The notes under the pieces were generated by a model, which was given only the letters and a program-made list of their open reading frames with translations, was not told the origin of the DNA and searched no databases. From a virus: a stretch of DNA of 64,000 bases. The stretch is taken from the IMG/VR virus record IMGVR_UViG_3300037782_000115, positions 32,001-96,000 of that record. The stretch is one strand, 5' to 3'. Each line of letters starts with the position of its first letter. The first letter of the stretch is position 1. Made by a program: the position numbers and the translations under genes. Positions 1 through 64,000 of the stretch are shown here, piece after piece.

Positions 1-101
1 TCGACAAAGACGCGATGCGTCGGTTCTCGCTCGACGGCATGGAGGGCATCAGCCAGGGCGATACGTTCACAGCCAGGGCGCCGATCGAAATCATGTGCTA
101 A
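1..101 (+). CDS. 3' end of a gene truncated by the window edge
   Basis: Open frame from nt 3 (DKDAMRRFSL...IEIMC) to TAA at 99-101, just upstream of the HNH gene. Confidence 0.45.
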   Translation, partial: DKDAMRRFSLDGMEGISQGDTFTARAPIEIMC

Positions 102-119
102 GCGCGGGGGGCGGCGCCT

Positions 120-428
120 GTGGGGAAGCAGCAAAAGAAATCCAAGAAGAAGGTGCCCCAGGCCTCGAAACAGGCCAAGAAGCAGAAGCGGGCGTGGCGG
201 CGCAAAGCAATCAAAGAGAACGCAGGACAGGGGTGCCCCGCCTGCAAGAAGAAATTCGACAACGGCCAGCACATGGCGACCGTCGACCACATCATACCCA
301 GGTCTATGGGAGGGGCCGACGCGCCGCACAACTACCAGCTCCTCTGCTTTCAATGCAACCTGGACAAGGGCAACAAAATGCCGTGGGACATGAATTTCCC
401 GAATGCGAAGAAGGGATGGGGCCTGTGA
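120..428 (+). CDS. HNH endonuclease
   Basis: CPAC...TVDHIIPRSMGGADAPHNYQLLCFQCNLDKG, a classic HNH/Zn motif. Confidence 0.9.
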   Translation: MGKQQKKSKKKVPQASKQAKKQKRAWRRKAIKENAGQGCPACKKKFDNGQHMATVDHIIPRSMGGADAPHNYQLLCFQCNLDKGNKMPWDMNFPNAKKGWGL

Positions 429-889
429 GAAAGATCAACGCACTGGCAAAGATCGGTCCGATCGCGATCGGGTATACCCAGGACTGGATCGGCTACGAAG
501 ACTGTCCGTACATGAATCGATGGATCCTGTGGTTCGGGCTTGGAACGCTCAGAGTCCACAGGTTCATGCGAGACGACGAGGATCGTGACCTGCACGACCA
601 CCCGTGGGCCTTTGTGACCATCCCCCTGCAAACCTACCACGAGGCGGTAACGGTCTCAGGCGAAGCCTCAGACTCTCTCAGGACGCTCAGGACGGTCAGG
701 CGGTTCAGGCCCCATTTCAGACGGGCGAAGCACAGGCACTCGGTGAAGCTCATCACGAGACCGACGTGGACGATTGTCATCACGGGGCCCAAGACGCGCA
801 GTTGGGGATTCTGGAGGCACGGAGAGTTTGTACACTGGAGGACATGGGTGGGCCAGAACCCGACCGCCCCATGCCAAGACCCGGAGTAG
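425..889 (+). CDS. Cupin-fold phage protein
   Basis: GTG start overlaps the HNH stop; HRFMRDDEDRDLHDHPW...HRHSV...WTIVITGP...WGFW pattern. Confidence 0.7.
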   Translation: MRKINALAKIGPIAIGYTQDWIGYEDCPYMNRWILWFGLGTLRVHRFMRDDEDRDLHDHPWAFVTIPLQTYHEAVTVSGEASDSLRTLRTVRRFRPHFRRAKHRHSVKLITRPTWTIVITGPKTRSWGFWRHGEFVHWRTWVGQNPTAPCQDPE

Positions 890-916
890 GCCACACACAC
901 GAAAAGGAGACGGACT

Positions 917-2530
917 ATGACCCGCAAAAACAACATCTGCCTTATCCTGGCGCTGCTCGCGATGATTCCGGTCGCCATCATCGGCGGCGTCACCATCAGC
1001 GAGGATGCGCAATCTCAGCAGCTCAACGCGGCGGCACGCGCCCAGCCAGAACCCCCGGCCGAGCCGTGGTCAGAGACATCCCTGGACTACAAGCAGTCGT
1101 TCGGCGATCAGATCCAGTTCAGAATCGGCGTCGAGCTCGGCGGCAACCTTTCGTTCGGCTCGTGGGTCACGCTTGAGGAGGGTACGGCTCTCCAGACGCG
1201 ACTGTTGATTCAAACGCGCGCGATCGCCTCCCCCGAACCACCCGGGCCGCCCGAACCGCCAGAGCCGCCCCAGACCGGAAACCCGGCGTGGTGGCCGCCT
1301 CAGTCGGCGATCGACGCGAGGGCAGCCGACGCGCGAGAGGTCAACGCAGCGATTCAGGCTGTCGACGGCGTGGGCGGCTTCATCACGCTGACAACCGAAG
1401 AAGCCGTTGATGCATTCGTTGACAAAATGGTCTACGGCGGAGCTGTCGAGGGCGCGCCAGACCGCCGCGTTGTGATCCGCCTAGCCGACGGCCTTCGGAT
1501 CAGCCAGCCGATGAAGAACGTGAAGAGCGAGTGGAAGCACCTGTGTTTCGACGGCGTGCTTTTTCAGCCCGACACACACACGAACAAGATCGCGATCTCG
1601 CTGCACGGCGACCACGACTACAACACATTCCTCAACTGCACCTTCCGCGATTGGGAGCAGGTGGCGGAGGGACAGGACGACGCGGTGGGCAACGAACCCG
1701 ACCACATCGTGTTCCAGGGCGGACTCTGGGAGGACATCTACAACTCTAACTCGCCGGTGGTCAACTACGACAACCAGAACGACGAGGACCATCGATCGCA
1801 AGGTGTGTGGTGGCAAGGCAGCGGCTGGCAGTTCAAGGGAGTGACGGCAAGGGGCGTTGGGTGGAACCGCGCCGGCGACCCGAACCGCATGCGCACCGAC
1901 AAGTTCAGTCAGATCCTCTATGGCTCACAGAAGGCCAGGAACACGACCGTGGAAGACTGTGTCTTCGAGGGCACGAGCAACAACGCGATCGTGATGAAAG
2001 GTTGGGGGCTGACAGTCCGCGGGTGCACGTTCGACCAGGTTGTCAACGCGGTGAGCTTCGGGACCAACCAGAACCAGCAGCAGCCGTGCGACGCGCTGAT
2101 TGAGAACTGCGAGATTAAGAGGCTCATCCCCCTCAACTGGAAGGATGACGGCTCGCTCCCGCGAGACGAGCAGGTCGCGGCCGACTCTGGGGTGGCGTTC
2201 AGCTTTCTCAACTTCAACGGGGTCACCATCCGAAATGTGAGGGTGACCGGCGAGAATACCGGCCGAAGAAACAGCTTCTTGTACTTCAACAACGGCAAGT
2301 CGAGCAATGTCGAAGCACTCGGCGCCTTGGTTGAATCGTGCGACGCCGGCCCTATGCGCCTAGCGGAGGTCCGCAATTTCAGGCTTCCGACCGGCGGGCT
2401 CGAGCTCACGGTGCGCAACACACAGAGCGGCGGGCAACCCGTGCTTGTCCGCAACACAATTCCGGCGGACGATCCCGCGGAGATTCTGAGCAAGGTTACG
2501 ATCGACGGTGATGCCCCCGCTTGGGAGTGA
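917..2530 (+). CDS. Exported right-handed parallel beta-helix (pectin-lyase-like) protein
   Basis: AAGGAG RBS; signal-peptide-like N-terminus; Pro-rich linker; beta-helix-type repeats (TFLNCTF, TVEDCVFE, TVRGCTFD, LIENCEI, TIRNVRV). Confidence 0.75.
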   Translation: MTRKNNICLILALLAMIPVAIIGGVTISEDAQSQQLNAAARAQPEPPAEPWSETSLDYKQSFGDQIQFRIGVELGGNLSFGSWVTLEEGTALQTRLLIQTRAIASPEPPGPPEPPEPPQTGNPAWWPPQSAIDARAADAREVNAAIQAVDGVGGFITLTTEEAVDAFVDKMVYGGAVEGAPDRRVVIRLADGLRISQPMKNVKSEWKHLCFDGVLFQPDTHTNKIAISLHGDHDYNTFLNCTFRDWEQVAEGQDDAVGNEPDHIVFQGGLWEDIYNSNSPVVNYDNQNDEDHRSQGVWWQGSGWQFKGVTARGVGWNRAGDPNRMRTDKFSQILYGSQKARNTTVEDCVFEGTSNNAIVMKGWGLTVRGCTFDQVVNAVSFGTNQNQQQPCDALIENCEIKRLIPLNWKDDGSLPRDEQVAADSGVAFSFLNFNGVTIRNVRVTGENTGRRNSFLYFNNGKSSNVEALGALVESCDAGPMRLAEVRNFRLPTGGLELTVRNTQSGGQPVLVRNTIPADDPAEILSKVTIDGDAPAWE

Positions 2531-2555
2531 TCCGTTCAACAGCAACCAGGAACAC

Positions 2556-2586
2556 AAACGGGGCGCCGATCGTGGCGCCCCGTTTT
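2556..2586 (+). terminator. Intrinsic terminator, possibly bidirectional
   Basis: AAACGGGGCGCC-gatcgt-GGCGCCCCGTTT perfect 12-bp stem followed by T-rich tail. Confidence 0.8.
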
Positions 2587-2587
2587 C

Positions 2588-2616
2588 TTGACAGACCAGA
2601 AGCCTTGTCATAACCT
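2588..2616 (+). promoter_or_regulatory. Sigma70-type promoter with overlapping inverted repeat
   Basis: TTGACA-17 nt-TAACCT; TGACA...TGTCA dyad spans the spacer; ATG 6 nt after the -10 element (leaderless). Confidence 0.65.
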
Positions 2617-2622
2617 GTACGC

Positions 2623-2913
2623 ATGAGCAAGCAAGAACCGCCCGACAATGCACCGCAGAGCATCAGAAATCCACTGCAAACAAAGCAGGCACGCAGGATA
2701 CGGATATCAGACGACAAATGGAGCCGCATCGGGGAGCTCGCCGCGAAGCACGGCATCGGGCAGTCTGAGTACATCCGAAGACTGATCGATCGGGAGCTTC
2801 TGTCCGACTCAAGGGAGGACCGCACCAACCAGCGCATTGCATCCCTAGAGACCAGGATGGCGGCAATGGAGGCGTCGCTGGCCGCGGCGATCGTTCCCCA
2901 TGGCGAGGGCTAA
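2623..2913 (+). CDS. Ribbon-helix-helix (CopG/Arc-like) regulator with coiled coil
   Basis: RRIRISDDKWSRIGELAAKHGIGQSEYIRRLIDREL. Confidence 0.8.
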   Translation: MSKQEPPDNAPQSIRNPLQTKQARRIRISDDKWSRIGELAAKHGIGQSEYIRRLIDRELLSDSREDRTNQRIASLETRMAAMEASLAAAIVPHGEG

Positions 2914-4126
2914 TTTCGACTTCATGAAAGAGCAGTGCGACCTGGCGGCGAATATTGTCGAGGTCGTATCCACCCGGTGTGACTTGCGGCCTAAAGGGCG
3001 CGAGTATGTCGGGCTCTGCCCATTCCACGACGATAAAAAGCCATCGATGACCGTGGTGCCGAAAAAGAACATCTTTCAATGCTTTTCTTGTGGCGCCGGC
3101 GGAGACCAATACGAATTCATCAAGCTGTATGAATCAGTCAAGTTCCCCGACGCGCTGAGGATTGTCTGCGAGATACTTGGTGTGCAGACGGACGGCAAGG
3201 CTGTTCAGTCGGGCGGCGAACGGGTCATGCGAGAGACGAAGAAGCACGAAGCGGTGCTTATGAGCCCGAGGCAGATTCTCGACGAGTGGAACTGGTACCG
3301 CGAGCGCTCGATGGATCCGGCGCCGTGGGAGCAGAGACTCGGCATCGAGCCCGGCGCGATCGAGATCGCCCAAATGACGGTTGCTCCCTATCGGCACAAC
3401 CAGGCCCGCAAAGTGCTCGTCAGCCCGATGCGGACCGCGGACGGCACGCTGTGCTCGCTTAGATTCAGAGATTTCGAGACGAAGAGCAGGTGGAGTCTCG
3501 ACCAGAAGGAGCGGATCGACGGCGAGTTGCAGGTCGTGGCAAACACCGCGTCAGGCCTGATGACGTGGGAAGAGTTCTACGACAACGACGTTTGTATCGA
3601 TGATTGCCGCGATATCGTCATTGAGGGCGAGACAGACCTGCTCGGCGGCATATCGATCATGATGCGCACCTACGGCAGCAATACCACCGAGTGGCCCGCA
3701 AGAATCGTTGCCCTTCCGGGCGTGATGGCGTGCCACGACATCCTGCTCGAGGCCAGGCTGTCCAGGCTGGTCGTGACGTTCTTCGACCTCGATGGCGCAG
3801 GCATGCGGGCCGCGTTCGATCACCGGAGGATGAAGAGGCACACAAAGCCGGACGGAACGCACGAGTTCCGGACAAACCTCGACGAGCCGCCCGTGCCAGG
3901 GCTTCTTCGGAAGCTGGCCACAACCGGTAGGCGTGCTCGGGCCTGCTTCCCGCCAACATCCAGCGACGGGAAGAAGTATGATCTGCGGGATATGGCAAAG
4001 AACGGGTGGGATTGGGACATGTGGCGATCCCACATGCTCCAACACGGGACCGCAGATCCAACAGGCGGCAGCCACGGCAGGAGGCTTCGGAATGGCAAAC
4101 GTGATATTTCAGCTTCGCCCGGTTGA
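2900..4126 (+). CDS. dnaG: DNA primase (CHC2 zinc finger + Toprim)
   Basis: GLCPFHDDKKPS...FQCFSCGAGGD; IVIEGETD; FFDLDGAG. Confidence 0.88.
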   Translation: MARANFDFMKEQCDLAANIVEVVSTRCDLRPKGREYVGLCPFHDDKKPSMTVVPKKNIFQCFSCGAGGDQYEFIKLYESVKFPDALRIVCEILGVQTDGKAVQSGGERVMRETKKHEAVLMSPRQILDEWNWYRERSMDPAPWEQRLGIEPGAIEIAQMTVAPYRHNQARKVLVSPMRTADGTLCSLRFRDFETKSRWSLDQKERIDGELQVVANTASGLMTWEEFYDNDVCIDDCRDIVIEGETDLLGGISIMMRTYGSNTTEWPARIVALPGVMACHDILLEARLSRLVVTFFDLDGAGMRAAFDHRRMKRHTKPDGTHEFRTNLDEPPVPGLLRKLATTGRRARACFPPTSSDGKKYDLRDMAKNGWDWDMWRSHMLQHGTADPTGGSHGRRLRNGKRDISASPG

Positions 4127-4307
4127 GGGGACACCGTGGACGATCGGCGTGTTCGCGGATGGGGAGCAGATCGGCGGCGTACAGAACGGGGCCGCGGGCG
4201 ATGGCATGGTGTGGAGCGCCGTTGACAGTGAAGAGGCGGCGGTGTCCGAAGGGGCAACTATTGCAGAGGCCGCCAATGCGGTGATTGCGGATTACATGGC
4301 GCCATAA
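4092..4307 (+). CDS. Hypothetical protein
   Basis: MANVIFQL... 71 aa filling the gap between primase and helicase. Confidence 0.55.
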   Translation: MANVIFQLRPVEGTPWTIGVFADGEQIGGVQNGAAGDGMVWSAVDSEEAAVSEGATIAEAANAVIADYMAP

Positions 4308-4317
4308 AGGATCGAGA

Positions 4318-5703
4318 ATGGGCAAGGACAAAGAGCCGGAGTCTCAAGCGTTCGACACAAGGCACATGGAGATGTCGCTTCTCGGCTGGGCAATGACCTG
4401 GCCCGAGAGGTTTTATGAGATCCAAACGCTCTCTGACGAAGTCTTCTCGATGCCGGCGTGCGCCAGGCTATTCAAGACCATGAAGAAGCTCTACGAAGAC
4501 GGGGGGCAGGGCGCGATCGATACGCCGGCGATGATTGCTCGCGGTCTGACCGCCGCCGGCACAAAGGAAGACGACGCATTTGCACTTCTCACGGACATCC
4601 AAGACTACGCGCCGAGCAGCCCAGAAGGGTTTGCATACATCAGGGACCAAGTTGTCCGGCAGGCGGTTATGCGCAACGTCGACGCCGCGGGCTCTGAGAT
4701 ATCCACACTGGCCAAGTCGGGCATTGAGGACCCAGAAGAGTTGACGGCCCTGGCCATGGCGTCCCTCCAGTCGGCGATCGCCGTTGGATCTAAGACGACC
4801 ATCAAATCGATGGGCGAACAGATGCAGGCCGAGATCGAGAAGATGGAGCGTGCAGATCAGGGGCACGAGTACGCACAGCGTGGACTCAGCACCGGTATCA
4901 CGGCTGTCGACGACATCATCAATGGTATTGTCAACAAGAAGGTCTACGTCATCGCCGCACGCCCGAGCGTTGGCAAGACCGCATTTGTCTCGGCGATGAT
5001 CGGCGCGTTCCTAAACCAAGGCGCGTCCGGCCTCTTTGTGTCCCAGGAGATGGACGCCGAAGAATGCGCGGTTCGCATGATCTGTCACACCGCGGGGCTA
5101 AACATCGCCAACGTAACCAAGGGCCTGCTAAAGCCGACAGAGCGCAGGGCGTATGCCGAACACGCCCAGGAGTGGATGAGGACTCCGTGGTTTATCCACG
5201 ACGCCGGCGGCATGCCCATAACAAAGCTCTGCTCCTCAGCAAGGCGGCTCACGCTCGAGCACGACATCAAGTGGCTGGCGGTCGATTATCTCCAGCTGAT
5301 GGACCACCAGAAGCAAAGGGGCGAGAGCACCAACGACGCGATCGCGAGGACGTCACAGGCCGTCAAGGCCTTGGCCATGTCCCTCGACATACCGATCATC
5401 ATGCTCTCACAGCTCAACCGCGGCTCAGAAGGCCGCGACAACAAGAGGCCGAGGCTCGCAGACCTCCGAGACTCGGGCGCCATCGAACAAGACGCAGACG
5501 TGGTGATGTTCCTGTATCGCGACGCGATGTACTGGTCGCCCGAGGAACGAGAAGAGCACCGGGACAAGCCGTGCGAGATGGCCGAGGTGATTGTCGCCAA
5601 ACAGAGGAACGGGCCGATCGATACGGCGAAAGTGGCCTTCTACCCGTCTTGTGCTAGATATGCTAACCTACCAGAGGATTACGGATACACGACATACTCA
5701 TAG
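4318..5703 (+). CDS. dnaB: Replicative DNA helicase
   Basis: AARPSVGKT, SQEM, AVDYLQLM, LSQLNR, RPRLADLRDSGAIEQDADVVMFLYR, AKQRNGP. Confidence 0.97.
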   Translation: MGKDKEPESQAFDTRHMEMSLLGWAMTWPERFYEIQTLSDEVFSMPACARLFKTMKKLYEDGGQGAIDTPAMIARGLTAAGTKEDDAFALLTDIQDYAPSSPEGFAYIRDQVVRQAVMRNVDAAGSEISTLAKSGIEDPEELTALAMASLQSAIAVGSKTTIKSMGEQMQAEIEKMERADQGHEYAQRGLSTGITAVDDIINGIVNKKVYVIAARPSVGKTAFVSAMIGAFLNQGASGLFVSQEMDAEECAVRMICHTAGLNIANVTKGLLKPTERRAYAEHAQEWMRTPWFIHDAGGMPITKLCSSARRLTLEHDIKWLAVDYLQLMDHQKQRGESTNDAIARTSQAVKALAMSLDIPIIMLSQLNRGSEGRDNKRPRLADLRDSGAIEQDADVVMFLYRDAMYWSPEEREEHRDKPCEMAEVIVAKQRNGPIDTAKVAFYPSCARYANLPEDYGYTTYS

Positions 5704-5714
5704 CCAGGGCACGC

Positions 5715-6308
5715 ATGGACGCCACAATCACTGAGCTATATGACGCACACGAGAGGGGCGAGCTTACAGAGCACGACGCCCGATGGAAGACGGTGTGCAA
5801 ACACCTCGGCCGGATTGCAGCGGCGACCGTGGCGGGGAGCTCAAAGGGGCTCTATGGGGAGCCGTTCAACACAGCGGTCATGGCGGTGGAGACCGAGCTG
5901 CTTCGGAAGTTCATCAAGAAGAAGTTCGGAGGCCGGAGCCAGGACACGATTGACAGCCTCTTGGGCACAACCGCGCGCAACGACCTGTACGCACACTTCC
6001 GCAGGAGCAAGTCGCCCACACCGGTCTACTTCGACGGCGCCGAGGAGACGTGGGAGAGCCCGAAGTCGACGCCAGAACACGAACACGACATATTCGGCGA
6101 AGTCAGGAAGATGATGCGGCCCGTCCGGTTTGTCGAATACCCGCACGCAAAGGAGATCGTCCTCGCCGCGTTTCTAGCCACAGGAAAGATGCCAGACTCG
6201 CGTGTACTTGAACTCGCCGGTGTCAAAAAAACAGAGAGGCAGGCTGTCCTGAACAGCATCATCTTTAGCATAAACAACGCCATGATGGGGCTGTGTAGTG
6301 CTGCATAA
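5715..6308 (+). CDS. Divergent ECF-sigma-factor-like protein
   Basis: SLLGTTARNDLYAHFRR resembles the ECF region 2 motif (WL..IARN...D..RR); 197 aa. Confidence 0.45.
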   Translation: MDATITELYDAHERGELTEHDARWKTVCKHLGRIAAATVAGSSKGLYGEPFNTAVMAVETELLRKFIKKKFGGRSQDTIDSLLGTTARNDLYAHFRRSKSPTPVYFDGAEETWESPKSTPEHEHDIFGEVRKMMRPVRFVEYPHAKEIVLAAFLATGKMPDSRVLELAGVKKTERQAVLNSIIFSINNAMMGLCSAA

Positions 6309-7065
6309 ACTGCTACAAACACCCGAGAGGCGGGGGACGATTGCACCCGAGATCATCGAGTTCTTCGCGACTCATGATGAGGGCGGCGATATGCTCGAGA
6401 AGTTCATCCTGGCATTCGCGGGTACGTCATTCACAATGCCGGACCACAGCTTCTTCGCGAGACTAAACAGAGACAAAGAACTCATTCGGGCAGTCAAAAG
6501 AGACGGTCGGCCCAAGGCGGTTATCGCCGCAATTACAAGCGCCGGAGTCAGCTATGCCTATCTCCAGAATCTGTGGATCGCCGTTGAGGGACGCATGCTC
6601 CAAGGGCCTGAGATCCACGGCGGCCGGGCCGTGGCGATCGAAGCCGCCAAAGACCTGTTGCTCGAGCACCCAACGGCCACCAACGACATAGTCTCGATAT
6701 ACACACTCAACGCAAGAGAGAGGGCTGAGTGCATGCTCAAGGTGTCCGCGGCAAGGGCTGGAAACACAAACACGCCGAAGTCAAAGCCTGTCACCACGCC
6801 GAGAAGCGGGAACACGAGGGCGGCAAGGGGCGACACGGGTGTGGAGGCCGCGATGCGGAAACGCATCACGGGCACCCAGAAAACGATCCTTGCCGCCCTC
6901 CGGGGCGCGAAGAAGCGTCTCGGCGGCGAAGAAATCAGGGACGCGATCGGCGGGTCGAGCGTGCCAACACGCTCGCTCAACAGCCTGCTCGACCTTGGGC
7001 TCATCAGCGAGTCCAAAGCGGGCAAGTTCAAATGCACAAACCTCGGAGCGGAGGTCTCGAAATGA
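6298..7065 (+). CDS. Hypothetical protein with C-terminal winged helix
   Basis: ITGTQKTILAALRG...LGGEEIRDAIGG...SLNSLLDLGLISESKAGKFKCTNLG. Confidence 0.65.
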   Translation: MLHKLLQTPERRGTIAPEIIEFFATHDEGGDMLEKFILAFAGTSFTMPDHSFFARLNRDKELIRAVKRDGRPKAVIAAITSAGVSYAYLQNLWIAVEGRMLQGPEIHGGRAVAIEAAKDLLLEHPTATNDIVSIYTLNARERAECMLKVSAARAGNTNTPKSKPVTTPRSGNTRAARGDTGVEAAMRKRITGTQKTILAALRGAKKRLGGEEIRDAIGGSSVPTRSLNSLLDLGLISESKAGKFKCTNLGAEVSK

Positions 7066-7970
7066 AGGTCGAGGGAACGCCGTCGCCATGGTTTGGTGGG
7101 AAGTGGGAGATGCCGTGGCTTCTCGACCTATTCCCTGACCCAGAACAAATCCACACGTATGTCGAGCCCTACGGGGGCATGTGCGGCCTCATGCTCAGGA
7201 AGATGCCTTCCCCGGTCGAGGTTTACAACGACGTCAACAGCGCGTTGGTCACCTTCTGGAAGGCTGTCAGGCTCTACCCTGACGAGCTTGCTCGCGCGGT
7301 CGAGCTCACACCGATCAGCTACGAGGAGTGGAGCAGCGCCAAGGCAGCGCTGCGAGAGCTCAAGGACACAGACGGACTCGACAAGGATCAGATCGTTGAG
7401 GTCGCCAGGCAGTTCATCGTCATGTCCAGACAATCGATGGCCGGCGCTCCCGGCAGATCGTGGCAGGCCTCGGTCACCCATAGCCGGCGAGGAATGGCAT
7501 CGACGTGCTCGGCGTGGCTTAACCTCCCCGAAACCGTGGTGCAGTGTGGGCAGCGGTTCAAGTCGGTGCAGATTGAGCACAGGCCGGCTGTGCATGTGAT
7601 TAAGAAGTACGACACACCAAAGACACTGTTCTACCTCGACCCCCCCTACATGCCCGAAACATGTAAGACGGGGGTGTACTCGGCCTCCGGCGGCGCCGAG
7701 ATGAGCCCGGCCGACCACGCCGTAATGCTTCGTGCAATCAGGGATATCGAGGGATCGGCGGTATTGTCGGGATATGACAGCGACCTGTACAACAAATGGC
7801 TCGACAGATGGGGGTGGCAAACCAAGGAAATCGAGGTCCCGTGCAGATCCGCGGTCACTACATCGGGGTCAGTCGCCGAGAGGACAACCCGGATCGAGAA
7901 GGTTTGGTATAAATACAACGACGGAATGAAGCCGGAAGCGGCAAAAACCCTGTTCTGTGACAACGGATAG
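7062..7970 (+). CDS. Dam/D12-class N6-adenine DNA methyltransferase
   Basis: PWFGGK, YVEPYGG, EVYNDVN, FYLDPPY, LSGY; GGAGG RBS, ATGA overlap. Confidence 0.92.
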   Translation: MKVEGTPSPWFGGKWEMPWLLDLFPDPEQIHTYVEPYGGMCGLMLRKMPSPVEVYNDVNSALVTFWKAVRLYPDELARAVELTPISYEEWSSAKAALRELKDTDGLDKDQIVEVARQFIVMSRQSMAGAPGRSWQASVTHSRRGMASTCSAWLNLPETVVQCGQRFKSVQIEHRPAVHVIKKYDTPKTLFYLDPPYMPETCKTGVYSASGGAEMSPADHAVMLRAIRDIEGSAVLSGYDSDLYNKWLDRWGWQTKEIEVPCRSAVTTSGSVAERTTRIEKVWYKYNDGMKPEAAKTLFCDNG

Positions 7971-7991
7971 TTTAACACAAGGAGCTTCATT

Positions 7992-8414
7992 GTGAACATC
8001 AGACTGAATGTTGGCGAAACGGCGCGTATCAGCCTCGAGACCAAGGGCGGCACACTCGAGGGCAACTACGAATGGGAATCATTGCCTCCCGGCTCGGTGA
8101 TCAATCTGGATCCGCAAGAATCGGAGGGCACGCGCGTCGCCGAAGTCACCGCCAACGGGGTGGGCACAGCGACCTTCCGCGCCCGCGGCATGATCGCACC
8201 GGCCAGCGGCGGCCCTGCCGTGTCCGACTACATCGACATCACTGTGCAAGTGGTCAAGGGACCGCACACGCGCGGCGCAGTCGAGTATTCCGAGCCGGCC
8301 AGGCAGTTCGACGGCACGCATGAGTCCGGGCACGCCGGGCCGGATGAGCCGACGGGCGGCGAAGACGGTGCCGAAGCCGGCAGCGGAGACGGCGCCGAGA
8401 GCGGAACCGATTGA
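7992..8414 (+). CDS. Ig-like (Big-type) beta protein with acidic tail
   Basis: NIRLNVGETARI...YEWES...VTANGVGTATFRA...IDITVQV; AAGGAG RBS. Confidence 0.6.
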   Translation: MNIRLNVGETARISLETKGGTLEGNYEWESLPPGSVINLDPQESEGTRVAEVTANGVGTATFRARGMIAPASGGPAVSDYIDITVQVVKGPHTRGAVEYSEPARQFDGTHESGHAGPDEPTGGEDGAEAGSGDGAESGTD

Positions 8415-8417
8415 CCC

Positions 8418-8449
8418 ATGACCGCGGCCGCGAAAGCAGCCGCGGTCAT
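8418..8449 (+). terminator. GC hairpin (terminator or attenuator) immediately 5' of the ABC ATPase start
   Basis: ATGACCGCGGC...GCGAAAGC...GCCGCGGTCAT with GAAA loop. Confidence 0.55.
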
Positions 8450-8451
8450 TT

Positions 8452-9141
8452 ATGGTAACAAAGATCAGGCTGTCGAGGTCGTTCAAGACCCGTGTTGAAC
8501 CGACGCCACTGGTGGTCCAGTGCGCCGGCATGTTCGGCATAGGCGTGGACGAGGACATCGACATCACGCTGTACTCCGGCCTCCAGGTCACGCTTGGCGA
8601 GGGCCGGGTGATCTACATCACCGGAGACAGCGGGGCTGGCAAGTCGTGCCTGCTCAGAGATATTGTGTCCCACAAGGAAACAAACGCGAAGTTCCGGGTA
8701 GTCTCCGACCGCGACATCGAAGACATGCCGGACAAGCCGCTAGTCGATCAATTCGGCGACATGCCGCTAATCAAGATCGGTGAGCTTCTGGCGTTTGTCG
8801 GCATATCAGAGGCGTTTGTCTATCTACGAAAGCCCAAAGAACTATCAGACGGTCAACGCTATCGGTTCAAGCTGGCGATGATGATCTATGAATCGATCAA
8901 GGAGACCGAGGACAAAAGAACGCCGCTGATCACCGTCGACGAATACTTGGCGTTCCTCGACCGGGAGACAGCGAAGAATGTGGCCTATCAAACCAGGAGG
9001 GCGTCGAGCAAATACGGATTCTGTGTTGTGGTGGCGACCACACACGCGGACATAGCCGAAGACCTACAAGCGAACCTCACAATCAAGTTACAAATGAACA
9101 TGCCGGCGGAGATCAAGAACACCGCCCTGGCCGGGGACTAA
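8452..9141 (+). CDS. Stand-alone ABC-type ATPase (ATPase half of the COG2401-like ABC-GNAT family)
   Basis: Walker A GDSGAGKS; signature LSDGQRYRF; Walker B ITVDEY; VATTH; no permease nearby. Confidence 0.88.
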   Translation: MVTKIRLSRSFKTRVEPTPLVVQCAGMFGIGVDEDIDITLYSGLQVTLGEGRVIYITGDSGAGKSCLLRDIVSHKETNAKFRVVSDRDIEDMPDKPLVDQFGDMPLIKIGELLAFVGISEAFVYLRKPKELSDGQRYRFKLAMMIYESIKETEDKRTPLITVDEYLAFLDRETAKNVAYQTRRASSKYGFCVVVATTHADIAEDLQANLTIKLQMNMPAEIKNTALAGD

Positions 9142-9144
9142 GGA

Positions 9145-9897
9145 TTGAACCACGACATCCTCATCACGACCATACCAGGCCGCGCCGAAGAGGTGTTGCG
9201 CATTCAACTCGATCTCAGGAACGCCCTACTTGGATGCCGCGGCAAACACAGGGTCACAGTGATCTGTGACGGTGCGCTAACCGAAAAAATGTACGACAAC
9301 CTGATAACAACCGGGATCCACCGGCTCGTTGTGCATAAAGACCCACAAGGCCTGGCGTTCTCGATCAGCGAGTGGGCGATGTATCTCAGGCTGACCGAGC
9401 ACTACTACGGCGGCGCTAGCGAGAGAACCAGTCAGGAGATGAGCTTCACACCAGAAGTTTGCACGATGCTGCAAGACGATGTGGAACTCAACCACGACAT
9501 GTTCCCGTGGCTCGAGAAGAACCACGAAGAAGTGTTCCGTGCGGCCAACTGGTTTAGCGGCTATGACGCCAAAGAACACAAGAGGCAGGGCACAATCAAC
9601 GTCGGCGGCGTACCGCTGGTCGCAAGAGACATGGGGTGTGCGGTCAATCTCACAGCCATGTACCGGACGTGGATGAGGCTCACCCCAATCCCCAAAACAT
9701 TCGGCCCCCAGCGCGTAAGCAAGGGCGGGAACGACTACGGGCCGGATGTAGAAAGAGGGAACCCGTCCCGCACACCAAGGCTCGGGTCGAGAGTGGAGCA
9801 CTGGCTCCAGGGCGATAGCCCCAATTCTGGGCCGCTCAGGACTGTAATATACCCTGGCGGCGTCACACACAAAGGGGAGTCGACTTGGAACCGATAG
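9145..9897 (+). CDS. Putative GT-A fold glycosyltransferase
   Basis: ILITTIPGR, VTVICDG, TMLQDDV (DxD-like), C-terminal VTHKG. Confidence 0.55.
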   Translation: MNHDILITTIPGRAEEVLRIQLDLRNALLGCRGKHRVTVICDGALTEKMYDNLITTGIHRLVVHKDPQGLAFSISEWAMYLRLTEHYYGGASERTSQEMSFTPEVCTMLQDDVELNHDMFPWLEKNHEEVFRAANWFSGYDAKEHKRQGTINVGGVPLVARDMGCAVNLTAMYRTWMRLTPIPKTFGPQRVSKGGNDYGPDVERGNPSRTPRLGSRVEHWLQGDSPNSGPLRTVIYPGGVTHKGESTWNR

Positions 9898-10622
9898 TCA
9901 TCGTAATGACCAGCGCCAGGCGCGGCCCAGACACTGTCGGCCACAGGGGCCAGAAGCCGCCCGAGCGGGATGTGGACTACACATCAGGATGCGTCGAGGA
10001 GCTTCGAAAGGCGAGCTCGAGGCCGCTCGAAATCCACCTGTTCCCGACCGCGCCAGACGCGCCCAGGGACGTGGGCGAGGATGTGACGCACTACAACCAC
10101 AAAACGATGGGTCTTGTTGAGAACAGCGACCGCATGATGCGATATGTTGCCTCACTCGACAAGCCCGCAATCCAGTGCCAAGACGACATCGTCTTGTGTC
10201 GCAACGCGATCGATCGCGTAGTTCAGGTGGTTAGCGAGGGGCGTCCGCCGAACGCGGGGCTGATCTCGTTCTACACACCAATCGCGGCCGGCCAACCGAG
10301 GGGGCTGTACCACTACCCAGCGGAGGCGCTTTATGCCACCATGCTCAACGTCTGGTACCCCAGCGCAGCCAGCGAGTTTGTGTTCGAGTGGTGGCACCCG
10401 AAGCGACTCTGTTACGGTGACCAAAAAACAGGCCCTCGCGGCGTCAAGGGCTGGGACCTTATGGTTCAATATTGGCTGAAATGGTCAAAGAAGTACCGGG
10501 CATACAGGCACATCCCGTGTCTTGCCCAGCACCGAGGCGTTGTATCGGCGAGCGCCAAGGCCGTAGGGCAAAGGACGTCGATGAACTTCAAGGGCGTCCA
10601 ATACGACGCCACGAAAGGCTGA
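9885..10622 (+). CDS. Putative GT-A fold glycosyltransferase
   Basis: VIVMTSARR, IQCQDDIVL, GWD, PCLAQHRGVVS. Confidence 0.65.
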   Translation: MEPIVIVMTSARRGPDTVGHRGQKPPERDVDYTSGCVEELRKASSRPLEIHLFPTAPDAPRDVGEDVTHYNHKTMGLVENSDRMMRYVASLDKPAIQCQDDIVLCRNAIDRVVQVVSEGRPPNAGLISFYTPIAAGQPRGLYHYPAEALYATMLNVWYPSAASEFVFEWWHPKRLCYGDQKTGPRGVKGWDLMVQYWLKWSKKYRAYRHIPCLAQHRGVVSASAKAVGQRTSMNFKGVQYDATKG

Positions 10623-10625
10623 CCA

Positions 10626-11549
10626 ATGGAAAATGAAACAGTGATCTATGGCCCGTATGTCGGCGAATTTGGTTGGGAGGTCCACGCGTGGGCACCGCAC
10701 GTCTGCACCGACATTTCTCTGCACGCGGAAGAGGGGCACACAGAGAGGCGGATCATCGTCTGCCCGGTCGGCTCGGAGGCCCTGTACTCAAGGGCCGTAG
10801 AACACGGCGCGGAGTTGTTCACCATCAACAGGCCCGAGGGCGTGTCGGCCGAGTGGATGAGCTTGTCGCCGAACAGCCCAACGGACGCCATCGTCGCGAT
10901 CAAGAGCGAGATCGAGGCGAGGTTTGGGGCTGTCAGATACCACGAGCCGCAGCCGGGATCGAAGTACGCGCAGGACATCACCGACAACCGGGTCGATAGC
11001 CCCAGGCACGACTACTCTGTCAGTGGCCCGCACGGTCCCGACGAGAGCAAGTACCTCGGCCCCGGCAAGAAGAGCCAGAAGATTGTGATCGGCGTCGTAG
11101 CCCGCGGGCGCAAGGACCTCGGGCAGGAACGAAACTTCGCCGGCTGGGACGAGCTTGTCTTGAGCCTCAGAAATAGGATGCCCGGGTGTGAGGTCCGCAG
11201 TCTTGGCACAGAGGCGGGCAACAGGCACTTCGGCGAGATCGATCTTCGAACCTACCCCGACGCCGGCCTCTTCATCACCAACGCGCGGCGTTGCCACCTG
11301 CTTGTCGGCGAATCCAGCGGAACGATGCACTTGGCGGTGGCGGCCGGCGTCCCGTCTGTGGTCTTCGGCCCAGACCGCGGCCGCGAGCGGTATCGTCGAG
11401 ACAACGTCTGTGGTGTGCCGATGATGTTCATCCCAAGCACCGAGCCCAATCCTGTTATAGTGGCAAGGCAGGTGCACCGCCTCATTCAGACCCTCCGGGG
11501 CAGCAACGAATACATCAACCAACTGGAGCCGCGCGGAAATGTCGACTAA
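10626..11549 (+). CDS. GT-B fold glycosyltransferase, GT9 (heptosyltransferase)-like
   Basis: GPYVGEFGWE; LLVGESSGTMHLAVAAGVPSVVFGP. Confidence 0.75.
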   Translation: MENETVIYGPYVGEFGWEVHAWAPHVCTDISLHAEEGHTERRIIVCPVGSEALYSRAVEHGAELFTINRPEGVSAEWMSLSPNSPTDAIVAIKSEIEARFGAVRYHEPQPGSKYAQDITDNRVDSPRHDYSVSGPHGPDESKYLGPGKKSQKIVIGVVARGRKDLGQERNFAGWDELVLSLRNRMPGCEVRSLGTEAGNRHFGEIDLRTYPDAGLFITNARRCHLLVGESSGTMHLAVAAGVPSVVFGPDRGRERYRRDNVCGVPMMFIPSTEPNPVIVARQVHRLIQTLRGSNEYINQLEPRGNVD

Positions 11550-12144
11550 ATACGACCCAAAGACGTACTTCACCAAACGGTGCGAGAGGCAGGGAAGCCA
11601 ATATGTCACGAGGCACGGCGCCACGCCCGAGTTCTTCCAGCAACAGATGAAGGACTTCGCCTCACACCTGCCAAACCTGCCGGCGGACGTGAGAGTGCTC
11701 GACTACGGGTGCGGCGTTGGCAGGCTTCTCGACCAGCTTGCGGGCTTCGACGAGTATGCGGGCGTCGACATCGTGGAGAAGGCGATCGAAATCGCCCACA
11801 CCGCTCACGACATGGAGCACTACGGCGGCAGGGCCCGGTTCTACGCCCTTGGAGACGACGGCAGGATCCCGTTCGACGACAACCACTTCAACCTGTCGTG
11901 TGCGATCACCGTGTTCCAACACATCCCAGAGGACCTGGTGCTCGACGTGCTCGACGAATTCAAGAGGGTGTCCCTTGGCCGCGTGATGATCATCGACACG
12001 AACGAGGACAGCACTGCGGCCCACATGTTCAAAAGGCCGCCTGCGTTCTACACAGACCTGCTCGGGCTCAGTAGGCCTGAGCACAAGATCATCGACGTGG
12101 ATCATCCCGGCTCACACTACGTGCTGCATGGTGAGATCAAATGA
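11539..12144 (+). CDS. Class I SAM-dependent methyltransferase
   Basis: VLDYGCGVGR, GVDI, IPFDDNHFNL..AITVFQHI. Confidence 0.9.
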   Translation: MSTKYDPKTYFTKRCERQGSQYVTRHGATPEFFQQQMKDFASHLPNLPADVRVLDYGCGVGRLLDQLAGFDEYAGVDIVEKAIEIAHTAHDMEHYGGRARFYALGDDGRIPFDDNHFNLSCAITVFQHIPEDLVLDVLDEFKRVSLGRVMIIDTNEDSTAAHMFKRPPAFYTDLLGLSRPEHKIIDVDHPGSHYVLHGEIK

Positions 12145-12722
12145 GCTTCATTGTCACAGGACTCGGCAGATCGGGAACGACATGGTTGGCCGCGCAGCTG
12201 GCCAAGGGCGACCACATTGTGGGCCACGAGGGGAAGAAAGACGCCTCTCGCGGCCCACACGACCTGGTAAGGGCCTACAACGAGAGGCGAAGGGGAAGAC
12301 ACGCCTACGGCGAGGTCAACAGCTATCTGAGACACTGTTTACACCTTGTCGACACCGACGTGGCCGCGTTGCTCATCAGGCACCCGGACAGTCTCTGGGC
12401 TTCCGCTTACCGGTGGAGAAAAAAGAGGGGCGATGTTGACCTAAAGAAGCTCAACAAAGACGTCCAGGACGGCCTCTGGATCATCGCAAGGTTCCACGGG
12501 TACGGCGTGCCCGTGTTCCGAATCGAAGACCTGTCGGCCGACAAGGACGAGGTCTGCCGAATGGCTGACTACCTTGGGGTCTGTGTCAACAAGGACCAGA
12601 TCAAACTCGATGCGATGAACACATCAACACACTGCGAAGTCCCGCCCGTCGGCGACCAGTTCGAGTGGTTCGCAAACAAGTTCTATTCGGCCACCTCGCC
12701 GCGGGCCGCGTCGGGCTCGTAA
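12141..12722 (+). CDS. Sulfotransferase-like P-loop protein
   Basis: FIVTGLGRSGTTWLA (5'-PSB-like), GHE, LLIRHP, FRIEDL. Confidence 0.7.
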   Translation: MSFIVTGLGRSGTTWLAAQLAKGDHIVGHEGKKDASRGPHDLVRAYNERRRGRHAYGEVNSYLRHCLHLVDTDVAALLIRHPDSLWASAYRWRKKRGDVDLKKLNKDVQDGLWIIARFHGYGVPVFRIEDLSADKDEVCRMADYLGVCVNKDQIKLDAMNTSTHCEVPPVGDQFEWFANKFYSATSPRAASGS

Positions 12723-12761
12723 GCACCAGAGGGAGGGCTCGGGAACGGGCTGGGCCGTAAT

Positions 12762-13559
12762 ATGCAAATCACAATCACAGCAGAGACGCGGGAGGTTGAG
12801 CCTGTCAAGAAGCCGTGCTCACTGCTTGGCGAGTGCATTATCGAAGACGGCGAATCGGCGGACTACAAGAAGCTCGCCGGTTACCACTATCGCGACACCG
12901 GCTTCCCCCCGGGCGTGCACCACATTTACCGCGCCAGACACGCCGCGTCCGGCAAAACCGTTGGTGTTATCGTTTACGCAGTGCCGGCGCTGAACCTTGC
13001 TGTGCGAAACAAGATATTCGGTGATCGGTATAAGATCGGCGGCAGTGTGGCGACAAATGTGCCGAGGTCTCAGCGACTCAACGCCGAAATGGAGCTCATC
13101 ATCCGCGTGGTGGTGCACCCGACGTTCCGCGGCACAGGACTCGGCCGAAGGATCGTCGCCGAAACCCTACCGCTGAGGCCCTACAGATACATCGAGGCCT
13201 CAGCGGCAATGGGCAACATCAACCCGTTCTTCGAGAGAGCGGGCATGACGCCGGTCCAGGTCTCCAAGACCGAGCTGACCGTCAGGGTGCTCGGCGCACT
13301 CAGGTCGTTTGGGATGACTGACGAGGAGATTGCCAACTGGCGTGCGATTGTTGACAAGCTCGAGTCACTTCAAGAAGAGAAGCGTGCGTGGCTGTGGAAA
13401 GAGCTCGAGAGATACGCGACAAGGTGGCTCAAGAGCAGGACCGGGCGCAAAATACACATCACGCCGGAGCTCGCCGCCAGACGCGTGGCAGCGAATGCCC
13501 TGATCCAGACGACGTACTTCATCTACGAGAACAAACACCTCGCGCCAAAGGCTAATTAG
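12762..13559 (+). CDS. GNAT-family acetyltransferase (acetyltransferase half of the COG2401-like family)
   Basis: LAGYHYR; IIRVVVHPTFRGTGLG acetyl-CoA motif; AAMGNINPFFERAGM. Confidence 0.85.
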   Translation: MQITITAETREVEPVKKPCSLLGECIIEDGESADYKKLAGYHYRDTGFPPGVHHIYRARHAASGKTVGVIVYAVPALNLAVRNKIFGDRYKIGGSVATNVPRSQRLNAEMELIIRVVVHPTFRGTGLGRRIVAETLPLRPYRYIEASAAMGNINPFFERAGMTPVQVSKTELTVRVLGALRSFGMTDEEIANWRAIVDKLESLQEEKRAWLWKELERYATRWLKSRTGRKIHITPELAARRVAANALIQTTYFIYENKHLAPKAN

Positions 13560-14001
13560 GCGGCGAAATGTCCAGCCGCACACAGTCGATGGGAGCAAGA
13601 AACTCGTGGGTGGGAAACAAGCCAGACAGCGGCGACTTGTCCATGTCTTTGGTGTTAAACGGCCGACGCAACACCACACCCCTGTCGCCCACGTCCGGCG
13701 TTTTACAGACCACGAATCCGCCTATGTGGCGGCCCATCTGGGCGTCATGGACCTCGACCCGATCGCCCTCACTGAGCGGCCTTTTCATATGCAGGCACAT
13801 AACAGCCTCTTCAATAACGGACGGCCGCCAATACAACGCAGTATCTGTGTCGGAATCTCTGCCCACAACCCGCGGCCTGGTGATCTTTGTGATGTATCCA
13901 TAGACGGCGTGAGACACAGAGTACCGGTGGCTGTCTTCGCGGGCCTCAACAAGGTTGACCTTAAACGCGCCGGCGGTGTACGAAACATCCTTCTCAGGCA
14001 T
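13552..14001 (-). CDS. Hypothetical protein
   Basis: MPEKDVSY..., coupled to the ASCH gene; last gene of the leftward arm. Confidence 0.6.
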   Translation of the reverse strand: MPEKDVSYTAGAFKVNLVEAREDSHRYSVSHAVYGYITKITRPRVVGRDSDTDTALYWRPSVIEEAVMCLHMKRPLSEGDRVEVHDAQMGRHIGGFVVCKTPDVGDRGVVLRRPFNTKDMDKSPLSGLFPTHEFLAPIDCVRLDISPPN

Positions 14002-14449
14002 GACAAGCTTCTCCGATGGTTTCAAAGTGAGACAGGAGCTCGGGCGATAACGCAGAGCGACCAACATAGAACACCCGTTGCCTGCCAGGCAAAGGGACGG
14101 GCTTGCACGCCATGGGATTGCGCAAGAGCCAGCAAACGGGCCCGAACGACCAGGGGCAGTTCTGCCGAGATGGCGATGGCATGAGTGTGTGCCCATACAC
14201 CTCAACACTGCCAAGGATGGCCCCGGCCGGGTGTGCCTCGAGTATTTCTGGCCACAGGCGGCGAAGATCATCGAGCGTGTTGGCATCGATCTTCGCCTTC
14301 TTCTTCGATGCGTGCACCAGCATGCGGAAAGAGCCGTTGACCATAAGACTCTTGGGTGGCGGCCACGACCTGTTCTCGACAGGCTTCTTGCCGGACAGAA
14401 TGGCAGAGGCCCACGGCTGGTGTACAGAGAGCGTGGGGAATAAATCCAT
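13994..14449 (-). CDS. ASCH domain protein
   Basis: TLSVHQPWASAILSGKKPVENRSW, LVHAS, GAILGSV, PW.FGP..W. Confidence 0.9.
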   Translation of the reverse strand: MDLFPTLSVHQPWASAILSGKKPVENRSWPPPKSLMVNGSFRMLVHASKKKAKIDANTLDDLRRLWPEILEAHPAGAILGSVEVYGHTLMPSPSRQNCPWSFGPVCWLLRNPMACKPVPLPGRQRVFYVGRSALSPELLSHFETIGEACHA

Positions 14450-14464
14450 GATGGATCTCCGTTG

Positions 14465-14836
14465 CTAAAACTCGCAATTTGTCCTGGTGAGCATGACCGC
14501 GTCGGCCATTCTGTCCAGCACATCTTGGCCCAGCCCGCACGGCGCCCCGTCTCGGTGGGCGATGTTCTCGGCGGCGAAGAACGCGTAAACCTGCTCGGGC
14601 GACTGGAACGCGTGGACCCTGCTGACCCCAAGGCGGGCAGCGCCGTCCAAGAGCTCTGAGACCTCTGGTGTCCGCTCGACCTCCTCAAACTCGATAGAGA
14701 TAGAAACGGGCCTCACGTGCGATTCAAGGCGGCCTACGCGGGCCCGGTTGATTTCGATGAGCATGTCGCAGGCGGCGTCGGCCGCAGAGAACACGGACGC
14801 GGTGTGGGGCAAGCTAACCGTTATATTCCTGTTCAA
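14465..14836 (-). CDS. Hypothetical protein
   Basis: TTG start after GAAGGAG; in operon context. Confidence 0.55.
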   Translation of the reverse strand: MNRNITVSLPHTASVFSAADAACDMLIEINRARVGRLESHVRPVSISIEFEEVERTPEVSELLDGAARLGVSRVHAFQSPEQVYAFFAAENIAHRDGAPCGLGQDVLDRMADAVMLTRTNCEF

Positions 14837-15281
14837 CGAGATCTCCTTCCAAAGCCGCCTCTTTCGCGGCAATCTTGAGTTCCAGCCCTGAGATCGATTC
14901 TGAGAGGTCACCAACGACCTTCTCGTACAGGGCACGCTGCTCGGTGAGAGAAGGGTGGATGCCGCGGAGTAGCCGGCGGTGCGTCTCTCTCATCGATTTC
15001 TCGACGCGCAGGAACTTGTAAAGCTCCAAGAGGTCTGCGGGCAAGATCCGCTCTCTGCCGAACGAATTATCCACAAATATCAATTCGTCCTTCGCCGGGC
15101 GGATGTATACCGATTGCGCGTCACACTGAACGATCCAGGTGTGATCGTCGATATCCTGCTCATCCGGGGACAAGACTCGGCACGAACCGCTGTCGCAAGA
15201 GACGTGGATCCGGCCCACACACACCGGGACGCTCTCTTCGTTGTAGTCATCGACAAACTGCAACATGACAATGGCCATCAT
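14814..15281 (-). CDS. Hypothetical protein with C-terminal coiled coil
   Basis: MMAIVMLQ... start follows the upstream stop. Confidence 0.55.
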   Translation of the reverse strand: MMAIVMLQFVDDYNEESVPVCVGRIHVSCDSGSCRVLSPDEQDIDDHTWIVQCDAQSVYIRPAKDELIFVDNSFGRERILPADLLELYKFLRVEKSMRETHRRLLRGIHPSLTEQRALYEKVVGDLSESISGLELKIAAKEAALEGDLVEQEYNG

Positions 15282-15288
15282 GTTCTCG

Positions 15289-16161
15289 TCACCAGAGATT
15301 TGCACGAGATGTGCACGGCAGTCCACGCACACGCCCGTTACTGCGCGAACCTGCTGCACATTCATCAATCTTACGCTCTTGGTCGACACGGCCGTCCTCC
15401 AATCTCAAGTTGGTCACAATAATCAGTCTGGATTCAGAGCCATACCGCCGCCCGGCCCAAAACGCGGCCTCTATATACTGCTCTGTTTCTCTTGGCGCCC
15501 GGTCCTGTTCTTTTTCCGGGCCACTATCGGCGCCATCTGTCACATCCTCGCCCACCACCGCCCGACCGGGCCCGGCCTCAGTTCCTGCCACGGCCTCGGC
15601 CTGCTCCTCAGTCTCAGGCTTGGGCTGCGGCGGCGAGGGCGGCTTGACTGGTCGATATCCCGGATGGGGCGCAGATGTTGGTGATGACGGCGGCTTTGCT
15701 TCCTTGCCACGCCCCGTCTCCTCCGCCCTCCTTATCTCTTGGCAGAGCATGAACCCGTAACAAAACGCGCTGTGAACCCTCGAGTCCCAGCCGGGGCCAC
15801 GCCCGAGCACGCGTATCGCAATCTGGCTCACGGCGTCTCGCCAAACAAGGTATTGCTCAAGGGCGGAGTAAACACGGTCTCCCGGCCCGGTCAACTCAAT
15901 ACACCCGCTGCGATGATTAAGCTCGGCTACACAGCCGTGGTGGTCGGCCGACAGAAACGCGACGGACTCCTTCCACTTCGACACATATCGATCGGCAACA
16001 ACAACGATCTTGGGCTCGTCAAGATCCTCTGGCGTGAACCTGAATTTGGCGATCAACCGATCGAGCATCGCCCTGGCCGATCTCGTGTGACCGTTCTGTT
16101 CGCGATCGTTGGCCAGCGCCAGCATCTTGCGAGCCAACCTGAGAGCGGTTTCCCTTGTCAT
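15289..16161 (-). CDS. DUF2786-like protein
   Basis: N-terminal ALRLARKMLALA...ARAMLDRLIAKF; later AFCYGF and AGRRYG. Confidence 0.65.
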   Translation of the reverse strand: MTRETALRLARKMLALANDREQNGHTRSARAMLDRLIAKFRFTPEDLDEPKIVVVADRYVSKWKESVAFLSADHHGCVAELNHRSGCIELTGPGDRVYSALEQYLVWRDAVSQIAIRVLGRGPGWDSRVHSAFCYGFMLCQEIRRAEETGRGKEAKPPSSPTSAPHPGYRPVKPPSPPQPKPETEEQAEAVAGTEAGPGRAVVGEDVTDGADSGPEKEQDRAPRETEQYIEAAFWAGRRYGSESRLIIVTNLRLEDGRVDQERKIDECAAGSRSNGRVRGLPCTSRANLW

Positions 16162-18957
16162 TCAAACACTCCAGTGGCGACACGAAGAACGCTCGCCCTC
16201 CATGTATGCAGACACCCGCATAAAGCTGACGGCGTACGAAATCCCGGCGTGCTCAACCGGTATGAACCCAGAGTTCGGTCCGACATCGTCGACCGGCTCA
16301 ACAAACGCGACTGCCCCATCTGGGTGGTGCTTATAGAACACAGCGAAGTTCCTCCCCCTCACGGTCCGCCTTGCCTTGGTCACCAGGAAGTACCACCTGA
16401 GCCCAATTCTCAACCACTCGCCATCCTCCTCGTCGGGTCCGTCGATCCCAAGCGCGAGCATGAACGCCTCTTTACGGAGGGCCCGACGCTCTGCGATCGT
16501 TCCTTCGACAGACGCCTTCTTCATCGGAGGCTCGTACGGAGACGGATCCGCGACCACCTCCTTTTTGTCGGCGAAAGCAACGGCGGGGGCCGCCGGAGCC
16601 CTCGCAACAACCGTGGGATCTTCGCGATCGGGCGCCGACATGTTGGGGGGTGGCTCCGCCGCGGCCGCAGGCTCCAGGCTCACACCCAGGTCTGGCAGGA
16701 GCGAATCAAACTGCTTGCGGTAAGCACCAAACGAAGCCTTTGAATCAAGGCCGGTGAGCTCGCCAGCGATGAACTTAGCCAGTTTCGAGGCAACATCCTC
16801 GCCACCAGACATTGCCGCAAGGCCCTCGCTCGTGAAATCACCCTCGAGTGCCAGGCTCGCGGCCATCTTGTCGGCCATCAAGGCCAGGGCGGCATCTTGA
16901 ACAGAACGAGACGCTGTGCCGGCCGATACCACATAATCGACCTCGCAGCCAAACTGCTGCCCGAGGCGCCAGGCTCGCCGCGAAGCCTGGCGGAGTCGAT
17001 AGGTGTTGTCGCCGGGGAACGCAAATATCAGGCTCGGAAAGTCGAACAGGTCAAGGCCGGTCTGAACCAATTGCGGGTGGCTGATGATCACGTCGCAATC
17101 TGGTGCGTGCTTCTCGATCCAGGCTTCGCGGTCGATCGGCTTAGGTCCGCCGTCAGCCGTCGATCGCATCACACCAACACGGATGCCGTACTCTGACAAA
17201 TACTCCTTGTAGTAGGTCATCCAATCCCACGCGGGATCACTGCTCTTGCCGGTCAGCTCGGTAAACACCCATGTCTTTCGACCACGCAGCATATTCCGGT
17301 GGATCAGCCTGCGCACACGACGCGCCTTTGGCGTTTCTCTGGGTGGCAGGCTGTTGACGCCGAACACGTGGACCGGCATCTGTGTCTCATGATCGATGTG
17401 GTAGACGTCGTAGGGGTCGACCCACGGCTTGTCTGGGTAACGGAGGAATGTAGACCGCGCCTTTGCCCACGCCGTCGAACGACGTGTGGAATCAAGGTGC
17501 TCATCGAACGCGTCTTGCATCCGCTTGAGCTCTTGGTCGACATCGGCGTCGATGCCAACACGATGCACCTTCTCGTCGAACCTGGGCAGGTGGTCGTGCA
17601 TATCGGCCAGGCGAATAAAAACCGCCTGATCGAGCAGGAAGTTTGTGTAGAGCACTGGCGAGATGCCGGGCAGCGACCTGGTGTAGACAGAAGACTGCTT
17701 GCCCCGCCCCATAACAAGGTCGTTCGAAGACTGAAAATCGGATTCGGCGATGAACCGCCGCCGCTCTTGGAGAACCCCATACTCCTTGACGAAGTCTTCG
17801 TCGCCGCCATAGCTGAAAACCTGCCCGTCGTCCACCATCCTGTTCGGGCAAGTGCGCCAGAGAAGCTGGGTCAGGTTCTCCGCATAGCCGCCGACAAGCG
17901 TGCCGGTGAGGGGCACGACCTTCTTGCTCATTGAACAGAGGTCGGCGTACAGCCGCCCCTGGAGCGTCCCCCGCCCCTTGAGCTCGTGCACCTCGTCGGG
18001 CAGGTATAGATCGAACTGAGCGCCAATCTTCCGCAGGTACTGACACGGGGCCATGCGCCTGGGTGACACGCCCGGCACCGGAAGCGCGTCGGCGCCGCGA
18101 GACTGACCATTGAACGCTTGCCACAACGGCGTGCCGCACACCCACTTCGACTCTTCCGGATCCCAAACCTTGTTCTTGGCGGTTTCGGGGACCTCGGCAT
18201 CGCAGCACCTCTTGCTGCCCAGCTTGCCCTTCTTGTTACACATGAGGCTGAGCAGGTCGGAGCGGCTCTCTGCGATAATGCCGCCGCAGCCAGGGCATTT
18301 GTACGTCTCCACCCTCGCCTTCGGCTGACCGATGATGGTCGGCTCCAGGCGGGAGGAAACATCAACAGCAGCACGCCACGAGTAGCCCAACTTCCCCTTG
18401 TCTCTAGGCAGGATGTAGATCTCAGTTGTGCTCGGCGGGGCCCAGCGGCGGTTCTTCTGAGTCGTGATACTCCCGTCGGCGTGGCAGACCTCCTTTTCGC
18501 TTACGACAGAAGACTCACGCAGAGTGGACAGATCACTGATCGAGTTGACGATTACGGCGCGGCAGCCGGGAATGATCTTTCTAAAGTGGGATTGCCACTT
18601 CTTTACCAGGTGGTTCGGCGCCGTTACCACAACGCGTAGCTTGTGGCCGATGTCGCGTTCGTGCGCAGCGACAAGCCACGCACCCATGCACGTCTTGCCC
18701 GTTCCCATCTCGCCGACAATCCAGGCCGAGTTGTTCTGCCTCAGCAGCCGGACACACGACTCGATAACCGCCGCCTGTGCCGGGTATGGGGACATCGCAG
18801 CGCCAGAACACTGCCGCACATTCTCACTCAGCCGCTCGGTTTTGGGGTCGAACAACGGCGGCAGGCCGTCCTGTGCTTTGGACGCCATATCATCCACAAA
18901 CACAGACATGTAAGACTCGATCGAGTCAAAGCATTCGGGGTTGCTAAGTGCCTTCAT
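16162..18957 (-). CDS. SNF2/SF2-type helicase with Zn-ribbon insertion
   Basis: GEMGTGKT, DEVHELKG, LTGTLVGGY, VQTGLDL, LRQASRRAWRLGQ; CPGC...CGTPLWQ. Confidence 0.92.
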   Translation of the reverse strand: MKALSNPECFDSIESYMSVFVDDMASKAQDGLPPLFDPKTERLSENVRQCSGAAMSPYPAQAAVIESCVRLLRQNNSAWIVGEMGTGKTCMGAWLVAAHERDIGHKLRVVVTAPNHLVKKWQSHFRKIIPGCRAVIVNSISDLSTLRESSVVSEKEVCHADGSITTQKNRRWAPPSTTEIYILPRDKGKLGYSWRAAVDVSSRLEPTIIGQPKARVETYKCPGCGGIIAESRSDLLSLMCNKKGKLGSKRCCDAEVPETAKNKVWDPEESKWVCGTPLWQAFNGQSRGADALPVPGVSPRRMAPCQYLRKIGAQFDLYLPDEVHELKGRGTLQGRLYADLCSMSKKVVPLTGTLVGGYAENLTQLLWRTCPNRMVDDGQVFSYGGDEDFVKEYGVLQERRRFIAESDFQSSNDLVMGRGKQSSVYTRSLPGISPVLYTNFLLDQAVFIRLADMHDHLPRFDEKVHRVGIDADVDQELKRMQDAFDEHLDSTRRSTAWAKARSTFLRYPDKPWVDPYDVYHIDHETQMPVHVFGVNSLPPRETPKARRVRRLIHRNMLRGRKTWVFTELTGKSSDPAWDWMTYYKEYLSEYGIRVGVMRSTADGGPKPIDREAWIEKHAPDCDVIISHPQLVQTGLDLFDFPSLIFAFPGDNTYRLRQASRRAWRLGQQFGCEVDYVVSAGTASRSVQDAALALMADKMAASLALEGDFTSEGLAAMSGGEDVASKLAKFIAGELTGLDSKASFGAYRKQFDSLLPDLGVSLEPAAAAEPPPNMSAPDREDPTVVARAPAAPAVAFADKKEVVADPSPYEPPMKKASVEGTIAERRALRKEAFMLALGIDGPDEEDGEWLRIGLRWYFLVTKARRTVRGRNFAVFYKHHPDGAVAFVEPVDDVGPNSGFIPVEHAGISYAVSFMRVSAYMEGERSSCRHWSV

Positions 18958-19258
18958 GTTTGTAGCCCTTCACTCTTTTTGCCGTCCACGTCTCGGGGTC
19001 ATGCCCCATCGCCGTAAGTTGATCAAACAGGACGCTCTTGATCAGCTGCCGCATGTTCCGCGTGACAGACAGTTTGAGAACACGCCTGGCCGGCCTGGAG
19101 AACTCTTCGCCATCCCTGTTCTTGCCCACATACCCGCACGAGACGCGGGTGTAGAGCGTTCCAAGGAACGGGATCTTTACAGCGTTGCCATTGGCTAGGT
19201 GCTCGACCCACCTGTCCATCATCGCGTACGCCAACGCCCTGGCGGCGTACGGATCCAT
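18944..19258 (-). CDS. HU/IHF-like DNA-binding protein
   Basis: HLANGNAVKIPFLGTL...GKNRDGEEFSRPARRVLKLSVTRNMRQLI follows the HU arm pattern. Confidence 0.7.
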   Translation of the reverse strand: MDPYAARALAYAMMDRWVEHLANGNAVKIPFLGTLYTRVSCGYVGKNRDGEEFSRPARRVLKLSVTRNMRQLIKSVLFDQLTAMGHDPETWTAKRVKGYKHEGT

Positions 19259-19260
19259 GC

Positions 19261-20061
19261 CTATGTCCTCGCCAGCTCGAGAGGCGAGTTTTTCGAAATC
19301 GTTCCGGAACTCCGAGAGACGGCCGTTTGGCGGGGTGACCATCCGGGGAACGGCAAGGAACCATTTTGGGTCAGCTTTTTCACCATAGCGTCCAAGGTCT
19401 CTTGCGAAATCTTTAGCACACCCGCCCGGGTCCATTTCTCGTACAACTGCTCTGGGTGGGGGAGGGCGTTTACGAACAGGGCGGGATCCGCCATGATCTG
19501 GCTTGTTATCACTCTTCTCCATGTCTCTGCGGCCTCCCGTTCATCATCGCTCTGGCCAGGCGCGCCGATCGGCAAAAGCGGCGTCGAATAGCTCGCGATC
19601 AGCCTGTTGTACAGCGCCTCAGCAATAGCAGCGTCTGAGTCGCCGCATTCTGCAAACACACAGTAAGTCGGGTGTTTGATGTACTCATCCGGCTCTTCGT
19701 CCGAGTGCAGCGACACCAAATGCAAATGCGTCCCGGCCACCTGCCGGGCCGACGGCCGCCACCGGCCTTGCCACACGCCCGTATACTCAGCGTCCTTGCC
19801 ACGAAAGAGTATCCGGTGCCTGGAGTGCTCATGCTCTGCCGAACACCCGGCGGCAAACGCCCTCACAGCCTGCTCTGGTCCGAGGATGCTCATGGCGTAG
19901 ACGGACCGGGGCATTGCTGAACGGCGGGTGCCTGCGAAATCGTAGTACGGAGCCGAAAGAACACCATCACACCACGCGCGGACCTTTGCGCGACCCGACG
20001 CCGCGCCATATGAGTAGTGGGTCTGCGGCGGAAGCAAGAACACCTCAATCAGTTGTCGCAC
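19261..20061 (-). CDS. Hypothetical protein
   Basis: GTG start after GGGAG; YSTPLLP...W motif; lies between MTase and helicase. Confidence 0.65.
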   Translation of the reverse strand: MRQLIEVFLLPPQTHYSYGAASGRAKVRAWCDGVLSAPYYDFAGTRRSAMPRSVYAMSILGPEQAVRAFAAGCSAEHEHSRHRILFRGKDAEYTGVWQGRWRPSARQVAGTHLHLVSLHSDEEPDEYIKHPTYCVFAECGDSDAAIAEALYNRLIASYSTPLLPIGAPGQSDDEREAAETWRRVITSQIMADPALFVNALPHPEQLYEKWTRAGVLKISQETLDAMVKKLTQNGSLPFPGWSPRQTAVSRSSGTISKNSPLELART

Positions 20062-20314
20062 GACAATCTCCCATAGCAACAAGGGCGAACCCACAGTGAG
20101 AACACAGGCCGTCCCGATAAGCCGAAATCTCCGCTTTCGTGCGAACCTCGTTCACACACCGACACCTGAAACACAAGGGGCTGTACGGGCCACTGCGGAT
20201 CAGACGGCGTCTTCGATAACCAAAGACGGCGTGGTACATCACGGCGCCTAGAAAATAGACGGTCGCGATAGGCGTCGCGAACAAGAAACACGAGATGAGA
20301 ATAATCTCAATCAT
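20045..20314 (-). CDS. Small membrane protein with Cys motifs
   Basis: N-terminal hydrophobic helix; CFRC, CSHC. Confidence 0.5.
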   Translation of the reverse strand: MIEIILISCFLFATPIATVYFLGAVMYHAVFGYRRRRLIRSGPYSPLCFRCRCVNEVRTKAEISAYRDGLCSHCGFALVAMGDCRATTD

Positions 20315-21371
20315 CGCCGTCCTCTACGCCGTCTTCGGTGACCGACCCCTGTCCTGCCGTGGAGACAAGTGTGATGAGCGAGCCGTCTGGCCTCAGGGCA
20401 CGGATTGCCACCGAGAAGAAGTCGGTCGAGACTTTGATCGCCGCCGCCTTGCCACCCTGGGTGGTGTCTGGCTTCCACTCGGTCTTGGTACGCCTGATGA
20501 CCATACCCTTGGCTACGTGCAGCGATTCGCCACTGCCCATGAGACCGTCTGCGTGACCGCTCGCCAACACCAGCGAGACGTGCCCCTTCTTGAGAGGGAG
20601 CGGCGGCCGGCCGCGAGACCTCATGCGCTTGGCGGCGACGGGGAATCGCCTGAGTGGGCTTGTCTCAAACAGCCGGACGACATCTTCTTTGGTCAACATG
20701 CCAGACGCAAAGATCCCCGGGTCTTGCCCGACAGGGACGGGGATGTGGGGCGACATGCCGGCGGGCATAGGGCCTAGCGACCCGATACTGAGCTTGGTCC
20801 GCATGAACACGCCGACGTCGGTGTCGTTCACGATGTTGGGCCTTGGAAGCTTCCTGGCCACCAGACACGTCTGTTTGAACGCCAGATCCGGCCCGTCGTA
20901 GAACGGCGCCGGAAATCTCCAGTGGGCCAGCGGCTCGAAGTCACGCAGCAGCCGCCTGACGACTTCTGAGTACATGGATTCCTTGATAATCAGGACGAGC
21001 ACGCCGCCGGCCTCAAGCAGCCGGGAGCACCGGTCCAGAAAAACACGCTCGAGCCGCCCATGAGAACTCGCGTCGTATGGCGGATTGAGCAGAATGAGAC
21101 CGAACTGCGGCGATTCCATCCTGATATCTTGGAACGCGCAATTCACCACGCGGTCAAGCGACTCGTGCGCGTCGTCGGCTCGCTGCAATTCGAGCTCGAC
21201 GCCGTAGTTCACCCCAGACGGGTTCAGGGCAGCGAGGGCAGCGCCATCGCCGCAGCACGGGTCTAGCGCGTGCACCCCCTCGGGCAGCATGAGGCATGAC
21301 CTCAAGCGGTCCACAACCTCAAGCGGCGTCGGGACGTACATAAGATCAACAACAGATTGTGGCCTTGCCAT
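20307..21371 (-). CDS. N6-adenine-type methyltransferase (DUF6094-like)
   Basis: YVPTP, ALDPCCGDG, YGVEL, ILLNPPY; C-terminal PPLPLKKGHVSLVLASG. Confidence 0.85.
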   Translation of the reverse strand: MARPQSVVDLMYVPTPLEVVDRLRSCLMLPEGVHALDPCCGDGAALAALNPSGVNYGVELELQRADDAHESLDRVVNCAFQDIRMESPQFGLILLNPPYDASSHGRLERVFLDRCSRLLEAGGVLVLIIKESMYSEVVRRLLRDFEPLAHWRFPAPFYDGPDLAFKQTCLVARKLPRPNIVNDTDVGVFMRTKLSIGSLGPMPAGMSPHIPVPVGQDPGIFASGMLTKEDVVRLFETSPLRRFPVAAKRMRSRGRPPLPLKKGHVSLVLASGHADGLMGSGESLHVAKGMVIRRTKTEWKPDTTQGGKAAAIKVSTDFFSVAIRALRPDGSLITLVSTAGQGSVTEDGVEDGDD

Positions 21372-21387
21372 CGTTTACACCACCCCA

Positions 21388-21747
21388 CTAGCAACTCGAA
21401 GCATAATCACAAAGCAGCCTCGCCGCCTCGTTCGACAGCGACTCGGGAACATCCGAAGCCATGACCGAGAAGCAAAGATCGAGAAAGCCGTCGGCCAGCG
21501 TGCGGCGGAACGACTGGCCATCAGAGACCTGGCCAACCAACCACTCAACGGACTCATCGAGTGTATCAAAGCTTTCGTCCAAACAAACAGAAACAGATTT
21601 GGCGACATAGCCGCCGTTGCGGTGACCTATGAGCCCAAGAAAACCGCCGGTGCCGCCGGCTATATACCTTTTTTGGCGGTCGGCGCCGACCACGGTAAGG
21701 GCAACTACGTCTACGCCGCCCACCGAAAATTTGAGAATCTCGTACAT
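21388..21747 (-). CDS. Hypothetical protein
   Basis: AAGGAG RBS before MYEILKF. Confidence 0.6.
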   Translation of the reverse strand: MYEILKFSVGGVDVVALTVVGADRQKRYIAGGTGGFLGLIGHRNGGYVAKSVSVCLDESFDTLDESVEWLVGQVSDGQSFRRTLADGFLDLCFSVMASDVPESLSNEAARLLCDYASSC

Positions 21748-21798
21748 GAGAACACTCCTTGCCACACCGTGCGCGGGTGGTCATATCCCATCTGCCCC

Positions 21799-22538
21799 CT
21801 ATAGAGCAGAGAGCGCGTCCGTTTCAGAGGGAGTCAGAAGATCGTGTGACTCACGGAGCGAACGCCCAGCGTCCGACGTTGAGAGCTTGAGAATCCTGCG
21901 CACGACGCCCCGGTCCCATTTGCCACCAGACCTTGGTCGGAACCCCCTTGTGTCCAGCATCCTGGCGATCTCAGCGTAGCTGACGTTATCCTCGTGCCAC
22001 GCAAGCATTAGGAGCAGCACCACCGACTCAGCGACGTCGGGTACAAGCACCTTGCCGTCTCGAGTGAAGCCGTACGGCAGGGTGCCCACCACCTCGCCCC
22101 GGCTCTTCTTGTGTTCGATCGACGACCTGGTGCGCTCGATCAGTTGATCGCGCTCGAATTCGGCGAGCACGGCCATGAGGCGGAAGATCATCTTGCCAGA
22201 CGCCGTCGTAGTGTCGAACGACTCGGAGACCGATACAAAATCGCCGCCGCATCCGTTGATCCGGTCGACGATCTCGATGATGTCCCTGGTGTTCCGGCCC
22301 AAGCGAGAGATCGAGTAGACCACGAGCAGGCCCGAGTTTTCGCACACGTGTGCCATCGCGCTTTCCAGGCCGGGCCGGTTATCAACAGACTTGCCGCTTA
22401 TCCCCTCGTCGACAAACACATCGGTGAGCTCGAAGCCCCGCATCGTCAAATAGGCCTGTATCCGGCCCCTCTGCGCGTCGAGCGAAACCCCCTCAACCTG
22501 CCCATCGGTCGATACCCGGCAATACCCGTAGCACTTCA
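21799..22538 (-). CDS. Serine recombinase (resolvase catalytic domain + short recombinase domain)
   Basis: YGYCRVSTDGQ, DEGISGK..NRPGL, SISRLGRN, DTTTASGKM, LAEFER, LPYGF. Confidence 0.95.
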
Positions 22539-23249
22539 TTGCTGTTCTCCAGACGGCCTCGCGGCCAACGTCTCGTACACACTGTCTACTCGGTGACAAT
22601 TCATCACGTCGCGTCCGTGCGACTTCCAGACGCCGCAATGACATGTCGACCGGGGCACGGCCCCGGCACACAACTCGTTCATCTCAAAGGGCATCTTCCA
22701 CCGGTATCGCCAGGCGAACGCGGTCATCCTGTTGATGTAGCCGACGCGCACACCCCCTGAAACACTCAGTTTGTCGCGCCACTTTTCGCATTCCTCGTAG
22801 CTGAGAATCGGCGTGTCGACGATCAGGTGGTCGATGGTTTCTTCGCACTCCAGATACCAACGCAGCGAGAAGTCTTCGCACACCACCCCGATCGTCATGC
22901 CCGGGTTGGCCCGGCGGATCTTCCAGATCACCACCGCCAGGCGGCTGGAGAGCCTGCGAAGGCGGCGCCAGTTTGTAAACAGCTCGTGCCCATAGCCAAA
23001 CTCATATCGGTACAGCTTGGTGTAGATCACGGTGGGTGCAAACAGCGCGTAGGCAACCCTGCCGCGGCGGGCGTACGACAACTTTTGGATCTCGGCCTCG
23101 ACGTTCTTTGTCAGGTCTTCGTCGACGCGAATGGAGCCACACCACCTAGACATCGTGCATATGCCAGGCGCCCAGATCCATATGCAGTTTGCCTGTTGGC
23201 CAACGAGGTAGAGCCACCTCGAGTCGACGGACCTAGACACACGCGTCAT
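22536..23249 (-). CDS. Hypothetical protein
   Basis: Long ORF whose stop overlaps the recombinase start; start uncertain. Confidence 0.55.
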   Translation of the reverse strand: MTRVSRSVDSRWLYLVGQQANCIWIWAPGICTMSRWCGSIRVDEDLTKNVEAEIQKLSYARRGRVAYALFAPTVIYTKLYRYEFGYGHELFTNWRRLRRLSSRLAVVIWKIRRANPGMTIGVVCEDFSLRWYLECEETIDHLIVDTPILSYEECEKWRDKLSVSGGVRVGYINRMTAFAWRYRWKMPFEMNELCAGAVPRSTCHCGVWKSHGRDVMNCHRVDSVYETLAARPSGEQQ

Positions 23250-23260
23250 GCGGAAGTTAG

Positions 23261-23608
23261 CTAGTGGCACGACACCTCCGAACGAACAGAGTTGATACCA
23301 GAGGACGCATCGATGATCTGGTCTTTGCCGCCGCAACGGAGCCACCGGTCAATCGCATACTTCTGCGACGACGACCGGCAAACGATGACGACAGACCGGC
23401 CAGAGACGCGCACTTTGGAGATCCCATCACGGACGAAAGGGGGTGCTCGGGACGCCAGCAAATCAGTAACCTGGTCATCGAGCCGCGACTCCTTCTTGAT
23501 CTTCTGCGCCACGGCCGCGGCCGCGGCGGAGCCATCGGCCGCAGCCGCGCGAGAACGCCGCGCTCGCCGCTGGGAGACGAGACGGTTGAGCATGTCCCAC
23601 TTGTTCAT
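23261..23608 (-). CDS. DciA/DUF721-like protein
   Basis: SKVRVSGRSVVIVCRSSSQKYAIDRWLR...INSVR resembles the KH-like DciA fold pattern. Confidence 0.5.
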   Translation of the reverse strand: MNKWDMLNRLVSQRRARRSRAAAADGSAAAAAVAQKIKKESRLDDQVTDLLASRAPPFVRDGISKVRVSGRSVVIVCRSSSQKYAIDRWLRCGGKDQIIDASSGINSVRSEVSCH

Positions 23609-23648
23609 AAAACCAGGGCGAGCCGCTAAGCCCGCCCTAGCCAAGATA

Positions 23649-23945
23649 TTACTCAGGCACAGGGTAGACGACCTTGTGCCGCGACAGAATGCCGGCGCGC
23701 CCGCCGCCGGGCAGGCTCGGGTTCACAACCTCCAAGACCTCGACCTCCACCCCCGACGCGAGCCGCTCAACCGGAACCTGTTTGCGCACAGCAACCTTCG
23801 CCCTGATGAAGTCGCGGCACGCAATCTCAGCCCTGGGGGCGCTGATCTGGAGCGCGTTCTTGTCCTCGAAGATTGACTCCGGCATTCCGTCGGTCACAAA
23901 TCTCGCTACCCATTCGGCGTTCATGATTGTTTGCTCCGTTTCCAA
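23649..23945 (-). CDS. Hypothetical protein
   Basis: 98-aa ORF in operon context. Confidence 0.5.
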   Translation of the reverse strand: METEQTIMNAEWVARFVTDGMPESIFEDKNALQISAPRAEIACRDFIRAKVAVRKQVPVERLASGVEVEVLEVVNPSLPGGGRAGILSRHKVVYPVPE

Positions 23946-24271
23946 GATTCCCTGAGCGTGGTTCCCGCCAGCCTCGCTAGCGCAGCTTCTGTAAAGTGCA
24001 TCTTAGGGTCTCGCAGCCTGGCTATGTGGCCGGACATGGCCTTGCCGCCACAGACGTAGCCGCAGATGCACTCCTGTTCGCCAAAGCCCAATTCCCGAAT
24101 AATCCATGGCGAACCGGGATCGGCGGACGCCCCGCGAGTCCTTGAGCGGGGATCGCGAGGCGGCATGTGGTGCGTACACAGGTGGCCATGCAGGTATTTG
24201 ATGCCCTTCACGTCCACGCCGCACAGTGGACACTTGTACTCGGATGGTGGGAGTCTAGTCTTGCGGCTCAT
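23921..24271 (-). CDS. C2H2-type zinc-finger protein
   Basis: YKCPLCGVDVKGIKYLHGHLCTHH; second CICG...H...H. Confidence 0.65.
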   Translation of the reverse strand: MSRKTRLPPSEYKCPLCGVDVKGIKYLHGHLCTHHMPPRDPRSRTRGASADPGSPWIIRELGFGEQECICGYVCGGKAMSGHIARLRDPKMHFTEAALARLAGTTLRESWKRSKQS

Positions 24272-24557
24272 CGCAACCCCCGTGTTCGGCGCCAGCAAGA
24301 TCGACTACAGCCAACATGGCGCACGCATCAAGGAACTCCCGCGAGAGCAGCCAGCGGATCACGTCAGACCTGTTCGGGACAACCACACACCCGCGATCTA
24401 GAGTGAACAACAGAAACCTATTGCCGGACAACGGTTTCACAACGCGGCGGTGGCTATTCATGGCGTGGTGCAGCAGGCCGACGCCAGACGTAAACTGTGT
24501 GTTGCACACCTGGCACCACGCTGGCGCGACCATGATGTTGGTGTTGGTTCTGTCCAT
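24255..24557 (-). CDS. C2H2-type zinc-finger protein
   Basis: WCQVCNTQFTSGVGLLHHAMNSH. Confidence 0.6.
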   Translation of the reverse strand: MDRTNTNIMVAPAWCQVCNTQFTSGVGLLHHAMNSHRRVVKPLSGNRFLLFTLDRGCVVVPNRSDVIRWLLSREFLDACAMLAVVDLAGAEHGGCDEPQD

Positions 24558-24650
24558 TATTCGATGCGACCTCATCAGGGGTGCCCGGGGAATATACCAA
24601 GCACCTACGGCACACATAGACACAGCAGCCGATTGTACAGAGTAGGATGC

Positions 24651-25412
24651 TCAGAGAGCGGGCCGCCAGAATGGGCACGAAACCTCGTCGATCTCGTCTT
24701 TGATCTCCCGGGCCTCCTCGATCAGGCCCCGGACCGTATCGGCGCACTCATCGGGCCCCATCCCGCCCGGGTGCTCACCGCGAGACGCGCGGGCCTCAGA
24801 GATCCGCCGAAACAGCTTCTCAAGATCGAGCTTGAGGTCCGCCAGTTTCTCCGACTGGTGGTATTTGACATCCTCTGCAACCGATTCTTCTGCCACCCTC
24901 TCCGCCCACCGATCGGCGGCATACACGGCGTCGCGAAAGCTCTCATATACATACGACAAATCAAAGCAGCAACAGTCATAAGAGTAGTCAATGCCGATGA
25001 TGTACCTTGTGTTGCCACCACAACCCGCCAGCTGGGCCACCACGCCGTGACACGTCTCTTCGCAATATGCATCGGTGAACCAGCCGCGGTGATCGACCCT
25101 GTAGTCGTGCTGGTCGTGGCAAGCGACGATGTTGCGGAAAGTGTCGCACATGTCGTCGGCCGAGTAGCAGCCGACCATCCGCTTCCCGCTGTCGTCCTTG
25201 TACAACCAATACTTGGACTCGATGCGGCCCAGGCTACTGCTCGCCATCCGCGACAGAAGCCCGACGGCATAATCAGAATTGCCCGCCAACTCCTTGAGCT
25301 TCGCCTTCATACGCCAAGCATGGTTCACCATAAAGGAGCCGACTTCACCCGAAAAGGTGTTGGTCGTGTACGACGGCATCGTGAGTGTTTCGCCATCTGC
25401 ATAGATCGACAT
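24651..25412 (-). CDS. Hypothetical protein
   Basis: AGGAGG RBS; DHRGWFTD...AVYAADRWAE; coiled-coil C-terminus. Confidence 0.75.
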   Translation of the reverse strand: MSIYADGETLTMPSYTTNTFSGEVGSFMVNHAWRMKAKLKELAGNSDYAVGLLSRMASSSLGRIESKYWLYKDDSGKRMVGCYSADDMCDTFRNIVACHDQHDYRVDHRGWFTDAYCEETCHGVVAQLAGCGGNTRYIIGIDYSYDCCCFDLSYVYESFRDAVYAADRWAERVAEESVAEDVKYHQSEKLADLKLDLEKLFRRISEARASRGEHPGGMGPDECADTVRGLIEEAREIKDEIDEVSCPFWRPAL

Positions 25413-25435
25413 GGGCTGCCTCCTAAAAACAACAA

Positions 25436-25453
25436 GCCGCCCTTTCGGGCGGC
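25436..25453 (-). terminator. Intrinsic terminator, leftward
   Basis: GCCGCCC-GAAA-GGGCGGC followed by TTGTTGTTTTT on the - strand. Confidence 0.7.
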
Positions 25454-25481
25454 CGGTTGCGGTCTGTGTGTGTACGCGGTC

Positions 25482-25850
25482 CTATGGGGTGGCGCTGTCG
25501 GGCTCGGTGTTGGCCTCGGTCAGCACAGAGACCCCGCGGGTCATCCACTTCTTGTGCTGGAGATTGGAGAGCCAGTCATCAACAGAGGGGATGCGGCCGA
25601 GGTCTTCGATCACGTGCTGCTCGCCGATCAGCCGGACAGGCACCTTGCGTCCGGTCGAGATCGTGATCGTCGTCCCGAACACCTTCTCGGCCAGGAAGAT
25701 TCCGAAAGAGTTGTGCAGCAGGGCCCGGTGTTGCCAGCTGCACATAGTGCTCTTGCTGCTGTCGAAGAAATCATGGATCTCCTGATAGTCCTCCGGCACT
25801 CCGCCGAACTTCTTGGCAGACGACCTCGCATGCATGTAGGGGTGTGCCAT
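25482..25850 (-). CDS. DUF6915-like protein
   Basis: MAHPYMHARSSAKKFGG..EDY..IHDFFDSSK...HRALLH..FG...EQHVIEDLGRIP. Confidence 0.8.
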   Translation of the reverse strand: MAHPYMHARSSAKKFGGVPEDYQEIHDFFDSSKSTMCSWQHRALLHNSFGIFLAEKVFGTTITISTGRKVPVRLIGEQHVIEDLGRIPSVDDWLSNLQHKKWMTRGVSVLTEANTEPDSATP

Positions 25851-26392
25851 CAGCGGCCCTCCATCCATGGGATCCGGCACAAGAGGCCGAGTTTCACGCC
25901 GAGTTCGAGAAAGTCGAACTCATCCACCATCGGATCGAAGTCGTAGTGTGTGGAAAAAGAACAACCGGTCTCGGCGTCGCAATTACAAAAGCCATCGTCG
26001 TCGGCATTGTCACATGCACACTCTCCATATGTGATCTCACACCTGCCGACCCACAACGCGAAGTCCAGAAAATAAATTCCTGTCGACCCCTCATTTTCGA
26101 CGAGAAAGTTCTTATCCCAGCCGGGCACGCAGTCGCCATCCAGCTCGAACGAATAGGAATCAAGGCCGAGTTCATACACGAGAGTACCAGGCACAATATC
26201 GTCGAACTCGGCGACACCAGAGTCGCCGTATCCATTAAGATTGATTCTTAAATAACCCGAATATCCAGACAATGCCAACATGGCGGCCGCATGATCGGCG
26301 TGCTCCATTCTATCAACACCATGTGCAATGCAGGTCATGTGTATCTCTGCCAGGCTCAGGGAGGTGGCATTTTGCGTGTTTGTGTCATCCAT
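25850..26392 (-). CDS. Acidic hypothetical protein, DUF6878-like
   Basis: NGYGDSG and ENEGSTG motifs; adjacent to the DUF6915-like gene. Confidence 0.55.
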   Translation of the reverse strand: MDDTNTQNATSLSLAEIHMTCIAHGVDRMEHADHAAAMLALSGYSGYLRINLNGYGDSGVAEFDDIVPGTLVYELGLDSYSFELDGDCVPGWDKNFLVENEGSTGIYFLDFALWVGRCEITYGECACDNADDDGFCNCDAETGCSFSTHYDFDPMVDEFDFLELGVKLGLLCRIPWMEGR

Positions 26393-26396
26393 AAAA

Positions 26397-27593
26397 TCAC
26401 CCATCAATCTTGATCGTTGTGCCAAAGGGGGCAACCACATCGGACGTCATGCACCAGACCGTTGGCAGCCCGGGGTCTTGTTCGGGGAACCGCGTGTAGC
26501 CGTCAGTCATGCAGATCACGCATGAGGGTGCCGGGATGTTGTCGACGATGTGCCTAAACACCGGCACGTGCGAGGTGCCCCCGCCACCCTTGGGCTCGAC
26601 CACGATATCGCCGTCGCTCGATCGCCACTCCTGCACGTGCGCCACGTCATGGTCGTGGTAAACGATGATTACGGTGCATGAGTATGACATAAGGATCTCT
26701 TGTATCTCGCCGGCGTACTGGTTGATCTCGTCTTGACCGATCGACCCGGACGTGTCAAAGGCGACAACCACGGTCCCGAGGCTGTCGCTGCGCATGCCGG
26801 GCAGATACATCCCGGCGTGGATGAAGCGGCGGTTGGGGTGGGCCCAAGAGAAGTCATCGCGTGAGGTCGATGAGACGAATCGGCGAAGAAGCTCTTTCCA
26901 CGACGCCTTGGGCCGCAGCACGTCGCCGACGATACGAGAGATGTCGCCCGGCAGATCGCCGCGGCTGGACGCGTGATGCGCCGCCTCTGCGACATTGACT
27001 TGCCACTGAGCCTCTTGATTGTCGGTATCGCCGTCCGCCGGCCGGCGCACCTGGCCAAAGCCCCCCTCGCCACTACCGCCGCCACCGCCGCCACCACCGC
27101 CACCACCGCCATCCTCATTATCCGGAATCCTGGCGTAGTACCACTCGGCGCTGTTGCCGCTCTCTAGGTCGGCATACTTGCCTTCGCCCGGGAACAGCCC
27201 GCCCGAGGGCAGCGATATACCGGCATCTCTGAGGATTGAGTTGATCGCCAGATCGCCCGCGACGTTCCAGTTGTGGTGCTCGCGGGGCCCCATCCGGGTG
27301 TGATGGCCGAGCGTGCAATGCATGAGCTCGTGCATAATCAGCCCAACGGTCTCGTTCCGAGACAGGCCGACGATGAACGATGGGTTGTACCGCATGGTCT
27401 TGCCGTCGATATCGGCCGTCTCGATATCCCAGGAGGGCACCATGTTGATCTTCATGGCCAGGATGCAAAAGAACGAGCACCGCGGGTCGCGGCGGAGCGC
27501 GAGGTATGTCTTGGCCTCGGTTATCCGCGCATCACTGATATCCTCGTCGGCTTGCCGACGAGACATCTCATCGACCACATCAAAAGCGTCCAT
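26397..27593 (-). CDS. Metallopeptidase-vWA protein (DUF2201-like)
   Basis: HELMH zincin motif, AGDLAIN, poly-Gly linker, MIDAS DTSGS, GGGGT, MTDG. Confidence 0.9.
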   Translation of the reverse strand: MDAFDVVDEMSRRQADEDISDARITEAKTYLALRRDPRCSFFCILAMKINMVPSWDIETADIDGKTMRYNPSFIVGLSRNETVGLIMHELMHCTLGHHTRMGPREHHNWNVAGDLAINSILRDAGISLPSGGLFPGEGKYADLESGNSAEWYYARIPDNEDGGGGGGGGGGGGSGEGGFGQVRRPADGDTDNQEAQWQVNVAEAAHHASSRGDLPGDISRIVGDVLRPKASWKELLRRFVSSTSRDDFSWAHPNRRFIHAGMYLPGMRSDSLGTVVVAFDTSGSIGQDEINQYAGEIQEILMSYSCTVIIVYHDHDVAHVQEWRSSDGDIVVEPKGGGGTSHVPVFRHIVDNIPAPSCVICMTDGYTRFPEQDPGLPTVWCMTSDVVAPFGTTIKIDG

Positions 27594-27654
27594 AACAACT
27601 CCTTTCTAGAGAGCCAATGGCGTTCATCGCCGTCAAGCGGTGAACGCCGGTGTG

Positions 27655-28488
27655 TCAAAACGTCTGGGTCGTCGAGAGCGCGGTCCGCATGACGACGGCC
27701 TCAGAGATGGACTCCTTGGTGATGTCCAGAACCTTCCGCATATCGCCCAGCGTTTCGCCCAGGATGCCCTCATACTCGAGCAGCCGCTTGCGAAGGCTGT
27801 CAGCCCGGGCCTCGCGGGCTTCGAGCGCGGCCTCGTGCAGGTCGCCGGTCTCGATGTCCTTCATGATCTGATCGACGTCACTCTGGATGTCGGCGAGGAT
27901 CCCCTCCTTGATCGCGCGGAGAGATGATGCGTCGGCGGCGGTCTGCATCACATGCACCATCGTTCCGGTACCGGCTTTCTCGACGATCCTGGCGTAGGTA
28001 GCCCAATCATCAAGCTTGTCCCTGGGGATCCAATACACGCCACCGCTCTCGCGGAGAGGGATGCCGCTAAGCCTGCTCACGGCGGTGGTGAGTAGATTGG
28101 TGATTGCCTTTGCGGGCACAACACCTGCCGACTTCTTGTACTGGTCCCTGACCCGGCATACCTCGGCCCAAGGCGCCGAGGGCGAACTCACGTTGCCGTC
28201 GTCGTCGACCTCGAAGGTATACCGAGAGTCGTACCGGTTCTCGTCCTGGCCGCGGTCCTCGGACACCACAGTGAAGCCATTCTTCTTGCTCAGGGGCCTG
28301 ATAAGAGTGGTTTTGTTGGCGTAGAGGGCGACCAGCGCGGCGTTCAACACAGCCTTGGGCGTCTGCTGCTTTGGCATCAACCCGGACAGGCCGTTGTCGT
28401 CGAGTCCGCGTTCGAGGATGCTGCGGTCACTGTCGCTGCCGCGCCAGAAGGTCACGGCGCCATTGAGAGAGATCTGGCCAGACTTCAT
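27655..28488 (-). CDS. Conserved partner of AAA/vWA modules (DUF3150/DUF6744-like)
   Basis: AAGGAG RBS; LRESGGVYWIP motif; coiled-coil C-terminus. Confidence 0.65.
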   Translation of the reverse strand: MKSGQISLNGAVTFWRGSDSDRSILERGLDDNGLSGLMPKQQTPKAVLNAALVALYANKTTLIRPLSKKNGFTVVSEDRGQDENRYDSRYTFEVDDDGNVSSPSAPWAEVCRVRDQYKKSAGVVPAKAITNLLTTAVSRLSGIPLRESGGVYWIPRDKLDDWATYARIVEKAGTGTMVHVMQTAADASSLRAIKEGILADIQSDVDQIMKDIETGDLHEAALEAREARADSLRKRLLEYEGILGETLGDMRKVLDITKESISEAVVMRTALSTTQTF

Positions 28489-28521
28489 GCGAAACTCCTT
28501 TCAAGGGAAACATGGAACAAA

Positions 28522-28554
28522 AGCGGCCTCGCCCCCTCTCGGGAGCGGACCGCT
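28522..28554 (-). terminator. Intergenic hairpin/terminator
   Basis: AGCGG..GCTCCC-GAGA-GGGGGC..CCGCT followed by TTTGTT on the - strand. Confidence 0.55.
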
Positions 28555-28568
28555 AGAAAGGAGCGGCG

Positions 28569-29588
28569 TTATGAGTCGGCTCTCGAGGCCATGATGACAT
28601 CTGAGTTCTTGCCAACCCATTCCTTGATTCGTGGGTTCTTTTGGCTTCCCGGGCACACACGGATGAAGTCGAGAACGAGGTTGGTGGCAAACTCGTTCGG
28701 CAATCTCTGTCCATATGTCATCGCTGCATCGAGATTGTTGTTATCCTCTCGGACGGCGTTCACCAGCGCCCCGCAGATGGCATAACGGACCGACGGCTCA
28801 CCGGGGACGCCCTCGGTCTCTGGGTTGGCCAGGACGCGACGAATGTCCGGCAGGCTTTCGCAGATATTGACGTAGTTGACAAACTCTGCGGCGGGCCCGG
28901 AACCGACGCACCCGGCGACGGCCTGCAACAACAGGCTGCCGGGTGCGTGCTGGATAACCTCTGACGCACGCACCCACGACCGAGGTGTGGGGAATGCGTT
29001 CTCGGCTCCGGACGGGTCGAAATCAAACAGCGCCGCCGGCTTGAATTTGATGAAGCTGGTCACCCGGTGATCAACGCCGGCGGCGACCGCCCAATTGTGC
29101 CAGTCGTCTGCGTTGTAGCACATCTCGAAGTGTGTCAGCCGATTGAGCATCGGCGTGATCATCTTGTGCGCACCAGCGCGATCGGTCGCACGGTTCGACG
29201 CCGCGACGATGGCGCAGTTGTCGGGGAGCTTGTAGTCGCCGATTCGGCGGTCGAGCAAGAGCTCCAGGCACGCGCTCTGCACAAGCGGCGGGGCCTGTGC
29301 AAACTCGTCGAGGAAGAACACCTCGGTTGAGTCCGGGTCCTGCGGCAGGAAGTCCGGCGGGCACCACTTCGTCAGCCCCTTGTCGCTGATGGAGGGGATG
29401 CCGCGGAGGTCAACGGGGTCGAGCAGGACCGCCCGCACGTCGCGAACGGCGCGGCCGAGCTTTGCGGCGGCCTGCTTGACGATGTCTGACTTGCCGATGC
29501 CTGGGGGCCCCCACAAGATCACGGGGTGCTTGTTGTTGATAAAGCCGGGCAGCAGACTCTCGATCTGCTTGGGTTGAAGCGGTGCCAT
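28569..29588 (-). CDS. MoxR-like AAA+ ATPase
   Basis: WGPPGIGKS, DPVDLRGIP, FFLDEF, AASNR, NRLTH, FPTPRSW. Confidence 0.92.
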   Translation of the reverse strand: MAPLQPKQIESLLPGFINNKHPVILWGPPGIGKSDIVKQAAAKLGRAVRDVRAVLLDPVDLRGIPSISDKGLTKWCPPDFLPQDPDSTEVFFLDEFAQAPPLVQSACLELLLDRRIGDYKLPDNCAIVAASNRATDRAGAHKMITPMLNRLTHFEMCYNADDWHNWAVAAGVDHRVTSFIKFKPAALFDFDPSGAENAFPTPRSWVRASEVIQHAPGSLLLQAVAGCVGSGPAAEFVNYVNICESLPDIRRVLANPETEGVPGEPSVRYAICGALVNAVREDNNNLDAAMTYGQRLPNEFATNLVLDFIRVCPGSQKNPRIKEWVGKNSDVIMASRADS

Positions 29589-29625
29589 GGTTTCTCCTTT
29601 CATGGACGTATGCAGAAACACAAAA

Positions 29626-29669
29626 ACCGCGAGCGTGATTTCTCACCCCCGCGGTCGCGGCTTTCAGCC
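29626..29669 (-). terminator. Double hairpin with intrinsic terminator
   Basis: GGCT-GAA-AGCC, then ACCGCG..GTGA-GAAA-TCAC..CGCGGT followed by TTTTGTGTTT. Confidence 0.6.
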
Positions 29670-29689
29670 AACAGGTGCGCCGGTCGGTC

Positions 29690-30229
29690 CTATCCGGGTG
29701 TGCCCCTATATTGGGGCAGCGATGACATGACGCGGCTAATCCCTCTCTTCGAGGACCTGCCCGGGTAGTGCGGCAACCACTTCTTCAAACGCTCAGCCAG
29801 CAGGCTCATAGCGGGGCCATCCGGGGGCGACTCGCCGCAATCTAGGATTTCAACGAACACATCAAACACGGCCTCAACGAGCTCACTCGCCGCCTGGGAC
29901 GGGCTGTGGACGGCGCCAACGTGGTCACCAAGCAGGCCCGGCAAAGACTCGCACTGCGTCATGCCCAATATCGCCGTCTCCATCGAGTTCGCCTCGAAGT
30001 TGTAGCCGCCATCCAACAGAAGCTGAACAACGGATTTGCCACAATTCCACAGCGTGGACCCCAAAAGGGTTGGGGCCGCACAACAACAGGTGTGGCCCTG
30101 GGCGATCAGCATGGCCTGTTCGTGTGTCGGCGCAATATCGTGCGGCGGCACGCTACTGAGCACGCCGCCGGACCAATCAAGGAACGCGTCCATGGCGTTG
30201 TAAATCGTCTTTCTCTTATCGCGATCCAT
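29690..30229 (-). CDS. Hypothetical protein
   Basis: GAGGGGG RBS; 179 aa. Confidence 0.6.
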   Translation of the reverse strand: MDRDKRKTIYNAMDAFLDWSGGVLSSVPPHDIAPTHEQAMLIAQGHTCCCAAPTLLGSTLWNCGKSVVQLLLDGGYNFEANSMETAILGMTQCESLPGLLGDHVGAVHSPSQAASELVEAVFDVFVEILDCGESPPDGPAMSLLAERLKKWLPHYPGRSSKRGISRVMSSLPQYRGTPG

Positions 30230-30231
30230 AA

Positions 30232-30999
30232 TTATGCCCCCCTCTCAAACGGCCCAATGGCCTGCTCATACCTGTCGAGATAATGCCCGAAATCCTCATC
30301 GGGCGCGTCGCCAGCGGCCATGTTGTCAGCGGCACACCGCATCTCGTTGATGCAGGCCCGAAACTCGGACACCAACCGCTCGTGGTCGCCGAAGTTTGTT
30401 CCTCGCACGGTGTTCCACGCGTAAGACATCCACCTTGCGTTGCCGAGGTCGCCGTCTTCGCGGAGAGTGGTGAACCAGTCACCGTTGCCGTCGTCATTCT
30501 CTTCTGGCGGTATGGTCGCGATAATGCCCACGCCCTTGCCTTGGAGCGCGATCGTTGCGCCGTGGTTCCATTGCAAAGGGCCGTGGAACATCTCGCATTG
30601 TGTTGGCCGGTCAAACGCTTCTCGCACATAAAAATCACGAAAGAGCATGTACGTGTACGACGGCTCTGCACACTGCCGTTGTTTGAATAACCAGAGACCG
30701 TATGGCTTCTCGCCTCGATGCCGGTATTCTATCTGGCCGCAGTAAACAATCTCGCCAAGAACCGGCCTGACCTCGTCTCCAGGCACTAAGTAGGAGCCGA
30801 TAAGCTCGGCGTCTTCTTGACATAACACAACTGTGCCGCCGGAAGACCGCAGCGCGTCTTCAAGCGATACAAGGCAAGACTGGCGGTACGTTGATACTAA
30901 GTTATTGGTGGCACACTCCCACCTGGTCAGCGTGCATCGATCGCCCGGGCGGGCCGCCTTCTTTTGGGCCCTGTCAAGAAGCTCGTGTGGCTTATACAT
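30232..30999 (-). CDS. Hypothetical protein
   Basis: GGAG RBS before MYKPHEL. Confidence 0.65.
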   Translation of the reverse strand: MYKPHELLDRAQKKAARPGDRCTLTRWECATNNLVSTYRQSCLVSLEDALRSSGGTVVLCQEDAELIGSYLVPGDEVRPVLGEIVYCGQIEYRHRGEKPYGLWLFKQRQCAEPSYTYMLFRDFYVREAFDRPTQCEMFHGPLQWNHGATIALQGKGVGIIATIPPEENDDGNGDWFTTLREDGDLGNARWMSYAWNTVRGTNFGDHERLVSEFRACINEMRCAADNMAAGDAPDEDFGHYLDRYEQAIGPFERGA

Positions 31000-31342
31000 A
31001 GCGATAACTCCAGTCGGTGTAAACAAAACGATCGTGTGGCATCAAAGAAACAAGACCGCTCGGCAGGACCGTCGAAAGCGAGTAGGCCAGCTGATCACTG
31101 ACACGTCCCGGGCGAGGCCGGTGCACCTTGGTGATCGCCAGCTTTGTCCCAGCAATCGGCACGAAAGCGGCGCCGGAGTGCCGGGCAATGTCTTCAAGGC
31201 GCATTGTGAACTCGACGGGCCTGCTCATCAGCCCACGGCGAAAGAGCCTGCACAACGAATGATTGATGACTGCGGAATCGCCGACGGAAGCGACGCCGCG
31301 GTCCATTGCAGACACCAACACCTCGTCTGGCCTAGTCAGCAT
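30992..31342 (-). CDS. Hypothetical protein
   Basis: GGAGGT RBS before MLTRPDE. Confidence 0.6.
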   Translation of the reverse strand: MLTRPDEVLVSAMDRGVASVGDSAVINHSLCRLFRRGLMSRPVEFTMRLEDIARHSGAAFVPIAGTKLAITKVHRPRPGRVSDQLAYSLSTVLPSGLVSLMPHDRFVYTDWSYRYV

Positions 31343-31604
31343 TCGACACCTCCTCTGTGTAGCCAACGATGGGCCACGAGAGCCACACAGGAACAAAGCT
31401 GCCGGGAGGCAGGGGGGTCAGAACGCCATCAACATACGGAACACCGCGCAGTGGCCAGACCCCAACCCGTCTCCCTTGGCTCTCGTGTTCTTCGGCCCAG
31501 CTTGAAATCTCTTCAAATGACTTTGACGGCTCGCTAAAGACTGCCGGGCCGACGCCGACGGCGACGCCCGCATAGCCGTGTATAGGAATGCGCGTGGTCG
31601 ACAT
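31332..31604 (-). CDS. Hypothetical protein
   Basis: AAGGAG RBS before MSTTRIP. Confidence 0.6.
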   Translation of the reverse strand: MSTTRIPIHGYAGVAVGVGPAVFSEPSKSFEEISSWAEEHESQGRRVGVWPLRGVPYVDGVLTPLPPGSFVPVWLSWPIVGYTEEVSNAD

Positions 31605-31627
31605 AAGGAACTCCTTTGCTATAAGAA

Positions 31628-31659
31628 ACACTCGCGGCAACTTCCGTCGCCGCGAGTGT
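31628..31659 (-). terminator. Intrinsic terminator-like hairpin
   Basis: ACACTCGCGGCGAC-GGAA-GTTGCCGCGAGTGT followed by TTCTT. Confidence 0.7.
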
Positions 31660-31661
31660 GA

Positions 31662-32168
31662 TCAGAACACGGCGACGGCCGCGATGTTCTTGTGTGGCGA
31701 GTCGGGATATCTACGGGAAAACATCTCGCAAATCGCCTTGGCGTGATCATGCGGCGTAGGACCCGGGTAGCCCCAATCCTGGAAGACAATCGCTTCCTGC
31801 CGCGATATCGAAAAGCGAAGGCAGTTCGCCATATCAACAGCCTCTATGTTTGGTGACAGGTAGAACGAGCTATCGCCGACCGTGCTGACAAGGATGTACC
31901 GCACAGCCGGCCTGGTCGGCACGCCCGGCGCCGCCATCTGCTCACGGATCAACCATGTGTACACAACAGCAACTTGCTGGGATAACGAAAGCGACTCTGG
32001 GTTCGGCCCATAATGTGCGAACGCATCGGCATAGGCGCTGCCGCACGACGTAACCGATTCTATTGCTCGGTCAAGAAGCCGCTTGTCAATATTGTTGTGA
32101 AGCCCGCGCACCGAGAGATACGCGGACAGATCTGCGATAAATGCCGCACTCAATTGCTGCTTTGGCAT
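31662..32168 (-). CDS. Hypothetical protein
   Basis: GAAAGGG RBS before MPKQQLS. Confidence 0.6.
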   Translation of the reverse strand: MPKQQLSAAFIADLSAYLSVRGLHNNIDKRLLDRAIESVTSCGSAYADAFAHYGPNPESLSLSQQVAVVYTWLIREQMAAPGVPTRPAVRYILVSTVGDSSFYLSPNIEAVDMANCLRFSISRQEAIVFQDWGYPGPTPHDHAKAICEMFSRRYPDSPHKNIAAVAVF

Positions 32169-32340
32169 GGTTTGCCCTTTCAAACGAGGAGGGGGTGCTC
32201 GGGACGGCAGCCGGGCGTAATAAGCGCTGAAGACGGCGACAGCTCCCGCTCCCGCTCCCGCCCGCCCCGCCACCCGGCGTGCGCCTAACGGCATCCTCTC
32301 TAGAGAACGCCGACAGTCACACGCCGGGCAGCGGCGGCCT

Positions 32341-32991
32341 TTACTTTCCGATGTGTGTGGCACCCTGTGCGATGACTTGCCATAACGGCACGATCTGCAC
32401 CTTGTTGCCGGAGTCGCGGAAGTCCTGGGCGATCTTGCCCGCCTCCGCGAACGACTCGGCAACGTCCCACGTGTGAACCTTGTTGTCACCACCCCAATCG
32501 GCCACCATCACAACCATCGTGTCGTGCAAGAGCCGGAATTCGCTCGCAGTACCTGCTCCACCGCGGCCAACCCTGATGGCCTCTCTGAGCATCTTTGATA
32601 GCTCATAGAGACGGCCGCCCGGCTGGCAGTCAGTGTCTTCTGGGTTCTCTCCGTGTGTGTCAACAATATCGGCGATCTCTAGCGACGCGCGATCCAGAGC
32701 ACGCAGCAAGGTCGGCATTGCGTTGTGTGCATGCACGATCGACTCGCCGTACTCAAGACTACAAACCGTGGCGATGATTTCGTCAGAACCAGGCTCTGCA
32801 CCGCCACCCTGATTGTTGCGGATACAAAACTCGTTCTTGCCCTTGTCGACCGGATCAAGCCACCACCGCTTCTCACAATCACCGCGTGGCGCTTTGGGCG
32901 AATCGGACCCGCTCTCGGCGTTTGGTTGCAATCCCGAAAGATCGCAGATGGGGCAGCCGCTTCCGTTGCAGTTGTTGCATAACTGGCTCAT
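32341..32991 (-). CDS. Hypothetical protein with N-terminal CxxC zinc ribbon
   Basis: MSQLCNNCNGSGCPICDLSG; AAGGAG RBS. Confidence 0.7.
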   Translation of the reverse strand: MSQLCNNCNGSGCPICDLSGLQPNAESGSDSPKAPRGDCEKRWWLDPVDKGKNEFCIRNNQGGGAEPGSDEIIATVCSLEYGESIVHAHNAMPTLLRALDRASLEIADIVDTHGENPEDTDCQPGGRLYELSKMLREAIRVGRGGAGTASEFRLLHDTMVVMVADWGGDNKVHTWDVAESFAEAGKIAQDFRDSGNKVQIVPLWQVIAQGATHIGK

Positions 32992-33002
32992 GGCGACTCC
33001 TT

Positions 33003-33260
33003 TCAGAATGTGCGGACATATCCGCTGCGGATGGCTTGCCACTCGAGGTCTTCGAGCGCACAAACATGGTCGGGGTGAACGTCGCTGTCACCACAATCGA
33101 GCTCGTCGATCTCGGCGTCGATCGCGTGCAGCTCGCTGCTGATCTCGGCGGAAAACCGCTCCGCCTCGCCGATCTCGAAATCAGTGGGCATGCGCTCAAC
33201 CAGCGGCTCGTCGAAGACAGAGGCATCGGTCCTGTTCAAACCAGTCATATTGCCGGACAT
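33003..33260 (-). CDS. Small acidic protein
   Basis: AGGAG RBS; very D/E-rich 85 aa. Confidence 0.6.
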   Translation of the reverse strand: MSGNMTGLNRTDASVFDEPLVERMPTDFEIGEAERFSAEISSELHAIDAEIDELDCGDSDVHPDHVCALEDLEWQAIRSGYVRTF

Positions 33261-33405
33261 AATGAGACTCCTGGGGCCGTGCCCCGGTTTGGTGTTCAGA
33301 ACACACCGAGATCGGCTTTCACCGATCTGGTGTTGACGGCAACACGGCAGCTGGTGCGCCGCGCGGTCCGTCTGGGGGGTTCCCCTACCTATAGCCCCGG
33401 GCTCC

Positions 33406-33493
33406 GGGCTCCAAGGCTCCGGGCTCCAAGGCTCCGGGCCCCAAGGCTCCGGGCCCCAAGGCCCCGGGCTCCAAGGCCCCGGGCTCCAAGGCC
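33406..33493. repeat. Tandem 15-bp repeat GGGCYCCAAGGCYCC, about 6 copies
   Basis: Units start at 33406, 33421, 33436, 33451, 33466 and 33481 (partial); intergenic. Confidence 0.95.
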
Positions 33494-33497
33494 GCAT

Positions 33498-34553
33498 TCA
33501 AACTGCGGTTGCCGATGCAGGCACGTCGTCGGGGTGCAGCACGTCCACATCGCCGTCCTCGCACCGGACCCGCACGCCGCCGACGATCTTCTCGACCTTG
33601 CCTGTCTTGAGGCGATACACCATCGCGGCACACTCGAGCCTGCCGTCGATCCAGACTCGCCGGCCATCATCGAGCCGGATCGGTTCGCCGTCGCGAGCGT
33701 CGATCAGGTCGTCCGGCGGGAGATCGTTGCGGCGCCTGGCCTCGCGGATCTCCGGCGAATCGATCTGGAACTCAGCACCCTTGCAAGCCGCCCGGAAGGC
33801 CTTGACGTCGATGCCGCAGAGACGAAGCGCCTCTTCGACCGCCGACGGCACCGATCGTTGGTACGCCCGGGGATTCGCCTTGCGCACGGCCTTATTGTGA
33901 TCCGCCTGGTAGCGGCGTGTGCGTTGCTCGGTGGTGAATCGCTTGCCCTGGCCCGGCGTGAGCGATGACGGGTCTCGCTTGTTGGCGATTCGCTTGCCCA
34001 GGGGCTGTTCGCGGCGGATGTCGGACATGACCTTGATGGCCCGTGCCTCGGTCTCTGCCGACTCGTCGACCTCTCGCTCGACCTGGCCGAGGTGGCCGCG
34101 GGTGTGCGCAGCCGGGGGCCTGATCTTGAAGTCGGACCCGCCGAATTGCTGGGCAAACTCGCCCCGGATTCGGCTGCCACCCCGGGCGACCGAGCCGCCT
34201 AGGTGGGTGTCTGCGGGGTCGTGCTCGGCCTGTCCGGGCTGGAGCCCGGTGCCACCGCAGCGCCCACAGACGCATGCGCCAGCCCGATCGGTCGATCCAG
34301 TGCCGCCGCAGGCGAGACACCGGAATCGGGCATCGTCGGCGGAGATCAGCGCCTTGCGTTGCGCACGGCGACCCATCTTGCGGGCCGGACCGTTGGCAGC
34401 GCGTGGGAATCGTTCACGGATCACGGTGTCGATGGCGAGCCGGATCTTCTTGGAAGACTCGTCGCCGAGCGCCTCCATGGCGGAGTAGGTGTCTCGGATG
34501 GCACGGAGCTCGGTTCGCGACTCGTTGCCGGTGAGGATTCGTTGGATATCCAC
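33498..34553 (-). CDS. Basic protein with DnaJ-type CxxCxGxG zinc finger
   Basis: CLACGGTG...CGRCGGTG; GGAGG RBS. Confidence 0.7.
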   Translation of the reverse strand: MDIQRILTGNESRTELRAIRDTYSAMEALGDESSKKIRLAIDTVIRERFPRAANGPARKMGRRAQRKALISADDARFRCLACGGTGSTDRAGACVCGRCGGTGLQPGQAEHDPADTHLGGSVARGGSRIRGEFAQQFGGSDFKIRPPAAHTRGHLGQVEREVDESAETEARAIKVMSDIRREQPLGKRIANKRDPSSLTPGQGKRFTTEQRTRRYQADHNKAVRKANPRAYQRSVPSAVEEALRLCGIDVKAFRAACKGAEFQIDSPEIREARRRNDLPPDDLIDARDGEPIRLDDGRRVWIDGRLECAAMVYRLKTGKVEKIVGGVRVRCEDGDVDVLHPDDVPASATAV

Positions 34554-34556
34554 GGC

Positions 34557-34844
34557 TCAGGCCTCCGGCGAAAGGGTGAAGGAGACCTGACGGATGCCGT
34601 TCTGGCCCGTGTGCATCATGAGAGCCAGCTCGAGGTCGTATCTGGCTTCCATGTCGTTCTGGTACGCGTTGCGCAGCGCGGTCACGCATTGGGACCGATC
34701 GCCAACCCGGATGACCCGGACGGGCTCGCCGGCGTCCTTGGTGGTCAGAACTGCGGCGTACTGCCCGTCCTTGAGGAACCGCCGGTGGTCATCGGTCGTG
34801 ATGATCGGCAGATCTGCTCGTTTCTGTTCCATAGCGGCGTTCAT
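34557..34844 (-). CDS. Hypothetical protein
   Basis: GGAG RBS; resembles part of 35795-36142 (VRVIRVGDRSQC vs LIVLGVGSRHEC). Confidence 0.65.
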   Translation of the reverse strand: MNAAMEQKRADLPIITTDDHRRFLKDGQYAAVLTTKDAGEPVRVIRVGDRSQCVTALRNAYQNDMEARYDLELALMMHTGQNGIRQVSFTLSPEA

Positions 34845-34968
34845 CGGTCAATCTCCAATCGCTTGGCCATCATCGTCGTGCTCGCGACACGCGGCATCGG
34901 ACGTCGGGTGCTTGGCCGTTGCAGCCCGAGAAAGCCCCCGCGGCGGTGTCCCGCGGCGGGGGTGGGGT

Positions 34969-35424
34969 TCATGCCGGCCTCTGGGCCAGGTAATCGATCG
35001 CGGCCTCTTCGATGGCGTCCCAGATGCTGTTCATCAGGTTGTCGGCACGACGCTTGACGATGTTGCCGACAAGACGACACTCGTCGTCTGTGAAATCCCG
35101 GAAACGACGCACGCCGTGCTCGTTCTCGACGCCGCGAATATCGCCCGGCGTGAAGACAAAGGCCACGGGGAAGTGCGAGACCGGCATATCGCTGAGCGAT
35201 GGGGCGGTGTGCTCGGCGGCTTTGGGCTCTGGAAACTCTTCCTCGCCGTATCGCTCGAAGAGAGTCAGCTGATCGGCGTCGGTCGGCTCGTCTTCGACCG
35301 TTGTGCAGACGAAATGGCCCTCGCCCGAGCCGTTGTACGCCTCTCGGAGTATCTTGCCGACGTCCTCAACCTCGGTGTCTACCCGATCGTCTGGGACGGC
35401 GATTCTTGCGGTGATGATCTTCAT
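34969..35424 (-). CDS. Acidic hypothetical protein
   Basis: AAGGA RBS; 151 aa. Confidence 0.65.
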   Translation of the reverse strand: MKIITARIAVPDDRVDTEVEDVGKILREAYNGSGEGHFVCTTVEDEPTDADQLTLFERYGEEEFPEPKAAEHTAPSLSDMPVSHFPVAFVFTPGDIRGVENEHGVRRFRDFTDDECRLVGNIVKRRADNLMNSIWDAIEEAAIDYLAQRPA

Positions 35425-35450
35425 GGCATAAGTCCTTGTGTGGCAATGGT

Positions 35451-35798
35451 TTAGTTTCGACGAACGCGATCCTTTGGGCTTCCGCCATCCTCGTGGACGC
35501 CCGGTGCCGGCGGGCTATCCATCGGCGACGGGTTCTCGGGGCGCGGCGAGATCCGAACGGTGTGCTCACCCTTGACGAAGTGGCCGATCTTGATGATGTC
35601 GTCGTTGGCGTCGGCGAGGGCCTGGACCAGTTTGCGGAGGCCCGGCAGTTCAGACCGCTTGGTGGCCATCAGGATCTTGGGATGGCCATCCTCGCCGCAG
35701 ACCGCAATCGGCGCCATGATCGACGGCGAGCTTGGGATGCCGATCTCGTTGAAGGCCATCCAGATTTCGGACGGCATTTTGGGTTGCAGCTCGCTCAT
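35451..35798 (-). CDS. Hypothetical protein
   Basis: ATGA-coupled to the upstream gene. Confidence 0.6.
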   Translation of the reverse strand: MSELQPKMPSEIWMAFNEIGIPSSPSIMAPIAVCGEDGHPKILMATKRSELPGLRKLVQALADANDDIIKIGHFVKGEHTVRISPRPENPSPMDSPPAPGVHEDGGSPKDRVRRN

Positions 35799-36142
35799 GC
35801 CGCACCGCCGATCGCCTGGGGCGCCTGGGAAACCCCGCAGCCGGCGCAGTCGTTGCAGGCCCCGCACCCGATCGGCTCATCGGTCGCGGCGACCTGCTCG
35901 AGCATGGCCGTTCCTCGGTTGACGAGGATGGCGTGTCGCGCCAGCGGGAGTCTTTGGCGCGATTCTTTGACCATGAGGCGGCACTCGTGGCGTGATCCCA
36001 CGCCCAGGACGATCAGTGGCGTGCCACCATCGGAGGTGACGACCGCCACGTGCTGCCCGGGCTCGATCGGTCGCATCGTGCGCAGATCGTCGCGGATGAA
36101 CACGGTGCCGTCGTCGTCGATTCGGTTTGGTTCAACCTGCAT
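35795..36142 (-). CDS. Hypothetical protein with C-terminal Cys cluster
   Basis: MQVEPNRI...CGACNDCAGC. Confidence 0.6.
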   Translation of the reverse strand: MQVEPNRIDDDGTVFIRDDLRTMRPIEPGQHVAVVTSDGGTPLIVLGVGSRHECRLMVKESRQRLPLARHAILVNRGTAMLEQVAATDEPIGCGACNDCAGCGVSQAPQAIGGAA

Positions 36143-36464
36143 TGGCCACCCCCTTGACGCCGGCGCCGGCCTGTGCGCGGACCTTCTTGGCGTAGGGCAG
36201 GCCGTTGATCTCGTCAGCGAAGAACGTGTCCCAGCGGCGTCCCTGGACATACTGGAACGTCGAAACTGACTGTGTTTTGGCGACAACGACGTCGCGACCG
36301 CGGCTGATCGCGTCCTCGATCTGCGTCTTGAGCCACTTGGCGGCATCGTGCTGGGCGTTCTCGTTGTCGAAGGACTGGACCCGGACCTCAATATCCGCCG
36401 GGTGCTCGCCGTTGCTTCGCACGGTGGCGACGAACGGCTTGTGGATTGTGAACCGACCTGACAT
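36132..36464 (-). CDS. Hypothetical protein
   Basis: GAAGGAG RBS before MSGRFTI. Confidence 0.65.
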   Translation of the reverse strand: MSGRFTIHKPFVATVRSNGEHPADIEVRVQSFDNENAQHDAAKWLKTQIEDAISRGRDVVVAKTQSVSTFQYVQGRRWDTFFADEINGLPYAKKVRAQAGAGVKGVANAG

Positions 36465-36490
36465 GGCGAAACTCCTTCCAGTTGGTGTGA

Positions 36491-36566
36491 ACGGCGGATG
36501 TTCCACGTGGAACACTCGCAAATCGCCGCTCGAGCCCTTTCGGGCGCGATCGGCGTGATCGGGTCA
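36491..36566. repeat. Intergenic ~75-bp repeat, copy 1, containing a parS-type palindrome (36499-36514)
   Basis: TGTTCCACGTGGAACA plus GCCC-TTTC-GGGC hairpin; near-identical to 37035-37122. Confidence 0.9.
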
Positions 36567-37010
36567 GTCGCCGTCCGCATCCCGGACGAAATCGAGTCGC
36601 CGCGCCGCAAACGCGCGCCTGGCGATTGCCTCGAGATCAGCCATCCTGGCGTCCACGACGGCGACACCCATAACGACAATGCCGTGTTCCTCCGCCTCAG
36701 ACTCGGCGTAGTTGCTCAAAATGTCATTGTTGATGCCGACGAAGACGCTCTGTACGTCATCGTCGCACTCGACCACGAACGCCAGTTCAACCAAACCCGC
36801 CGGATTGGCGGCACATTTGGGCATGGGACCAAGACGCCACCCGTCCTTTATCACCCATTGCAGAAAAGAACACTCGACCGGACAGAGCGGCATGTACTTG
36901 ACCTCCCTGTCGGCTTCGTACGTGTTGAGCGCGGCCTCCCAAAGCGAATCAATGGCTTCCGGGACGCTGTATCCCTCTTTGACGGCGAATATGGCGAGCA
37001 CGGTGTTCAC
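36564..37010 (-). CDS. Acidic hypothetical protein
   Basis: AAGGAG RBS, GTG start; flanked by the two repeats. Confidence 0.65.
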   Translation of the reverse strand: MNTVLAIFAVKEGYSVPEAIDSLWEAALNTYEADREVKYMPLCPVECSFLQWVIKDGWRLGPMPKCAANPAGLVELAFVVECDDDVQSVFVGINNDILSNYAESEAEEHGIVVMGVAVVDARMADLEAIARRAFAARRLDFVRDADGD

Positions 37011-37034
37011 GGCGAATCTCCTTGATCTGGGAAC

Positions 37035-37122
37035 ACGGCGAATGTTCCACGTGGAACACTCGCAAAACGCCGCTCGAGCCCTTTCGGGCGCGATCGGCGC
37101 GATCGGCGTGATCGTCGGGTCA
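37035..37122. repeat. Intergenic repeat, copy 2, containing a parS-type palindrome (37043-37058)
   Basis: TGTTCCACGTGGAACA; extra GATCGGCGC unit. Confidence 0.9.
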
Positions 37123-37401
37123 CATCACGGCACTTGCGTCGTTAGACCACTCGATGGCGACCTGGGCCATGAACCTCTCCATGGCTTGGCCGTAGTTGCA
37201 CAGCCGATAGACCGCGAACTTCCACCATCCCTTATCCGGCGGGCAGACGGAGTAAACGGCGTATTCGGGACGGCCTTGGCGGTCGAGCCCGACCCCCAGG
37301 GCGAGGCCGGTGCCCGGATTCAGCGGATCGGCACATACGACGATCGTGCCGGCGGGCGCCTCTGGCAGGAAGCTGGTGTCGGACACGGCTGTGGTACTCA
37401 C
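37120..37401 (-). CDS. Hypothetical protein
   Basis: GAAGGAG RBS, GTG start. Confidence 0.6.
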   Translation of the reverse strand: MSTTAVSDTSFLPEAPAGTIVVCADPLNPGTGLALGVGLDRQGRPEYAVYSVCPPDKGWWKFAVYRLCNYGQAMERFMAQVAIEWSNDASAVM

Positions 37402-37477
37402 GGCAAGGCTCCTTCAATCTGCAAGGTGGCGAATTGGGTCAGCACACGCCGACCCGCCAGGTTGATGAAAAACGACA

Positions 37478-37494
37478 AGGGGGTGCTCGGGACG
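37478..37494. repeat. 17-bp dispersed motif AGGGGGTGCTCGGGACG (also at 32190-32206 and 23438-23454)
   Basis: Three identical, co-oriented copies read directly from the sequence. Confidence 0.9.
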
Positions 37495-37809
37495 CTGCTC
37501 AGCCGGTAATACATGGCGGTGGAGCAACGGGGGGTCCGCGGGGGCTCGGCGGGGGTGGGCTGGTTTGCCGTCCCACCTGGGTCATCGCCTCTGATCGGGG
37601 TCTGATCTCCCGATCGGGGTCCATACGTGGCCCAAACAGGCCCGAATGCCGCGCGGCTAGCCAGGTACCAAACAGCGACCGAGCCGATTGATTCGGTTCG
37701 CGTGATGACCATCCGACCAATGGGCGCGGTTGAGCCTTTGCCGTCGGTCAGTGTTTGGCGCAAGCTGGGCGCAGCTGGGCCCGTCCGCCCTGTCCGCCTA
37801 GGGCAGTCT

Positions 37810-38270
37810 CTGACGGGCCCCCAAGGCCCCGGGCGAGTCTGAGCCCGACCGAGCAGGCCCGGGCCCCGCAGAGGCCCACACAGAGGCCCGCAGAGGCCCA
37901 GCTCGGATCTAGACCGAGCCCGGGCCCCGCAGAGGCCCGCAGAGGCCCCGGGCGAGTCTGAGCCCGACCGAGCGCCTGCCCGACCGACCGGGCGGGACAA
38001 AGCCTTCCCGCCCGATCGACCGAGCGCCAGACTGAGCGCCGGGCCCGCGACCGAACGACCGAGCGCCGAACCGAGCGCGCATTCTGGGCAGAGATCGACC
38101 GAGCGCCCGAATCCGAGCGCCGATCGATCAGCGCCGAACACGACCGATTTGGCGAAGTGGTCAGCCCCAAAAACAAACAAGGCCCCGAATCGGGGCAAGT
38201 TGGGCGAATTGTGGCAGGTTGGTCGGGGGACCATAAACCCGCGCCCGATCTTTCGACCGAGCGCGGGCGG
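37810..38270. repeat. Non-coding mosaic repeat array (CAGAGGCCC x5; (GA)CCGAGCGC-like about x9; duplicated GGCCCCGGGCGAGTCTGAGCCCGACCGAGC)
   Basis: Co-oriented direct repeats, several about 10-12 bp apart; only low-complexity ORFs cross the region. Confidence 0.85.
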
Positions 38271-38285
38271 GAGAGTTTGCGGGGG

Positions 38286-39119
38286 TTACTTGCTGGTGGC
38301 CTTAGCCTGCGCCTTGGACGATTCGCCCTTGGGTGTCGGTTCGACGATCCCAGCCTGAAGCGCCCGCAGCACGTCCGCGATACCCGACACGACGGGTGCG
38401 GGGGTATCCTTGGGCAGGCTTGCCCCGGTGAAGACTTCCACCAGCTCGGACACGTCGCCATCGTGTTCGACGAACTGACGCGCCATGGTCAGCGCTGGAG
38501 CAGCGCCCGTTCCGAGCGCGTCAACAAACAGGGTGGCCCGGGCCTGATAGCCCGCAGCACTGGGCCCGCGCTTCACAGTCTCAAGCGCCGATTTCAGGGT
38601 GGGCGGGACAGACGCTTGGGCCTTGGCGATTCTCTCAGCCTCAGCCTTGGCGCGGTCCGCCTCAGCCTTGACCAAATCGCACCCGCCAACCCGGGCGGAA
38701 TCCAGCAAGGCAACCAGCAAGGGGACGAGATTCGCACGGGCCTTGCCGACGTCGGTAATGCCCAGCTCCGACAAGGGGACGGACACCCCAACACTATCGC
38801 CGTCGATCAGCGAATCCGGCGCACGTTCTGCGGTGGGCAGAGGGGGGGCCTTGCCTTCGCCCTTCTCGCTTGCTGACAGGGCGCGGGCAAGCCTCAGAGC
38901 AGGGGCCTTGTCATCACCCCCGACACCAACACCCACACCACCACTCGGTCGGTTGCGCCGCCACTCCCCGCAGTGACTGACGAAGCGCGGGGCCCGCACC
39001 ACGAAAGACAGGGCGTCAGCATCGGGTAGCGTGAACCCGGTAGCGCCAAGGCCTTGCGGGGCCTTCTCCTGATCGGTGTTCTTGGTGTTGGTGGTATCGG
39101 TGTTCTTTGCGTCTTTCAT
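38286..39119 (-). CDS. First gene of the leftward arm; Ala-rich hypothetical protein
   Basis: GGAG RBS before MKDAKNTD. Confidence 0.65.
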   Translation of the reverse strand: MKDAKNTDTTNTKNTDQEKAPQGLGATGFTLPDADALSFVVRAPRFVSHCGEWRRNRPSGGVGVGVGGDDKAPALRLARALSASEKGEGKAPPLPTAERAPDSLIDGDSVGVSVPLSELGITDVGKARANLVPLLVALLDSARVGGCDLVKAEADRAKAEAERIAKAQASVPPTLKSALETVKRGPSAAGYQARATLFVDALGTGAAPALTMARQFVEHDGDVSELVEVFTGASLPKDTPAPVVSGIADVLRALQAGIVEPTPKGESSKAQAKATSK

Positions 39120-39820
39120 GGTTGAGACTCCAATAGGCCCCGGGGTGAATCGGTGGGAGTGGGGCCCATACTCCCGGTCTGCGGGACGTCCCACAAACGT
39201 AGGCCCAGCCTACACCGGATCATCGGGCCCCGCTACCCTCTATCTCCATCATCCGAAAAAAAAATTTCAGCCCACCCCTATTTGGGCAAGCCCGGAATGC
39301 AAAGTGGCAGAGGCTAGCGCTAAACCGGGATCAGCAAGAATCACGCGGCAAGGCCCACTAGACCCGACACCCGGAAGGAACGACCATAACCCGGCGCTAT
39401 CAATCGCATAGGCTCGGCTTATGGTCCCGATCAGCCTGCCCGATTCGCCACTCGCCCACCAACCGACCCGTCGGCGCGACCAACCGACCGGTCGACCGCG
39501 CGACCGAGCCCCGGGCCCCAAGCTCAGACCCCGGACCGTACGCCCAGAGGCCTTGGATCGGGCCTCGGACCGGACGGCTAGACCGATCGGCAAAGGGGAC
39601 ACTGGCAAGGTTGGGGTAGGGTGCCGTTAGCCTAACGCCACCCGACAAGACACTCTCCGAACGCCACCCGACCAGGTACTGGCACTCAGCGGCTTACCCA
39701 ATTTGTGGCGGTATTTTCCAGCCCCTGTTTCGTTGTTTTTTTGGCTGGCGTTGTTCTTGGGGGTGTGGTCGTGTCGTGTTATTTTTGTGCGGGTATTTTT
39801 CTCGGGGAGTCGATCGGGGT

Positions 39821-39850
39821 TTGACATGGATCTCAGTTGTCGTCTACGGT
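39821..39850 (+). promoter_or_regulatory. Putative sigma70 promoter of the rightward arm
   Basis: TTGACA-18-TACGGT. Confidence 0.5.
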
Positions 39851-39949
39851 GAAGTGGGGCCTGGTTTGTTGTGAGATCCCGCGGATCAGATGGGTTGGCG
39901 TAGTACCTGGGTCGGCGATTTTTTGGCGCGTTTTTTGGAGGCAGGAGAT

Positions 39950-40348
39950 ATGGATATTGCGTCTGTGGTTGCGGTGTCGAAGGGGCTTGAGCGGTTGGCG
40001 TTGGAGGTGGTGTTGTTTGAGCTCGAGCATTTGGATGGCGGCATGGCGAGACGTCGCGGTTTTTTGGTGTCGCGTGCGTGCAGGACTGTGATGGGCGAGT
40101 GCGGGGTCGCGAGCGAGCGTGCGGGGCTGGCGGCGGGCGTGCGGGAGGCGGTGGATGGGGCGATCGATGTCGCGATCCGGGAAGGGCTCGTGCGGGCGGA
40201 TGATGGCCTGCTCACCTGGGTCGGGCCGGAGTTACCCATCGGGCGGGGCGAGAGGGCCGGCGACCGGGTCACGGATCTGGTCCAAGTCGCGGTGTTGGGT
40301 ATGCTGCTCACCGCACTCGCCATGTTCTTTGTCCGACTCATCTTCTGA
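39950..40348 (+). CDS. Winged-helix-like protein with C-terminal TM helix (family member 1)
   Basis: AGGAG RBS; AIDVAIREGLVRADDGLLTW; hydrophobic C-terminus. Confidence 0.65.
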   Translation: MDIASVVAVSKGLERLALEVVLFELEHLDGGMARRRGFLVSRACRTVMGECGVASERAGLAAGVREAVDGAIDVAIREGLVRADDGLLTWVGPELPIGRGERAGDRVTDLVQVAVLGMLLTALAMFFVRLIF

Positions 40349-40425
40349 TCGAGAGCAACCGACACGATCGGGTGGGGACCGTGTGTGGAGTGTGCGCTAT
40401 TTCTGTCGATTCCATCGTCCGGGTA

Positions 40426-40454
40426 TTGACAAGGTAGTGGGTGCGCTGTACCGT
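40426..40454 (+). promoter_or_regulatory. Putative sigma70 promoter
   Basis: TTGACA-17-TACCGT. Confidence 0.55.
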
Positions 40455-40539
40455 GCGGTTCTCCCCGGGGACATGAGAGATTTCGGGCCCGAGAAGGGCA
40501 TCGATCAGCAGAATCGGGCCCGCTTTTTGGAGTCGCGAT

Positions 40540-41031
40540 ATGGATAACGAACGACCCGCCGCGAACCGCGTTGAGATTGGGCCCCGATTATGGCGATGGC
40601 CAGAGGCCGTAAAGGCGGTCTGCGAGGCCCTCTACACACACTCGACACCGCACGTCAGATCGATCGATCGCCAAGAGCTCGAGGAACTGGCCTTCCAGAA
40701 GATCATGAACGCGGGCGCCAACAGGCCCGCCGCCGTGGTCAGCCGAATGGTCATCCACTCGATCGATGAGTTGATCGAGCGACAGCACATCCGGGAGCTC
40801 GGGGGCGGAAAAAGCCTCTGCCTCACCCAGCTGGGCATCATGGAGTGCACGCCAACCCTCTATCTGACCCCCGAGCACTATGCGACCGGAACGCGGGCGA
40901 GTGCGCAGATCCCGGCGCCGCAGTGGCGACGGGCCACCTCCATCATCCGACTGGTCACCATGCTCGCAATGCCGGTTGTGCTCTACCTGGCGATCCAGGG
41001 CGCGAAGGTCGTGTTTGGAACGGGAGACTGA
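40540..41031 (+). CDS. wHTH + C-terminal TM protein (member 2)
   Basis: WRWPEAVKAVCEAL; SIDELIERQHIRELGGGKSLCLTQLG; TM tail. Confidence 0.7.
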   Translation: MDNERPAANRVEIGPRLWRWPEAVKAVCEALYTHSTPHVRSIDRQELEELAFQKIMNAGANRPAAVVSRMVIHSIDELIERQHIRELGGGKSLCLTQLGIMECTPTLYLTPEHYATGTRASAQIPAPQWRRATSIIRLVTMLAMPVVLYLAIQGAKVVFGTGD

Positions 41032-41032
41032 T

Positions 41033-41938
41033 ATGGGAACCATCATCGCGGGCCGGGAATGGGAGTCGCCAGAAGGCGCGTTGGCGGTGATCGACGCGAT
41101 TTGCAAGGCGGGCTATGAAACCGCGGCGGATCTATCCGAGCCGGCGCGAGAATTACTGATCTCCGAGGCCGCCGATGCGCTGCTCGGATCCAGGGTCGGG
41201 CTCGAGCGGACATCGAGAACACGCGCCGCCGCCGGCTTCGAAGACCTGCTCAGGCTCGAGCTCATCATCAAACACGACGACCACTACCTCATCACCGGCC
41301 TCGTCGACGAGTGGTACCGGGTTCGATGCGCGTTGCGCTCGCACCTCCGAGCCGCGGCCGTCGAGGCCCAGGTCGCCACAAGGATGTCGGCGCGCGGGCC
41401 AGACCGCAAAGACGACCCCAGAAATTACATCGACGACGAAGTCGATTTTGTAGGGAGTAAACAGATGGGAGATCACAAAGCGAATTCGCCCCACAAAGGG
41501 GCGGAAGTCATCCGGGCTGTGCTGAAAAAATATGGGTGCGGCCCGACATCGGGCGGCATGAGCAAAGAAGGATTGCTGGCAAGAGCCGTGGACACATTGG
41601 AGGCACAGTGCTCCGAAAGGGGGCCGACCCTTCAAGCCATCGCAACGGAGGGCCTCGGTCTACTTCTCGAAAGCGGCGATGTCGAAAGCGTCGACGGCAT
41701 TATTAGGCTGCGCGTTGCGACCGCCCCAAGCGGCATTCCAGCCGGCGGCGAAACCAACTGCGACCGGCTCGCCTCCGACAGGGCCGCGTGTCAAGCCGCT
41801 GTGTCACGGGCCGAGGGTGCTTCCGCCTACGCCAACAAGATCCTGCCATGGGTTCTCGGCCTCGCCATTGCGGTCCAGGTCTGCGCCCTGGTCATCGTGG
41901 TGCTGGCGGCGATGGCGATTGTTCGCATCATGGGCTGA
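41033..41938 (+). CDS. Tandem two-wHTH + C-terminal TM protein (member 3)
   Basis: WESPEGALAVIDAI...FEDLLRLELIIKHDDHYLIT; second unit GAEVIRAVL...LGLLLESGDVESVDGIIRL; TM tail. Confidence 0.7.
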   Translation: MGTIIAGREWESPEGALAVIDAICKAGYETAADLSEPARELLISEAADALLGSRVGLERTSRTRAAAGFEDLLRLELIIKHDDHYLITGLVDEWYRVRCALRSHLRAAAVEAQVATRMSARGPDRKDDPRNYIDDEVDFVGSKQMGDHKANSPHKGAEVIRAVLKKYGCGPTSGGMSKEGLLARAVDTLEAQCSERGPTLQAIATEGLGLLLESGDVESVDGIIRLRVATAPSGIPAGGETNCDRLASDRAACQAAVSRAEGASAYANKILPWVLGLAIAVQVCALVIVVLAAMAIVRIMG

Positions 41939-41967
41939 GACTCACGATCGATTCACGGGAGGTCAGC

Positions 41968-42450
41968 ATGGACGATCGAGAAGCACAGGCGGCCGAAGGC
42001 GGGGAACCGATGTTCTGGCGGTCGGCCGAGGGCGCGTACGCAGTCATCCAGGCGCTCAAGGGCAAGGACACCCTGCGCAGTGTGCACCACGACACGTTGA
42101 TCCACTGCGCGGCGGAATCGATCGCGACCGAGACCGGCGAGAGCCCATGGTGGTCCCACCTCCAGGCGATGTTTGGGCTCGAGGACGCCGTACAAAACGG
42201 GGTCATCATCGAATCGTCGGGAAGGTATTACCACCTGGCCAACAACGGGGAAGTGCCCCACAGATTGCTCGTCGATCTCCGGGTCGCCCGCAATCAAGAG
42301 CAGGACGCCAGGGCGCTGGGGTCATCACCGACAAGGCGAGAAAGCATCGGCATCGGCGCTGCGGCGGCGCTCTACGTCATGACGTGGGTCGCCGCGGCGA
42401 TTCTGTTGGCGGCATTGATCAACCACGTATGCAACACACTCCGGTCATGA
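41968..42450 (+). CDS. wHTH + C-terminal TM protein (member 4)
   Basis: GGAGGT RBS; WRSAEGAYAVIQAL...LEDAVQNGVIIESSGRYYHL; TM tail. Confidence 0.7.
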   Translation: MDDREAQAAEGGEPMFWRSAEGAYAVIQALKGKDTLRSVHHDTLIHCAAESIATETGESPWWSHLQAMFGLEDAVQNGVIIESSGRYYHLANNGEVPHRLLVDLRVARNQEQDARALGSSPTRRESIGIGAAAALYVMTWVAAAILLAALINHVCNTLRS

Positions 42451-42463
42451 AGGACGGGCGAAC

Positions 42464-43006
42464 ATGGAGAGGGTGATGACAGAGACAAAGGCAGTATGTC
42501 ACGGGTGCAAAGCGGCTGGCGGTGACGGTAAAGACCCGGCAGCCGTGCGCACTGTGTCCACGAAGAGCCTCCTGCTGACACGCGGCCAGAGGGCAGAGAC
42601 GATCGCTTGTGACGCGGCGCTCTCGGCGTACAAGAACGGGGTCTGGTTGTCGCAACCAGACTTTCGAGAGGAGGTTGTTGGGCAGATTATGGTCCACACT
42701 GCGGCCTGGAAGGCGTTTCTTACAGAGAACAAGGGCAAGGTTGTCGTGGTCGATGAGAAAGACGAATCCGGCGCGACGATCAGGGCGTCGGCGGCGATAT
42801 CAGAGCTAATTCTGGCCGGCTATTTCGATATTCGCGACGATGACGAGGGACGCGCCACACTGAGGCTGAACAAGCGTGGTGCTCGCTACGCCAAGAAGGT
42901 TGTGCGAGGGTACGACCTCGTCGATTTCATCGGCGGGATCGTGCTGAACATAATCTTCTCGGCGATGTTCCTCGCGATCATAGGTTATTGGGTCAAGCCA
43001 ATCTGA
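42464..43006 (+). CDS. wHTH + C-terminal TM protein (member 5)
   Basis: AISELILAGYFDI...TLRLNKRG; TM tail FIGGIVLNIIFSAMFLAIIGYW. Confidence 0.65.
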   Translation: MERVMTETKAVCHGCKAAGGDGKDPAAVRTVSTKSLLLTRGQRAETIACDAALSAYKNGVWLSQPDFREEVVGQIMVHTAAWKAFLTENKGKVVVVDEKDESGATIRASAAISELILAGYFDIRDDDEGRATLRLNKRGARYAKKVVRGYDLVDFIGGIVLNIIFSAMFLAIIGYWVKPI

Positions 43007-43052
43007 CACTGAACAACAAGGACAATGGCCCACCGGGCCGAAGGAGACTCGC

Positions 43053-43346
43053 ATGATTCTCGACTGGAAAACATCAAAAGAAGACACGCTCGTGATCACA
43101 AAGATCGCCCGCCGGGCGATAGATGACGGCGTCACCGATGACGACATGCTCACGGTCAGCATGGACCTGACGGCGGTGCATCTTTCGGTCGGCCTCGAGC
43201 TGGCCAACCTCCTGGCCGCGCCGGCCGACGAATTCCGGCACGACATCGAGGGGATCCAGGAGAACATCAACCGCAGAACCGGCGAGCTCGCCGGGTGCTT
43301 TGTGCCCAGATACGCGACACCGCAGGCCGAGAAGGGCGGCAAGTGA
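43053..43346 (+). CDS. Conserved phage protein (DUF6874-like)
   Basis: MDLTAVH...LLAA...FRHDIEGI..NINRRTGEL..CFVPRYA; AAGGAG RBS. Confidence 0.7.
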   Translation: MILDWKTSKEDTLVITKIARRAIDDGVTDDDMLTVSMDLTAVHLSVGLELANLLAAPADEFRHDIEGIQENINRRTGELAGCFVPRYATPQAEKGGK

Positions 43347-43425
43347 TGCTCGGCGCGAGAGAGAACACTGAGTATCCGGCTCGCAACGATGCGCGCACAC
43401 GCGCCGAGGGTAAGGGAGCGTAGTT

Positions 43426-43914
43426 ATGACCGAGCAAGAGGCGTTTGTCGGGATCATGAATCTCAGCCGCGAACACAATCTGGGGCTTGAGCCGGACGGG
43501 TTCCACCTTGTGGACTACTCGAACCAAAATAAACCCATGTGGGAGATACGATCCCCAGGCTACGCCTGCTCGCTTAGCCAGGCTTCGAAGCGAGATATCC
43601 AGGCACTTACCGCGACGGCGTCGGCGTGGCTCGAGGAACGCAACATTTGGGTTGTGGGCAAGTGCCACATGCCCGTCATGGTCAGCATCACAATCCATGT
43701 TGATATAGGGCTGGAGCGGGGCGAGACGAAGTCGCGTTCGATCGAGAAGTGCATCGAAGAATACCAGGCGGACGTGTTCTCACACATGAGGCCGCTTCAA
43801 GTGCCGGCGTGTGTGCACGAGAACAAACTCGCCGGAATACACGCAGCGATCGAGGCCGTCGTCAACCGCGGAGACTGCGCCGACGATCCAGGCATCTACA
43901 CCATGTTATTGTGA
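43426..43914 (+). CDS. Hypothetical protein
   Basis: GGGAG RBS; 162 aa. Confidence 0.65.
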   Translation: MTEQEAFVGIMNLSREHNLGLEPDGFHLVDYSNQNKPMWEIRSPGYACSLSQASKRDIQALTATASAWLEERNIWVVGKCHMPVMVSITIHVDIGLERGETKSRSIEKCIEEYQADVFSHMRPLQVPACVHENKLAGIHAAIEAVVNRGDCADDPGIYTMLL

Positions 43915-43919
43915 GCAAA

Positions 43920-44200
43920 TGGATAGACAGGCGGCCGGGTGAGGTCGCCTCAGATCTACCCACGCGTCCAGTGACAGGGGCGTGCGGGTTTGCAGGGCCC
44001 GCTGCGGAACAGGCCGCAGCGAAGCCCGTAGCACAAGGCCGGCGTTCTCCGGGCCGAGCGGCCCGGCGTCGGTTTTGGGCAAGTCGTGAGTGCCCGGCAG
44101 TAAGCCGCCGACTGACTCAGGGAGGGAAACCTCTCTGCGGCGCAAAGTCAGCCCGTCCAGCCCAGCGGGTGCCGAACCACGAAGGGCTCTCCCCTGTCAA
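43920..44200 (+). ncRNA. Candidate large structured ncRNA or cis-regulatory RNA
   Basis: Intergenic ~300 nt; TGACAGGGG (43972) / CCCCTGTCA (44191) closing stem encloses several hairpins. Confidence 0.55.
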
Positions 44201-44236
44201 CGAAAGGCGGCGGGCGGGATTGAAAGGAGCAACAGC

Positions 44237-44584
44237 ATGAAGGTAGGCGACACAATATGGGTTGCAAGTTGGGATTCAGTAAACCAGAAAGGCGAAGACC
44301 CGACCGTTGAGCAAGCGGTCGTCTGCCAATACAGGACAGGTCATATATATCCGGTTAATGAAAGAAAAAGGTGGGGAATCATTGACCGGAAGACAATGAC
44401 ATCTGGCGAGTCGAGCCCATACAGAAACACTGCCTACGGGCACACAAAGGAAGAAGCAATCGAAAGACTTGCCATGATGTTTGAAGAGTCTCGACTCCGT
44501 CAACTGCAAGTAGCAGCGGACTGTATGAGCAGGGCTGAGATTGTTCGGTCTATGTCGAAAGACTTGAAAGGAGCAACAACATGA
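44237..44584 (+). CDS. Hypothetical protein (lower GC; flanked by 21-bp direct repeats)
   Basis: AAGGAG RBS; MKVGDTIWV. Confidence 0.7.
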   Translation: MKVGDTIWVASWDSVNQKGEDPTVEQAVVCQYRTGHIYPVNERKRWGIIDRKTMTSGESSPYRNTAYGHTKEEAIERLAMMFEESRLRQLQVAADCMSRAEIVRSMSKDLKGATT

Positions 44585-44934
44585 GCAAGATGAGTGTGGA
44601 AGAAGCAGTTGAGGTACTTCAAAGAAACAGAAAGCTGTCTGCTTCTGCGAGGGCCGGATTAGTCCTCGCCGACGCCCTCGAAGCCTCGAAGCGGCGGGTG
44701 CGGGTGTTGGAGGGGATCGTCGATCGTTTGCCCAAGACGGCCGACGGCGTGCCGATCACGCATGGGTGCGTGACATATTGCAACGATCGAAACCCATTTC
44801 CGCATGAATGGGCTATACGTCTTCGCAGCGGGGAGACGTTCGAGCAACATTGCAAGAGGGATAATGAGACACACTACTCCACCCGCGAAGCCGCCCTCGC
44901 CGCCCAACCAAGGGAGCACACCGATGTCTGTTGA
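44581..44934 (+). CDS. Hypothetical phage protein
   Basis: LPKTADGVPI...YSTREAALAA; ATGA overlap. Confidence 0.7.
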   Translation: MSKMSVEEAVEVLQRNRKLSASARAGLVLADALEASKRRVRVLEGIVDRLPKTADGVPITHGCVTYCNDRNPFPHEWAIRLRSGETFEQHCKRDNETHYSTREAALAAQPREHTDVC

Positions 44935-45127
44935 TGGAATGAAAGACCCGGAAGCCGTTGCTTTGTCTTCCAAGATCATCCAGTTCCGTGACGAAATGAT
45001 CCGCCTTCGCAGGACGAGGACCGCCCAGGCATTGGATCACGCTATGGACTGCTACGCCGCCGACGTGAGCGAGAAGCACAAAACGTCGCTCATTCTTGTG
45101 TCTCGGAAAACGAGGAGGCGGCCATGA
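44924..45127 (+). CDS. Hypothetical protein
   Basis: GGGAG RBS; translationally coupled. Confidence 0.55.
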   Translation: MSVDGMKDPEAVALSSKIIQFRDEMIRLRRTRTAQALDHAMDCYAADVSEKHKTSLILVSRKTRRRP

Positions 45128-45519
45128 CCACCGCACAAGGCTTCACCGACGCCGACCTCGTCTTCTGCATCGAGAACATAACCGACGACGCGAGAGCGAG
45201 GCTGAACATCATGCAGTATGAACACGGCCTTTGGTGTATCGAGCGCGGCGAAGATTTCGGATTTGTTGACGAGTTCACCTACGCCGACCACGCCGCCGTG
45301 CTCGCGGAGGTGGAGATGGAATTGAGGACGAAGCACGGAACGCTGATAGTCCCGATCGCATTTGGGGGCGACATATACTTTGTCCCGTCGCAAATCACAA
45401 ACATCGCCGGAGATACCGTCGAACTCAAGATGGGCGACAAGGTCGGAGACACTCCGGACATCTTCACTGCCGCCCACGACGCACTCGCGCAGGTCAAGGA
45501 GGTGGGCGATGCCAACTGA
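45124..45519 (+). CDS. Hypothetical protein
   Basis: GGAGG RBS; ATGA overlap. Confidence 0.65.
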   Translation: MTTAQGFTDADLVFCIENITDDARARLNIMQYEHGLWCIERGEDFGFVDEFTYADHAAVLAEVEMELRTKHGTLIVPIAFGGDIYFVPSQITNIAGDTVELKMGDKVGDTPDIFTAAHDALAQVKEVGDAN

Positions 45520-45564
45520 CGCCGACCGAGCCGCCCTCGTCGCGCCTTGTAAAGAGGCTGGGAA

Positions 45565-45840
45565 GTGAGCCCCAACCAAATATCACACTGGCGGTCCGTT
45601 CTGTTTGAAAAGTACAGACTATTCCTTGGAGGAATCAAGGAAGAAACAGTCTCTTACCACGCTGGGAAGCTCCTGACTCGGCGAGGATACGAGCGAGTGT
45701 ACAGGACTGGTGTGTGGGTCTGGCGGCGTCCGCAAGATACGTCTCGGGGTGTCTCGTCAACAAGCGAACCGCACGCCTGCTACTTGGCGACGTGTAAAGA
45801 AGCTGGCGTCAAGCCGCAGAAGCGCAAGGAAGGCAGGTGA
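45565..45840 (+). CDS. Hypothetical protein
   Basis: C-terminal SEP...CKEAG resembles the end of 46551-46913. Confidence 0.5.
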   Translation: MSPNQISHWRSVLFEKYRLFLGGIKEETVSYHAGKLLTRRGYERVYRTGVWVWRRPQDTSRGVSSTSEPHACYLATCKEAGVKPQKRKEGR

Positions 45841-46268
45841 AGGACGTGTGTACTTCAAGTAACCCAGCCAAAGAACAGAAGAATACGCCAACTGGCGCCG
45901 ACATCGAAGCGTTCAGTAGATTCATACGTGTGTGCGAATCACCCGCCAACAAGGCGAGAACCGGAACGCAGAGACTTCGGATGATCGATGGGTGGGAGAA
46001 TCGTGATGGTCACGGCTGGGGACGATGCACGGCGTACCAAGGGAAAATACCACCCACACATCCCGAGCCGATCGACATCCAGGCCGTGCACGGCGCAATC
46101 GCCACCTTCTGTGAGAACAACAACAACCTGATCCAGACGTGGAAAATAAAGGACGGCGAGTGCATGTGTCAGATCGTCGTGGACATGCACCGTGCAATAG
46201 CCACTGGTTATGGGCCGACATACCTGGCCGCCCAAGTGGACGCGATTGAGAATCTGATATATTCGTGA
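45837..46268 (+). CDS. Hypothetical protein
   Basis: GTGA overlap; 143 aa. Confidence 0.55.
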   Translation: MKDVCTSSNPAKEQKNTPTGADIEAFSRFIRVCESPANKARTGTQRLRMIDGWENRDGHGWGRCTAYQGKIPPTHPEPIDIQAVHGAIATFCENNNNLIQTWKIKDGECMCQIVVDMHRAIATGYGPTYLAAQVDAIENLIYS

Positions 46269-46368
46269 TCGTGCCGGCACCCAACAGGAAGGTGGCGTCG
46301 ATGGAAGCGGATGACAAGATACAGGTTGCTCGCCGGGGCACCTTCCATAAATTCAGGGAGGGGAAGTA

Positions 46369-46554
46369 ATGGGCAAAGAAATGACACCGGGCCGAGCAAT
46401 TGTTGAGGGCCTGTCTGGGCTACTGAAAACGCTGCGCGATGGAGCAAAGCCGGAGGAACGCTACAGGTCCGCAACGGTTCGGAGAATCACCAACCCGAAG
46501 ACCGGCGAGGAAATCATCACGCGGATCTCAACAGATCCAAAGGAGCAGAAGTGA
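46369..46554 (+). CDS. Small protein resembling an antitoxin N-terminus
   Basis: GRAIVEGLSGLLKTL; GGAGG RBS. Confidence 0.5.
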   Translation: MGKEMTPGRAIVEGLSGLLKTLRDGAKPEERYRSATVRRITNPKTGEEIITRISTDPKEQK

Positions 46555-46913
46555 TCACCCCCGATCCCGCCCACATCACCGCATTGCTCGAGTATTTACC
46601 CGAAGACGCACTGAATCGGCTCGGGTGGAAACGCAACAAAGCGATTCGCGGTGGGTGGACCGTACACGACGGGAACACCACGCGATGGGTCGCGACTGCG
46701 ACCTATACCAATCTCGCCGCCATCTGCCACGAGGTCTCAATATGGCTGAGGGACGAGCACGGCAAGATAGTGTCGCCGACCATCAGAAACATAGACGGCG
46801 TAAGGCGATGGGTCCTCGTGCATCTCGCCGAGAATGGGTGTGCACCACGGCTCGACTGTGCCGACAGCGAACCGGCCGCCCTCGTCGCGGCCTGCAAGGA
46901 GATAGGGAAGTGA
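46551..46913 (+). CDS. Hypothetical protein
   Basis: AAGGAG RBS; ends DSEPAALVAACKEIGK. Confidence 0.6.
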   Translation: MITPDPAHITALLEYLPEDALNRLGWKRNKAIRGGWTVHDGNTTRWVATATYTNLAAICHEVSIWLRDEHGKIVSPTIRNIDGVRRWVLVHLAENGCAPRLDCADSEPAALVAACKEIGK

Positions 46914-46915
46914 GC

Positions 46916-47326
46916 ATGACGAAAGAGGAAGCGATCCATCTCGTCAGCGAGGCCCGCAAGCGAGCCGCAGAGTTGGCCGAGCAGTCGGACTCCGTGAAAT
47001 CTGAATACGGGCCGGGCCACAGCGACGGCGCGTGGGAGGACTCGGGCCTAATCTCGCGGCTCGCCGATGCCCTTGAAGCCAGTGAGCAAAAGGTGAAACA
47101 ACAGGAGTTTGCGATCTCGGCGTTTTGGAACGAGCACGAGCGCCTGATGAGAGCCAAGTGCGGCATGCCGTCAATCGATCATCTGAGCAAAGAAGAGTTG
47201 GTCGTCGTCGAGACACCGAATGGTGACCAGTGGATTGTTCACAAGGACATTGGCGCAGCACTTGCCGCAGCGAACACCACACGGACCGCTCACGCGGGCG
47301 GCTCGCCGGGAGACCATAATGAGTGA
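46916..47326 (+). CDS. Hypothetical protein
   Basis: MTKEEAIHL...LADALEAS motif shared with 44581-44934. Confidence 0.6.
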   Translation: MTKEEAIHLVSEARKRAAELAEQSDSVKSEYGPGHSDGAWEDSGLISRLADALEASEQKVKQQEFAISAFWNEHERLMRAKCGMPSIDHLSKEELVVVETPNGDQWIVHKDIGAALAAANTTRTAHAGGSPGDHNE

Positions 47327-47753
47327 ACAAAAACAGAGACCGTCCCCGTCTCTTGCAGAAGCCGCGGTCGCACTAGACACATTGCGAGGCGAGTACGCGA
47401 CCCGGGGTGCCGACGTGCATGTCGAAGTCACGCAGGGTTTCATATCCAAATGCGTGAGCGTGATGCACAGATCGGCCGACCACATAGAAGAGCTTGAAGC
47501 AGAGAAAGTACAACTCAAAGACAAGGCCGACGCATACGACATTCTGCAATGGCTGATCAGCGAGGGGCACCACGACTTCCGCTGGGACTACGACTGTGAC
47601 ACCGAGATCGTCACGCTTGAATCGTCAGGGCTGACGGTCGAGACCTCACTGCACGAACTCGGGCGCGACAGTGTCGCGACAACGCTTCGGATGCTCAAGG
47701 CACTCGCTGAACCAAGAAAGCGATCGGATGCGGCCGCCCACAAACAAGCATGA
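47319..47753 (+). CDS. Hypothetical protein
   Basis: GGGAG RBS; RSADHIEELEAE coiled coil. Confidence 0.6.
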   Translation: MSEQKQRPSPSLAEAAVALDTLRGEYATRGADVHVEVTQGFISKCVSVMHRSADHIEELEAEKVQLKDKADAYDILQWLISEGHHDFRWDYDCDTEIVTLESSGLTVETSLHELGRDSVATTLRMLKALAEPRKRSDAAAHKQA

Positions 47754-48219
47754 GGACGCGACGGGTGCTCTACACAGGTTCATGTTGCATGCGGCGTGCA
47801 ATCCGGAGTTAGGCGGCATTTCTCTGCCCGAAACCATCGTGAAGTGTGTGATTAGCAACACAACCAGCAAGGGCCGCGGCGCCAGGGCGGTCTTATACAG
47901 AAACATGTATGTGGATACGCGCGATATCGGCATCATTGAGTATGGCATGATTGTGAACATAGTGACCTCTGTATTGATGAGCGAGGTTGACAGACTGCAC
48001 AACCTGAGCGGGCGCGCCGGCGGCCAGGCGGCAAACATCATGACAAAGCAGAAGATGTCCACAGCAGCCGAGAGGATGGTGGTAGACGAAATAAGCAAAC
48101 TCGAGAAGAAAGGAGATCTCGTAGTAGCGATGATCAATCCAACTGACGACACACTAGAGGTCTGGCTACGCCATAAAGATGTGTCGTTCCGTGAACCAGC
48201 GGGGCGGATGCCGCTATGA
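47728..48219 (+). CDS. Hypothetical protein, possible wHTH
   Basis: ISKLEKKGDLVV; start uncertain. Confidence 0.5.
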   Translation: MRPPTNKHEDATGALHRFMLHAACNPELGGISLPETIVKCVISNTTSKGRGARAVLYRNMYVDTRDIGIIEYGMIVNIVTSVLMSEVDRLHNLSGRAGGQAANIMTKQKMSTAAERMVVDEISKLEKKGDLVVAMINPTDDTLEVWLRHKDVSFREPAGRMPL

Positions 48220-48584
48220 CAATCGTCGACACGATCGATGGGTCGGACTACGTGGATGCCGCGTGCATCACGGCGGTGTCGCGTATAACAAGCGATGGTT
48301 ATGTGCCAGAATACATAGCCGTGGTCGACATGGCCGCAGCCAGCCTCGGCGGCGGCCTGGTGCGAGGCAAGAGCGCGGCATCATCGGTCAAGCATTCGCT
48401 GGAACGTCTGGTTTCACAGGGGTACCTAGAGATCGATCAGATCACTGTCATAAAGGGCTCGCCCATCGGGGTCTTGTTGAAGCTCACTAAGAAGGGCGAG
48501 TCCTTACAGAAAACGGCGGCCGAAACGAGCAAGAGAGCGGAGCAATTTCTAGCAAGGTCGGCGGCCGAGGAGCGCTTTGAATGA
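48216..48584 (+). CDS. Winged-helix protein (MarR-like wing)
   Basis: SVKHSLERLVSQGYLEI...LLKLTKKG. Confidence 0.7.
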   Translation: MTIVDTIDGSDYVDAACITAVSRITSDGYVPEYIAVVDMAAASLGGGLVRGKSAASSVKHSLERLVSQGYLEIDQITVIKGSPIGVLLKLTKKGESLQKTAAETSKRAEQFLARSAAEERFE

Positions 48585-48976
48585 ACAACGTGTGGAAGCG
48601 ACCAGAGGGTATGACGAAGCGGCGATGGGCCAGGTACATCAAGGCCATGGTCTATGTTCTCGAGCAACTTAACAAGTCCAGTGACATAACGAGAAGTAAA
48701 CTCGTCGAAGTCGCGAGCAAAGCAAATGCCAACGACGGCGCCATCGTCAGTCAATTAATCGCAATCGGCTCTGTCAACCGGCTGGTCGACCACGGCATGG
48801 TTGTGTACGAGCGCAGTTGTGGCTGCAAAAACAACAGACTGATGTTTATCACTAACAGAGGCATTAGGGAGATGGCCAGAGCCAACAGGCGTGCCGGGCT
48901 AAGGAGAGTGTTGGCCGCGCTGGCCGTCGCTACGGCGTGTGGTGTGATAGCTTTTTTAATCGGATACTTGCAGTAG
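48581..48976 (+). CDS. wHTH + C-terminal TM protein (member 6)
   Basis: WKRPEG; SVNRLVDHGMVVYER...MFITNRG; TM tail. Confidence 0.7.
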   Translation: MNNVWKRPEGMTKRRWARYIKAMVYVLEQLNKSSDITRSKLVEVASKANANDGAIVSQLIAIGSVNRLVDHGMVVYERSCGCKNNRLMFITNRGIREMARANRRAGLRRVLAALAVATACGVIAFLIGYLQ

Positions 48977-49075
48977 CCAGCGTCTAATGAAGTGGGCAAG
49001 GCCAGGCGAGAAGGAGAAGCCGATGCCTCAGACACCGAATGGACTCTCGGCGCCAGCGAAAGGGGATGTCTCGCG

Positions 49076-49549
49076 ATGAAGACCGCGTGGCACATGTCGG
49101 GGTGGGTGGCGATCGCGACGGTTATGGCGACGGCCACGGCGGCCGCGAGCATCAGCATTGATGGATCCGTGACCAGGGCGGTTATGATGGCGGTGGTCGC
49201 GTTCAGCATCATCGGGATGTTTGAGTCGATGGTGAACAAGACCAGGTCCTACCCGGTTTATATGGCGATCGTCTGGTTCAACAACGCCAGGTTCGTCTCT
49301 GAGGTGGCTGGCGCCGGTCCGGTGTGGTCGGTCGTAATCGGCGCCGTGGCGCTCCTGCTGGCGGCGTGGTTCGGAGTGATGTATCTTTACGCCAGCAGGT
49401 CGCACACCGAAGGCGACGGCGGAGACCATCAATGCTCAGAATCACCGGACAGCTGGCCACAATCAGGTGCCCACAGTGTAATGGGGTCGGCCGGGTGCCG
49501 ATGGACCAGACGTACACAGTCAGAACGGGAACACCCGGCACACCACTGA
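49076..49549 (+). CDS. Multi-pass membrane protein
   Basis: 3-4 hydrophobic segments. Confidence 0.55.
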   Translation: MKTAWHMSGWVAIATVMATATAAASISIDGSVTRAVMMAVVAFSIIGMFESMVNKTRSYPVYMAIVWFNNARFVSEVAGAGPVWSVVIGAVALLLAAWFGVMYLYASRSHTEGDGGDHQCSESPDSWPQSGAHSVMGSAGCRWTRRTQSEREHPAHH

Positions 49550-49632
49550 GCAATCCCGGCGCAGGGTCGCCGATACCATGCCCGACGTGCAGGGGCAAGA
49601 AGGAGATCCCCGCCGAAGAGGAGCGCCCCTGA
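49432..49632 (+). CDS. Small DnaJ-type zinc-finger protein
   Basis: CPQCNGVG...CPTCRG; GGAG RBS. Confidence 0.6.
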   Translation: MLRITGQLATIRCPQCNGVGRVPMDQTYTVRTGTPGTPLSNPGAGSPIPCPTCRGKKEIPAEEERP

Positions 49633-49862
49633 TGGCCAGTGACAGCGGAACACAAACACAGCCAGGCAGCGTGATACTGATCACCACCTACAGAGTCGCC
49701 GGGAACGGCAGGAAAGAGAAGGCTGGCGAGCAGAAGTGCCTTGTGGTTAAACGAGAAGAACTGGACGACACGATGCTGTGTATGCCCATAAACGTGTCGG
49801 GGGAGCTCGGACAACCCAGGTGGTACCACGCGCCGAGTACAGATTACAAACATGTTGCCTAA
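49632..49862 (+). CDS. Hypothetical protein
   Basis: GAGGAG RBS; TGATG coupling. Confidence 0.5.
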   Translation: MASDSGTQTQPGSVILITTYRVAGNGRKEKAGEQKCLVVKREELDDTMLCMPINVSGELGQPRWYHAPSTDYKHVA

Positions 49863-49947
49863 TGGCACACAAAAAGGACCACAACCGCCGATACACGTGC
49901 GTCTAGTGTTGTGGCGGGGCGTCCGTCTACACCGATAACACCAACTC

Positions 49948-50571
49948 GTGCGGGACGGACTGATAATGTTTTGGGACTCACTCTTACAGCATTGGCAATC
50001 AGCGGCCCTTATCGCCGGCGCAATCGGGTTCTTCATCGCACTCAGGGGCTTTGGCGAGTTTGTCAGACAGTTCAGCATGACCCAGGTCGAGATGCTGCGG
50101 GCGATCGTCAAAAACGAGGCGGTCGAGATCAAGCAGCACGCCGAGCAGGCGGTTATCAGAACCAATGGCTACCCGGCTCTGTGCTTGCAGAATTCCCCCT
50201 TTCCATTCTGGTACAAGGAATACGTCGGCGGCGGCTTCGTGATGAAGAGCATCAACCCGGCGTACACCAAGCTGTTTGGCGTCACCCAAGAGGAGTACGT
50301 CGGCAAGTCCGACGATGCGCTGTGGCCGAAGGCCACCGCCGAGATGATGAGAACCAACGACCAGACGGTCTACGTGACCGGTCGACAGCTCAGAACGATC
50401 GAGAGCCTGCCGGACAACCCCGCAGACCCGAACTCGCCAATGACGCAATGGCTGGTTGTTAAATACCCGGTGCCATCATCTGAGGGCGGCATCAAGGGTG
50501 TAGCCGGCACCTGCTACCCGCTGGAAAAATTCGACAAGATCATCGTCTCGACCCTGCCCTCGATCATCTAG
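49948..50571 (+). CDS. Membrane-anchored PAS-domain protein
   Basis: N-terminal TM; SPFPFWYK...SINPAYTKLFGVTQEEYVGKSDDALWP..TAE..RTNDQTV...VVKYPV...GVAG. Confidence 0.85.
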   Translation: MRDGLIMFWDSLLQHWQSAALIAGAIGFFIALRGFGEFVRQFSMTQVEMLRAIVKNEAVEIKQHAEQAVIRTNGYPALCLQNSPFPFWYKEYVGGGFVMKSINPAYTKLFGVTQEEYVGKSDDALWPKATAEMMRTNDQTVYVTGRQLRTIESLPDNPADPNSPMTQWLVVKYPVPSSEGGIKGVAGTCYPLEKFDKIIVSTLPSII

Positions 50572-50578
50572 ACCGCTG

Positions 50579-50607
50579 TTGACATACCAGTCCGAAACCA
50601 GTACGAT
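50579..50607 (+). promoter_or_regulatory. Sigma70 promoter
   Basis: TTGACA-17-TACGAT. Confidence 0.75.
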
Positions 50608-50655
50608 CGAACGCTTCAATCACAAGCGCGGATCTGCTGCGTAACGGAGAAAGGT

Positions 50656-52245
50656 ATGAAATCAACAGGCCTGATCGTCGACAACTTTGCTGGCGCCGGT
50701 GGCGCGAGCGTGGGCATCGAGAGCGCTATGGGAAGGAAGGTCGATTACGCGATCAACCACGACCCAGAGGCGATAGAGACCCACGTTGCGAATCACCCGA
50801 ACACCAAGCACTTGATCGAGGATGTCTTCGATGTCGACCCGCGTGAGCTATGTGCTGGGCGACCGGTCGACCTAGCCTGGTTCAGCCCAGACTGCACACA
50901 CCATTCACGAGCAAAAGGCGGCAAGCCACGCGACAACAAGCGGCGAGGTCTCGCGTGGGTTGTCATTCGGTGGGCCGCAACAGTTCGTCCCAAAGTCATC
51001 ATGCTCGAGAATGTCCCGGAGTTCCAGACGTGGGGCCCGCTCAACAGCGACGGACAGCCGTGCAAACGCCGGACTGGAGAAACATTTAGGTCGTGGGTCG
51101 GCGAGCTGCGCCAACTCGGGTACGACGTGCAATGGCGAGAGCTCGTTGCCGCAGACTATGGCGCACCGACGATCCGCAAACGACTCTTTCTCGTCGCCAG
51201 GTGCGACGGCGAACCGATCCGGTGGCCGACGCCGACGCACGCGCCGCGCCACAAGGCGGTCGTTCTTGGCCTTGAGCCATGGAGGTCGGCGGCAGACTGC
51301 ATTGACTGGTCGCTCCCGATGCTCTCGATCTTTGCCACGCCGGACGAGGCCAAAGAGTGGGCCAGGGCCAACGGGGTGTCGGCGCCAAGGCGTCCGCTCG
51401 CAGACGCAACGCTGCGTCGCATCGCCCGGGGCGTGATGCGGTTTGTTGTCGAGTCGGATGACCCGTTCGTAGTGACGTACGCGCAGCATGGTGGATCATC
51501 ACGCAGCCCATCAGAGCCGATGCACACGATCACAGCCAGCGGCAAGGACCAGAACTGCATCGCAGTCCCAACCCTGATCCAGACCGGGCACGGCGAGAGA
51601 AAAGGTCAGAAGCCGCGCAGCCTCGACATACACGCCCCCCTCGGCACCTGTGTCGCCGGTGGGTGCAAGCACGGCCTGGTGTCGGCGATGTTGTCCAAGC
51701 ACAACGGAAAGACCACGGGGCAGAGGGCGTCAGATCCGCTTCACACCATCGCCGGCAACATCAACAAAAGTCTTGTCGCCTGCTCTCTCGAGAAGATGCG
51801 TGGCACTGGCCGCGGCGGCAGCCTGCGAGAACCTGCGCCTACGCAGACCGCGGGAGGAAACCACGCCGGCCTCGTGTGCGCGTTCTTGCAGAAGTATTAC
51901 GGCAGCACAAAAGATGGCGCCCCAATGGATTCTCCGATGCACACAGTGTCGTGCACCGATAGATTCGGACTGGTCACCGTGGCCGGGCATGACTACATGA
52001 TCGGCGATATTTCAATGAGGATGCTACAACCGCACGAGCTGTTGAAGGCTCAGTTCGGACGATTCGCCAGTGGCTACACATTGCTCGGCACCAAACGCAG
52101 GCAGGTGTCGTCCGTGGGCAACAGCGTATGCCCAGAGGTTGCGTACGCACTCGTATCGGCGAACTTCTTGAGGAACAACGTGTCATCTCATGTCGGAATC
52201 CACGCAGATGCGAAGTCGCCCACGGCAAAGCAGGTGATCTCATGA
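50656..52245 (+). CDS. DNA (cytosine-5)-methyltransferase, phage type
   Basis: DNFAGAGG, SPDCTHHS, ENVPEF, YGAPTIRKRLF, repeated P..TI target-recognition units, GNSVCP. Confidence 0.95.
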   Translation: MKSTGLIVDNFAGAGGASVGIESAMGRKVDYAINHDPEAIETHVANHPNTKHLIEDVFDVDPRELCAGRPVDLAWFSPDCTHHSRAKGGKPRDNKRRGLAWVVIRWAATVRPKVIMLENVPEFQTWGPLNSDGQPCKRRTGETFRSWVGELRQLGYDVQWRELVAADYGAPTIRKRLFLVARCDGEPIRWPTPTHAPRHKAVVLGLEPWRSAADCIDWSLPMLSIFATPDEAKEWARANGVSAPRRPLADATLRRIARGVMRFVVESDDPFVVTYAQHGGSSRSPSEPMHTITASGKDQNCIAVPTLIQTGHGERKGQKPRSLDIHAPLGTCVAGGCKHGLVSAMLSKHNGKTTGQRASDPLHTIAGNINKSLVACSLEKMRGTGRGGSLREPAPTQTAGGNHAGLVCAFLQKYYGSTKDGAPMDSPMHTVSCTDRFGLVTVAGHDYMIGDISMRMLQPHELLKAQFGRFASGYTLLGTKRRQVSSVGNSVCPEVAYALVSANFLRNNVSSHVGIHADAKSPTAKQVIS

Positions 52246-52889
52246 CCGAGATCAAGATCCCAGAGCACCTGTCGGGTAACAGGCGATATCGCGGGCTGCC
52301 GGTGCCGAGAGTTGTCGCGGCGTCAGCCCGCGGCAGAATCGTCCTGGCCCCATCAACATGGAACAACTACGACCTGATGACGATGTGGGAAGCCGAGGAT
52401 GGACCGCCCGACTTCGGGAAATACGACGAAGAGCTCCAGCGCAGGAGTGTCGCCGAGTGTTGGTGTCACGTTTGCGGCAGGAAGGAGAAAGAACTCCTGA
52501 TCTGCGCACCGAGTGATCCAAGCCAGATTACTGTTGCGGGGAGCGCCGTGTACGTGTGCGTTCAACCGTGGGTCTGTGCACCGTGTCTGGCGTTCTCGAT
52601 CCTCGTCTGCGGTCCGATCAGGAAGGCGATCAAGGAGAACCGCGGCGCGGTGTTTGCCAACATCGATCACGCTGGGATTGTCCAGACCAGATGGAAGCCC
52701 GCATTGCCAGAAGATCCAGTGCCGCCCGAAGGCGCAAGAGTGCTGTCGGCCCACAAAATCATGCTGCGGGGCGAGAGAGGGAAGTACCCATGTGTTCAAA
52801 CCCTGCCACTGTGGGCATCAACAGTGGCCAGGAGGTATCACCGAAAGTGGTCTCGCGACAGCGGCCTAGAGACGTTACAATCACCGTGA
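52242..52889 (+). CDS. Hypothetical Cys-rich phage protein
   Basis: RGLPVP...PDFG...CHVCG...C..C..FS..VC; ATGA overlap. Confidence 0.7.
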   Translation: MTEIKIPEHLSGNRRYRGLPVPRVVAASARGRIVLAPSTWNNYDLMTMWEAEDGPPDFGKYDEELQRRSVAECWCHVCGRKEKELLICAPSDPSQITVAGSAVYVCVQPWVCAPCLAFSILVCGPIRKAIKENRGAVFANIDHAGIVQTRWKPALPEDPVPPEGARVLSAHKIMLRGERGKYPCVQTLPLWASTVARRYHRKWSRDSGLETLQSP

Positions 52890-52921
52890 CCAGTTGGCGG
52901 GCACACGAGGAGGGGAGTGTT

Positions 52922-53128
52922 ATGATCACGGCTGCCAAAATGAGATCGATTGCTGGAAGGTGCGCGAGCGACAGGAGGTGCGAGCAGACCTTTGGTGATT
53001 GCCAGAACCGTTCGTGGTGGGTTGCCCGGGTCATGGCCAGGGGCAGGCGCGGTGTGCCAGGCAGGGTGGACTCGCCCAGGGGCAAGGCTGTGGCGGGGGA
53101 GCGCGAGACAAGCCTGTCACACACTTGA
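52922..53128 (+). CDS. Small basic hypothetical protein
   Basis: GAGGGGAG RBS; 68 aa. Confidence 0.35.
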   Translation: MITAAKMRSIAGRCASDRRCEQTFGDCQNRSWWVARVMARGRRGVPGRVDSPRGKAVAGERETSLSHT

Positions 53129-53153
53129 CGAATACAGCACGGACGATTACAGT
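53125..53153 (+). promoter_or_regulatory. Promoter for the tRNA
   Basis: TTGACG-17-TACAGT, 9 nt upstream of the tRNA. Confidence 0.6.
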
Positions 53154-53162
53154 ACGATAGAC

Positions 53163-53236
53163 AGCGGGGTGGAGCAGTTCGGTAGCTTGCTGGGCTCATA
53201 ACCCGGAGGTCGCGGGTTCAAATCCCGCCCCCGCTA
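53163..53236 (+). tRNA. tRNA-Met (CAT), initiator type; CCA not encoded
   Basis: AGCGGGG/CCCCGCT acceptor stem; GGG-CTCATAA-CCC anticodon arm; GCGGG-TTCAAAT-CCCGC T arm; A11:U24. Confidence 0.95.
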
Positions 53237-53299
53237 TTTCAGAGATACGCAGGAAGGCATGACAATCAAGCCACACCATTCGGTGAAGGGGTAAACAAG

Positions 53300-53644
53300 A
53301 TGCTCAGCGAATTCGACATGAGTAAGCTTGGCGAGATCGACGAAGGTCGTCCGCTGATGATGATTCAGAAGGCGATCAAGTCGGCGACACAAGACTGTGT
53401 GAACAGACCTGGACTGTCGAAAACCCGCAAGATCAACATCACCCTCGAGCTCACTCCGATCTGCTCAGAAGACGGCGTGTGCGAAGAGGTTGACGTGGAG
53501 GTTGTTTCAAGCGCGTCAATCCCAAAGTCGAGATCCAAGCCGGTCAACATGAGGCCGCACGTGCGGGGCAGCCTCTTGTTCAATAACCAGTCTCAGGACG
53601 ACGTGCATCAACACACCATCGACGAGCTCGGCAAGCAAGACTGA
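53300..53644 (+). CDS. Conserved phage protein (small partner of the next gene)
   Basis: DCVNRPG..KTRKINITLELTP pattern. Confidence 0.7.
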   Translation: MLSEFDMSKLGEIDEGRPLMMIQKAIKSATQDCVNRPGLSKTRKINITLELTPICSEDGVCEEVDVEVVSSASIPKSRSKPVNMRPHVRGSLLFNNQSQDDVHQHTIDELGKQD

Positions 53645-53685
53645 GAAACAGAAAGTTTGATCATCACTCAAGGGCAACACGCCAG

Positions 53686-54510
53686 TTGGAGATCACAATG
53701 TCAGCAAACGAAGATCAGGGTCACAACGTACGCGGGCTAACGGAGCCGGCAATCCGATCCATCGCCAGCCTTGTCGCCGGATCAATGAAGCCGACAACGT
53801 ACAAATACCCTGGTGTAGACGAGCGGGTCGGCACCGTCGACAAAGAAGGTGTAATCACAGACCAAGTATGGGTGCCGCCAAGGCGATACATGGCCGAATC
53901 CGTCGACGGCCTTGTTTCCATGCTCGAAGACCTGTCGGATGTTCATGAGGACATCAGGATCTTTGTCGGCCCCGAAGAGGTTGTTGCCATCCTGGGCGAG
54001 CGGGGGCACAGGCAGGACCGGATCATCATGCCGCTTAAAACGTGTGAATCATACCATTTCATCAAGGACGGCGTGAGGGTCACGCAGCAGGAGTTTGTAT
54101 TCAAACTCCGAACGCTGTACAGCGGCAATTACTCACCGGACACGCTGCTTCCGACCATCCGAAGCCTCAAGCTCAAGAAGACGGCGAGCGGCACCGCGAG
54201 GGTTGAGCATGGCAGCGAAACGGTTGACCACGAGATTGAGGCGATGATCCGTGGCGAAAACGGCGACATCCCGGACGAGATCACACTCAACACGCCGGTC
54301 TACAAACAGATCGCGATGGCTACGCCGAACGAGAAGCAGGTCATCCGGTGCGCGCTGCAACCGAATGTCGAAGACAAGACCTTCACGATCCAGCCTCTCG
54401 AGGGGGAGGTTATCCGAGCCGCGAAAGGCGCCAGAGACCGAATTGTGATGGCTCTGAAAAACGTGGGTCTCACGGGCGCGAAGATCTACGTCGACGCGAA
54501 GTACAACTAG
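53686..54510 (+). CDS. Conserved phage protein (DUF2303-like)
   Basis: SVDGLV...TQQEFVFKLR...IPDEITL..PVY. Confidence 0.65.
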   Translation: MEITMSANEDQGHNVRGLTEPAIRSIASLVAGSMKPTTYKYPGVDERVGTVDKEGVITDQVWVPPRRYMAESVDGLVSMLEDLSDVHEDIRIFVGPEEVVAILGERGHRQDRIIMPLKTCESYHFIKDGVRVTQQEFVFKLRTLYSGNYSPDTLLPTIRSLKLKKTASGTARVEHGSETVDHEIEAMIRGENGDIPDEITLNTPVYKQIAMATPNEKQVIRCALQPNVEDKTFTIQPLEGEVIRAAKGARDRIVMALKNVGLTGAKIYVDAKYN

Positions 54511-54697
54511 CTTTGTTCGCGCGGGAGCGGGGCATGGTGTCCGGGGAGAGCCCGGAACGCACGTTGTAGAGGTGTTCATGAAACACCCCGCCGAAGCGCT
54601 TTGAAGAGGGAACACGCCTGACCTTCTTGGCCAGTTCGAAGCGAAAGCACCGTCATGGCCGGCGAAATGGCGCGACAGCCGGGAGAGACCGGCATTT
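54511..54697 (+). ncRNA. Candidate structured ncRNA upstream of the tRNA-like element
   Basis: GCGGGG/CCCCGC, TCCGGG-GAGAG-CCCGGA, GGTGTT/AACACC, CGCTTTGAA/TTCGAAGCG, GCCGG-GAGAGA-CCGGC. Confidence 0.55.
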
Positions 54698-54817
54698 GCC
54701 TCGGGGCGCATGGGTACGCGCCACGCACGGACGGCAGCGGGTGAGGGTTAACAACCCCCGCGTGAGGAAAGCCGATAGCCCCGTGTCTCATCACAGGTTC
54801 GAGTCCTGTCCGAGGCG
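54698..54817 (+). ncRNA. tRNA-shaped RNA with expanded anticodon domain
   Basis: GCCTCGG/CCGAGGC acceptor stem; GCGC-ATGGGTAC-GCGC D arm; ACAGG-TTCGAGT-CCTGT T arm; ~65-nt nested stem in place of the anticodon arm. Confidence 0.75.
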
Positions 54818-54876
54818 TTATGTCGACACGCACCAGGCCTCACAGGTCGACTGGTGCTGATCCGGTAGCCACCCGC

Positions 54877-54914
54877 GAACGCCGCCTGCTTCTTTGTTGA
54901 GGCAGGCGGCGTTC
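54877..54914 (+). terminator. Long GC hairpin closing the ncRNA region
   Basis: GAACGCCGCCTGC...GCAGGCGGCGTTC, 13-bp perfect stem. Confidence 0.6.
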
Positions 54915-54969
54915 TTGAGTGTGCCGCACAAGAACAGTACGATGCAGACGGTCGTCGAGAGGAGGATGT

Positions 54970-55788
54970 ATGCAAAGGCACGTCACGTGGTTCTACGACA
55001 CGGTACCGTTCTACAAAACAACGGTCGGCAACGCTCGGTGTGTCTATGGACTCCGTGCTGACGTCCGACACAGGACCGACCCGCTGAACCTCATGCATGA
55101 CCAAAACGCGCTGATCTCGGCGATGGCGATGATCGCGCTCCTGCCAGACACAACCTTCTGTCTGCACACAGCACACCCGGACCGGCTTGAGGCCATGATG
55201 ACCGCGGCCGATTTCCAGCACAAGCTTTTGGTCGCATCGAGTGCGCATGTAGAAAATGCACCGTGTCTGCTGCCGAGGCAGTGCCGTCTGATTGAACAAC
55301 TATCGCACGGATCCACCTATCACGGTCTCCCAGGAAGCAGCCCAGACTCGGCCGTGCCCGGATTCTTGCCCCTCCCAAACCTGATGCTCGGCGTTGAAAT
55401 CGATGACGACGAGGAAATGGGTGCGGCGAGAGTGAGCAGCCTGTGCCGTACTCCGGCGTCGTGCCGCTACTTGCTGGTTTACAAAGACACGGGGCCGCTC
55501 TGCCAGGCCAGGCGAGTCGGCGAAGAAACACTGGTTTCATACGCATTCACCGAAGGAACCGGCGGTTCGCTACCAAACCTGCACGCCGTCGGCGTGGTTG
55601 GCGGCGCAATGGACCTGGACAGATACAAGGCGTGGGAACAAGCCATGCGCAACACGGGCGCGGTCCTGCTGGACTGTGCAGAGCACGTTTTTGGAGAGCC
55701 GCACACCAGCGGCAGAGGGGAAACGAACAATGGAAAGACTCCCAAGACAGCTGCCGATGAGTCAGAGGCAGAAGTACGCAGAGATTGA
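54970..55788 (+). CDS. Divergent Gp37/Gp68 (DUF5131)-like protein
   Basis: TFCLHTAHPDRL, PLPNLMLGVEI, RVSSLCRTPASCRYL; GGAGG RBS. Confidence 0.6.
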   Translation: MQRHVTWFYDTVPFYKTTVGNARCVYGLRADVRHRTDPLNLMHDQNALISAMAMIALLPDTTFCLHTAHPDRLEAMMTAADFQHKLLVASSAHVENAPCLLPRQCRLIEQLSHGSTYHGLPGSSPDSAVPGFLPLPNLMLGVEIDDDEEMGAARVSSLCRTPASCRYLLVYKDTGPLCQARRVGEETLVSYAFTEGTGGSLPNLHAVGVVGGAMDLDRYKAWEQAMRNTGAVLLDCAEHVFGEPHTSGRGETNNGKTPKTAADESEAEVRRD

Positions 55789-56104
55789 GGAGCTCGTTCT
55801 CGAATACTTCGGCGTGAGCGCGGAGGTGTTCTCGAGCAGAACCCGCGGCAAGCGCGAGGTTGCGGCCAGGCGGATGGTCGCAGAACTCAGCCGCAAAAGA
55901 GCTAAAATTGCCTACCCCAAGCTTTCCAGTCTTATGTCCAGAAACCACTCGTCTGTGATCACCAGCAGGAACGCGTTGGCGGAACTGGTGAAAAAGAAGG
56001 CCAAAATGGACATAGGGCACGAGTCAGACGGATTGACGTGGCTGGAAGTGTACTTTGTCCTTGAGGCCGAGTATGAGAGGCGAACGGGTGATACAGATAA
56101 GTAG
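55730..56104 (+). CDS. Stand-alone DnaA domain-IV (Bac_DnaA_C)-like HTH protein
   Basis: IEELVLEYFGVSAEVFSSRTR...VAARRMVAELSR...YPKLSSLMSRNHSSVI. Confidence 0.85.
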   Translation: MERLPRQLPMSQRQKYAEIEELVLEYFGVSAEVFSSRTRGKREVAARRMVAELSRKRAKIAYPKLSSLMSRNHSSVITSRNALAELVKKKAKMDIGHESDGLTWLEVYFVLEAEYERRTGDTDK

Positions 56105-56639
56105 GCCGACGCCGAAAGCAGCGCACATGAAGGCAAGTCTCTCACAACAAGCGGTGAACACGTCCATCATGTCAATCGGCATAAGGTTAGGCAAATCACT
56201 CGGAGCCGCCGCGGCTAGGCATGTCGACTGCCACCTCATGCGCGAGCTCAACGTCCTCCCGAGATACAGAGACACCGAGGACGCACTAGACCTGCTTGCA
56301 AAGAAGATACTTCGGGATGAGTACGAGGCCGAGGTCATCCCCAGGATGTACGAGGCATCACACGAGACCGATGCGTACTCGAAGAAGACAATCGCAGGGA
56401 CTATCACTTCCGAATCAGTGAGCGACAGAAAATCCCGGGAGGCGGCCAGGGAAGGCCTCCTGTCCGAGATCGCGATGTACAAACACTACGCGAGACAGAA
56501 AGATGAGACGATTCTGAAAAAGAAGATCCATGTCGTAAAAGCCAGAAAAGAGTTGTGGCGAACCTGTCCGAAGGTTCCGAAGCAGTTCCAATACGGCGGT
56601 GTGCCGGAGGTGTGCATGCCACTCAGGAGATCGGTCTAG
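56055..56639 (+). CDS. Hypothetical protein (start uncertain, probably 56088 or 56127)
   Basis: Long ORF in operon context. Confidence 0.55.
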   Translation: MSLRPSMRGERVIQISRPTPKAAHMKASLSQQAVNTSIMSIGIRLGKSLGAAAARHVDCHLMRELNVLPRYRDTEDALDLLAKKILRDEYEAEVIPRMYEASHETDAYSKKTIAGTITSESVSDRKSREAAREGLLSEIAMYKHYARQKDETILKKKIHVVKARKELWRTCPKVPKQFQYGGVPEVCMPLRRSV

Positions 56640-56679
56640 GCCCGCGTCTAATATCGGTGACCCAAGACGGAGAGACCGA

Positions 56680-58203
56680 ATGGCCAGCACCGGCGGAAAG
56701 ACAATGCTCGGGTTCACCAGAAGCGGACTGGCGAGCCATCTCAATACCGGCTATGCCCGGGTCCTCTTCGTGGGCGACCAAACAACAGACCCGGACTTTG
56801 GCGATCTTTCGACCAACGGACAGGCTCACGGCCTGGCAAAGATGATCTGGAGCCGGTTTCGGCCCACCGAGGTGGTCGGCCACTGCTTCTGGCACAGCAG
56901 CGGCAACGTCGGCAGCGACGGAAATCTCATGATCACCGGATCGCCGCCATCATCGACAGCCACAATCAGAAGAGGAAACGGGTCGGATATCACTGGTCCG
57001 TACACGGCCAACGAGACCTTTAGCAAGGGCGGCAGGAGCTTTGCGCCTGGCAGCTTGTCGGATAGATGGATCAACGGGTCGGCCTTCACAAGCACGAACA
57101 TGGGTGGGCCGGCGCTAGACGAGAGCTACCCGGCCACGATGGACAAGTCGTGGTTCGACCGTGTCGACGTGAATGTCAGCTTCGGTCTCTGGAGAGAAGC
57201 TGATGGCAGCCCCAACGTCGACATTCGGGCCGCGAGAAAGAACGACGCCCTGACGGCGACCTATGGGACCGTGCTGCTAGATGGGGCGAACCTGACCCAG
57301 AACCAGGGCCAGGTCCTCGTGACGCTGAACAAGACGATTCCTGGAGAGATCGGCACCTCTGATAAGAAGTGGCCATATCTCAACATGATCACGATCGGCG
57401 CGCAGGCACAAAAGAGTGTGATCATGACCGCCTGCCGGATGTGGAAGGCCGGCGCCATCACGTCTGGTATCGAAACCAGCTTCTTCGGCGGTCCGGGCTA
57501 CCCACCAGAGTCGTTCCTTGACGAGACAGACCCAGCCAGGGAGCTTATGGGAGTTACCAACCCCATCACAGATGGGTACGCCCACTGCAACGACACACAC
57601 CTCGCGCCGTTCCTGTCGGTGTACGGCTGGCCAACGGTTCTCTGGATCCGCTTGGGTCACAACTCGCCGAATGCGGCAAGATCAAAGGCCGCGGCACTCA
57701 AAGAGACCTACCAGCGGATCGTCGAGCGGTTCGCCGCGGCCTACCGGGCCAACGGCAAAGACATCCCGTGGTTCGTGCTCGAGACGCCATACGCCTGTCC
57801 CGCGCTGTCCATCGACCAGCACGATGCCTATCTCTCGGTGGTCGTCAACCTGCACAACAACGGGACGCCCGGCCACGATGCGCCGCCCGGCTCGCCATAC
57901 TCCACATACCCACCTGTGCCATCGAGCAAGATCGCGATCATCAACCGGAGACAGATACTGGTTGATGATGGCGCGAGGCCTGGCGTCTGGGACGCCAACG
58001 GCGTCTTTATCGCGAACGGCAGCGGGGGAACCGGCCTGGTCAACACAACCCAGAACTCGCTGTCTGGGGCGGTAGCCCAAGAGGACCTTCTGATCAGCCT
58101 TCTCGAAAACCCGGTGGTAGACACAAAGCCGTTCACGGGTGTCGCTGACATCACTGATTCGCCAGAGGCCAAACACCGTCTGAATGTGACCGGCAAAAGG
58201 TAG
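56680..58203 (+). CDS. SGNH/GDSL-hydrolase-fold virion-like protein
   Basis: VLFVGDQTT (block I-like), PTVLWIRLGHN (block III-like); GGAG RBS. Confidence 0.55.
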   Translation: MASTGGKTMLGFTRSGLASHLNTGYARVLFVGDQTTDPDFGDLSTNGQAHGLAKMIWSRFRPTEVVGHCFWHSSGNVGSDGNLMITGSPPSSTATIRRGNGSDITGPYTANETFSKGGRSFAPGSLSDRWINGSAFTSTNMGGPALDESYPATMDKSWFDRVDVNVSFGLWREADGSPNVDIRAARKNDALTATYGTVLLDGANLTQNQGQVLVTLNKTIPGEIGTSDKKWPYLNMITIGAQAQKSVIMTACRMWKAGAITSGIETSFFGGPGYPPESFLDETDPARELMGVTNPITDGYAHCNDTHLAPFLSVYGWPTVLWIRLGHNSPNAARSKAAALKETYQRIVERFAAAYRANGKDIPWFVLETPYACPALSIDQHDAYLSVVVNLHNNGTPGHDAPPGSPYSTYPPVPSSKIAIINRRQILVDDGARPGVWDANGVFIANGSGGTGLVNTTQNSLSGAVAQEDLLISLLENPVVDTKPFTGVADITDSPEAKHRLNVTGKR

Positions 58204-58210
58204 TCCCGAC

Positions 58211-59623
58211 GTGCCACCAAGAAGCGTCTATAGGCCCATTGTGAAGATACGGCTCGCCGGCCTGGTCGACGATGCCGACTCTGTCATTGAGAGCGAGATC
58301 ACCGATGGCAGCGTGCTGCAACGGAGCGGCAACGCCATTGTAGGAGTGAACCCGAACACCCTCTACACGACGCCGTTGTATGACGACGGCGGCCTGGAGA
58401 GCGACGGCGGCGAAATACGACTGTCTGGGGCGGCGGACCTAAGCATCGTCACCGATGACGGCGTGTTCGAGTTCGCCGGCACAGACACAGGAAACGGCGT
58501 TGAGTGTGCCTACGCATTTGTTGGCAACGACGGGACCACGTCCGACACAGCGATCTTCGCCCAGGTCGACAACCAGGCAACGCCTGCGATCTCACAAGAC
58601 GCCGACGGCCTCACCATCATCCAGTCGGCCAGCGGGGAGACGATTCATATCATCACCAGCGGCTCCGCCGGCATCCATATCGGGCAGACCGCATCACCGA
58701 TCAGCCCGACAGGAGTTGGGTCGGTGGTAATCGGCGGCAAAGACGGAACCGGCGTGATTACAGCGAGTGGTGCGTACAGCCTTGTCATCGGCGCCGCCGT
58801 GTCGACCGGCGAACTGATCGCAGACGGCGTCTACGCGGCGTATGTGCGAGGGCTCGCCTTGGCCGGTGGTGTCATCCAGAGTTCGGGATATGGCAGCTCG
58901 GCATCCGGCTATGCGATCCTTGGCACCTCATCGATTACTGCGTCCGGGGCGGGCTCAGACTGCGGTGGCGTCGCGGGCTCAACGGCGCCATCGACAATGG
59001 TCACCTCGGGAGCGGGATCGTTTGCCAGGGGGGCGGGGCACAGTGTCGCCGGGGATTACGGCGCCGCTGTAGGGCTATCAAACACGATCAGTGCGGCCGG
59101 CGATTCGGGGTTCGCCGCCGGTTCAGGAAACAGCGTCACAGCAGACTCGGCAGCGGCGATCGGCAAAGAGGCGTCTGCCAGGCTCCCGGGCGCTGTCGCC
59201 GAGGCGTCTGGGTCAAACGCTGCGCCTGGAGACGCCCAGGGCCTGCGCGTCAGCCTACTCGCATCGACGACCGACGCGACTCCCACAGAAATGCTGATCG
59301 ACGGAAGCGACCGAATCGCCATCCTTGCAAACAGCACGGTCGTGTTTAAGATCACAGTTGTCGCACAAGAGCAGGCCGGGGGCACTGAGAGGGCTGCCTA
59401 CACACTCAAGGGGGCGATATACCGAGATGTCACGGCGGCAAGCACAACGATCGGCGGCAGCGTGGATAAAACGGTCGTCTTCGAGACAACCGCCGGGTTC
59501 GATGTCTCGGCGACGGCAGACACCACGAACGGTGCGCTGAAGATCGAGGTCACCGGGCTGGCGGCTACGGACGTGTATTGGGTCGCCAGAGTCGAACTTT
59601 CAGAGCTCGTGGCGCCCGCATAA
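58211..59623 (+). CDS. Tail-fibre/adhesin-like protein
   Basis: G/S/A-rich YadA-head-like repeats; C-terminal TTDATPTE...LKIEVTG..ATDVYWVARVEL domain. Confidence 0.75.
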   Translation: MPPRSVYRPIVKIRLAGLVDDADSVIESEITDGSVLQRSGNAIVGVNPNTLYTTPLYDDGGLESDGGEIRLSGAADLSIVTDDGVFEFAGTDTGNGVECAYAFVGNDGTTSDTAIFAQVDNQATPAISQDADGLTIIQSASGETIHIITSGSAGIHIGQTASPISPTGVGSVVIGGKDGTGVITASGAYSLVIGAAVSTGELIADGVYAAYVRGLALAGGVIQSSGYGSSASGYAILGTSSITASGAGSDCGGVAGSTAPSTMVTSGAGSFARGAGHSVAGDYGAAVGLSNTISAAGDSGFAAGSGNSVTADSAAAIGKEASARLPGAVAEASGSNAAPGDAQGLRVSLLASTTDATPTEMLIDGSDRIAILANSTVVFKITVVAQEQAGGTERAAYTLKGAIYRDVTAASTTIGGSVDKTVVFETTAGFDVSATADTTNGALKIEVTGLAATDVYWVARVELSELVAPA

Positions 59624-59645
59624 AGCCCGACCGGGTCTCGCCGGG

Positions 59646-59676
59646 TTGACATAACCAGTATGGCGGCGGTATCAAT
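59646..59676 (+). promoter_or_regulatory. Putative promoter for the ssb-terminase operon
   Basis: TTGACA-18-TATCAAT. Confidence 0.45.
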
Positions 59677-60107
59677 TGTGCGTGAGACTCGGCAGCATCA
59701 ACAGCGTGACCATGATGGGCAGGATTGCCAAGGACATCGCCACGCACACGCCGGGGGTCAATCGCCAGCTACTCGCCAAGTCCAGCATCGCGGTCAACAC
59801 AAGAATCAAATCACCAGCCGGCGAGGAGCGGGTTGAGACATGCTTTCTTGAATTCGAGGCGTGGGGCGATCTTGCCAGGGCGCTGTACAACGGGTTCGAG
59901 AAGGGCGACCCAATTGTACTGATAGGACGTCTCAAGCAGTATCAATACGAAGACAAACGAACGTCGACCACTGCGACGAAGCACGTCTTGCGCGTGGAGT
60001 CGTTCCAGAATATCAAAGGCGCAGCCAATGAGCCGAACAACGGCGACACCGCTCCAGAAAGCTTATTTCAGATCCCAAGCGAGACTGAGGAGGAGGGCGA
60101 GGGTTGA
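59676..60107 (+). CDS. ssb: Single-stranded DNA-binding protein
   Basis: INSVTMMGRI, SIAVN, ETCFLEFEAWG.LA, KGDPIVLIGRLKQ; acidic tail. Confidence 0.92.
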   Translation: MCVRLGSINSVTMMGRIAKDIATHTPGVNRQLLAKSSIAVNTRIKSPAGEERVETCFLEFEAWGDLARALYNGFEKGDPIVLIGRLKQYQYEDKRTSTTATKHVLRVESFQNIKGAANEPNNGDTAPESLFQIPSETEEEGEG

Positions 60108-60330
60108 GGCAAGACTCGGCGGCTGGCTGGTTGGCTGGACGATAATCACGGTCGCGGCGTACGCGGTATGGGTATTCGTGGACACGGTCGAGATGTACGT
60201 GCCACTCATCGCCAGCGCCTTTCACCTCATGCTGTATCTAGCTCTCCTGCTGACGAACCTGTTGAGGCACGCAGAGAGGCAAAGGCTGCGAGAACTCGAC
60301 GCTCGCATATCCGAGGGCGACAATGGATAA
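60104..60330 (+). CDS. Small two-TM membrane protein
   Basis: Two hydrophobic helices; TTG start overlapping the ssb stop. Confidence 0.5.
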
Positions 60331-61006
60331 CGACAGGGCGACAACCGTCTACATGAGCCCGCACAAGTTGTGTGTGCACCCAAAGAACCCGAACGAGATG
60401 ACCGACGAGGTCTATGAGAAGCTGCTCCGAAACATCAAAACAACAAAGCGGATGCCTCCGATAATCGCCAGAAGCCTCGAGTTGACCGAGGACTTCATTG
60501 AAGAACGCGACGCCGGTCTGATCCAAATACTCGACGGGGCACACCGACGGCGCGTGTCGATAGATATTGAAGAGGAAGAGGTCGAGGTCCGCGTGTGGTC
60601 CGGTGTGACTGATGTCCAGGCGTACCGGTATCTGTTGACACTCAACCACGGCGGCAAGGACAACCGAAAGAAGAGACACGAGCTTATCACCAGCTTGCTC
60701 GGTGTCGAGAACGATCCGAGCACTCTCGCCTTGACACTGCCTGAAACAGAAGCACAGATCGACGCGATTATCAGCGAGACCAATCGCGAGGACATCGAGG
60801 ACGCTAGTGAGAGGGCCAGGGAGATCACCGAGCGAGAGCCGGTTACTTTCTTCATGCTGAAACACCAGTCTGCCACGCTGCGAAAGGCGATCAAGGCGGC
60901 GATGGCGTCGATGGACAGCGAGCACCAGGAGGTAGACTGTGAAGAAGGTGAGGCGCTTATGCGTATCGCCGGCGTCTATTTGGAGAGCACCGGAGACGAT
61001 AGTTGA
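60323..61006 (+). CDS. ParB/Srx N-terminal-domain protein
   Basis: HPKNPNEM, PIIAR, QILDGAHRRR, LTLN. Confidence 0.88.
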   Translation: MDNDRATTVYMSPHKLCVHPKNPNEMTDEVYEKLLRNIKTTKRMPPIIARSLELTEDFIEERDAGLIQILDGAHRRRVSIDIEEEEVEVRVWSGVTDVQAYRYLLTLNHGGKDNRKKRHELITSLLGVENDPSTLALTLPETEAQIDAIISETNREDIEDASERAREITEREPVTFFMLKHQSATLRKAIKAAMASMDSEHQEVDCEEGEALMRIAGVYLESTGDDS

Positions 61007-61773
61007 CCGACAGCCTGCTGAACATCGAAGATGATACGGAGCAGCAGCGGGAGAAGTCCGCGCTTACCGATCGGGAGTGGTCGCTAATCAATAGCCTGAG
61101 CGAAGTCTGCATGATTCTCGCACAGGAGCCGACGATCGACAAGGCGATCGAGTCGGTCGAAGACGCGCTTGTGGTGTCGACTGCGGAGGCCCGCCGATGG
61201 ATCGCCAAGGCCCAGGAGTACATGGCGACCGGCTGTGTGAACAATGTGGCACAAGCCAAGCAAATGTATCAGCTTAGGCTCGAGCACATCTACAGCGTGG
61301 CAATCAAAAACGCCGTCACAGACGACATTGAGGTCACGCAGAAGCCGGTCAAGATCGTTGACGACACGGCGGCTGGCGCAGGAAAGACCAAAGTCGTCTA
61401 CCAGTCGATCACGAAGGTGAAAAAGAACACTCTCAACCCGGCAGCCCTATCGATCGCATTCAAGGTGCTTCGAGAGCAGGCCAGCCTCAATGGCCTGCGT
61501 CCAAAGGAGTCCCGCGGCCCGGTGCCAAGCGGCAACGTCAACGTCCAGATTAACCTCGGCGAAGAATCGGCAAGGGTGGTATCGATGTCCACCCAGGACC
61601 TGGCAAGCATGGTCGGCGCGGAGTACGTGGCAAACGAGGCACCAGGAGATGGCCAAGAACCCAGACCAGAAATACTTCCGAACGCCACTGGAGAAGAAGA
61701 AGGCACCAAAGCCGCTGAGCAAGGTGGGGAAGACCCAGAGACTCCAGATAGGTCGGGCGATGGCGCAGGCTGA
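61003..61773 (+). CDS. Probable terminase small subunit
   Basis: Position directly before TerL; helical N-terminus; EQASLNGL and NVNVQINL. Confidence 0.6.
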   Translation: MTDSLLNIEDDTEQQREKSALTDREWSLINSLSEVCMILAQEPTIDKAIESVEDALVVSTAEARRWIAKAQEYMATGCVNNVAQAKQMYQLRLEHIYSVAIKNAVTDDIEVTQKPVKIVDDTAAGAGKTKVVYQSITKVKKNTLNPAALSIAFKVLREQASLNGLRPKESRGPVPSGNVNVQINLGEESARVVSMSTQDLASMVGAEYVANEAPGDGQEPRPEILPNATGEEEGTKAAEQGGEDPETPDRSGDGAG

Positions 61774-63652
61774 GGAAGAGGTCAGCACGCCGGCCGGCAG
61801 CGAGATGGTCACCATTCAGATCAAGGGTGCCGACGGCAAGCCGGTCCGGGTCAAGATGCAGCGCCGCGAGCTCGTGCGCAGGGCGATGTCGACCCGTGTC
61901 GCGGAGCAGACGATCTATCTGGCCAAGCACGTCCACATCACAGAGAAGGGCAAGGGGATCAAGCTCGACGCGCAGTGGGCCAGGATCTACGCCGACCCGT
62001 CGACCGATATGCGCATCATCTCGCCCGCCCAGCGAGGGAAGACGACCTACCAGGTTGTCAAGACCATGGCCCAGCTCTCACTCGGCATGTCCGTCGGCTG
62101 GGTCATGCCCAAATACAACAAGATCCAGGAGTTGGTCAACGGCAAGATTAACCCGACCATCAGAAACACGCCGTTCTACGCGGAAATGCAGCGGGACTCG
62201 AGTGGTGTCGATCAGATTCAGTTCAAGACATTCGGCAAGTACGGCAGGCTCTATCTTGTGACCGCGAACTCAGAGGATGATCTGACCTCGTTCTCGGCCG
62301 ATGCGATGCACGTCGACGAGAGAGACTTCTGCGACAGAAACCTATTGCCGATGTATACGTCGCGCATGAACGCGAGTGACTACAGGCTCGCCGACGAGAT
62401 CTCGACACCAACCGTTCCCGGGGCCGAGCACATTCGGGGCCAGCGTGGCAACGACAACATCCATACCGAATTCCTCTGCGGCGATCAGCACAGATATTGG
62501 TCGAGGTGCCCCTATTGCCAGACCGAGCAAATCCTCGATTGGTATGAAAACGTGGTCAAGATCGAGACCGACGACTCGGGCCGGATCATCGATTTCGGCG
62601 TAAGGGACCAGGACTGGTCTCCGGGGGCGCAGAACGACGCCCGCGTGTGCTGCAAGAGTTGCGAGCGGCCGTTTGACCGTCTCCGGGAGGGCAGGTGGAT
62701 CGCGCACAAGCCGGGAAGGCGGGTGCGAAGCTATTGGGTCGAGGCCCTGGCAACAGAGGTGGGCCCCAGCATAAGCGAGATGGTCGACCGATTCGGCAAG
62801 GCTCTTGGCAACCCCTCGAAGATGCAGCAGTTCCACAACATGGACCTGGGGCGGCCCTATGCGGGTGGCATGCTCGCATTCACAAGAGACATGTTCATCA
62901 GGTGCTCCGAGAATTCGCACTGGATGATGACAAGCTCAGACGGGCCGTGCACGATCGGCATCGATGTCAACATGCCGTGGCTAGACATCCAGATCAGCCG
63001 GTGGAAGGCCGGCAGGCAGATCAAGGCGTGGGCGGGCCGGATCCAGGGTGACGAGACCCAGATTCTCGCCCTCTGCAAGAAGTTTGGCGTGGTGGGCGGC
63101 ATCATCGACAATCAGCCCGAGGCGAGGTTTGCCACCAAGACGCAGGAACTGCTTAGGGAGAACGGCATTTCGCTCGTGAGGTGCAAGTACGCCTCCAGCG
63201 ACCAGCTGCGGATGGTGGTGGTGTCGGTTCCTGGTGAGAACCCAGCGATCGACCCGCCGCGTCTAATCACAGTGAACAGAACGAACGCCATCGATGACCT
63301 CTTCGAGTCCATGCTGAAAAAGGACGTGGTATGGTTCCGTGATTGGGAGAACACGCTCGACGGCGCGATGGTGCAGGAGTTCCTTGTCCCACAAAGGAAG
63401 CTACTTACCAGCGATGCCGGCAACGACCGGTATTCATGGGAGGGCAAGCCGGACCACCAGATGCACGCGGCGGTGTACGACCTGCTGGCCGGCAGCGTGC
63501 TTGAGATGGGCGTGGTCCGCGACTATTCGGGCGTTATGCCCGTAGTGGGAAGGCAACTAAGTGGTGGCGGCAGTATCATGCCGAAGGAGCCCGTCAACGA
63601 GAAGGGCAAGAATGTCCAGAAGAGCGACTCGGTGATGATCTTTAGGGGTTAA
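61649..63652 (+). CDS. terL: Terminase large subunit, GpA-like
   Basis: SPAQRGKT, HVDERD, ISTPT, CPYC...CKSC, FHNMDLGRPY, IGIDV, DHQMHA; AGGAG RBS. Confidence 0.93.
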   Translation: MAKNPDQKYFRTPLEKKKAPKPLSKVGKTQRLQIGRAMAQAEEEVSTPAGSEMVTIQIKGADGKPVRVKMQRRELVRRAMSTRVAEQTIYLAKHVHITEKGKGIKLDAQWARIYADPSTDMRIISPAQRGKTTYQVVKTMAQLSLGMSVGWVMPKYNKIQELVNGKINPTIRNTPFYAEMQRDSSGVDQIQFKTFGKYGRLYLVTANSEDDLTSFSADAMHVDERDFCDRNLLPMYTSRMNASDYRLADEISTPTVPGAEHIRGQRGNDNIHTEFLCGDQHRYWSRCPYCQTEQILDWYENVVKIETDDSGRIIDFGVRDQDWSPGAQNDARVCCKSCERPFDRLREGRWIAHKPGRRVRSYWVEALATEVGPSISEMVDRFGKALGNPSKMQQFHNMDLGRPYAGGMLAFTRDMFIRCSENSHWMMTSSDGPCTIGIDVNMPWLDIQISRWKAGRQIKAWAGRIQGDETQILALCKKFGVVGGIIDNQPEARFATKTQELLRENGISLVRCKYASSDQLRMVVVSVPGENPAIDPPRLITVNRTNAIDDLFESMLKKDVVWFRDWENTLDGAMVQEFLVPQRKLLTSDAGNDRYSWEGKPDHQMHAAVYDLLAGSVLEMGVVRDYSGVMPVVGRQLSGGGSIMPKEPVNEKGKNVQKSDSVMIFRG

Positions 63653-63654
63653 AA

Positions 63655-64000
63655 ATGGCTGGCATATTGAGTTTTTCAGGGATCGCACAGATCACCCGCC
63701 AAATGGGTGACACGATTGCCTCTCGCCCTGGGATGCTGGTCGAAGCCAACCCAAGAATCATCAAGGAGGGCGAACCGGCTGGGACCGGCTTCGGCGGCGA
63801 CCAGTTCTATCGAAAGTGGCTCGACTCGACCCGGGTGCCCGGCAAACGCGTCAACGAGATGAAGTATTACGACGCGCTCGAGACCGAGATCCCGGACGTC
63901 CGTAAAGCCCTCGACGCGTTCGCGACGATGGCGGTGACCGGGAACCTCGCCGGCGGCGGGCGATCTGGATACTCGATCCGACCAACACTCGAGGAATCGC
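63655..64000 (+). CDS. Portal protein, N-terminal part (truncated by the window)
   Basis: Follows TerL; YDALETEIPDVRKALDAFA resembles the T4 gp20-type Y..M...PEV..A.D motif. Confidence 0.7.
   Translation, partial: MAGILSFSGIAQITRQMGDTIASRPGMLVEANPRIIKEGEPAGTGFGGDQFYRKWLDSTRVPGKRVNEMKYYDALETEIPDVRKALDAFATMAVTGNLAGGGRSGYSIRPTLEES

What the first reader, a model, noticed from the sequence alone, without database searches (positions are those of the whole stretch)
8452..13559. Split ABC-ATPase/GNAT pair bracketing a glycosyl-, methyl- and sulfo-transferase cassette: candidate new hypermodification pathway
Seen: tightly coupled genes in the order ABC ATPase, GT-A, GT-A, GT9-like GT-B, SAM MTase, sulfotransferase-like, GNAT, about 0.5 kb after a Dam-family methylase and the replication genes, with no transporter. 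Known: ABC-ATPase + GNAT (COG2401-like) usually occur fused or adjacent and have been proposed as phage DNA-base-modifying enzymes. Inference: the two halves flank a five-gene tailoring cassette that builds an acylated, methylated and possibly sulfated oligosaccharide on DNA bases, or on virion proteins such as the adjacent Ig-like protein (7992-8414). I know of no characterised sulfated-glycan DNA modification.
Basis: partly seen in the sequence, partly recalled or inferred. Interest (0 to 1): 0.8.

Follow-up and report, generated by a model that had tools for sequence, protein, structure and literature searches.

The report
Sugar-tailoring genes inside phage ABC/GNAT pair
A pond phage carries five sugar-modifying enzyme genes, one of them a small sulfotransferase, between two genes that normally sit side by side in hundreds of phages; the five look like a separate portable insert, not part of one new DNA-modification pathway.

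Summary
The seven co-oriented, tightly packed genes at 8452-13559 are real. Other first-stage notes of this scan cover the same stretch.

**Gene identities**
- Well supported: ABC ATPase, SAM methyltransferase, and a compact PAPS-type sulfotransferase (both PAPS-binding motifs; AF2 pLDDT 94; best fold matches are sulfotransferases).
- Supported as leads: a GNAT-like gene, a GT-A-fold gene (o4) and a GT9-like GT-B gene (o5).
- Unresolved: o3, with only weak GT-A hints.

**The ABC/GNAT pair**
- It is conserved on its own. In 82 of 83 phage loci the GNAT gene follows the ABC gene, with a median spacer of 414 bp (maximum 1,430 bp) holding 0-3 small variable ORFs.
- It is one fused ORF in 45 Bathyarchaeia-type loci and two viral loci.
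- None of 160 related loci carries any cassette gene.

**The cassette**
- A GT9-like/methyltransferase/sulfotransferase trio recurs in four unrelated low-GC viral or metagenome contigs that have no ABC/GNAT within the sequence held.
- The genome lacks a thymidylate-synthase homologue, and no TET-like oxygenase was detected. Known DNA glycosylation needs one of these.

**Verdict**
This is an autonomous glycan-tailoring cassette inserted into a variable spacer. Its acceptor is unknown, with DNA the less likely option. It is a new variant of known kinds and of moderate interest.

The parts
6729..7970 (+). D12-class (Dam-type) N6-adenine DNA methyltransferase. The true start is probably near 7062-7090, because the first ~112 codons overlap ORF 6298-7065.
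   Evidence: Pfam MethyltransfD12 4.9e-13 over residues 121-360; phrog_56 4.8e-47 over residues 112-408
7992..8414 (+). 140-aa acidic protein (pI 4.4) of unknown function with a Gly/Asp/Glu-rich tail. The 'Ig-like' label is unsupported.
   Evidence: No Pfam, PHROG or NCBIfam hit; no homologue in 80 related loci
8426..8447 (+). GC-rich hairpin (7 pairs in the scan; a 9-bp inverted repeat by eye, spanning about 8421-8448) ending 4 nt before the ABC ATG. Possibly a weak terminator, attenuator or processing site.
8452..9141 (+). Soluble ABC-type ATPase, first gene of the conserved ABC/GNAT module
   Evidence: Pfam ABC_tran 2.9e-8, phrog_293 1.5e-19; catalytic motifs invariant in alignment A1; 486 IMG/VR and 194 GTDB-genome relatives
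9145..9897 (+). o3: 250-aa protein of an orphan family with an invariant QDD motif and a Rossmann-like beta-alpha-beta N-terminal half. Possibly GT-A; unresolved.
   Evidence: Four homologues at 45-47% identity, two of them on ~110-kb contigs; AF2 pLDDT 47; weak Foldseek hits to GT-A enzymes only
9885..10622 (+). o4: GT-A-fold glycosyltransferase-like protein with a QDD (DxD-type) motif. The start may be the ATG at 9906.
   Evidence: ESM Atlas structural matches, TM 0.70-0.75, to GT2/GT25/GNT-I clusters that are mostly viral; one homologue at 41% identity
10626..11549 (+). o5: GT9-like (heptosyltransferase-type) GT-B glycosyltransferase-like protein
   Evidence: ESM Atlas feature score 0.98 and TM 0.72-0.76 to viral 'GT9' clusters; Pfam Glyco_transf_9 E 0.15 on residues 221-248; the same segment aligns with the GT9-positive F2 family
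11539..12144 (+). Class I SAM-dependent methyltransferase of small-molecule/sugar type
   Evidence: Methyltransf_25 7.4e-12, Methyltransf_11 1.4e-10; 28% identical (E 5e-13) to the MTase next to the sulfotransferase in L085
12141..12722 (+). Compact (193 aa) PAPS-type sulfotransferase. RSGTTW is the 5'-phosphosulfate loop, R80...S88 the 3'-phosphate motif, and the conserved H29-E30 a candidate base.
   Evidence: 127 family representatives; 24/73 hit Sulfotransfer_3; the three best profile-to-PDB hits (all E<=0.01) are sulfotransferases, as are all but about three of 28 at E<=1; AF2 pLDDT 94; the 20 best VIA matches are sulfotransferases, Z 11.1-13.2 over ~170-190 residues
12762..13559 (+). GNAT-like acyltransferase, second gene of the conserved ABC/GNAT module. 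Motif A is RVVVHPTFRGTGLGRR.
   Evidence: phrog_886 9.2e-23; Acetyltransf_7 1.8e-4; 33-39% identical to the GNAT halves of fused ABC-GNAT ORFs that pass Pfam cut-offs

Best explanation
The stretch combines two separate things in one transcription unit. (1) Genes 8452-9141 and 12762-13559 are the widespread viral ABC-ATPase/GNAT module: an ATP-driven acyltransferase that works as a pair or as one fused protein. It has been predicted in the literature, but never shown, to acylate a DNA base. (2) Between them lies a five-gene, fully cytoplasmic sugar-tailoring cassette: two GT-A-like proteins, a GT9-like GT-B, a SAM methyltransferase and a minimal PAPS sulfotransferase. This cassette landed in the spacer that in other phages holds 0-3 small variable ORFs. 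Inferred mechanism: the glycosyltransferases build a short glycan from host nucleotide sugars on an intracellular acceptor. The methyltransferase and sulfotransferase then cap it with methyl and sulfate, using host SAM and PAPS. My best guess at the acceptor (about 0.35) is a protein, most likely a virion protein, as in mycobacteriophage and chlorovirus capsid glycosylation. A host envelope precursor comes next (about 0.25), and DNA after that (about 0.15). Shown here: gene identities at the stated levels, the conservation and fusion of the pair, the uniqueness of the insert, and the portability of the trio. Inferred: every chemical step and the acceptor.
For: Pair: the GNAT gene follows the ABC gene on the same strand in 82/83 viral loci. 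The spacer has a median of 414 bp and a maximum of 1,430 bp, and holds 82 small ORFs in 32 families, the longest 194 aa. The pair is fused in L046 and L058, where both Pfam domains are above cut-off, and in 45/80 genome loci. No homologue of o3, o4, o5, the MTase or the sulfotransferase appears in any of the 160 loci. Cassette autonomy: GT9 (Pfam 2.6e-9), an MTase homologue and a sulfotransferase homologue lie adjacent in L085. The same three families occur in L091, L092 and L093 in other orders, with no ABC/GNAT within the sequence held, at most +/-8 kb. Cassette age: an o3 homologue (47%) and a sulfotransferase homologue (45%) each have a 109,878-bp longest contig, probably the same one, so a diverged ~110-kb relative probably keeps at least two cassette genes. 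Sulfotransferase reality. No TM segments. Against DNA by known routes: no ThyA homologue and no oxygenase found. Operon-like junctions with no internal promoter or terminator signal above chance.
Against: Physical nesting inside a functionally coupled gene pair, with translational coupling to both, is what a single pathway would also look like. The block lies among replication and DNA-methylase genes, as DNA-modifying glycosyltransferases often do (bioRxiv 2023.12.21.572611). o3 is unidentified. The o4 and o5 assignments rest on language-model and predicted-structure matches only. Homology of o5 to the GT9 family of the other trios is not shown beyond one motif (E 0.009-0.02). The absence of a 5mYOX enzyme had no positive control. 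No data bear directly on the acceptor.
Confidence: 0.55

Rival explanations
1. One reading: one integrated pathway. ABC/GNAT places an acyl group on a DNA base (or acylates the sugar), and the five inner enzymes extend it into a methylated, sulfated oligosaccharide on phage DNA as an anti-restriction hypermodification.
For: The cassette is nested in and translationally coupled to a pair predicted to modify DNA bases. Three to four DNA methyltransferases elsewhere in the genome show heavy investment in DNA marking. Phage glycosyltransferases near replication genes are often DNA-directed. The proteins are soluble, with no export machinery.
Against: The pair works without any sugar genes in 160 loci, and the trio occurs with no ABC/GNAT in the sequence held. 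No ThyA homologue is present and no 5mYOX was detected to supply the hydroxyl that every characterised DNA glycosylation needs. No sulfated DNA base is known. The GT-B here is GT9-like, not T4 BGT-like.
Confidence: 0.13
2. Host-envelope remodelling. The soluble GT9-like and GT-A-like enzymes, the methyltransferase and the sulfotransferase modify LPS core, capsule or another lipid-linked precursor at the cytoplasmic face. This would block superinfection or keep progeny from re-adsorbing to debris.
For: GT9 and GT25-type folds are classic LPS-core enzymes. The ABC/GNAT relatives used here include phage-plasmid-size contigs, so lysogenic conversion is conceivable, and a resolvase is present. From background knowledge, not tested here: rhizobial LPS and Nod factors are sulfated by cytoplasmic sulfotransferases, and NodH appears among the weak PDB hits.
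Against: There is no flippase, Gtr-type or acyltransferase-3 membrane component as in known seroconversion modules. The genes sit in an early/replication block, not near an integrase or immunity region. The host is unknown.
Confidence: 0.2
3. The ABC/GNAT module acts on RNA or protein, not DNA. For example it could be a TmcA-like ATP-dependent acetylation of a tRNA, or acetylation of a packaging or host protein. The cassette would still be unrelated cargo.
For: ATPase plus GNAT is the logic of tRNA(Met) cytidine acetyltransferase (background knowledge). The genome and phage nickie encode tRNA-Met. The module lies next to the large terminase gene in 103 loci, which would also fit a packaging-linked protein target.
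Against: No sequence similarity to TmcA was seen. The ParB/DNA-methylase neighbourhood in 73/80 viral loci points to DNA. This is pure analogy.
Confidence: 0.1

Closest known systems
ABC-ATPase + GNAT module of SSU5-, nickie- and RHEph10/V1VFA-S-like phages (phrog_293 + phrog_886; 'COG2401-type'), predicted by Iyer et al. 2013 and Iyer et al. 2021 to acylate a DNA base
   Same: The same two protein families in the same order and on the same strand. The ATPase catalytic motifs and GNAT motif A are conserved, and a DNA methylase lies upstream.
   Different: The spacer is 3.6 kb with five enzymes instead of 0-1.4 kb with small ORFs. No ParB-like genes lie upstream and no terS/TerL downstream; the terminase here is GpA-type and ~48 kb away. 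The GNAT protein lacks the last ~30 residues of phrog_886 and is closer to the archaeal fused forms.
Phage-encoded sulfotransferase-family proteins (e.g. Synechococcus phages S-SRM01 and S-SCSM1, OM43-phage MVGs, Xanthomonas phage FoX4), function unknown
   Same: PAPS-type sulfotransferase fold encoded by tailed phages. These are the best BFVD structural matches. The literature states that their role is unclear (PMC10580990).
   Different: At 193 aa this protein is much shorter than typical ones of 225-310 aa. There is no tblastn match to any of 50,697 cultured-phage records. It belongs to a separate 127-cluster family that pairs with a SAM MTase and a GT9-like gene.
Virion glycosylation cassettes: mycobacteriophage Che8/Corndog-type glycosyltransferase (+ O-methyltransferase) genes and the chlorovirus PBCV-1 A064R GT-GT-methyltransferase
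   Same: Clusters of soluble viral glycosyltransferases with a methyltransferase, no transporter, acting in the cytoplasm on viral proteins (background knowledge; papers listed; the PBCV-1 link is).
   Different: No sequence similarity was shown. A sulfotransferase is added here. The block lies among early/replication genes. No glycosylated virion protein is known for this phage.
Phage DNA glycosylation pathways (T4 alpha/beta-GT on 5hmC; C5-MT + 5mYOX + GT clusters; ThyA-homologue 5hoC + arabinosyltransferases)
   Same: Phage GT-A and GT-B enzymes encoded near DNA replication and methylation genes. A C5 cytosine methylase exists in this genome at 50656-52245.
   Different: There is no ThyA homologue, and no 5mYOX was detected. 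The C5 methylase is 37 kb from the cassette. The GT-B is GT9-like rather than BGT-like. None of those pathways contains a sulfotransferase ('sulf' occurs 0 times in the 2023 preprint).

Membership tests
ABC ATPase superfamily | Walker A, ABC signature (LSGGQ-like), Walker B D-E, H-loop | tested here: met
   GDSGAGKS, LSDGQRYR, VDEY and TTH are all invariant across four phages. Pfam ABC_tran scores 34.8 bits against a cut-off of 25.
Viral ABC-ATPase/GNAT module (Iyer et al. predicted DNA-base acylation system) | ABC ATPase gene adjacent to or fused with a GNAT-domain gene of the phrog_886 type | tested here: met
   Both families are present on the same strand, though 3.6 kb apart. Adjacency or fusion is the rule in relatives.
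Viral ABC-ATPase/GNAT module (Iyer et al. predicted DNA-base acylation system) | Neighbourhood of ParB-like or DNA-methylase genes and the terminase | tested here: inconclusive
   A D12 methylase lies upstream, but there is no ParB, helicase or TerL homologue of the SSU5 type within window 1-24000. The synteny holds in 73/80 viral loci.
Viral ABC-ATPase/GNAT module (Iyer et al. predicted DNA-base acylation system) | Acyl modification of a DNA base | not testable with these tools
   This is a prediction only, also in the literature.
GNAT superfamily | Acyl-CoA-binding motif A (R/Q-x-x-G-x-G/A) and a Pfam GNAT match | tested here: inconclusive
   Motif RGTGLG is present and R123/G124/G126 are conserved in 36 sequences. 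Pfam Acetyltransf_7 scores 22.2 bits, below the cut-off of 27. Fused homologues pass Acetyltransf_1/10.
PAPS-dependent sulfotransferases | 5'-phosphosulfate-binding loop (K/R-S-G-T-T) and 3'-phosphate motif (R...S) | tested here: met
   RSGTTW lies at residues 10-15. R80 and S88 are invariant in 73 family members, and the motifs align with PKSGT and RNPKD..S of SULT7A1.
PAPS-dependent sulfotransferases | Sulfotransferase fold | tested here: met
   The AF2 model has pLDDT 94. VIA Z is 11.1-13.2 to TPST1/2, CurM/OLS ST, NDST1, 3-OST and StaL over about 170-190 of 193 residues. The first nucleotide kinase comes at rank 21 with Z 11.1, covering only ~145 residues.
PAPS-dependent sulfotransferases | Pfam gathering score | tested here: not met
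   Sulfotransfer_3 scores 17.5 bits against a cut-off of 27. 24/73 homologues match at E<0.01.
Glycosyltransferase family 9 (o5) | Pfam Glyco_transf_9 match; GT-B fold | tested here: inconclusive
   Pfam scores 11.8 bits against a cut-off of 22. The Atlas model has TM 0.72-0.76 to clusters auto-named GT9, in which 11-14% of members carry PF01075.
GT-A fold glycosyltransferases (o4) | Rossmann-like GT-A fold with a DxD motif | tested here: inconclusive
   QDD is conserved in the two known sequences. Atlas TM is 0.70-0.75 to GT2/GT25/GNT-I clusters. There is no Pfam hit.
GT-A fold glycosyltransferases (o3) | Rossmann-like GT-A fold with a DxD motif | tested here: inconclusive
   QDD is invariant in 5 sequences. 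The model has pLDDT 47. Foldseek hits to GT-A enzymes are only E 0.008-0.2 with TM <0.3.
Class I SAM methyltransferases | Pfam match and motif I (VLDxGCGxG) | tested here: met
   Methyltransf_25 scores 46.2 bits against a cut-off of 27, and VLDYGCGVG is present.
Known phage DNA glycosylation pathways | An enzyme that makes a hydroxylated base (ThyA homologue or 5mYOX/TET) | tested here: not met
   PF00303 is absent from the complete 107-kb genome, with 10 positive controls. PF12851 is absent but without a positive control. No 2OG oxygenase was found among 74 further ORFs at E<=1e-4.

The most novel reading that the evidence does not exclude
The cassette and the ABC/GNAT pair cooperate. The ATP-driven GNAT installs a hydroxyl- or amine-bearing acyl group on a DNA base, in the way Mom does. 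The glycosyltransferases, methyltransferase and sulfotransferase then extend it, giving the first sulfated glycan hypermodification of DNA and the first assigned function for phage sulfotransferases.
Probability: 0.1. Interest if true: 0.9.

Novelty: new variant of a known kind. Interest (0 to 1): 0.5.

Why it matters
There are three points of value.

1. **A natural experiment.** An enzyme cassette is nested inside the uncharacterised ABC/GNAT module. That module is present in hundreds of phages and phage-plasmid-size contigs, including SSU5-like elements of enterobacteria, and occurs as a fused protein in Bathyarchaeia-type genomes.
2. **A concrete handle on phage sulfotransferases.** The literature calls their role unclear. 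Here a compact 180-220-aa family emerges that repeatedly travels with a SAM methyltransferase and a GT9-like glycosyltransferase.
3. **A cautionary result.** Bracketing by two related genes need not mean one pathway, because the spacer is a general insertion hot spot.

If the minority reading were true, it would add sulfated glycans to the chemistry of DNA hypermodification.

Tried and rejected
I could not inspect the ~110-kb ENA/Logan contigs that carry the o3 and sulfotransferase homologues.
- **o5** has no relative by word-indexed search. o3 and o4 have none in IMG/VR, and o3 none in JGI metagenomes.
- **Cultured phages:** tblastn of o5, the window sulfotransferase and the L085 sulfotransferase found nothing. 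Megablast of the 10-kb region against the same records also found nothing.
- **o3:** the AF2 model was too poor to use. Profile-to-PDB searches for o3 and o4 gave nothing. o3 and o4 are not detectably related to each other; hhalign aligns only the QDD region.
- **PADLOC** gave only generic ATPase and methyltransferase hits.
- **P-loop kinase reading of 12141-12722** (for example a 5-hmdU DNA kinase analogue) was rejected. The Walker-A lysine is replaced by Thr, the 3'-phosphate motif is invariant, and kinases align over a shorter span.
- **Literature:** 'COG2401' and the COG name gave no papers. Iyer et al. 2013 is not held.
- **Sulfotransferase family loci:** two alignments were too divergent for the locus finder. 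One metagenome scan failed and was repeated. There was no relative in GTDB genomes with the one usable pattern.
- **Sequencing runs:** no RNA holder was listed. The pond-metagenome contigs showed no variant lacking the cassette, but cover is patchy, so this says little.
- **Tet_JBP** search had no positive control.

Full report
**Setting**

The window is bases 32001-96000 of a complete 107,112-bp viral contig with direct terminal repeats. The contig has about 60% G+C. It is found at near-100% identity in six pond-metagenome runs of 2020. Upstream of the finding lie a primase, a DnaB-type helicase, two unknown ORFs and a D12 (Dam-type) methylase. Downstream the coding strand switches.

**Observation**

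Seven + strand ORFs fill 8452-13559. Junctions are 3 nt, a 13-nt overlap, 3 nt, an 11-nt overlap, a 4-nt overlap and 39 nt. Most have Shine-Dalgarno-like motifs. There is no internal promoter or terminator signal above the chance level. All seven show coding-type codon-position G+C, and none has a TM-like segment.

| Gene | Coordinates | Assignment | Support |
|---|---|---|---|
| ABC | 8452-9141 | ABC ATPase with all catalytic motifs | Firm |
| o3 | 9145-9897 | Unresolved | Orphan family of five sequences; invariant QDD; beta-alpha-beta N-terminal half; model pLDDT 47; only weak GT-A fold hits |
| o4 | 9885-10622 | GT-A fold | Lead only: ESM Atlas structure neighbours |
| o5 | 10626-11549 | GT9-like GT-B | Lead only: ESM Atlas neighbours and a GT9-type C-terminal motif |
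| MT | 11539-12144 | Class I SAM methyltransferase | Firm |
| ST | 12141-12722 | PAPS-type sulfotransferase | Strong, detailed below |
| GNAT | 12762-13559 | GNAT-like acyltransferase | Motif and family level: phrog_886 with a clear GNAT motif A |

The sulfotransferase call deserves detail, since Pfam alone gave only E 0.005.
- A full HMMER search found 127 family representatives of 120-310 aa, mostly 170-230 aa, plus one unrelated 1,092-aa hit.
- 24 of 73 of these hit Sulfotransfer_3.
- In the family-profile search of the PDB, the three best hits (all those at E<=0.01) are sulfotransferases. So are all but about three of the 28 at E<=1. Both PAPS-binding motifs align.
- The AF2 model has pLDDT 94.
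- The 20 best VIA matches are sulfotransferases, with Z 11.1-13.2 over about 170-190 of 193 residues. Nucleotide kinases cover only about 145 residues.
- The best viral structural matches are annotated phage sulfotransferases.

**The bracketing pair is a module of its own**

tblastn showed that both genes co-occur in SSU5-like phages, nickie-like phages, Rhizobium RHEph10/V1VFA-S-like phages, Stenotrophomonas phages and others. Annotated records show the order ParB-like, ParB-like or methylase, ABC, small ORF(s), GNAT-like, small ORF, terS-like, TerL.

An IMG/VR scan found 486 relatives. Among the 80 best:
- The GNAT-like gene follows the ABC gene on the same strand in 82 of 83 informative loci, counting the three annotated phage records.
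- The stop-to-match spacer has a median of 414 bp and a maximum of 1,430 bp.
- The spacers hold 82 small ORFs falling into 32 families, the longest 194 aa.
- Two viral loci carry a single fused ABC-GNAT ORF that passes the Pfam cut-offs for both domains.

A scan of GTDB genomes found 194 more relatives. Of the best 80, 45 are fused ORFs, nearly all in Bathyarchaeia MAGs. The others are split and lie on phage-plasmid-size contigs of Proteobacteria and in Planctomycetota.

The window's GNAT protein is closest (33-39% identity) to the fused archaeal forms and the Phycisphaerae split forms.

The literature contains the prediction, without experiment, that this GNAT-plus-ABC-ATPase system makes an uncharacterised acyl modification of a DNA base (PMC7824862, citing Iyer et al. 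2013). I could not read the 2013 paper.

**The five inner genes are an insert**

None of the 160 related loci contains a homologue of any of the five genes (tblastn E<=1e-4). The window therefore stands alone, with a 3.6-kb spacer of five 193-307-aa enzymes.

The sulfotransferase family could be followed elsewhere.
- In the metagenome contig L085 (38% G+C; carries a ribonucleotide reductase and a PolIII alpha gene) it is preceded, with the same 4-nt overlap, by a homologue of the window's methyltransferase (28% identity, E 5e-13).
- Before that methyltransferase lies a protein that passes Pfam Glyco_transf_9 (2.6e-9).
- The same three families recur in viral contigs L091, L092 and L093 in different orders.
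- No ABC or GNAT homologue lies within the sequence held for these four loci, at most +/-8 kb.

The o5/MTase/sulfotransferase core thus resembles a portable phage trio. One caveat applies: homology of o5 itself to that GT9 family is shown only for one motif.

An o3 homologue (47% identity) and a sulfotransferase homologue (45%) each have a 109,878-bp longest contig, probably the same one. The cassette is therefore probably old and retained in a diverged relative.

**Target**

All characterised DNA glycosylations act on a hydroxyl group supplied by a thymidylate-synthase homologue (5hmC, 5hmU, 5hoC) or by a 5mYOX/TET enzyme.

What the genome has and lacks:
- No thymidylate-synthase homologue (positive controls).
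- No TGT/DpdA.
- No Tet_JBP match (but without a positive control).
- No 2OG oxygenase among 74 further ORFs scanned with Pfam.
- It does encode a C5 cytosine methylase (50656-52245), the D12 methylase and a DUF6094 methylase.

DNA glycosylation by a known route is thus unsupported, though a new route through an acyl group cannot be excluded.

The proteins are soluble, and no flippase or Gtr-type component is present. By analogy with demonstrated viral systems, I consider a protein acceptor, probably a virion protein, the most likely single option. Those systems are the mycobacteriophage glycosyltransferase plus O-methyltransferase clusters and chlorovirus A064R. A cytoplasmic envelope precursor comes next, and DNA after that. 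None of these is tested.

**Comparison and novelty**

- The ABC/GNAT module is known as a prediction.
- Phage sulfotransferases are known as annotations of unknown role (PMC10580990).
- Phage GT/MTase clusters are known.
- New here: the nesting of an enzyme cassette in the ABC/GNAT spacer. Also new is the delineation of a compact sulfotransferase family linked to a methyltransferase and a GT9-like gene across unrelated phages. That family has no match in the cultured-phage collection.

I classify the finding as a new variant of known kinds.

**Verdict**

o3 and the 'Ig-like' neighbour are the exceptions.
- The single-pathway DNA-hypermodification reading is possible but is the minority reading, at about 0.1-0.15.
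- Interest is moderate, at 0.5.

Noticed in passing
L102-L173 (GTDB genome loci), L046:7899-9404, L058:5143-6609: The ABC ATPase and GNAT domains are one fused ORF of ~490-500 aa in 45 of 80 genome loci, nearly all Bathyarchaeia MAGs, and in two IMG/VR contigs. The module therefore spans bacterial and archaeal (pro)viruses.
   Followed up: partly
103 loci among L005-L084 and L094-L173: A TerL homologue lies on the same strand next to the ABC/GNAT module, with a median of 1.2 kb after the GNAT end. In several Bathyarchaeia loci it lies just upstream instead. ParB-like genes lie upstream in 73/80 viral loci. This tight link to the packaging genes may bear on the module's function. The window phage lacks the synteny.
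   Followed up: partly
L085:299-2741; L091:7938-11058; L092:7272-9190; L093:3495-5413: A GT9-like + SAM methyltransferase + compact sulfotransferase trio recurs in different gene orders in low-GC (30-39%) viral or metagenome contigs. L085 adds a second methyltransferase and a GT-B fragment, next to RNR and PolIII alpha genes.
   Followed up: partly
L086-L089 (around 7354-10234 in L086): In four other viral loci the sulfotransferase homologue is flanked by different conserved families: ~214 aa upstream, and ~154 aa and ~307 aa downstream.
   Followed up: no
window 8426-8447: A GC-rich hairpin (7 pairs in the scan; a 9-bp inverted repeat by eye) ends 4 nt before the ABC start codon, between the 140-aa ORF and the seven-gene block. 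It could be a weak terminator, attenuator or processing site.
   Followed up: no
window 6298-7970: The long D12 methylase ORF (6729-7970) overlaps ORF 6298-7065 by 337 nt. The family matches begin at residue ~112-121, so the methylase probably starts near 7062-7090 and 6298-7065 is a separate gene of unknown function.
   Followed up: no
window 50656-52245; also around 19261-20094: A C5 cytosine DNA methylase (FAGAGG and ENV motifs) and a DUF6094-type methyltransferase add to the D12 enzyme. The phage therefore carries at least three DNA methylases. Pfam also found a resolvase, an HNH endonuclease (120-428), and DUF2201/VWA and AAA_5 (MoxR-like) domains among the scanned ORFs.
   Followed up: partly
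window 13552-14688 (-): The 378-aa ORF that overlaps the end of the GNAT gene is Arg/Ser/Pro-rich and looks like a wrong-frame artefact. The real leftward genes probably start at 13994-14449 (phrog_3193).
   Followed up: no
L122 and L157: In a Poriferisphaera chromosome (L122) the GNAT gene lies about 1 kb upstream of the ABC gene, so the order is reversed. In a Phycisphaeraceae contig (L157) no GNAT homologue is found within 8 kb downstream of the ABC gene.
   Followed up: no

Follow-up and report, generated by a model that had tools for sequence, protein, structure and literature searches.

The question raised by this locus is what a phage would do with a set of small genes whose products each close with one hydrophobic helix and hardly any residues after it. 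The set is borne on the 107 kb genome of an uncultured pond phage, of which a stretch of 64,000 nucleotides (the window) was analysed. It comprises six genes on the + strand; five of these (g1–g5, 39950–43006) are the first five rightward genes past a divergence point and open a block of small orphan ORFs, the sixth (g6) lies further downstream, and the features are compiled in Table 1.

Table 1. Features of the array and its surroundings (positions in the window; TM, predicted transmembrane helix; type A, the group of paralogs described below)
Feature	Position	Strand	Size	Motif, soluble part or family match	Predicted anchor
P1, sigma-70-like promoter upstream of g1	39821..39850	+		TTGACA, 18 nt, TACGGT	
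g1, predicted tail-anchored	39950..40348	+	132 aa	acidic N-domain, pI 5.0	TM residues 110–128 (nt 40277–40333), tail RLIF, hydropathy 2.42
P2, sigma-70-like promoter upstream of g2–g5	40426..40454	+		TTGACA, 17 nt, TACCGT	
g2, type A	40540..41031	+	163 aa	predicted winged helix, residues about 14–104; Pro-rich linker of about 30 aa	TM residues 134–152 (nt 40939–40995), 11-aa tail, hydropathy 2.09
g3, type A (N-half)	41033..41938	+	301 aa	predicted winged helix, residues 6–100; second unit, about 152–231	TM residues 272–297 (nt 41846–41923), tail RIMG
g4, type A, acidic	41968..42450	+	160 aa	predicted winged helix, residues about 13–105	TM residues 129–151 (nt 42352–42420), 9-aa tail
g5, predicted tail-anchored	42464..43006	+	180 aa (176 aa if start 42476)	winged-helix-like core, residues ~40–150	TM residues 153–175 (nt 42920–42988), tail WVKPI
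DUF6874 / phrog_12453 gene, neighbour, not a member	43053..43346	+		PF21779 E 1.5e-19; phrog_12453 E 3.4e-18	
g7, soluble	48216..48584	+	122 aa	MarR/HxlR-like recognition-helix-plus-wing pattern	
g6, type A, strongly basic	48581..48976	+	131 aa	predicted winged helix, pI 10.7; short basic linker	TM residues 108–128 (nt 48902–48964), tail YLQ, hydropathy 2.51

Coding status and expression

All six are genuine coding frames, with an in-frame GC3 of 0.67–0.79 (given as 0.75–0.85 for g1), a Shine-Dalgarno site at each (GGAGG/AGGAG upstream of the g1 start, GGGAGG ahead of the g4 ATG) and tight packing. The pattern TTGACA-N16-19-TACNNT occurs three times in the window, where 0.14 matches would be expected, and none of 100 shuffles reached that number; two of the three sites, with spacers of 17 or 18 nt, lie directly upstream of g1 and g2, where the promoter cassette and leader of the one gene align with those of the other. 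These promoter motifs suggest that g1–g6 would be expressed early by the host RNA polymerase. The g2 leader also holds a 9-bp GC hairpin followed by U5 directly 5' of the ribosome-binding site, which is not significant against shuffles. Adjoining the array, the non-coding region at 37.8–39.7 kb is dense in direct repeats and forms a divergent control region, and two parS-type palindromes of the host type are found 3 kb from the array. The DUF6874 gene directly 3' of g5 probably shares one transcription unit with it; two relatives of this gene are present in IMG/VR, both in unrelated contexts.

The membrane anchor

In each of g1–g6 a C-terminal hydrophobic 19-mer (Kyte-Doolittle 2.1–3.0) is followed by only 3–11 residues, while hydropathy outside the anchor does not exceed 1.33, so that a single TM is predicted and none elsewhere; the first-pass annotation, which had described a single C-terminal TM with nearly no external part, is borne out for all six. 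Among the 841 six-frame ORFs of the whole 107-kb genome, ten have a hydrophobic C-terminus and six of these ten are g1–g6; the clustering of five adjacent anchored genes among about 127 has a P of about 3e-6. No signal peptide or lipobox was found in g1–g6, the N-termini are hydrophilic, and the TM is no further than about 30 residues from the C-terminus, i.e., the layout that defines tail-anchored proteins. Membrane insertion is thus predicted from hydropathy, and would proceed in the tail-anchored mode. Given the absence of a signal peptide from the N-domains and the neutral to positive charge of the segments ahead of the anchor (net charge of the last 15 residues 0 to +4, versus 0 to +1 in the tails, the N-in signal being weak in g1 and g3), the domains should remain in the cytoplasm. 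The TM helix of g3 reaches a pLDDT of 80–93 in an AlphaFold2 single-sequence model that is otherwise poor. The anchors diverge among the paralogs whereas the winged helix is conserved, and polar or small residues occur within the TM helices (Q in g3, N in g5, G/A-rich stretches in g4 and g6).

Paralogy and orphan status

By sequence comparison g2, the N-half of g3, g4 and g6 are diverged paralogs, here called type A, with 17–29% identity. A W-x-x-P-E-G-type motif (W-x-x-P/A-E-G/A in g2–g4), already noted near the N-terminus in the first-pass annotation, is present in all four. Smith-Waterman shuffle z values amount to 5.7 (g2–g4), 6.0 (g2–g6) and 6.3 (g3N–g4); leave-one-out hhalign gives E values of 3.6e-5 to 3.6e-4 for g2, g3N and g4 (g2 3.6e-4, g4 2.7e-4), and for g6 an E of 0.011 with a score of 19.0 versus a shuffle maximum of 15.2. 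A relation to the type-A profile was not detected by hhalign for g1 (E 0.046), g5 (E 0.36) or g7 (E 0.013), and the single paralogous family proposed earlier shrinks to the four type-A members. The two units seen in g3 fare likewise: the N-half belongs to type A, but the second unit fails the leave-one-out comparison with it (E 0.37) and stands nearer to g1 (z 3.6, with 26% identity across 103 residues); for g1 and the g3 C-half kinship is only suggestive.

No relatives of g1–g6 were found among 1.84 billion representatives, 5.8 billion clusters, IMG/VR or cultured phages; an exhaustive phmmer search with g3 and a protein database search with g5 each returned the query alone. Neither Pfam and NCBIfam nor the PDB sequences gave a match to g1–g6 with E cut-offs of 1 or 10, and the PHROG search matched no family of known function; for g4 the only family hit is phrog_21944 (E 3e-4), which has no assigned function. 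The array is known from a single phage lineage, and its function therefore gains no support from conservation. Because of the missing relatives in the databases searched and the low identity among the paralogs, the sequences are best read as phage-specific and fast-evolving.

The winged-helix fold and its charge

An AlphaFold2 model of type A, built from a five-unit alignment with residues 6–100 of g3 as target (pLDDT 84.1, pTM 0.79), has the topology H1-b1-H2-H3-b2-b3-H4 of a canonical winged helix, its elements being H8–21, b27–28, H31–46, H53–69, b73–76, b79–82 and H85–94. The loop between H2 and H3 counts six residues and exceeds the turn of a classical helix-turn-helix. Nearly all leading Foldseek/VIA matches of the model are winged-helix domains (Z 5.3–7.9, Foldseek E 0.09–0.7), from MukF, JetA/B, MukE, BusR/GntR, TubR, SarA, MarR, H1 and cullin WHB; the N-terminal winged-helix domain (WHD) of MukF aligns over 85–90 of 95 residues with Z 7.4–7.9, and JetA, the Hel308 winged helix, GntR/BusR and TubR follow with Z 6.2–7.3. 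The modelled likeness to solved winged helices is one of fold level only. For g5, an Atlas ESMFold model of modest quality (pTM 0.61) has neighbours in the PadR, HTH_24/MarR, MukF WHD, JetA and SarS clusters (TM 0.41–0.49), which support a winged-helix-like core, while the neighbours of the equally modest g4 Atlas model (pLDDT 0.60, TM <0.5) are mixed and include Mrr N-domains and linker histone. The wHTH core that the first-pass annotation ascribed to every member is accordingly supported for type A and g5, and the overall architecture for most members. Of the soluble versions it placed downstream, g7 is possibly a soluble winged helix judging from weak matches of residues 49–112 to wHTH regulators (Fe_dep_repress E 0.038, phrog_11046 E 0.02, LdtR E 0.062, YodB E 0.19, MarR E 0.8), of which no single one is significant; the ORF near 47728 gave no such match.

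Acidic soluble domains (pI 5.0–5.3, net charge –4 to –8) characterise g1, g3 and g4, and only g6, strongly basic, and g5, mildly so (pI 8.8), look from their composition like nucleic-acid binders. An acidic domain overall is still compatible with DNA binding. The presumed recognition helix H3 is not conserved among the paralogs: it carries E-D/D-E in g2, g3N and g4, consists largely of apolar residues in g4, g6 and the g3 C-unit, and starts with the basic RTSRTR in the g3 N-unit. Since the paralogs differ this strongly in H3 and in charge (pI 5.0–10.7), different ligands are to be expected.

Known systems and possible functions

The earlier statement that no equivalent had been described was too strong. 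Transmembrane transcription regulators (TTRs) are common, at ~five per bacterial genome and 56% of them single-pass (Demey et al. 2023, PMC10269533), and the early membrane proteins p16.7 and p1 of phi29, proposed anchors of replicating phage DNA, precede the present case (PMC4974454). Membrane-anchored proteins of the DNA-binding type are thus already known; the literature searched gave no account of a phage encoding an array of winged-helix proteins that are tail-anchored and lack an ectodomain, and such an array is so far unmatched. A role as regulators akin to ToxR, TcpP and CadC, which would bind promoters from the membrane or after proteolytic release and so time phage expression, is decidedly unlikely. 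These proteins share with g1–g6, as the latter are predicted, a cytoplasmic N-terminal HTH or winged-helix domain with a single TM, their defining layout, as well as lineage-specific expansions; their commonness in bacteria and the repeat-rich divergent control region beside the array fit as well. TTRs, however, have a recognised DNA-binding domain and usually a periplasmic sensor, whereas g1–g6 have neither: no OmpR/PhoB-type (Trans_reg_C) or other Pfam DNA-binding domain was found in them, and tails of 3–11 aa leave no sensing ectodomain. Furthermore, half of the six are acidic, they form an array in a phage, and six regulators would make up about 4–5% of its genes, a ~30-fold excess over bacteria, which average 0.15%. 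Fixation of phage DNA (perhaps the 37.8–39.7 kb repeats) or of the host nucleoid to the membrane, by which the winged helices would organise replication, is rather unlikely. The modelled fold, the basic opening of H3 in g3, the neighbouring repeats and parS-type palindromes and the precedent of phi29 membrane proteins recruiting replicating DNA (PMC4974454) speak for it, and for the basic g6 it is plausible, with g5 a milder case. On the other hand, computation gave it no support and no link between the repeats and g1–g6; the acidic soluble domains make it unlikely for g1, g3 and g4, the acidic pairs or largely apolar make-up of H3 and the long H2–H3 loop point away from it, and a housekeeping role should not require six divergent orphan copies. 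In phi29, p16.7 has an N-terminal anchor and a DNA-binding domain of another, non-winged-helix type. The phi29 proteins resemble g1–g6 in being early, membrane-anchored and proposed to keep nucleic acid or replication proteins there (for g1–g6 a proposal only), but p16.7 is a single gene, as opposed to a diversified array with C-terminal anchors, which has no sequence similarity to it and matches no PHROG of known function.

Proteins might instead be the targets. Genes for exclusion or host takeover, such as T4 Imm and Sp, typically encode small, early, orphan, paralogous membrane proteins. The repeat domains of Ltp are said to have been assigned an HTH-type fold by Bebeacua et al. in 2013. 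Ltp of phage TP-J34 is membrane-attached, composed of small domains, and binds the tape measure protein via negative charges of its repeats (PMC3952083), recalling the acidic members here. Superinfection exclusion or host takeover with the membrane helix as effector, for instance by disturbing DNA entry or a complex in the membrane, and with the winged helix only oligomerising or regulating, would also agree with the polar and small residues in the TM helices, which could drive helix-helix contacts; it is nevertheless quite unlikely, given that conservation lies in the winged helix and not in the TM helices. In addition, Ltp is held outside the cell by an N-terminal lipid anchor, whereas the bulk of g1–g6 should face the cytoplasm, with neither lipobox nor signal peptide, and would have no contact with an arriving phage at the cell surface. 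A more specific target is suggested by the kleisin WHDs of MukF and JetA (PDB 1t98, 3euh, 7nz2, 9qxr), whose residues 19–116 and 16–116, respectively, give the best whole-length superpositions of the type-A model (Z 7.3–7.9, 82–90 of 95 residues, 18–19% identity to MukF) and share with it an extended winged helix of long H2, H2–H3 loop and post-wing helix; this WHD is a protein-interaction (dimerisation) winged helix and not a sequence reader. Decoys of it could trap host MukBEF or Wadjet complexes, or their partners, at the membrane, which would disarm the machinery that organises chromosomes or acts against plasmids; JetA and MukF-WHD clusters neighbour the independent g5 model too, and MukEF is targeted by a phage in the complex with T7 gp5.9 (PDB 9gmb). 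Even so, such decoys are highly improbable. A Z below 8 falls in the range of merely common arrangements, and the scores of transcription-factor winged helices differ by less than 1 Z unit. Sequence similarity is not significant; E. coli MukF 1–125 aligns with the type-A profile at only E 0.012 over 32 columns that represent the generic helix-wing motif, and the Pfam models WHD_KicB and JetA give no match to g1–g6. Middle and C-terminal kleisin domains and a nearby SMC partner gene are lacking, while kleisins for their part have no membrane anchor.

The reading tentatively favoured here is that g1–g6 are phage-specific, fast-evolving early proteins which display a winged helix, as a module for binding, at the inner membrane of the host on its cytoplasmic side. 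Made early by the host RNA polymerase, they would be inserted as tail-anchored proteins, and each winged helix, joined to its anchor by a flexible linker of 10–40 residues, would capture a ligand and keep it no more than a few nanometres from the membrane. Host or phage proteins would be the most likely ligands of the acidic g1, g3 and g4, and nucleic acid may be bound by g6 and perhaps also by g5. Targets might in this way be moved or sequestered in the service of host takeover, counter-defence or exclusion, as opposed to classical gene regulation. Bacterial tail-anchored proteins of the ElaB/YqjD type have the same plan of a cytoplasmic domain, a single C-terminal TM and a very short external tail, and are inserted post-translationally. 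Their cytoplasmic domains are unrelated to those of g1–g6, however, and they are neither phage-borne nor arrayed. A coupled function, in which the basic g6 and g5 bind DNA while the acidic, MukF/JetA-like members capture SMC- or ParB-type host complexes, both thereby being linked to the membrane, is very unlikely; the complexes might then be those loaded at the two parS sites of the phage, and the outcome a zone of replication or protection attached to the membrane, or the disarming of a Wadjet/MukBEF-like surveillance.

Significance

If DNA or host factors are truly held at the membrane by this array, it would give the phage a compact and modular means of rearranging the host interior, constructed from a very common binding fold and a minimal anchor. 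The six divergent copies would constitute a natural panel for what membrane-tethered winged helices can capture. The set also illustrates how much of the early-gene content of phages is hidden from sequence searches and yet becomes legible when an alignment of several paralogs is used for fold modelling.

Paralogous Units and Predicted Fold

The array genes g1 to g5 and the downstream gene g6 each encode a small protein with a C-terminal membrane helix, and g3 carries two units, g3N (residues 6-100) and g3C (about 152-231). An alignment of the soluble cores revealed a coherent pattern over about 95 residues with a common W-x-x-P/A-E-G/A start, in line with the N-terminal motif that the first-pass annotation had described for three of the genes. 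Smith-Waterman shuffle z scores were 6.3 for g3N-g4, 6.0 for g2-g6 and 5.7 for g2-g4, and leave-one-out hhalign, for which shuffled scores reached at most 17, returned E values of 3.6e-5 (g3N), 2.7e-4 (g4), 3.6e-4 (g2), 0.011 (g6) and 0.37 (g3C). The single tandem family proposed earlier is thus shown, at the level of sequence comparison, for the four units of type A (g2, g3N, g4, g6), whereas g5 stands alone, with no detectable relation to type A (E 0.36), and g1 with g3C as a second related pair, type B, is only suggestive (26% of 103 residues identical, z 3.6, BLASTP E 0.42). Against type A, the type-B profile gave E 0.29 and the soluble, possibly winged-helix protein g7 gave E 0.013; a search of the genome with the type-A profile recovered its own five training units only. 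The identity among paralogs, 17-29%, speaks for fast divergence. Elsewhere in the rightward block, ORFs 45124-45519 and 46551-46913 form another pair of small orphan paralogs, 30% identical across 70 residues (BLASTP E 1e-8; z 12.3 against shuffles), to which ORF 45837-46268 possibly belongs as a third, weaker member (E 0.014).

AlphaFold2, supplied with the five-unit alignment, modelled g3N with a pLDDT of 84.1 and a pTM of 0.79. The predicted order of elements, H1, a short strand, H2, H3, a β-hairpin and H4, is that of a canonical winged helix, and Foldseek with VIA-align found almost exclusively winged-helix domains as neighbors of the type-A model, with Z scores of 5.3-7.9 and Foldseek E values of 0.09-0.7 that denote agreement of fold, not kinship. 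At this level the winged helix suggested earlier holds for type A. The best full-length match is the N-terminal winged helix of the kleisin MukF (Z 7.4-7.9, 85-90 of 95 residues, 18-19% identity), with that of the kleisin JetA also among the best (Z up to 7.3); the winged helices of the GntR/BusR, SarA and MarR transcription factors, as well as TubR, score at most one Z unit lower. The type-A profile aligned with residues 1-125 of E. coli MukF at E 0.012, confined to a generic helix-wing stretch, and a BFVD fold search gave weak generic winged helices only. For g5 the same fold is less clear: the neighbors of its ESM Atlas model (pTM 0.61) include PadR, MarR/HTH_24, SarS, MukF-WHD and JetA clusters, but with TM scores of only 0.41-0.49. 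The Atlas model of g4 (pLDDT 0.60) had mixed neighbors.

Membrane Anchors

Each of the six proteins contains one hydrophobic 19-mer with a Kyte-Doolittle mean of 2.09-2.96, ending 3-11 residues before the stop, while no other segment exceeds 1.33, so that the single C-terminal transmembrane helix with almost no external domain, as described in the first-pass annotation, is borne out for g1-g6. In a single-sequence AlphaFold2 model of g3, the C-terminal helix reached pLDDT 80-93, the rest of the model being poor (overall 42). The net charge is 0 to +4 in the 15 residues preceding the anchor and 0 to +1 in the tails, and an N-terminal signal sequence is absent from all six; this is in keeping with a predicted N-in, tail-anchored topology, though weakly so for g1 and g3. 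When the genome's 841 six-frame ORFs of 50 aa or more were surveyed, a C-terminal hydrophobic segment was seen in just 10, six of which are g1-g6, and the chance of five consecutive such genes among about 127 is about 3e-6. A role as holin, spanin or other lysis protein was considered unlikely in view of the anchor at the wrong end, the cytoplasmic domains and the early position; lysis-gene families were not detected among the neighboring genes scanned.

Gene Array and Genome Setting

The virus record comprises 107,112 bp with direct terminal repeats, of which the window covers bases 32001-96000. Its main features are compiled in the table.

Features of the array and its surroundings
Feature	Position	Strand	Remarks
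g1	39950-40348	+	ORF
g2	40540-41031	+	ORF
g3	41033-41938	+	ORF
g4	41968-42450	+	ORF
g5	42464-43006	+	ORF
g6	48581-48976	+	ORF
g7	48216-48584	+	soluble; adjoins g6
Sigma-70-like site, TTGACA-18-TACGGT	39821-39850		about 100 nt 5' of g1
Sigma-70-like site, TTGACA-17-TACCGT	40426-40454		about 100 nt 5' of g2
Promoter-like site, TTGACA-N17/18-TACNNT	50579-50607		5' of DNA methyltransferase gene at 50656
DUF6874 / phrog_12453 gene	43053-43346		directly 3' of g5
Primase, DnaB	2.9-5.7 kb	+	recognisable genes
Long leftward arm		leftward	helicase, HNH endonuclease, ATPase
Divergence region	about 37.4-39.9 kb		non-coding, repeat-rich
Rightward block	3' of divergence region	rightward	many small orphan ORFs, DNA methyltransferase (gene at 50656)
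Large terminase	61.5 kb		in rightward block

Genes g1-g5 are the first + strand genes past the divergence point. Third-position GC peaks locally in the frame of each (0.7-0.87), a Shine-Dalgarno-like site lies 5-10 nt 5' of each chosen ATG, and the array is tightly packed, with intergenic gaps of 1-30 nt; judged by these coding features, they are real genes. Three matches to the promoter pattern TTGACA-N17/18-TACNNT lie in the window, where 0.14 would be expected, and the sigma-70-like motifs suggest early transcription of the array by the host polymerase. Promoter and leader of g1 form a cassette that can be aligned with that of g2 as far as the first codons, both containing GGCsCGyTTTTTGGAG..GATATGGATA (39925-39960 and 40517-40550, first codons included). 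In the g2 leader, a hairpin at 40484-40522 whose 9-bp GC stem precedes a U5 run, directly 5' of the ribosome-binding site, looks like a terminator or attenuator; the predicted RNA folds of both leaders were no better than those of shuffles.

The divergence region holds dense, co-oriented, non-coding direct repeats at 37800-39700, namely five 31-mers of the GACCGAGCGC type, CAGAGGCCC units and two copies of AACGCCACCCGAC, which may serve some protein as binding sites. About 3 kb to the left of the array, two perfect 16-bp palindromes TGTTCCACGTGGAACA (36499-36514 and 37043-37058) fit the chromosomal parS consensus, against 0.02 expected. This exact palindrome is presumably the Pseudomonas-type parS and could hint at the host.

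The soluble g7, the anchored g6 and, immediately 3' of the latter, an ORF of 185 aa with two or more hydrophobic segments (48992-49549) form a small second cluster. Directly 5' of the methyltransferase gene lies one for a 207-aa protein with a PAS_4 domain (49948-50571, E 8.8e-10).

Search for Relatives

No relative of any of the six proteins was found among the databases searched, and they are regarded as orphans. An exhaustive phmmer search with g3 against 1.84 billion representatives and word-indexed searches with g4, g5 and the type-A profile against 5.8 billion clusters returned self only, scans of IMG/VR for g3 and g4 patterns, like blastn and tblastn against cultured phages, gave no relatives, and PDB sequence searches with g1, g5 and the type-A profile gave no matches; g7 had weak wHTH matches only. 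Scans of g1-g8 against Pfam, PHROGs, NCBIfam and PADLOC identified no meaningful family, matches to DrmC and an MTase being judged noise. The sole family signal came from g4, whose wing-to-anchor part (residues 79-150) matched phrog_21944, a family of unknown function, with E 3e-4. The DUF6874 gene is the only one of the neighborhood with relatives elsewhere, on two IMG/VR contigs (42% identity), one of them with a fused N-terminal extension (L002 5788-6357); their contexts are unrelated, and synteny provided no lead to the array.

The phage itself represents an isolated lineage, since its terminase shares only 22-28% identity with the nearest cultured phages; no close relative of the terminase was found in IMG/VR. 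Several pond metagenome runs contained contigs letter-for-letter identical to the phage over the array, and therefore without variation from which selection could be read.

Ligands and Mechanism

It had been suggested that these proteins tether DNA to the membrane. The pI of the soluble domain is 10.7 for g6, 8.8 for g5, 7.8 for g2, 5.3 for g3 and g4, and 5.0 for g1. The presumed recognition helix is unconserved among the units, contains E-D or D-E in g2, g3N and g4, consists mostly of apolar residues in g4, g6 and g3C, and has a basic start (RTSRTR) in g3N only. Furthermore, the modelled H2-H3 connection of six residues exceeds the classical helix-turn-helix turn, one reason why the best scores go to protein-binding winged helices such as the kleisin domains. 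On these grounds nucleic-acid binding seems plausible for g6, perhaps so for g5, and doubtful for g1, g3 and g4. A pure DNA tether, for which the early membrane proteins of phage phi29, proposed anchors of replicating DNA, offer a precedent (PMC4974454), is thus considered unlikely for the set as a whole. Exclusion or membrane-active proteins appear rather improbable; ToxR-like regulators, which would share the single-pass anchor and a DNA-binding type of fold and against which the missing ectodomain speaks, are slightly less probable still. Decoys of kleisins, suggested by the MukF and JetA matches, are very improbable, the likeness being one of fold.

Membrane-tethered proteins of the DNA-binding type are not uncommon: in 9,673 genomes, Demey et al. 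recorded 50,302, which amounts to some five per bacterial genome and 0.15% of genes, and 56% of these proteins are single-pass (PMC10269533). In Ltp of phage TP-J34, a membrane-attached protein, small helical repeat domains bind a protein (PMC3952083). The claim that no equivalent has been described must accordingly be narrowed in view of the tethered bacterial proteins and phi29, but it seems to hold for the combination, as literature searches gave no description of phage arrays joining a winged helix to a bare C-terminal anchor. What is new is this combination in six copies in one phage, about 4-5% of its genes, without detectable relatives, as seen in one uncultured genome.

The reading ranked best, if tentatively, is a set of winged-helix adaptors, made early, anchored in the membrane and diversified; this ranking draws on charge, the missing ectodomain, orphan status and the divergence of the paralogs. 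Such an adaptor would display its binding domain on the cytoplasmic side of the membrane via a flexible linker of 10-40 residues, and each may capture a ligand of its own and keep or sequester it there.

Follow-up and report, generated by a model that had tools for sequence, protein, structure and literature searches.

A tRNA-shaped RNA gene lacking a usable anticodon arm in an uncultured phage from pond metagenomes

Introduction

tmRNA and the YrlA / bacterial Y RNA modules are non-decoding RNAs that mimic the top half of tRNA. tmRNA has no D stem, is ~360 nt long and carries a tag ORF, whereas the ends of YrlA lie on the anticodon-stem side and Ro is its partner. Phage T4 produces two small, stable, non-decoding RNAs, species 1 and 2 (rnaC and rnaD), which are co-transcribed and processed with the phage tRNAs and have no known function. 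In the engineered "tRNA scaffold" of Ponchon and Dardel, the anticodon stem is extended with foreign RNA, and the product is said to be processed by tRNA enzymes and to be stable. Lak megaphages carry tRNA genes with "enigmatic" introns of unknown mechanism (Devoto et al., 2019; PMC6784885), and phage tRNAs have been reported to counter host defences that cut tRNA (PMC10264068, PMC11464382).

Here we describe an element from an uncultured phage in which a tRNA frame carries a long arm in place of the anticodon arm. It shares with canonical bacterial and phage tRNA (RF00005), and most of all with tRNA-Asn, the 7/5 acceptor/T-arm helix, the T-loop invariants, the GG of the D loop and G73; unlike canonical tRNA, it lacks a 5-bp/7-nt anticodon arm at the standard distance and has a G for U8 and a one-base linker. 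Its topology is opposite to that of YrlA in that it ends at the acceptor stem, and no YrlA or Y RNA match to it was found in Rfam. The tRNA scaffold is an artificial design, whereas the segment carried by the element shows no evidence of being a defined module. As in the Lak megaphages, extra sequence interrupts a phage tRNA gene and no known splicing mechanism applies; the Lak exons (PMC6784885), however, join into a recognizable tRNA with a named anticodon under eukaryote-mode tRNAscan, and excisions from the element give none. Coordinates refer to the window, the 64,000-nt stretch of the viral record that was analysed, and are collected in Table 1.

Table 1. Features of the tRNA-like locus and its surroundings, in window coordinates.
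Feature	Coordinates	Strand	Support or remark
Sigma-70-like promoter TTGACG-17-TACAGT, 10 nt before tRNA-Met	53125..53153	+	
Initiator-like tRNA-Met(CAU), first gene of the putative unit	53163..53236	+	ARAGORN; Rfam tRNA 65.9 bits
Non-coding gap holding the element (459 nt), between DUF2303-like and DUF5131-like genes	54511..54969	+	
tRNA-shaped element (120 nt, the last being the discriminator G, 54817)	54698..54817	+	each pair checked
Acceptor stem, 5′ strand GCCUCGG (partner 54810-54816)	54698..54704	+	7/7 Watson-Crick pairs
D arm, GCGC / loop AUGGGUAC / GCGC	54706..54721	+	direct reading and pair check
Extended arm replacing the anticodon arm (closing 6-bp helix 54725-54730 / 54781-54786; interior 50 nt)	54725..54786	+	
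Apical hairpin GGGUU-AAC-AACCC	54745..54757	+	pair probabilities 0.57-0.84
T arm, ACAGG / UUCGAGU / CCUGU	54793..54809	+	5/5 pairs
Hairpin directly 3′ of the element	54825..54862	+	
16-bp G+C-rich hairpin followed by UUCUU	54877..54914	+	includes a 13-bp perfect inverted repeat

Results

The phage and its probable host

The element lies in an IMG/VR virus record of 107,112 bp (60% G+C, direct terminal repeats) that originates from pond metagenomes. Seven pond-metagenome DNA runs contain the stretch, and there are no RNA runs among the sequencing runs listed as containing it; the contigs aligned from the pond DNA runs showed no variants over the stretch and hence no signal of microdiversity. 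Its terminase is of the GpA type and has no close cultured relative, being <30% identical to any phage record. Judged from its sequence, the phage looks like one with a bacterial host, because it has a sigma-70-like promoter, two parS-type palindromes and a tRNA-Met like those of bacterial phages. The palindromes, at 36499-36514 and 37043-37058 (TGTTCCACGTGGAACA), are perfect over 16 bp, with 0 expected by chance, and possibly allow the phage to hijack host ParB. Genes similar to the tRNA-Met occur, as tRNA-Met, in 357 records of the phage collection, and the hosts listed for those records are bacteria. It is the only standard tRNA of the phage and is initiator-like (CAU anticodon, three G-C pairs beside the loop, A11-U24), with a Watson-Crick A1-U72 pair instead of the bacterial C1xA72 mismatch; its sigma-70 promoter is close to consensus, and no terminator precedes the next ORFs. 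An archaeal virus with a bulge-helix-bulge intron had been suggested by the A1-U72 pair of this tRNA and by an archaeal tRNA-Asn match described below. That idea was dropped in view of the sigma-70-like promoter, the bacterial-type parS sites and the similarity of tRNA-Met to hundreds of bacterial phage tRNAs. Genes for a tyrosine integrase, a TROVE/Ro protein, RtcB or an RNA ligase, a sigma factor and a CCA-adding enzyme were each looked for in the phage genome and not found.

A tRNA frame that is not due to chance

Numbered from its first base, the element has a frame of three stems (acceptor, 1-7/113-119; D, 9-12/21-24; T, 96-100/108-112) and an extended arm of four helices (28-33/84-89, 35-38/74-77, 40-43/61-64 and 48-52/56-60). 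When checked pair by pair, all 35 of the 35 drawn base pairs exist as standard pairs, one of them a G-U. The 7-bp acceptor helix abuts the 5-bp T stem, and beyond the acceptor the flanks add just one U-G pair. The T-loop invariants G53, U54, U55, C56, A58 and C61 are all kept (GG-UUCGAGU-CC at 54796-54806), and the loop of the 4-bp D stem contains GGG, so that the elbow-forming GG is present; the last base of this loop is C. An earlier note on this DNA had described the 7-bp acceptor stem, the 4-bp D stem with a GG-containing loop and the perfect UUCGAGU T arm, as well as the lack of U8, of a canonical anticodon loop and of CCA, and pair checking together with direct reading of the sequence bore out both descriptions.

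Several core positions deviate from the standard. Position 8 of the element is a G and not U8, and it forms a single linker base where a 2-nt U8-N9 linker is usual. The discriminator is a G (G73), no CCA is encoded, and the trailer reads UUAUG. The element therefore falls outside the canonical D-arm/core pattern (G18-G19, U8, A14, A21 and a 2-nt 8-9 linker), and it likewise falls outside that of the canonical anticodon arm (a 5-bp stem and 7-nt loop with U33 and a purine at 37, directly after position 26). Because the D-arm junction is off-standard, with one linker base and without U8, a proper L-shape is not assured. The cloverleaf frame was nevertheless retained in the minimum free energy (MFE) fold of its 420-nt context.

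The frame was also sought with a scanner that demanded four features together: a G53...C61 T arm whose loop reads TTCRA, a 7-bp acceptor stem abutting it, a GG-containing D arm and a closing helix of 5 bp. Over the whole 107-kb genome there were two matches, tRNA-Met and the element at 54698-54817. Across 200 dinucleotide-shuffled genomes, the mean number of matches was 0.115 for the T arm plus acceptor, 0.03 when the D arm was added and 0 with all features. Since the scanner retrieved the element and tRNA-Met alone, and nothing in the 200 shuffles, the tRNA frame is not a product of chance.

Decoding and splicing

ARAGORN at its default made no call on the element, with or without introns, and no match to RF00005 was obtained from Rfam even at E ≤ 10. 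Only when introns were allowed and the threshold was lowered, an extension of a check proposed in the earlier note, did ARAGORN offer a model, a tRNA-Ala(AGC) with a 49-nt intron. This model demands that the frame be shifted, that the intron lie at 32/33 and that position 37 be a pyrimidine. Under standard numbering, G-G occupies positions 32-33 and is paired with C-C; a 7-nt loop with U33 is therefore impossible. All 910 single-segment removals from the element were then submitted to ARAGORN, and 0/910 were accepted at default. The answers obtained near the threshold contradicted one another (Ala-AGC, Gly, Ser, Pro, Arg and others), some with loops of the wrong size.

Known splicing signals were sought as well. 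The element has no 3-4-3 bulge-helix-bulge: its sole 4-bp helix (35-38/74-77) is bordered by 1 unpaired nt on each side of the 5′ strand, and on the 3′ strand by 9 nt distally and 6 nt proximally. Neither a group I ribozyme core nor any other Rfam intron was matched within the element, the insert being just ~50 nt, and ARAGORN in tmRNA mode (-m) was silent on it even at lowered threshold; Rfam gave no tmRNA match, and the interior is too short for one. The earlier note had likewise called the element too short for a group I intron or a tmRNA.

Anticodon-arm length is closely conserved among active tRNAs (PMC7609411). Because the only anticodon-format loop of the element lies ~15 bp beyond the normal place and no excision rebuilds a standard anticodon arm, the element almost certainly cannot decode, and the structural premise of the earlier note, a tRNA-shaped RNA gene without a usable anticodon arm, is borne out. 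Its suggestion of a novel small intron fared less well. In its fullest form, this explanation holds that the element is a working tRNA whose unconventional intron is removed by the host, for example by a double-strand-specific cut followed by RtcB-type ligation. The low-threshold tRNA-Ala(AGC) model would agree with it, as would the presence at the arm tip of GUUAA, which is part of an Asn anticodon loop, and the introns of unknown mechanism reported in Lak megaphage tRNAs (PMC6784885). Against this stand the 910 failed excisions with their contradictory identities just below the threshold, and the shifted frame, 32/33 intron and pyrimidine 37 that the Ala model needs, given that position 33 of the standard frame is never U. 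In addition, there is no bulge-helix-bulge, the host looks bacterial, and the phage has neither RtcB nor an RNA ligase. We consider a spliced, working tRNA very unlikely.

The extended arm

Within the arm, the closing helix (28-33/84-89) had pair probabilities of 0.86-1.0, and the interior pairs were ambiguous. The nested fold as drawn has an energy of -46.4 kcal/mol, compared with -53.0 for the MFE fold, in which the interior bases have other partners, and several folds are near-isoenergetic. Robust pairing within the insert is confined to the closing helix and the apical GGGUU/AACCC hairpin. When the arm alone was compared with shuffled sequences, 27/200 shuffles folded as well (z = -1.16). 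The nested domain proposed in the earlier note is therefore real in the sense that every drawn pair exists, but its inner fold is unsupported, given this z score and the near-equal alternatives. The same division applies to its remark that all stems are intact, unlike those of a decayed tRNA. As the insert folds no better than shuffles, and as unbroken stems say little in a sequence of 68% G+C, the remark carries weight for the tRNA frame and is uninformative for the insert.

When redrawn, the tip of the arm gives a loop of seven nt (UUAACAA) on top of three G-C pairs; this loop has the format of an anticodon loop but lies ~15 bp too far from the elbow. At the 5′ junction, a tandem CACG-CACG (25-32) permits two possible registers for the closing helix. 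The arm stretch has no second copy in the phage genome, and the idea that the insert is a repeated or mobile element was rejected for this reason. Two further candidates were rejected: a kink-turn or hammerhead in the GUGA/GAAA stretches, whose required partner bases were absent on inspection, and a pairing between the GUGAG motifs and CUCAU in the variable loop, which at just 5 nt is indistinguishable from chance.

Searches for homologues

A homologue search of the kind suggested in the earlier note was run over phage records, IMG/VR and JGI metagenome contigs, and it returned no homologue. In particular, none was obtained by blastn of 54500-55000 against 50,697 phage records, by a gapped loop-motif scan of the JGI metagenome contigs, or by exact and gapped motif scans of IMG/VR, in which the matches were ordinary tRNAs, tmRNA-like ends and coding DNA. 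The protein encoded by the upstream neighbour matched only itself among 5.8 billion proteins, and single-protein locus scans with the neighbour proteins found nothing. A covariance model built from the element (R1) was run over 80 loci and three whole viral records and detected no homologue there.

Relatives of the phage were approached through the terminase, for which proteins of 42-65% identity exist, the closest (61-65%) on contigs of 93-110 kb. Nine loci with terminases 42-58% identical were examined, and none had a tRNA or an R1 match; for the relatives at 54-58%, the DNA searched extended to either side of the terminase gene by at most 10 kb, short contigs allowing less. The relatives examined share little synteny with the phage upstream of the terminase.

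These results bear on the possibility that the element is a relic, that is, a phage tRNA gene, probably of the Asn type, which was disrupted in a recent event by insertion or expansion of ~50 nt in its anticodon arm and has no function. An orphan is what such a history would leave, and the element has no homologue in the collections searched and nothing comparable in the terminase relatives examined. An insert that folds no better than shuffles also fits, as do the deviations of U8 and linker length from working tRNAs and the tandem CACG-CACG at the junction, which resembles a small duplication scar. Neutral decay, however, would be expected to strike the stems too, and the frame helices are perfect and the T-loop invariants kept despite the changes in the core. 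Moreover, phage genomes rarely keep dead DNA, and the insert is neither repeated nor mobile in this one. Taken as a whole, these observations make a functionless relic somewhat unlikely.

Genomic neighbourhood and transcription unit

The gap that holds the element is non-coding: reading frames on both strands reached a best coding codon score of 0.05, compared with 0.17-0.36 in the flanking genes. The element shares the strand of its neighbours and starts 187 nt past the upstream stop codon. Neither the DUF2303-like nor the DUF5131-like neighbour is linked to tRNA biology, and no partner gene is evident.

Upstream of the element, the promoter before tRNA-Met is the sole promoter-like site that was found, and neither a promoter-like nor a plus-strand terminator-like site was detected between it and the element. 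Downstream, the fold of 54818-54930, which contains both hairpins, had a z score of -5.84. The hairpin at 54877..54914 is likely the intrinsic terminator of the unit; a consensus terminator scan missed it, probably due to the short U run after the stem. The simplest reading of this arrangement would be a single unit comprising the promoter, tRNA-Met, two ORFs, the tRNA-like element and the terminator. In both the element and tRNA-Met, CCA is not encoded and the discriminator is followed by UU, features that would suit the same 3′ processing route. The two hairpins, which occupy 54825-54926, are very stable; the second, whose 16-bp stem is perfect but whose U run is short, may also be a bidirectional terminator or a processing site. 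A downstream hairpin was considered as a duplicated T arm and rejected, as its alignment was no better than that of shuffles (32/300).

The position of the element, at the 3′ end of a unit that starts with a tRNA and between the last ORF and the terminator, is also what would be expected of a processing or stability signal acting in cis. The tRNA shape would then recruit RNase P and RNase Z and thereby set the 3′ end of the upstream mRNA, and the released RNA would have no job of its own. The only fully canonical part of the element is the acceptor/T-arm half, which is the part that RNase P needs, and the lower arm looks unconstrained. Yet a minihelix of acceptor and T arm would suffice for such a signal, and the element keeps a D arm with GG and a 6-bp closing helix; it also lies 187 nt past a stop codon and not at a gene junction. 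We regard a purely cis-acting role as unlikely.

Resemblance to Asn-type tRNAs

The best matches to the T arm and the 3′ strand of the acceptor were tRNA-Asn genes of diverse phages, along with some tRNA-Arg and tRNA-Ile genes. A 22-base probe from the T arm and acceptor had one exact match in 185,579 species genomes, a tRNA-Asn of an A+T-rich archaeal metagenome-assembled genome (MAG), and the identity to this gene extends over 26 nt. We take the match to be convergence within the Asn type and not a signal of the host. The archaeal gene (L019, 748-845, plus strand) encodes tRNA-Asn(GUU), is interrupted after position 37 by an intron of ~24 nt and was missed by ARAGORN in bacterial mode; it matches the phage element exactly in both acceptor stem and T arm. 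No match to the 3′ half of the element was obtained by blastn in E. coli genomes. An Asn-type anticodon loop ends (3′) in the five bases GUUAA, which also occur in the apical hairpin and may there be a remnant of such a loop.

In many temperate phages, attP includes a 3′ portion of a host tRNA gene, and the element could in principle be what is left of an attachment site, a host tRNA end copied for integration into a tRNA gene. This general habit of temperate phages is what speaks for such an origin. The phage, however, has direct terminal repeats and no tyrosine integrase, and the element includes a 5′ acceptor strand and a D arm, which are superfluous for an attP core. The lone exact probe match in the 185,579 species genomes, moreover, belongs to an A+T-rich archaeal MAG, an implausible host. 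An attachment-site origin is thus extremely improbable.

Discussion

The element has a non-random tRNA frame and a non-coding setting, and by standard criteria its structure fails as that of a decoder. The explanation we prefer, with a probability of roughly 0.42, is that it is a genuine tRNA-derived gene whose non-decoding RNA is processed by tRNA enzymes and acts in trans as a tRNA look-alike. The earlier note had offered a mimic, a processing signal or a tRNA with an intron; its premise of a tRNA-shaped gene stands, the intron is disfavoured, and the mimic is the reading we favour at the odds just given.

Under the preferred explanation, the element would be transcribed as the last part of the unit that runs from the sigma-70-like promoter before tRNA-Met to the hairpin at 54877-54914. 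As the acceptor/T-arm helix and the elbow of the element are intact, the transcript would be a substrate of RNase P, with a cut before 54698, and a 3′ endonuclease such as RNase Z would cut after the discriminator G, where UU comes next as in tRNA-Met. Addition of CCA would then yield a stable RNA of ~120 nt (123 with CCA). Such an RNA would combine an Asn-type-like top half with a lower arm ~3 times the normal length, and an arm of that length cannot span the ribosomal decoding and peptidyl-transferase sites. The look-alike would instead engage in trans a host or phage protein that reads the elbow and acceptor end of tRNA.

Changes have struck the core, U8 among other positions, yet none of the 22 pairs that make up the acceptor, D, T and closing helices is broken, which favours selection on shape over neutral decay, as an argument and not a test. 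The look-alike reading is further favoured by two phage contigs with the same design that ARAGORN likewise does not call, described below. Counting against it are the random-like, ambiguous fold of the insert, which gives no sign of a specialised module, the off-standard D-arm junction, the lack of a tRNA-like element near the terminase in relatives with 54-58% identity, and the fact that neither a homologue nor a partner gene was found.

A more specific version is that the stable, CCA-tipped, Asn-type look-alike is kept off the ribosome and serves as a decoy or inhibitor of a host tRNA-directed defence or tRNA-handling enzyme. Candidate targets would include anticodon nucleases, tRNases of the PARIS-like or Schlafen-like kind and maturation enzymes. 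We hold this version to be quite unlikely as stated. If it were true, the element would belong to a wider class, as yet undescribed, of phage tRNA mimics without a usable anticodon, and a non-decoding, tRNA-shaped RNA would widen the anti-defence theme from replacement tRNAs to pure mimics. The element would also draw attention to RNA genes overlooked by standard annotation. Coming from a single genome, it makes a weak case alone; together with analogous phage contigs it may define a new class of RNA.

Two such analogues were seen on unrelated IMG/VR contigs, at 7703-7801 (plus strand) of L070 and 570-683 (minus strand) of L075, where the anticodon loop of a full tRNA frame is replaced by a long hairpin. 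Their frames are near-identical (GGAUGGG acceptor, CCUC/GAGG D stem, UUCGAGU T loop) and their hairpins differ; neither was called by ARAGORN. By their appearance they belong to a family of phage tRNA look-alikes without an anticodon. With the element they share the acceptor/D/T frame, G or A at 73, UUCGAGU and a long helix that continues from the anticodon stem, but they keep U8-A9 and a standard D arm, and homology is limited to generic tRNA positions. It is through these positions that R1 scores them at 20-26 bits, so that the resemblance is one of design only. No published description of a tRNA frame with a hairpin replacing the anticodon loop was found in the open-access papers searched.

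Other unusual tRNA-like elements were noticed among the loci. Elements of ~80 nt in L009 (8889-8930, minus strand) and L010 (2752-2793, minus strand), and also in L028, L050, L062 and L063, resemble a lone tRNA-like domain of tmRNA, with GGGGGUG or GGGAGUG at the 5′ end, GGUUCGAC, a T arm and a 3′ CCA, and seemingly have no room for a tag reading frame. A jumbo-phage tRNA cluster on a 208-kb viral contig (L057) contains several over-long (93-123 nt) tRNA-like matches between standard tRNAs, for example at 8815-8928, 271-393 and 7604-7713 (all on the minus strand); two of the over-long matches are called by ARAGORN, with odd anticodon loops.
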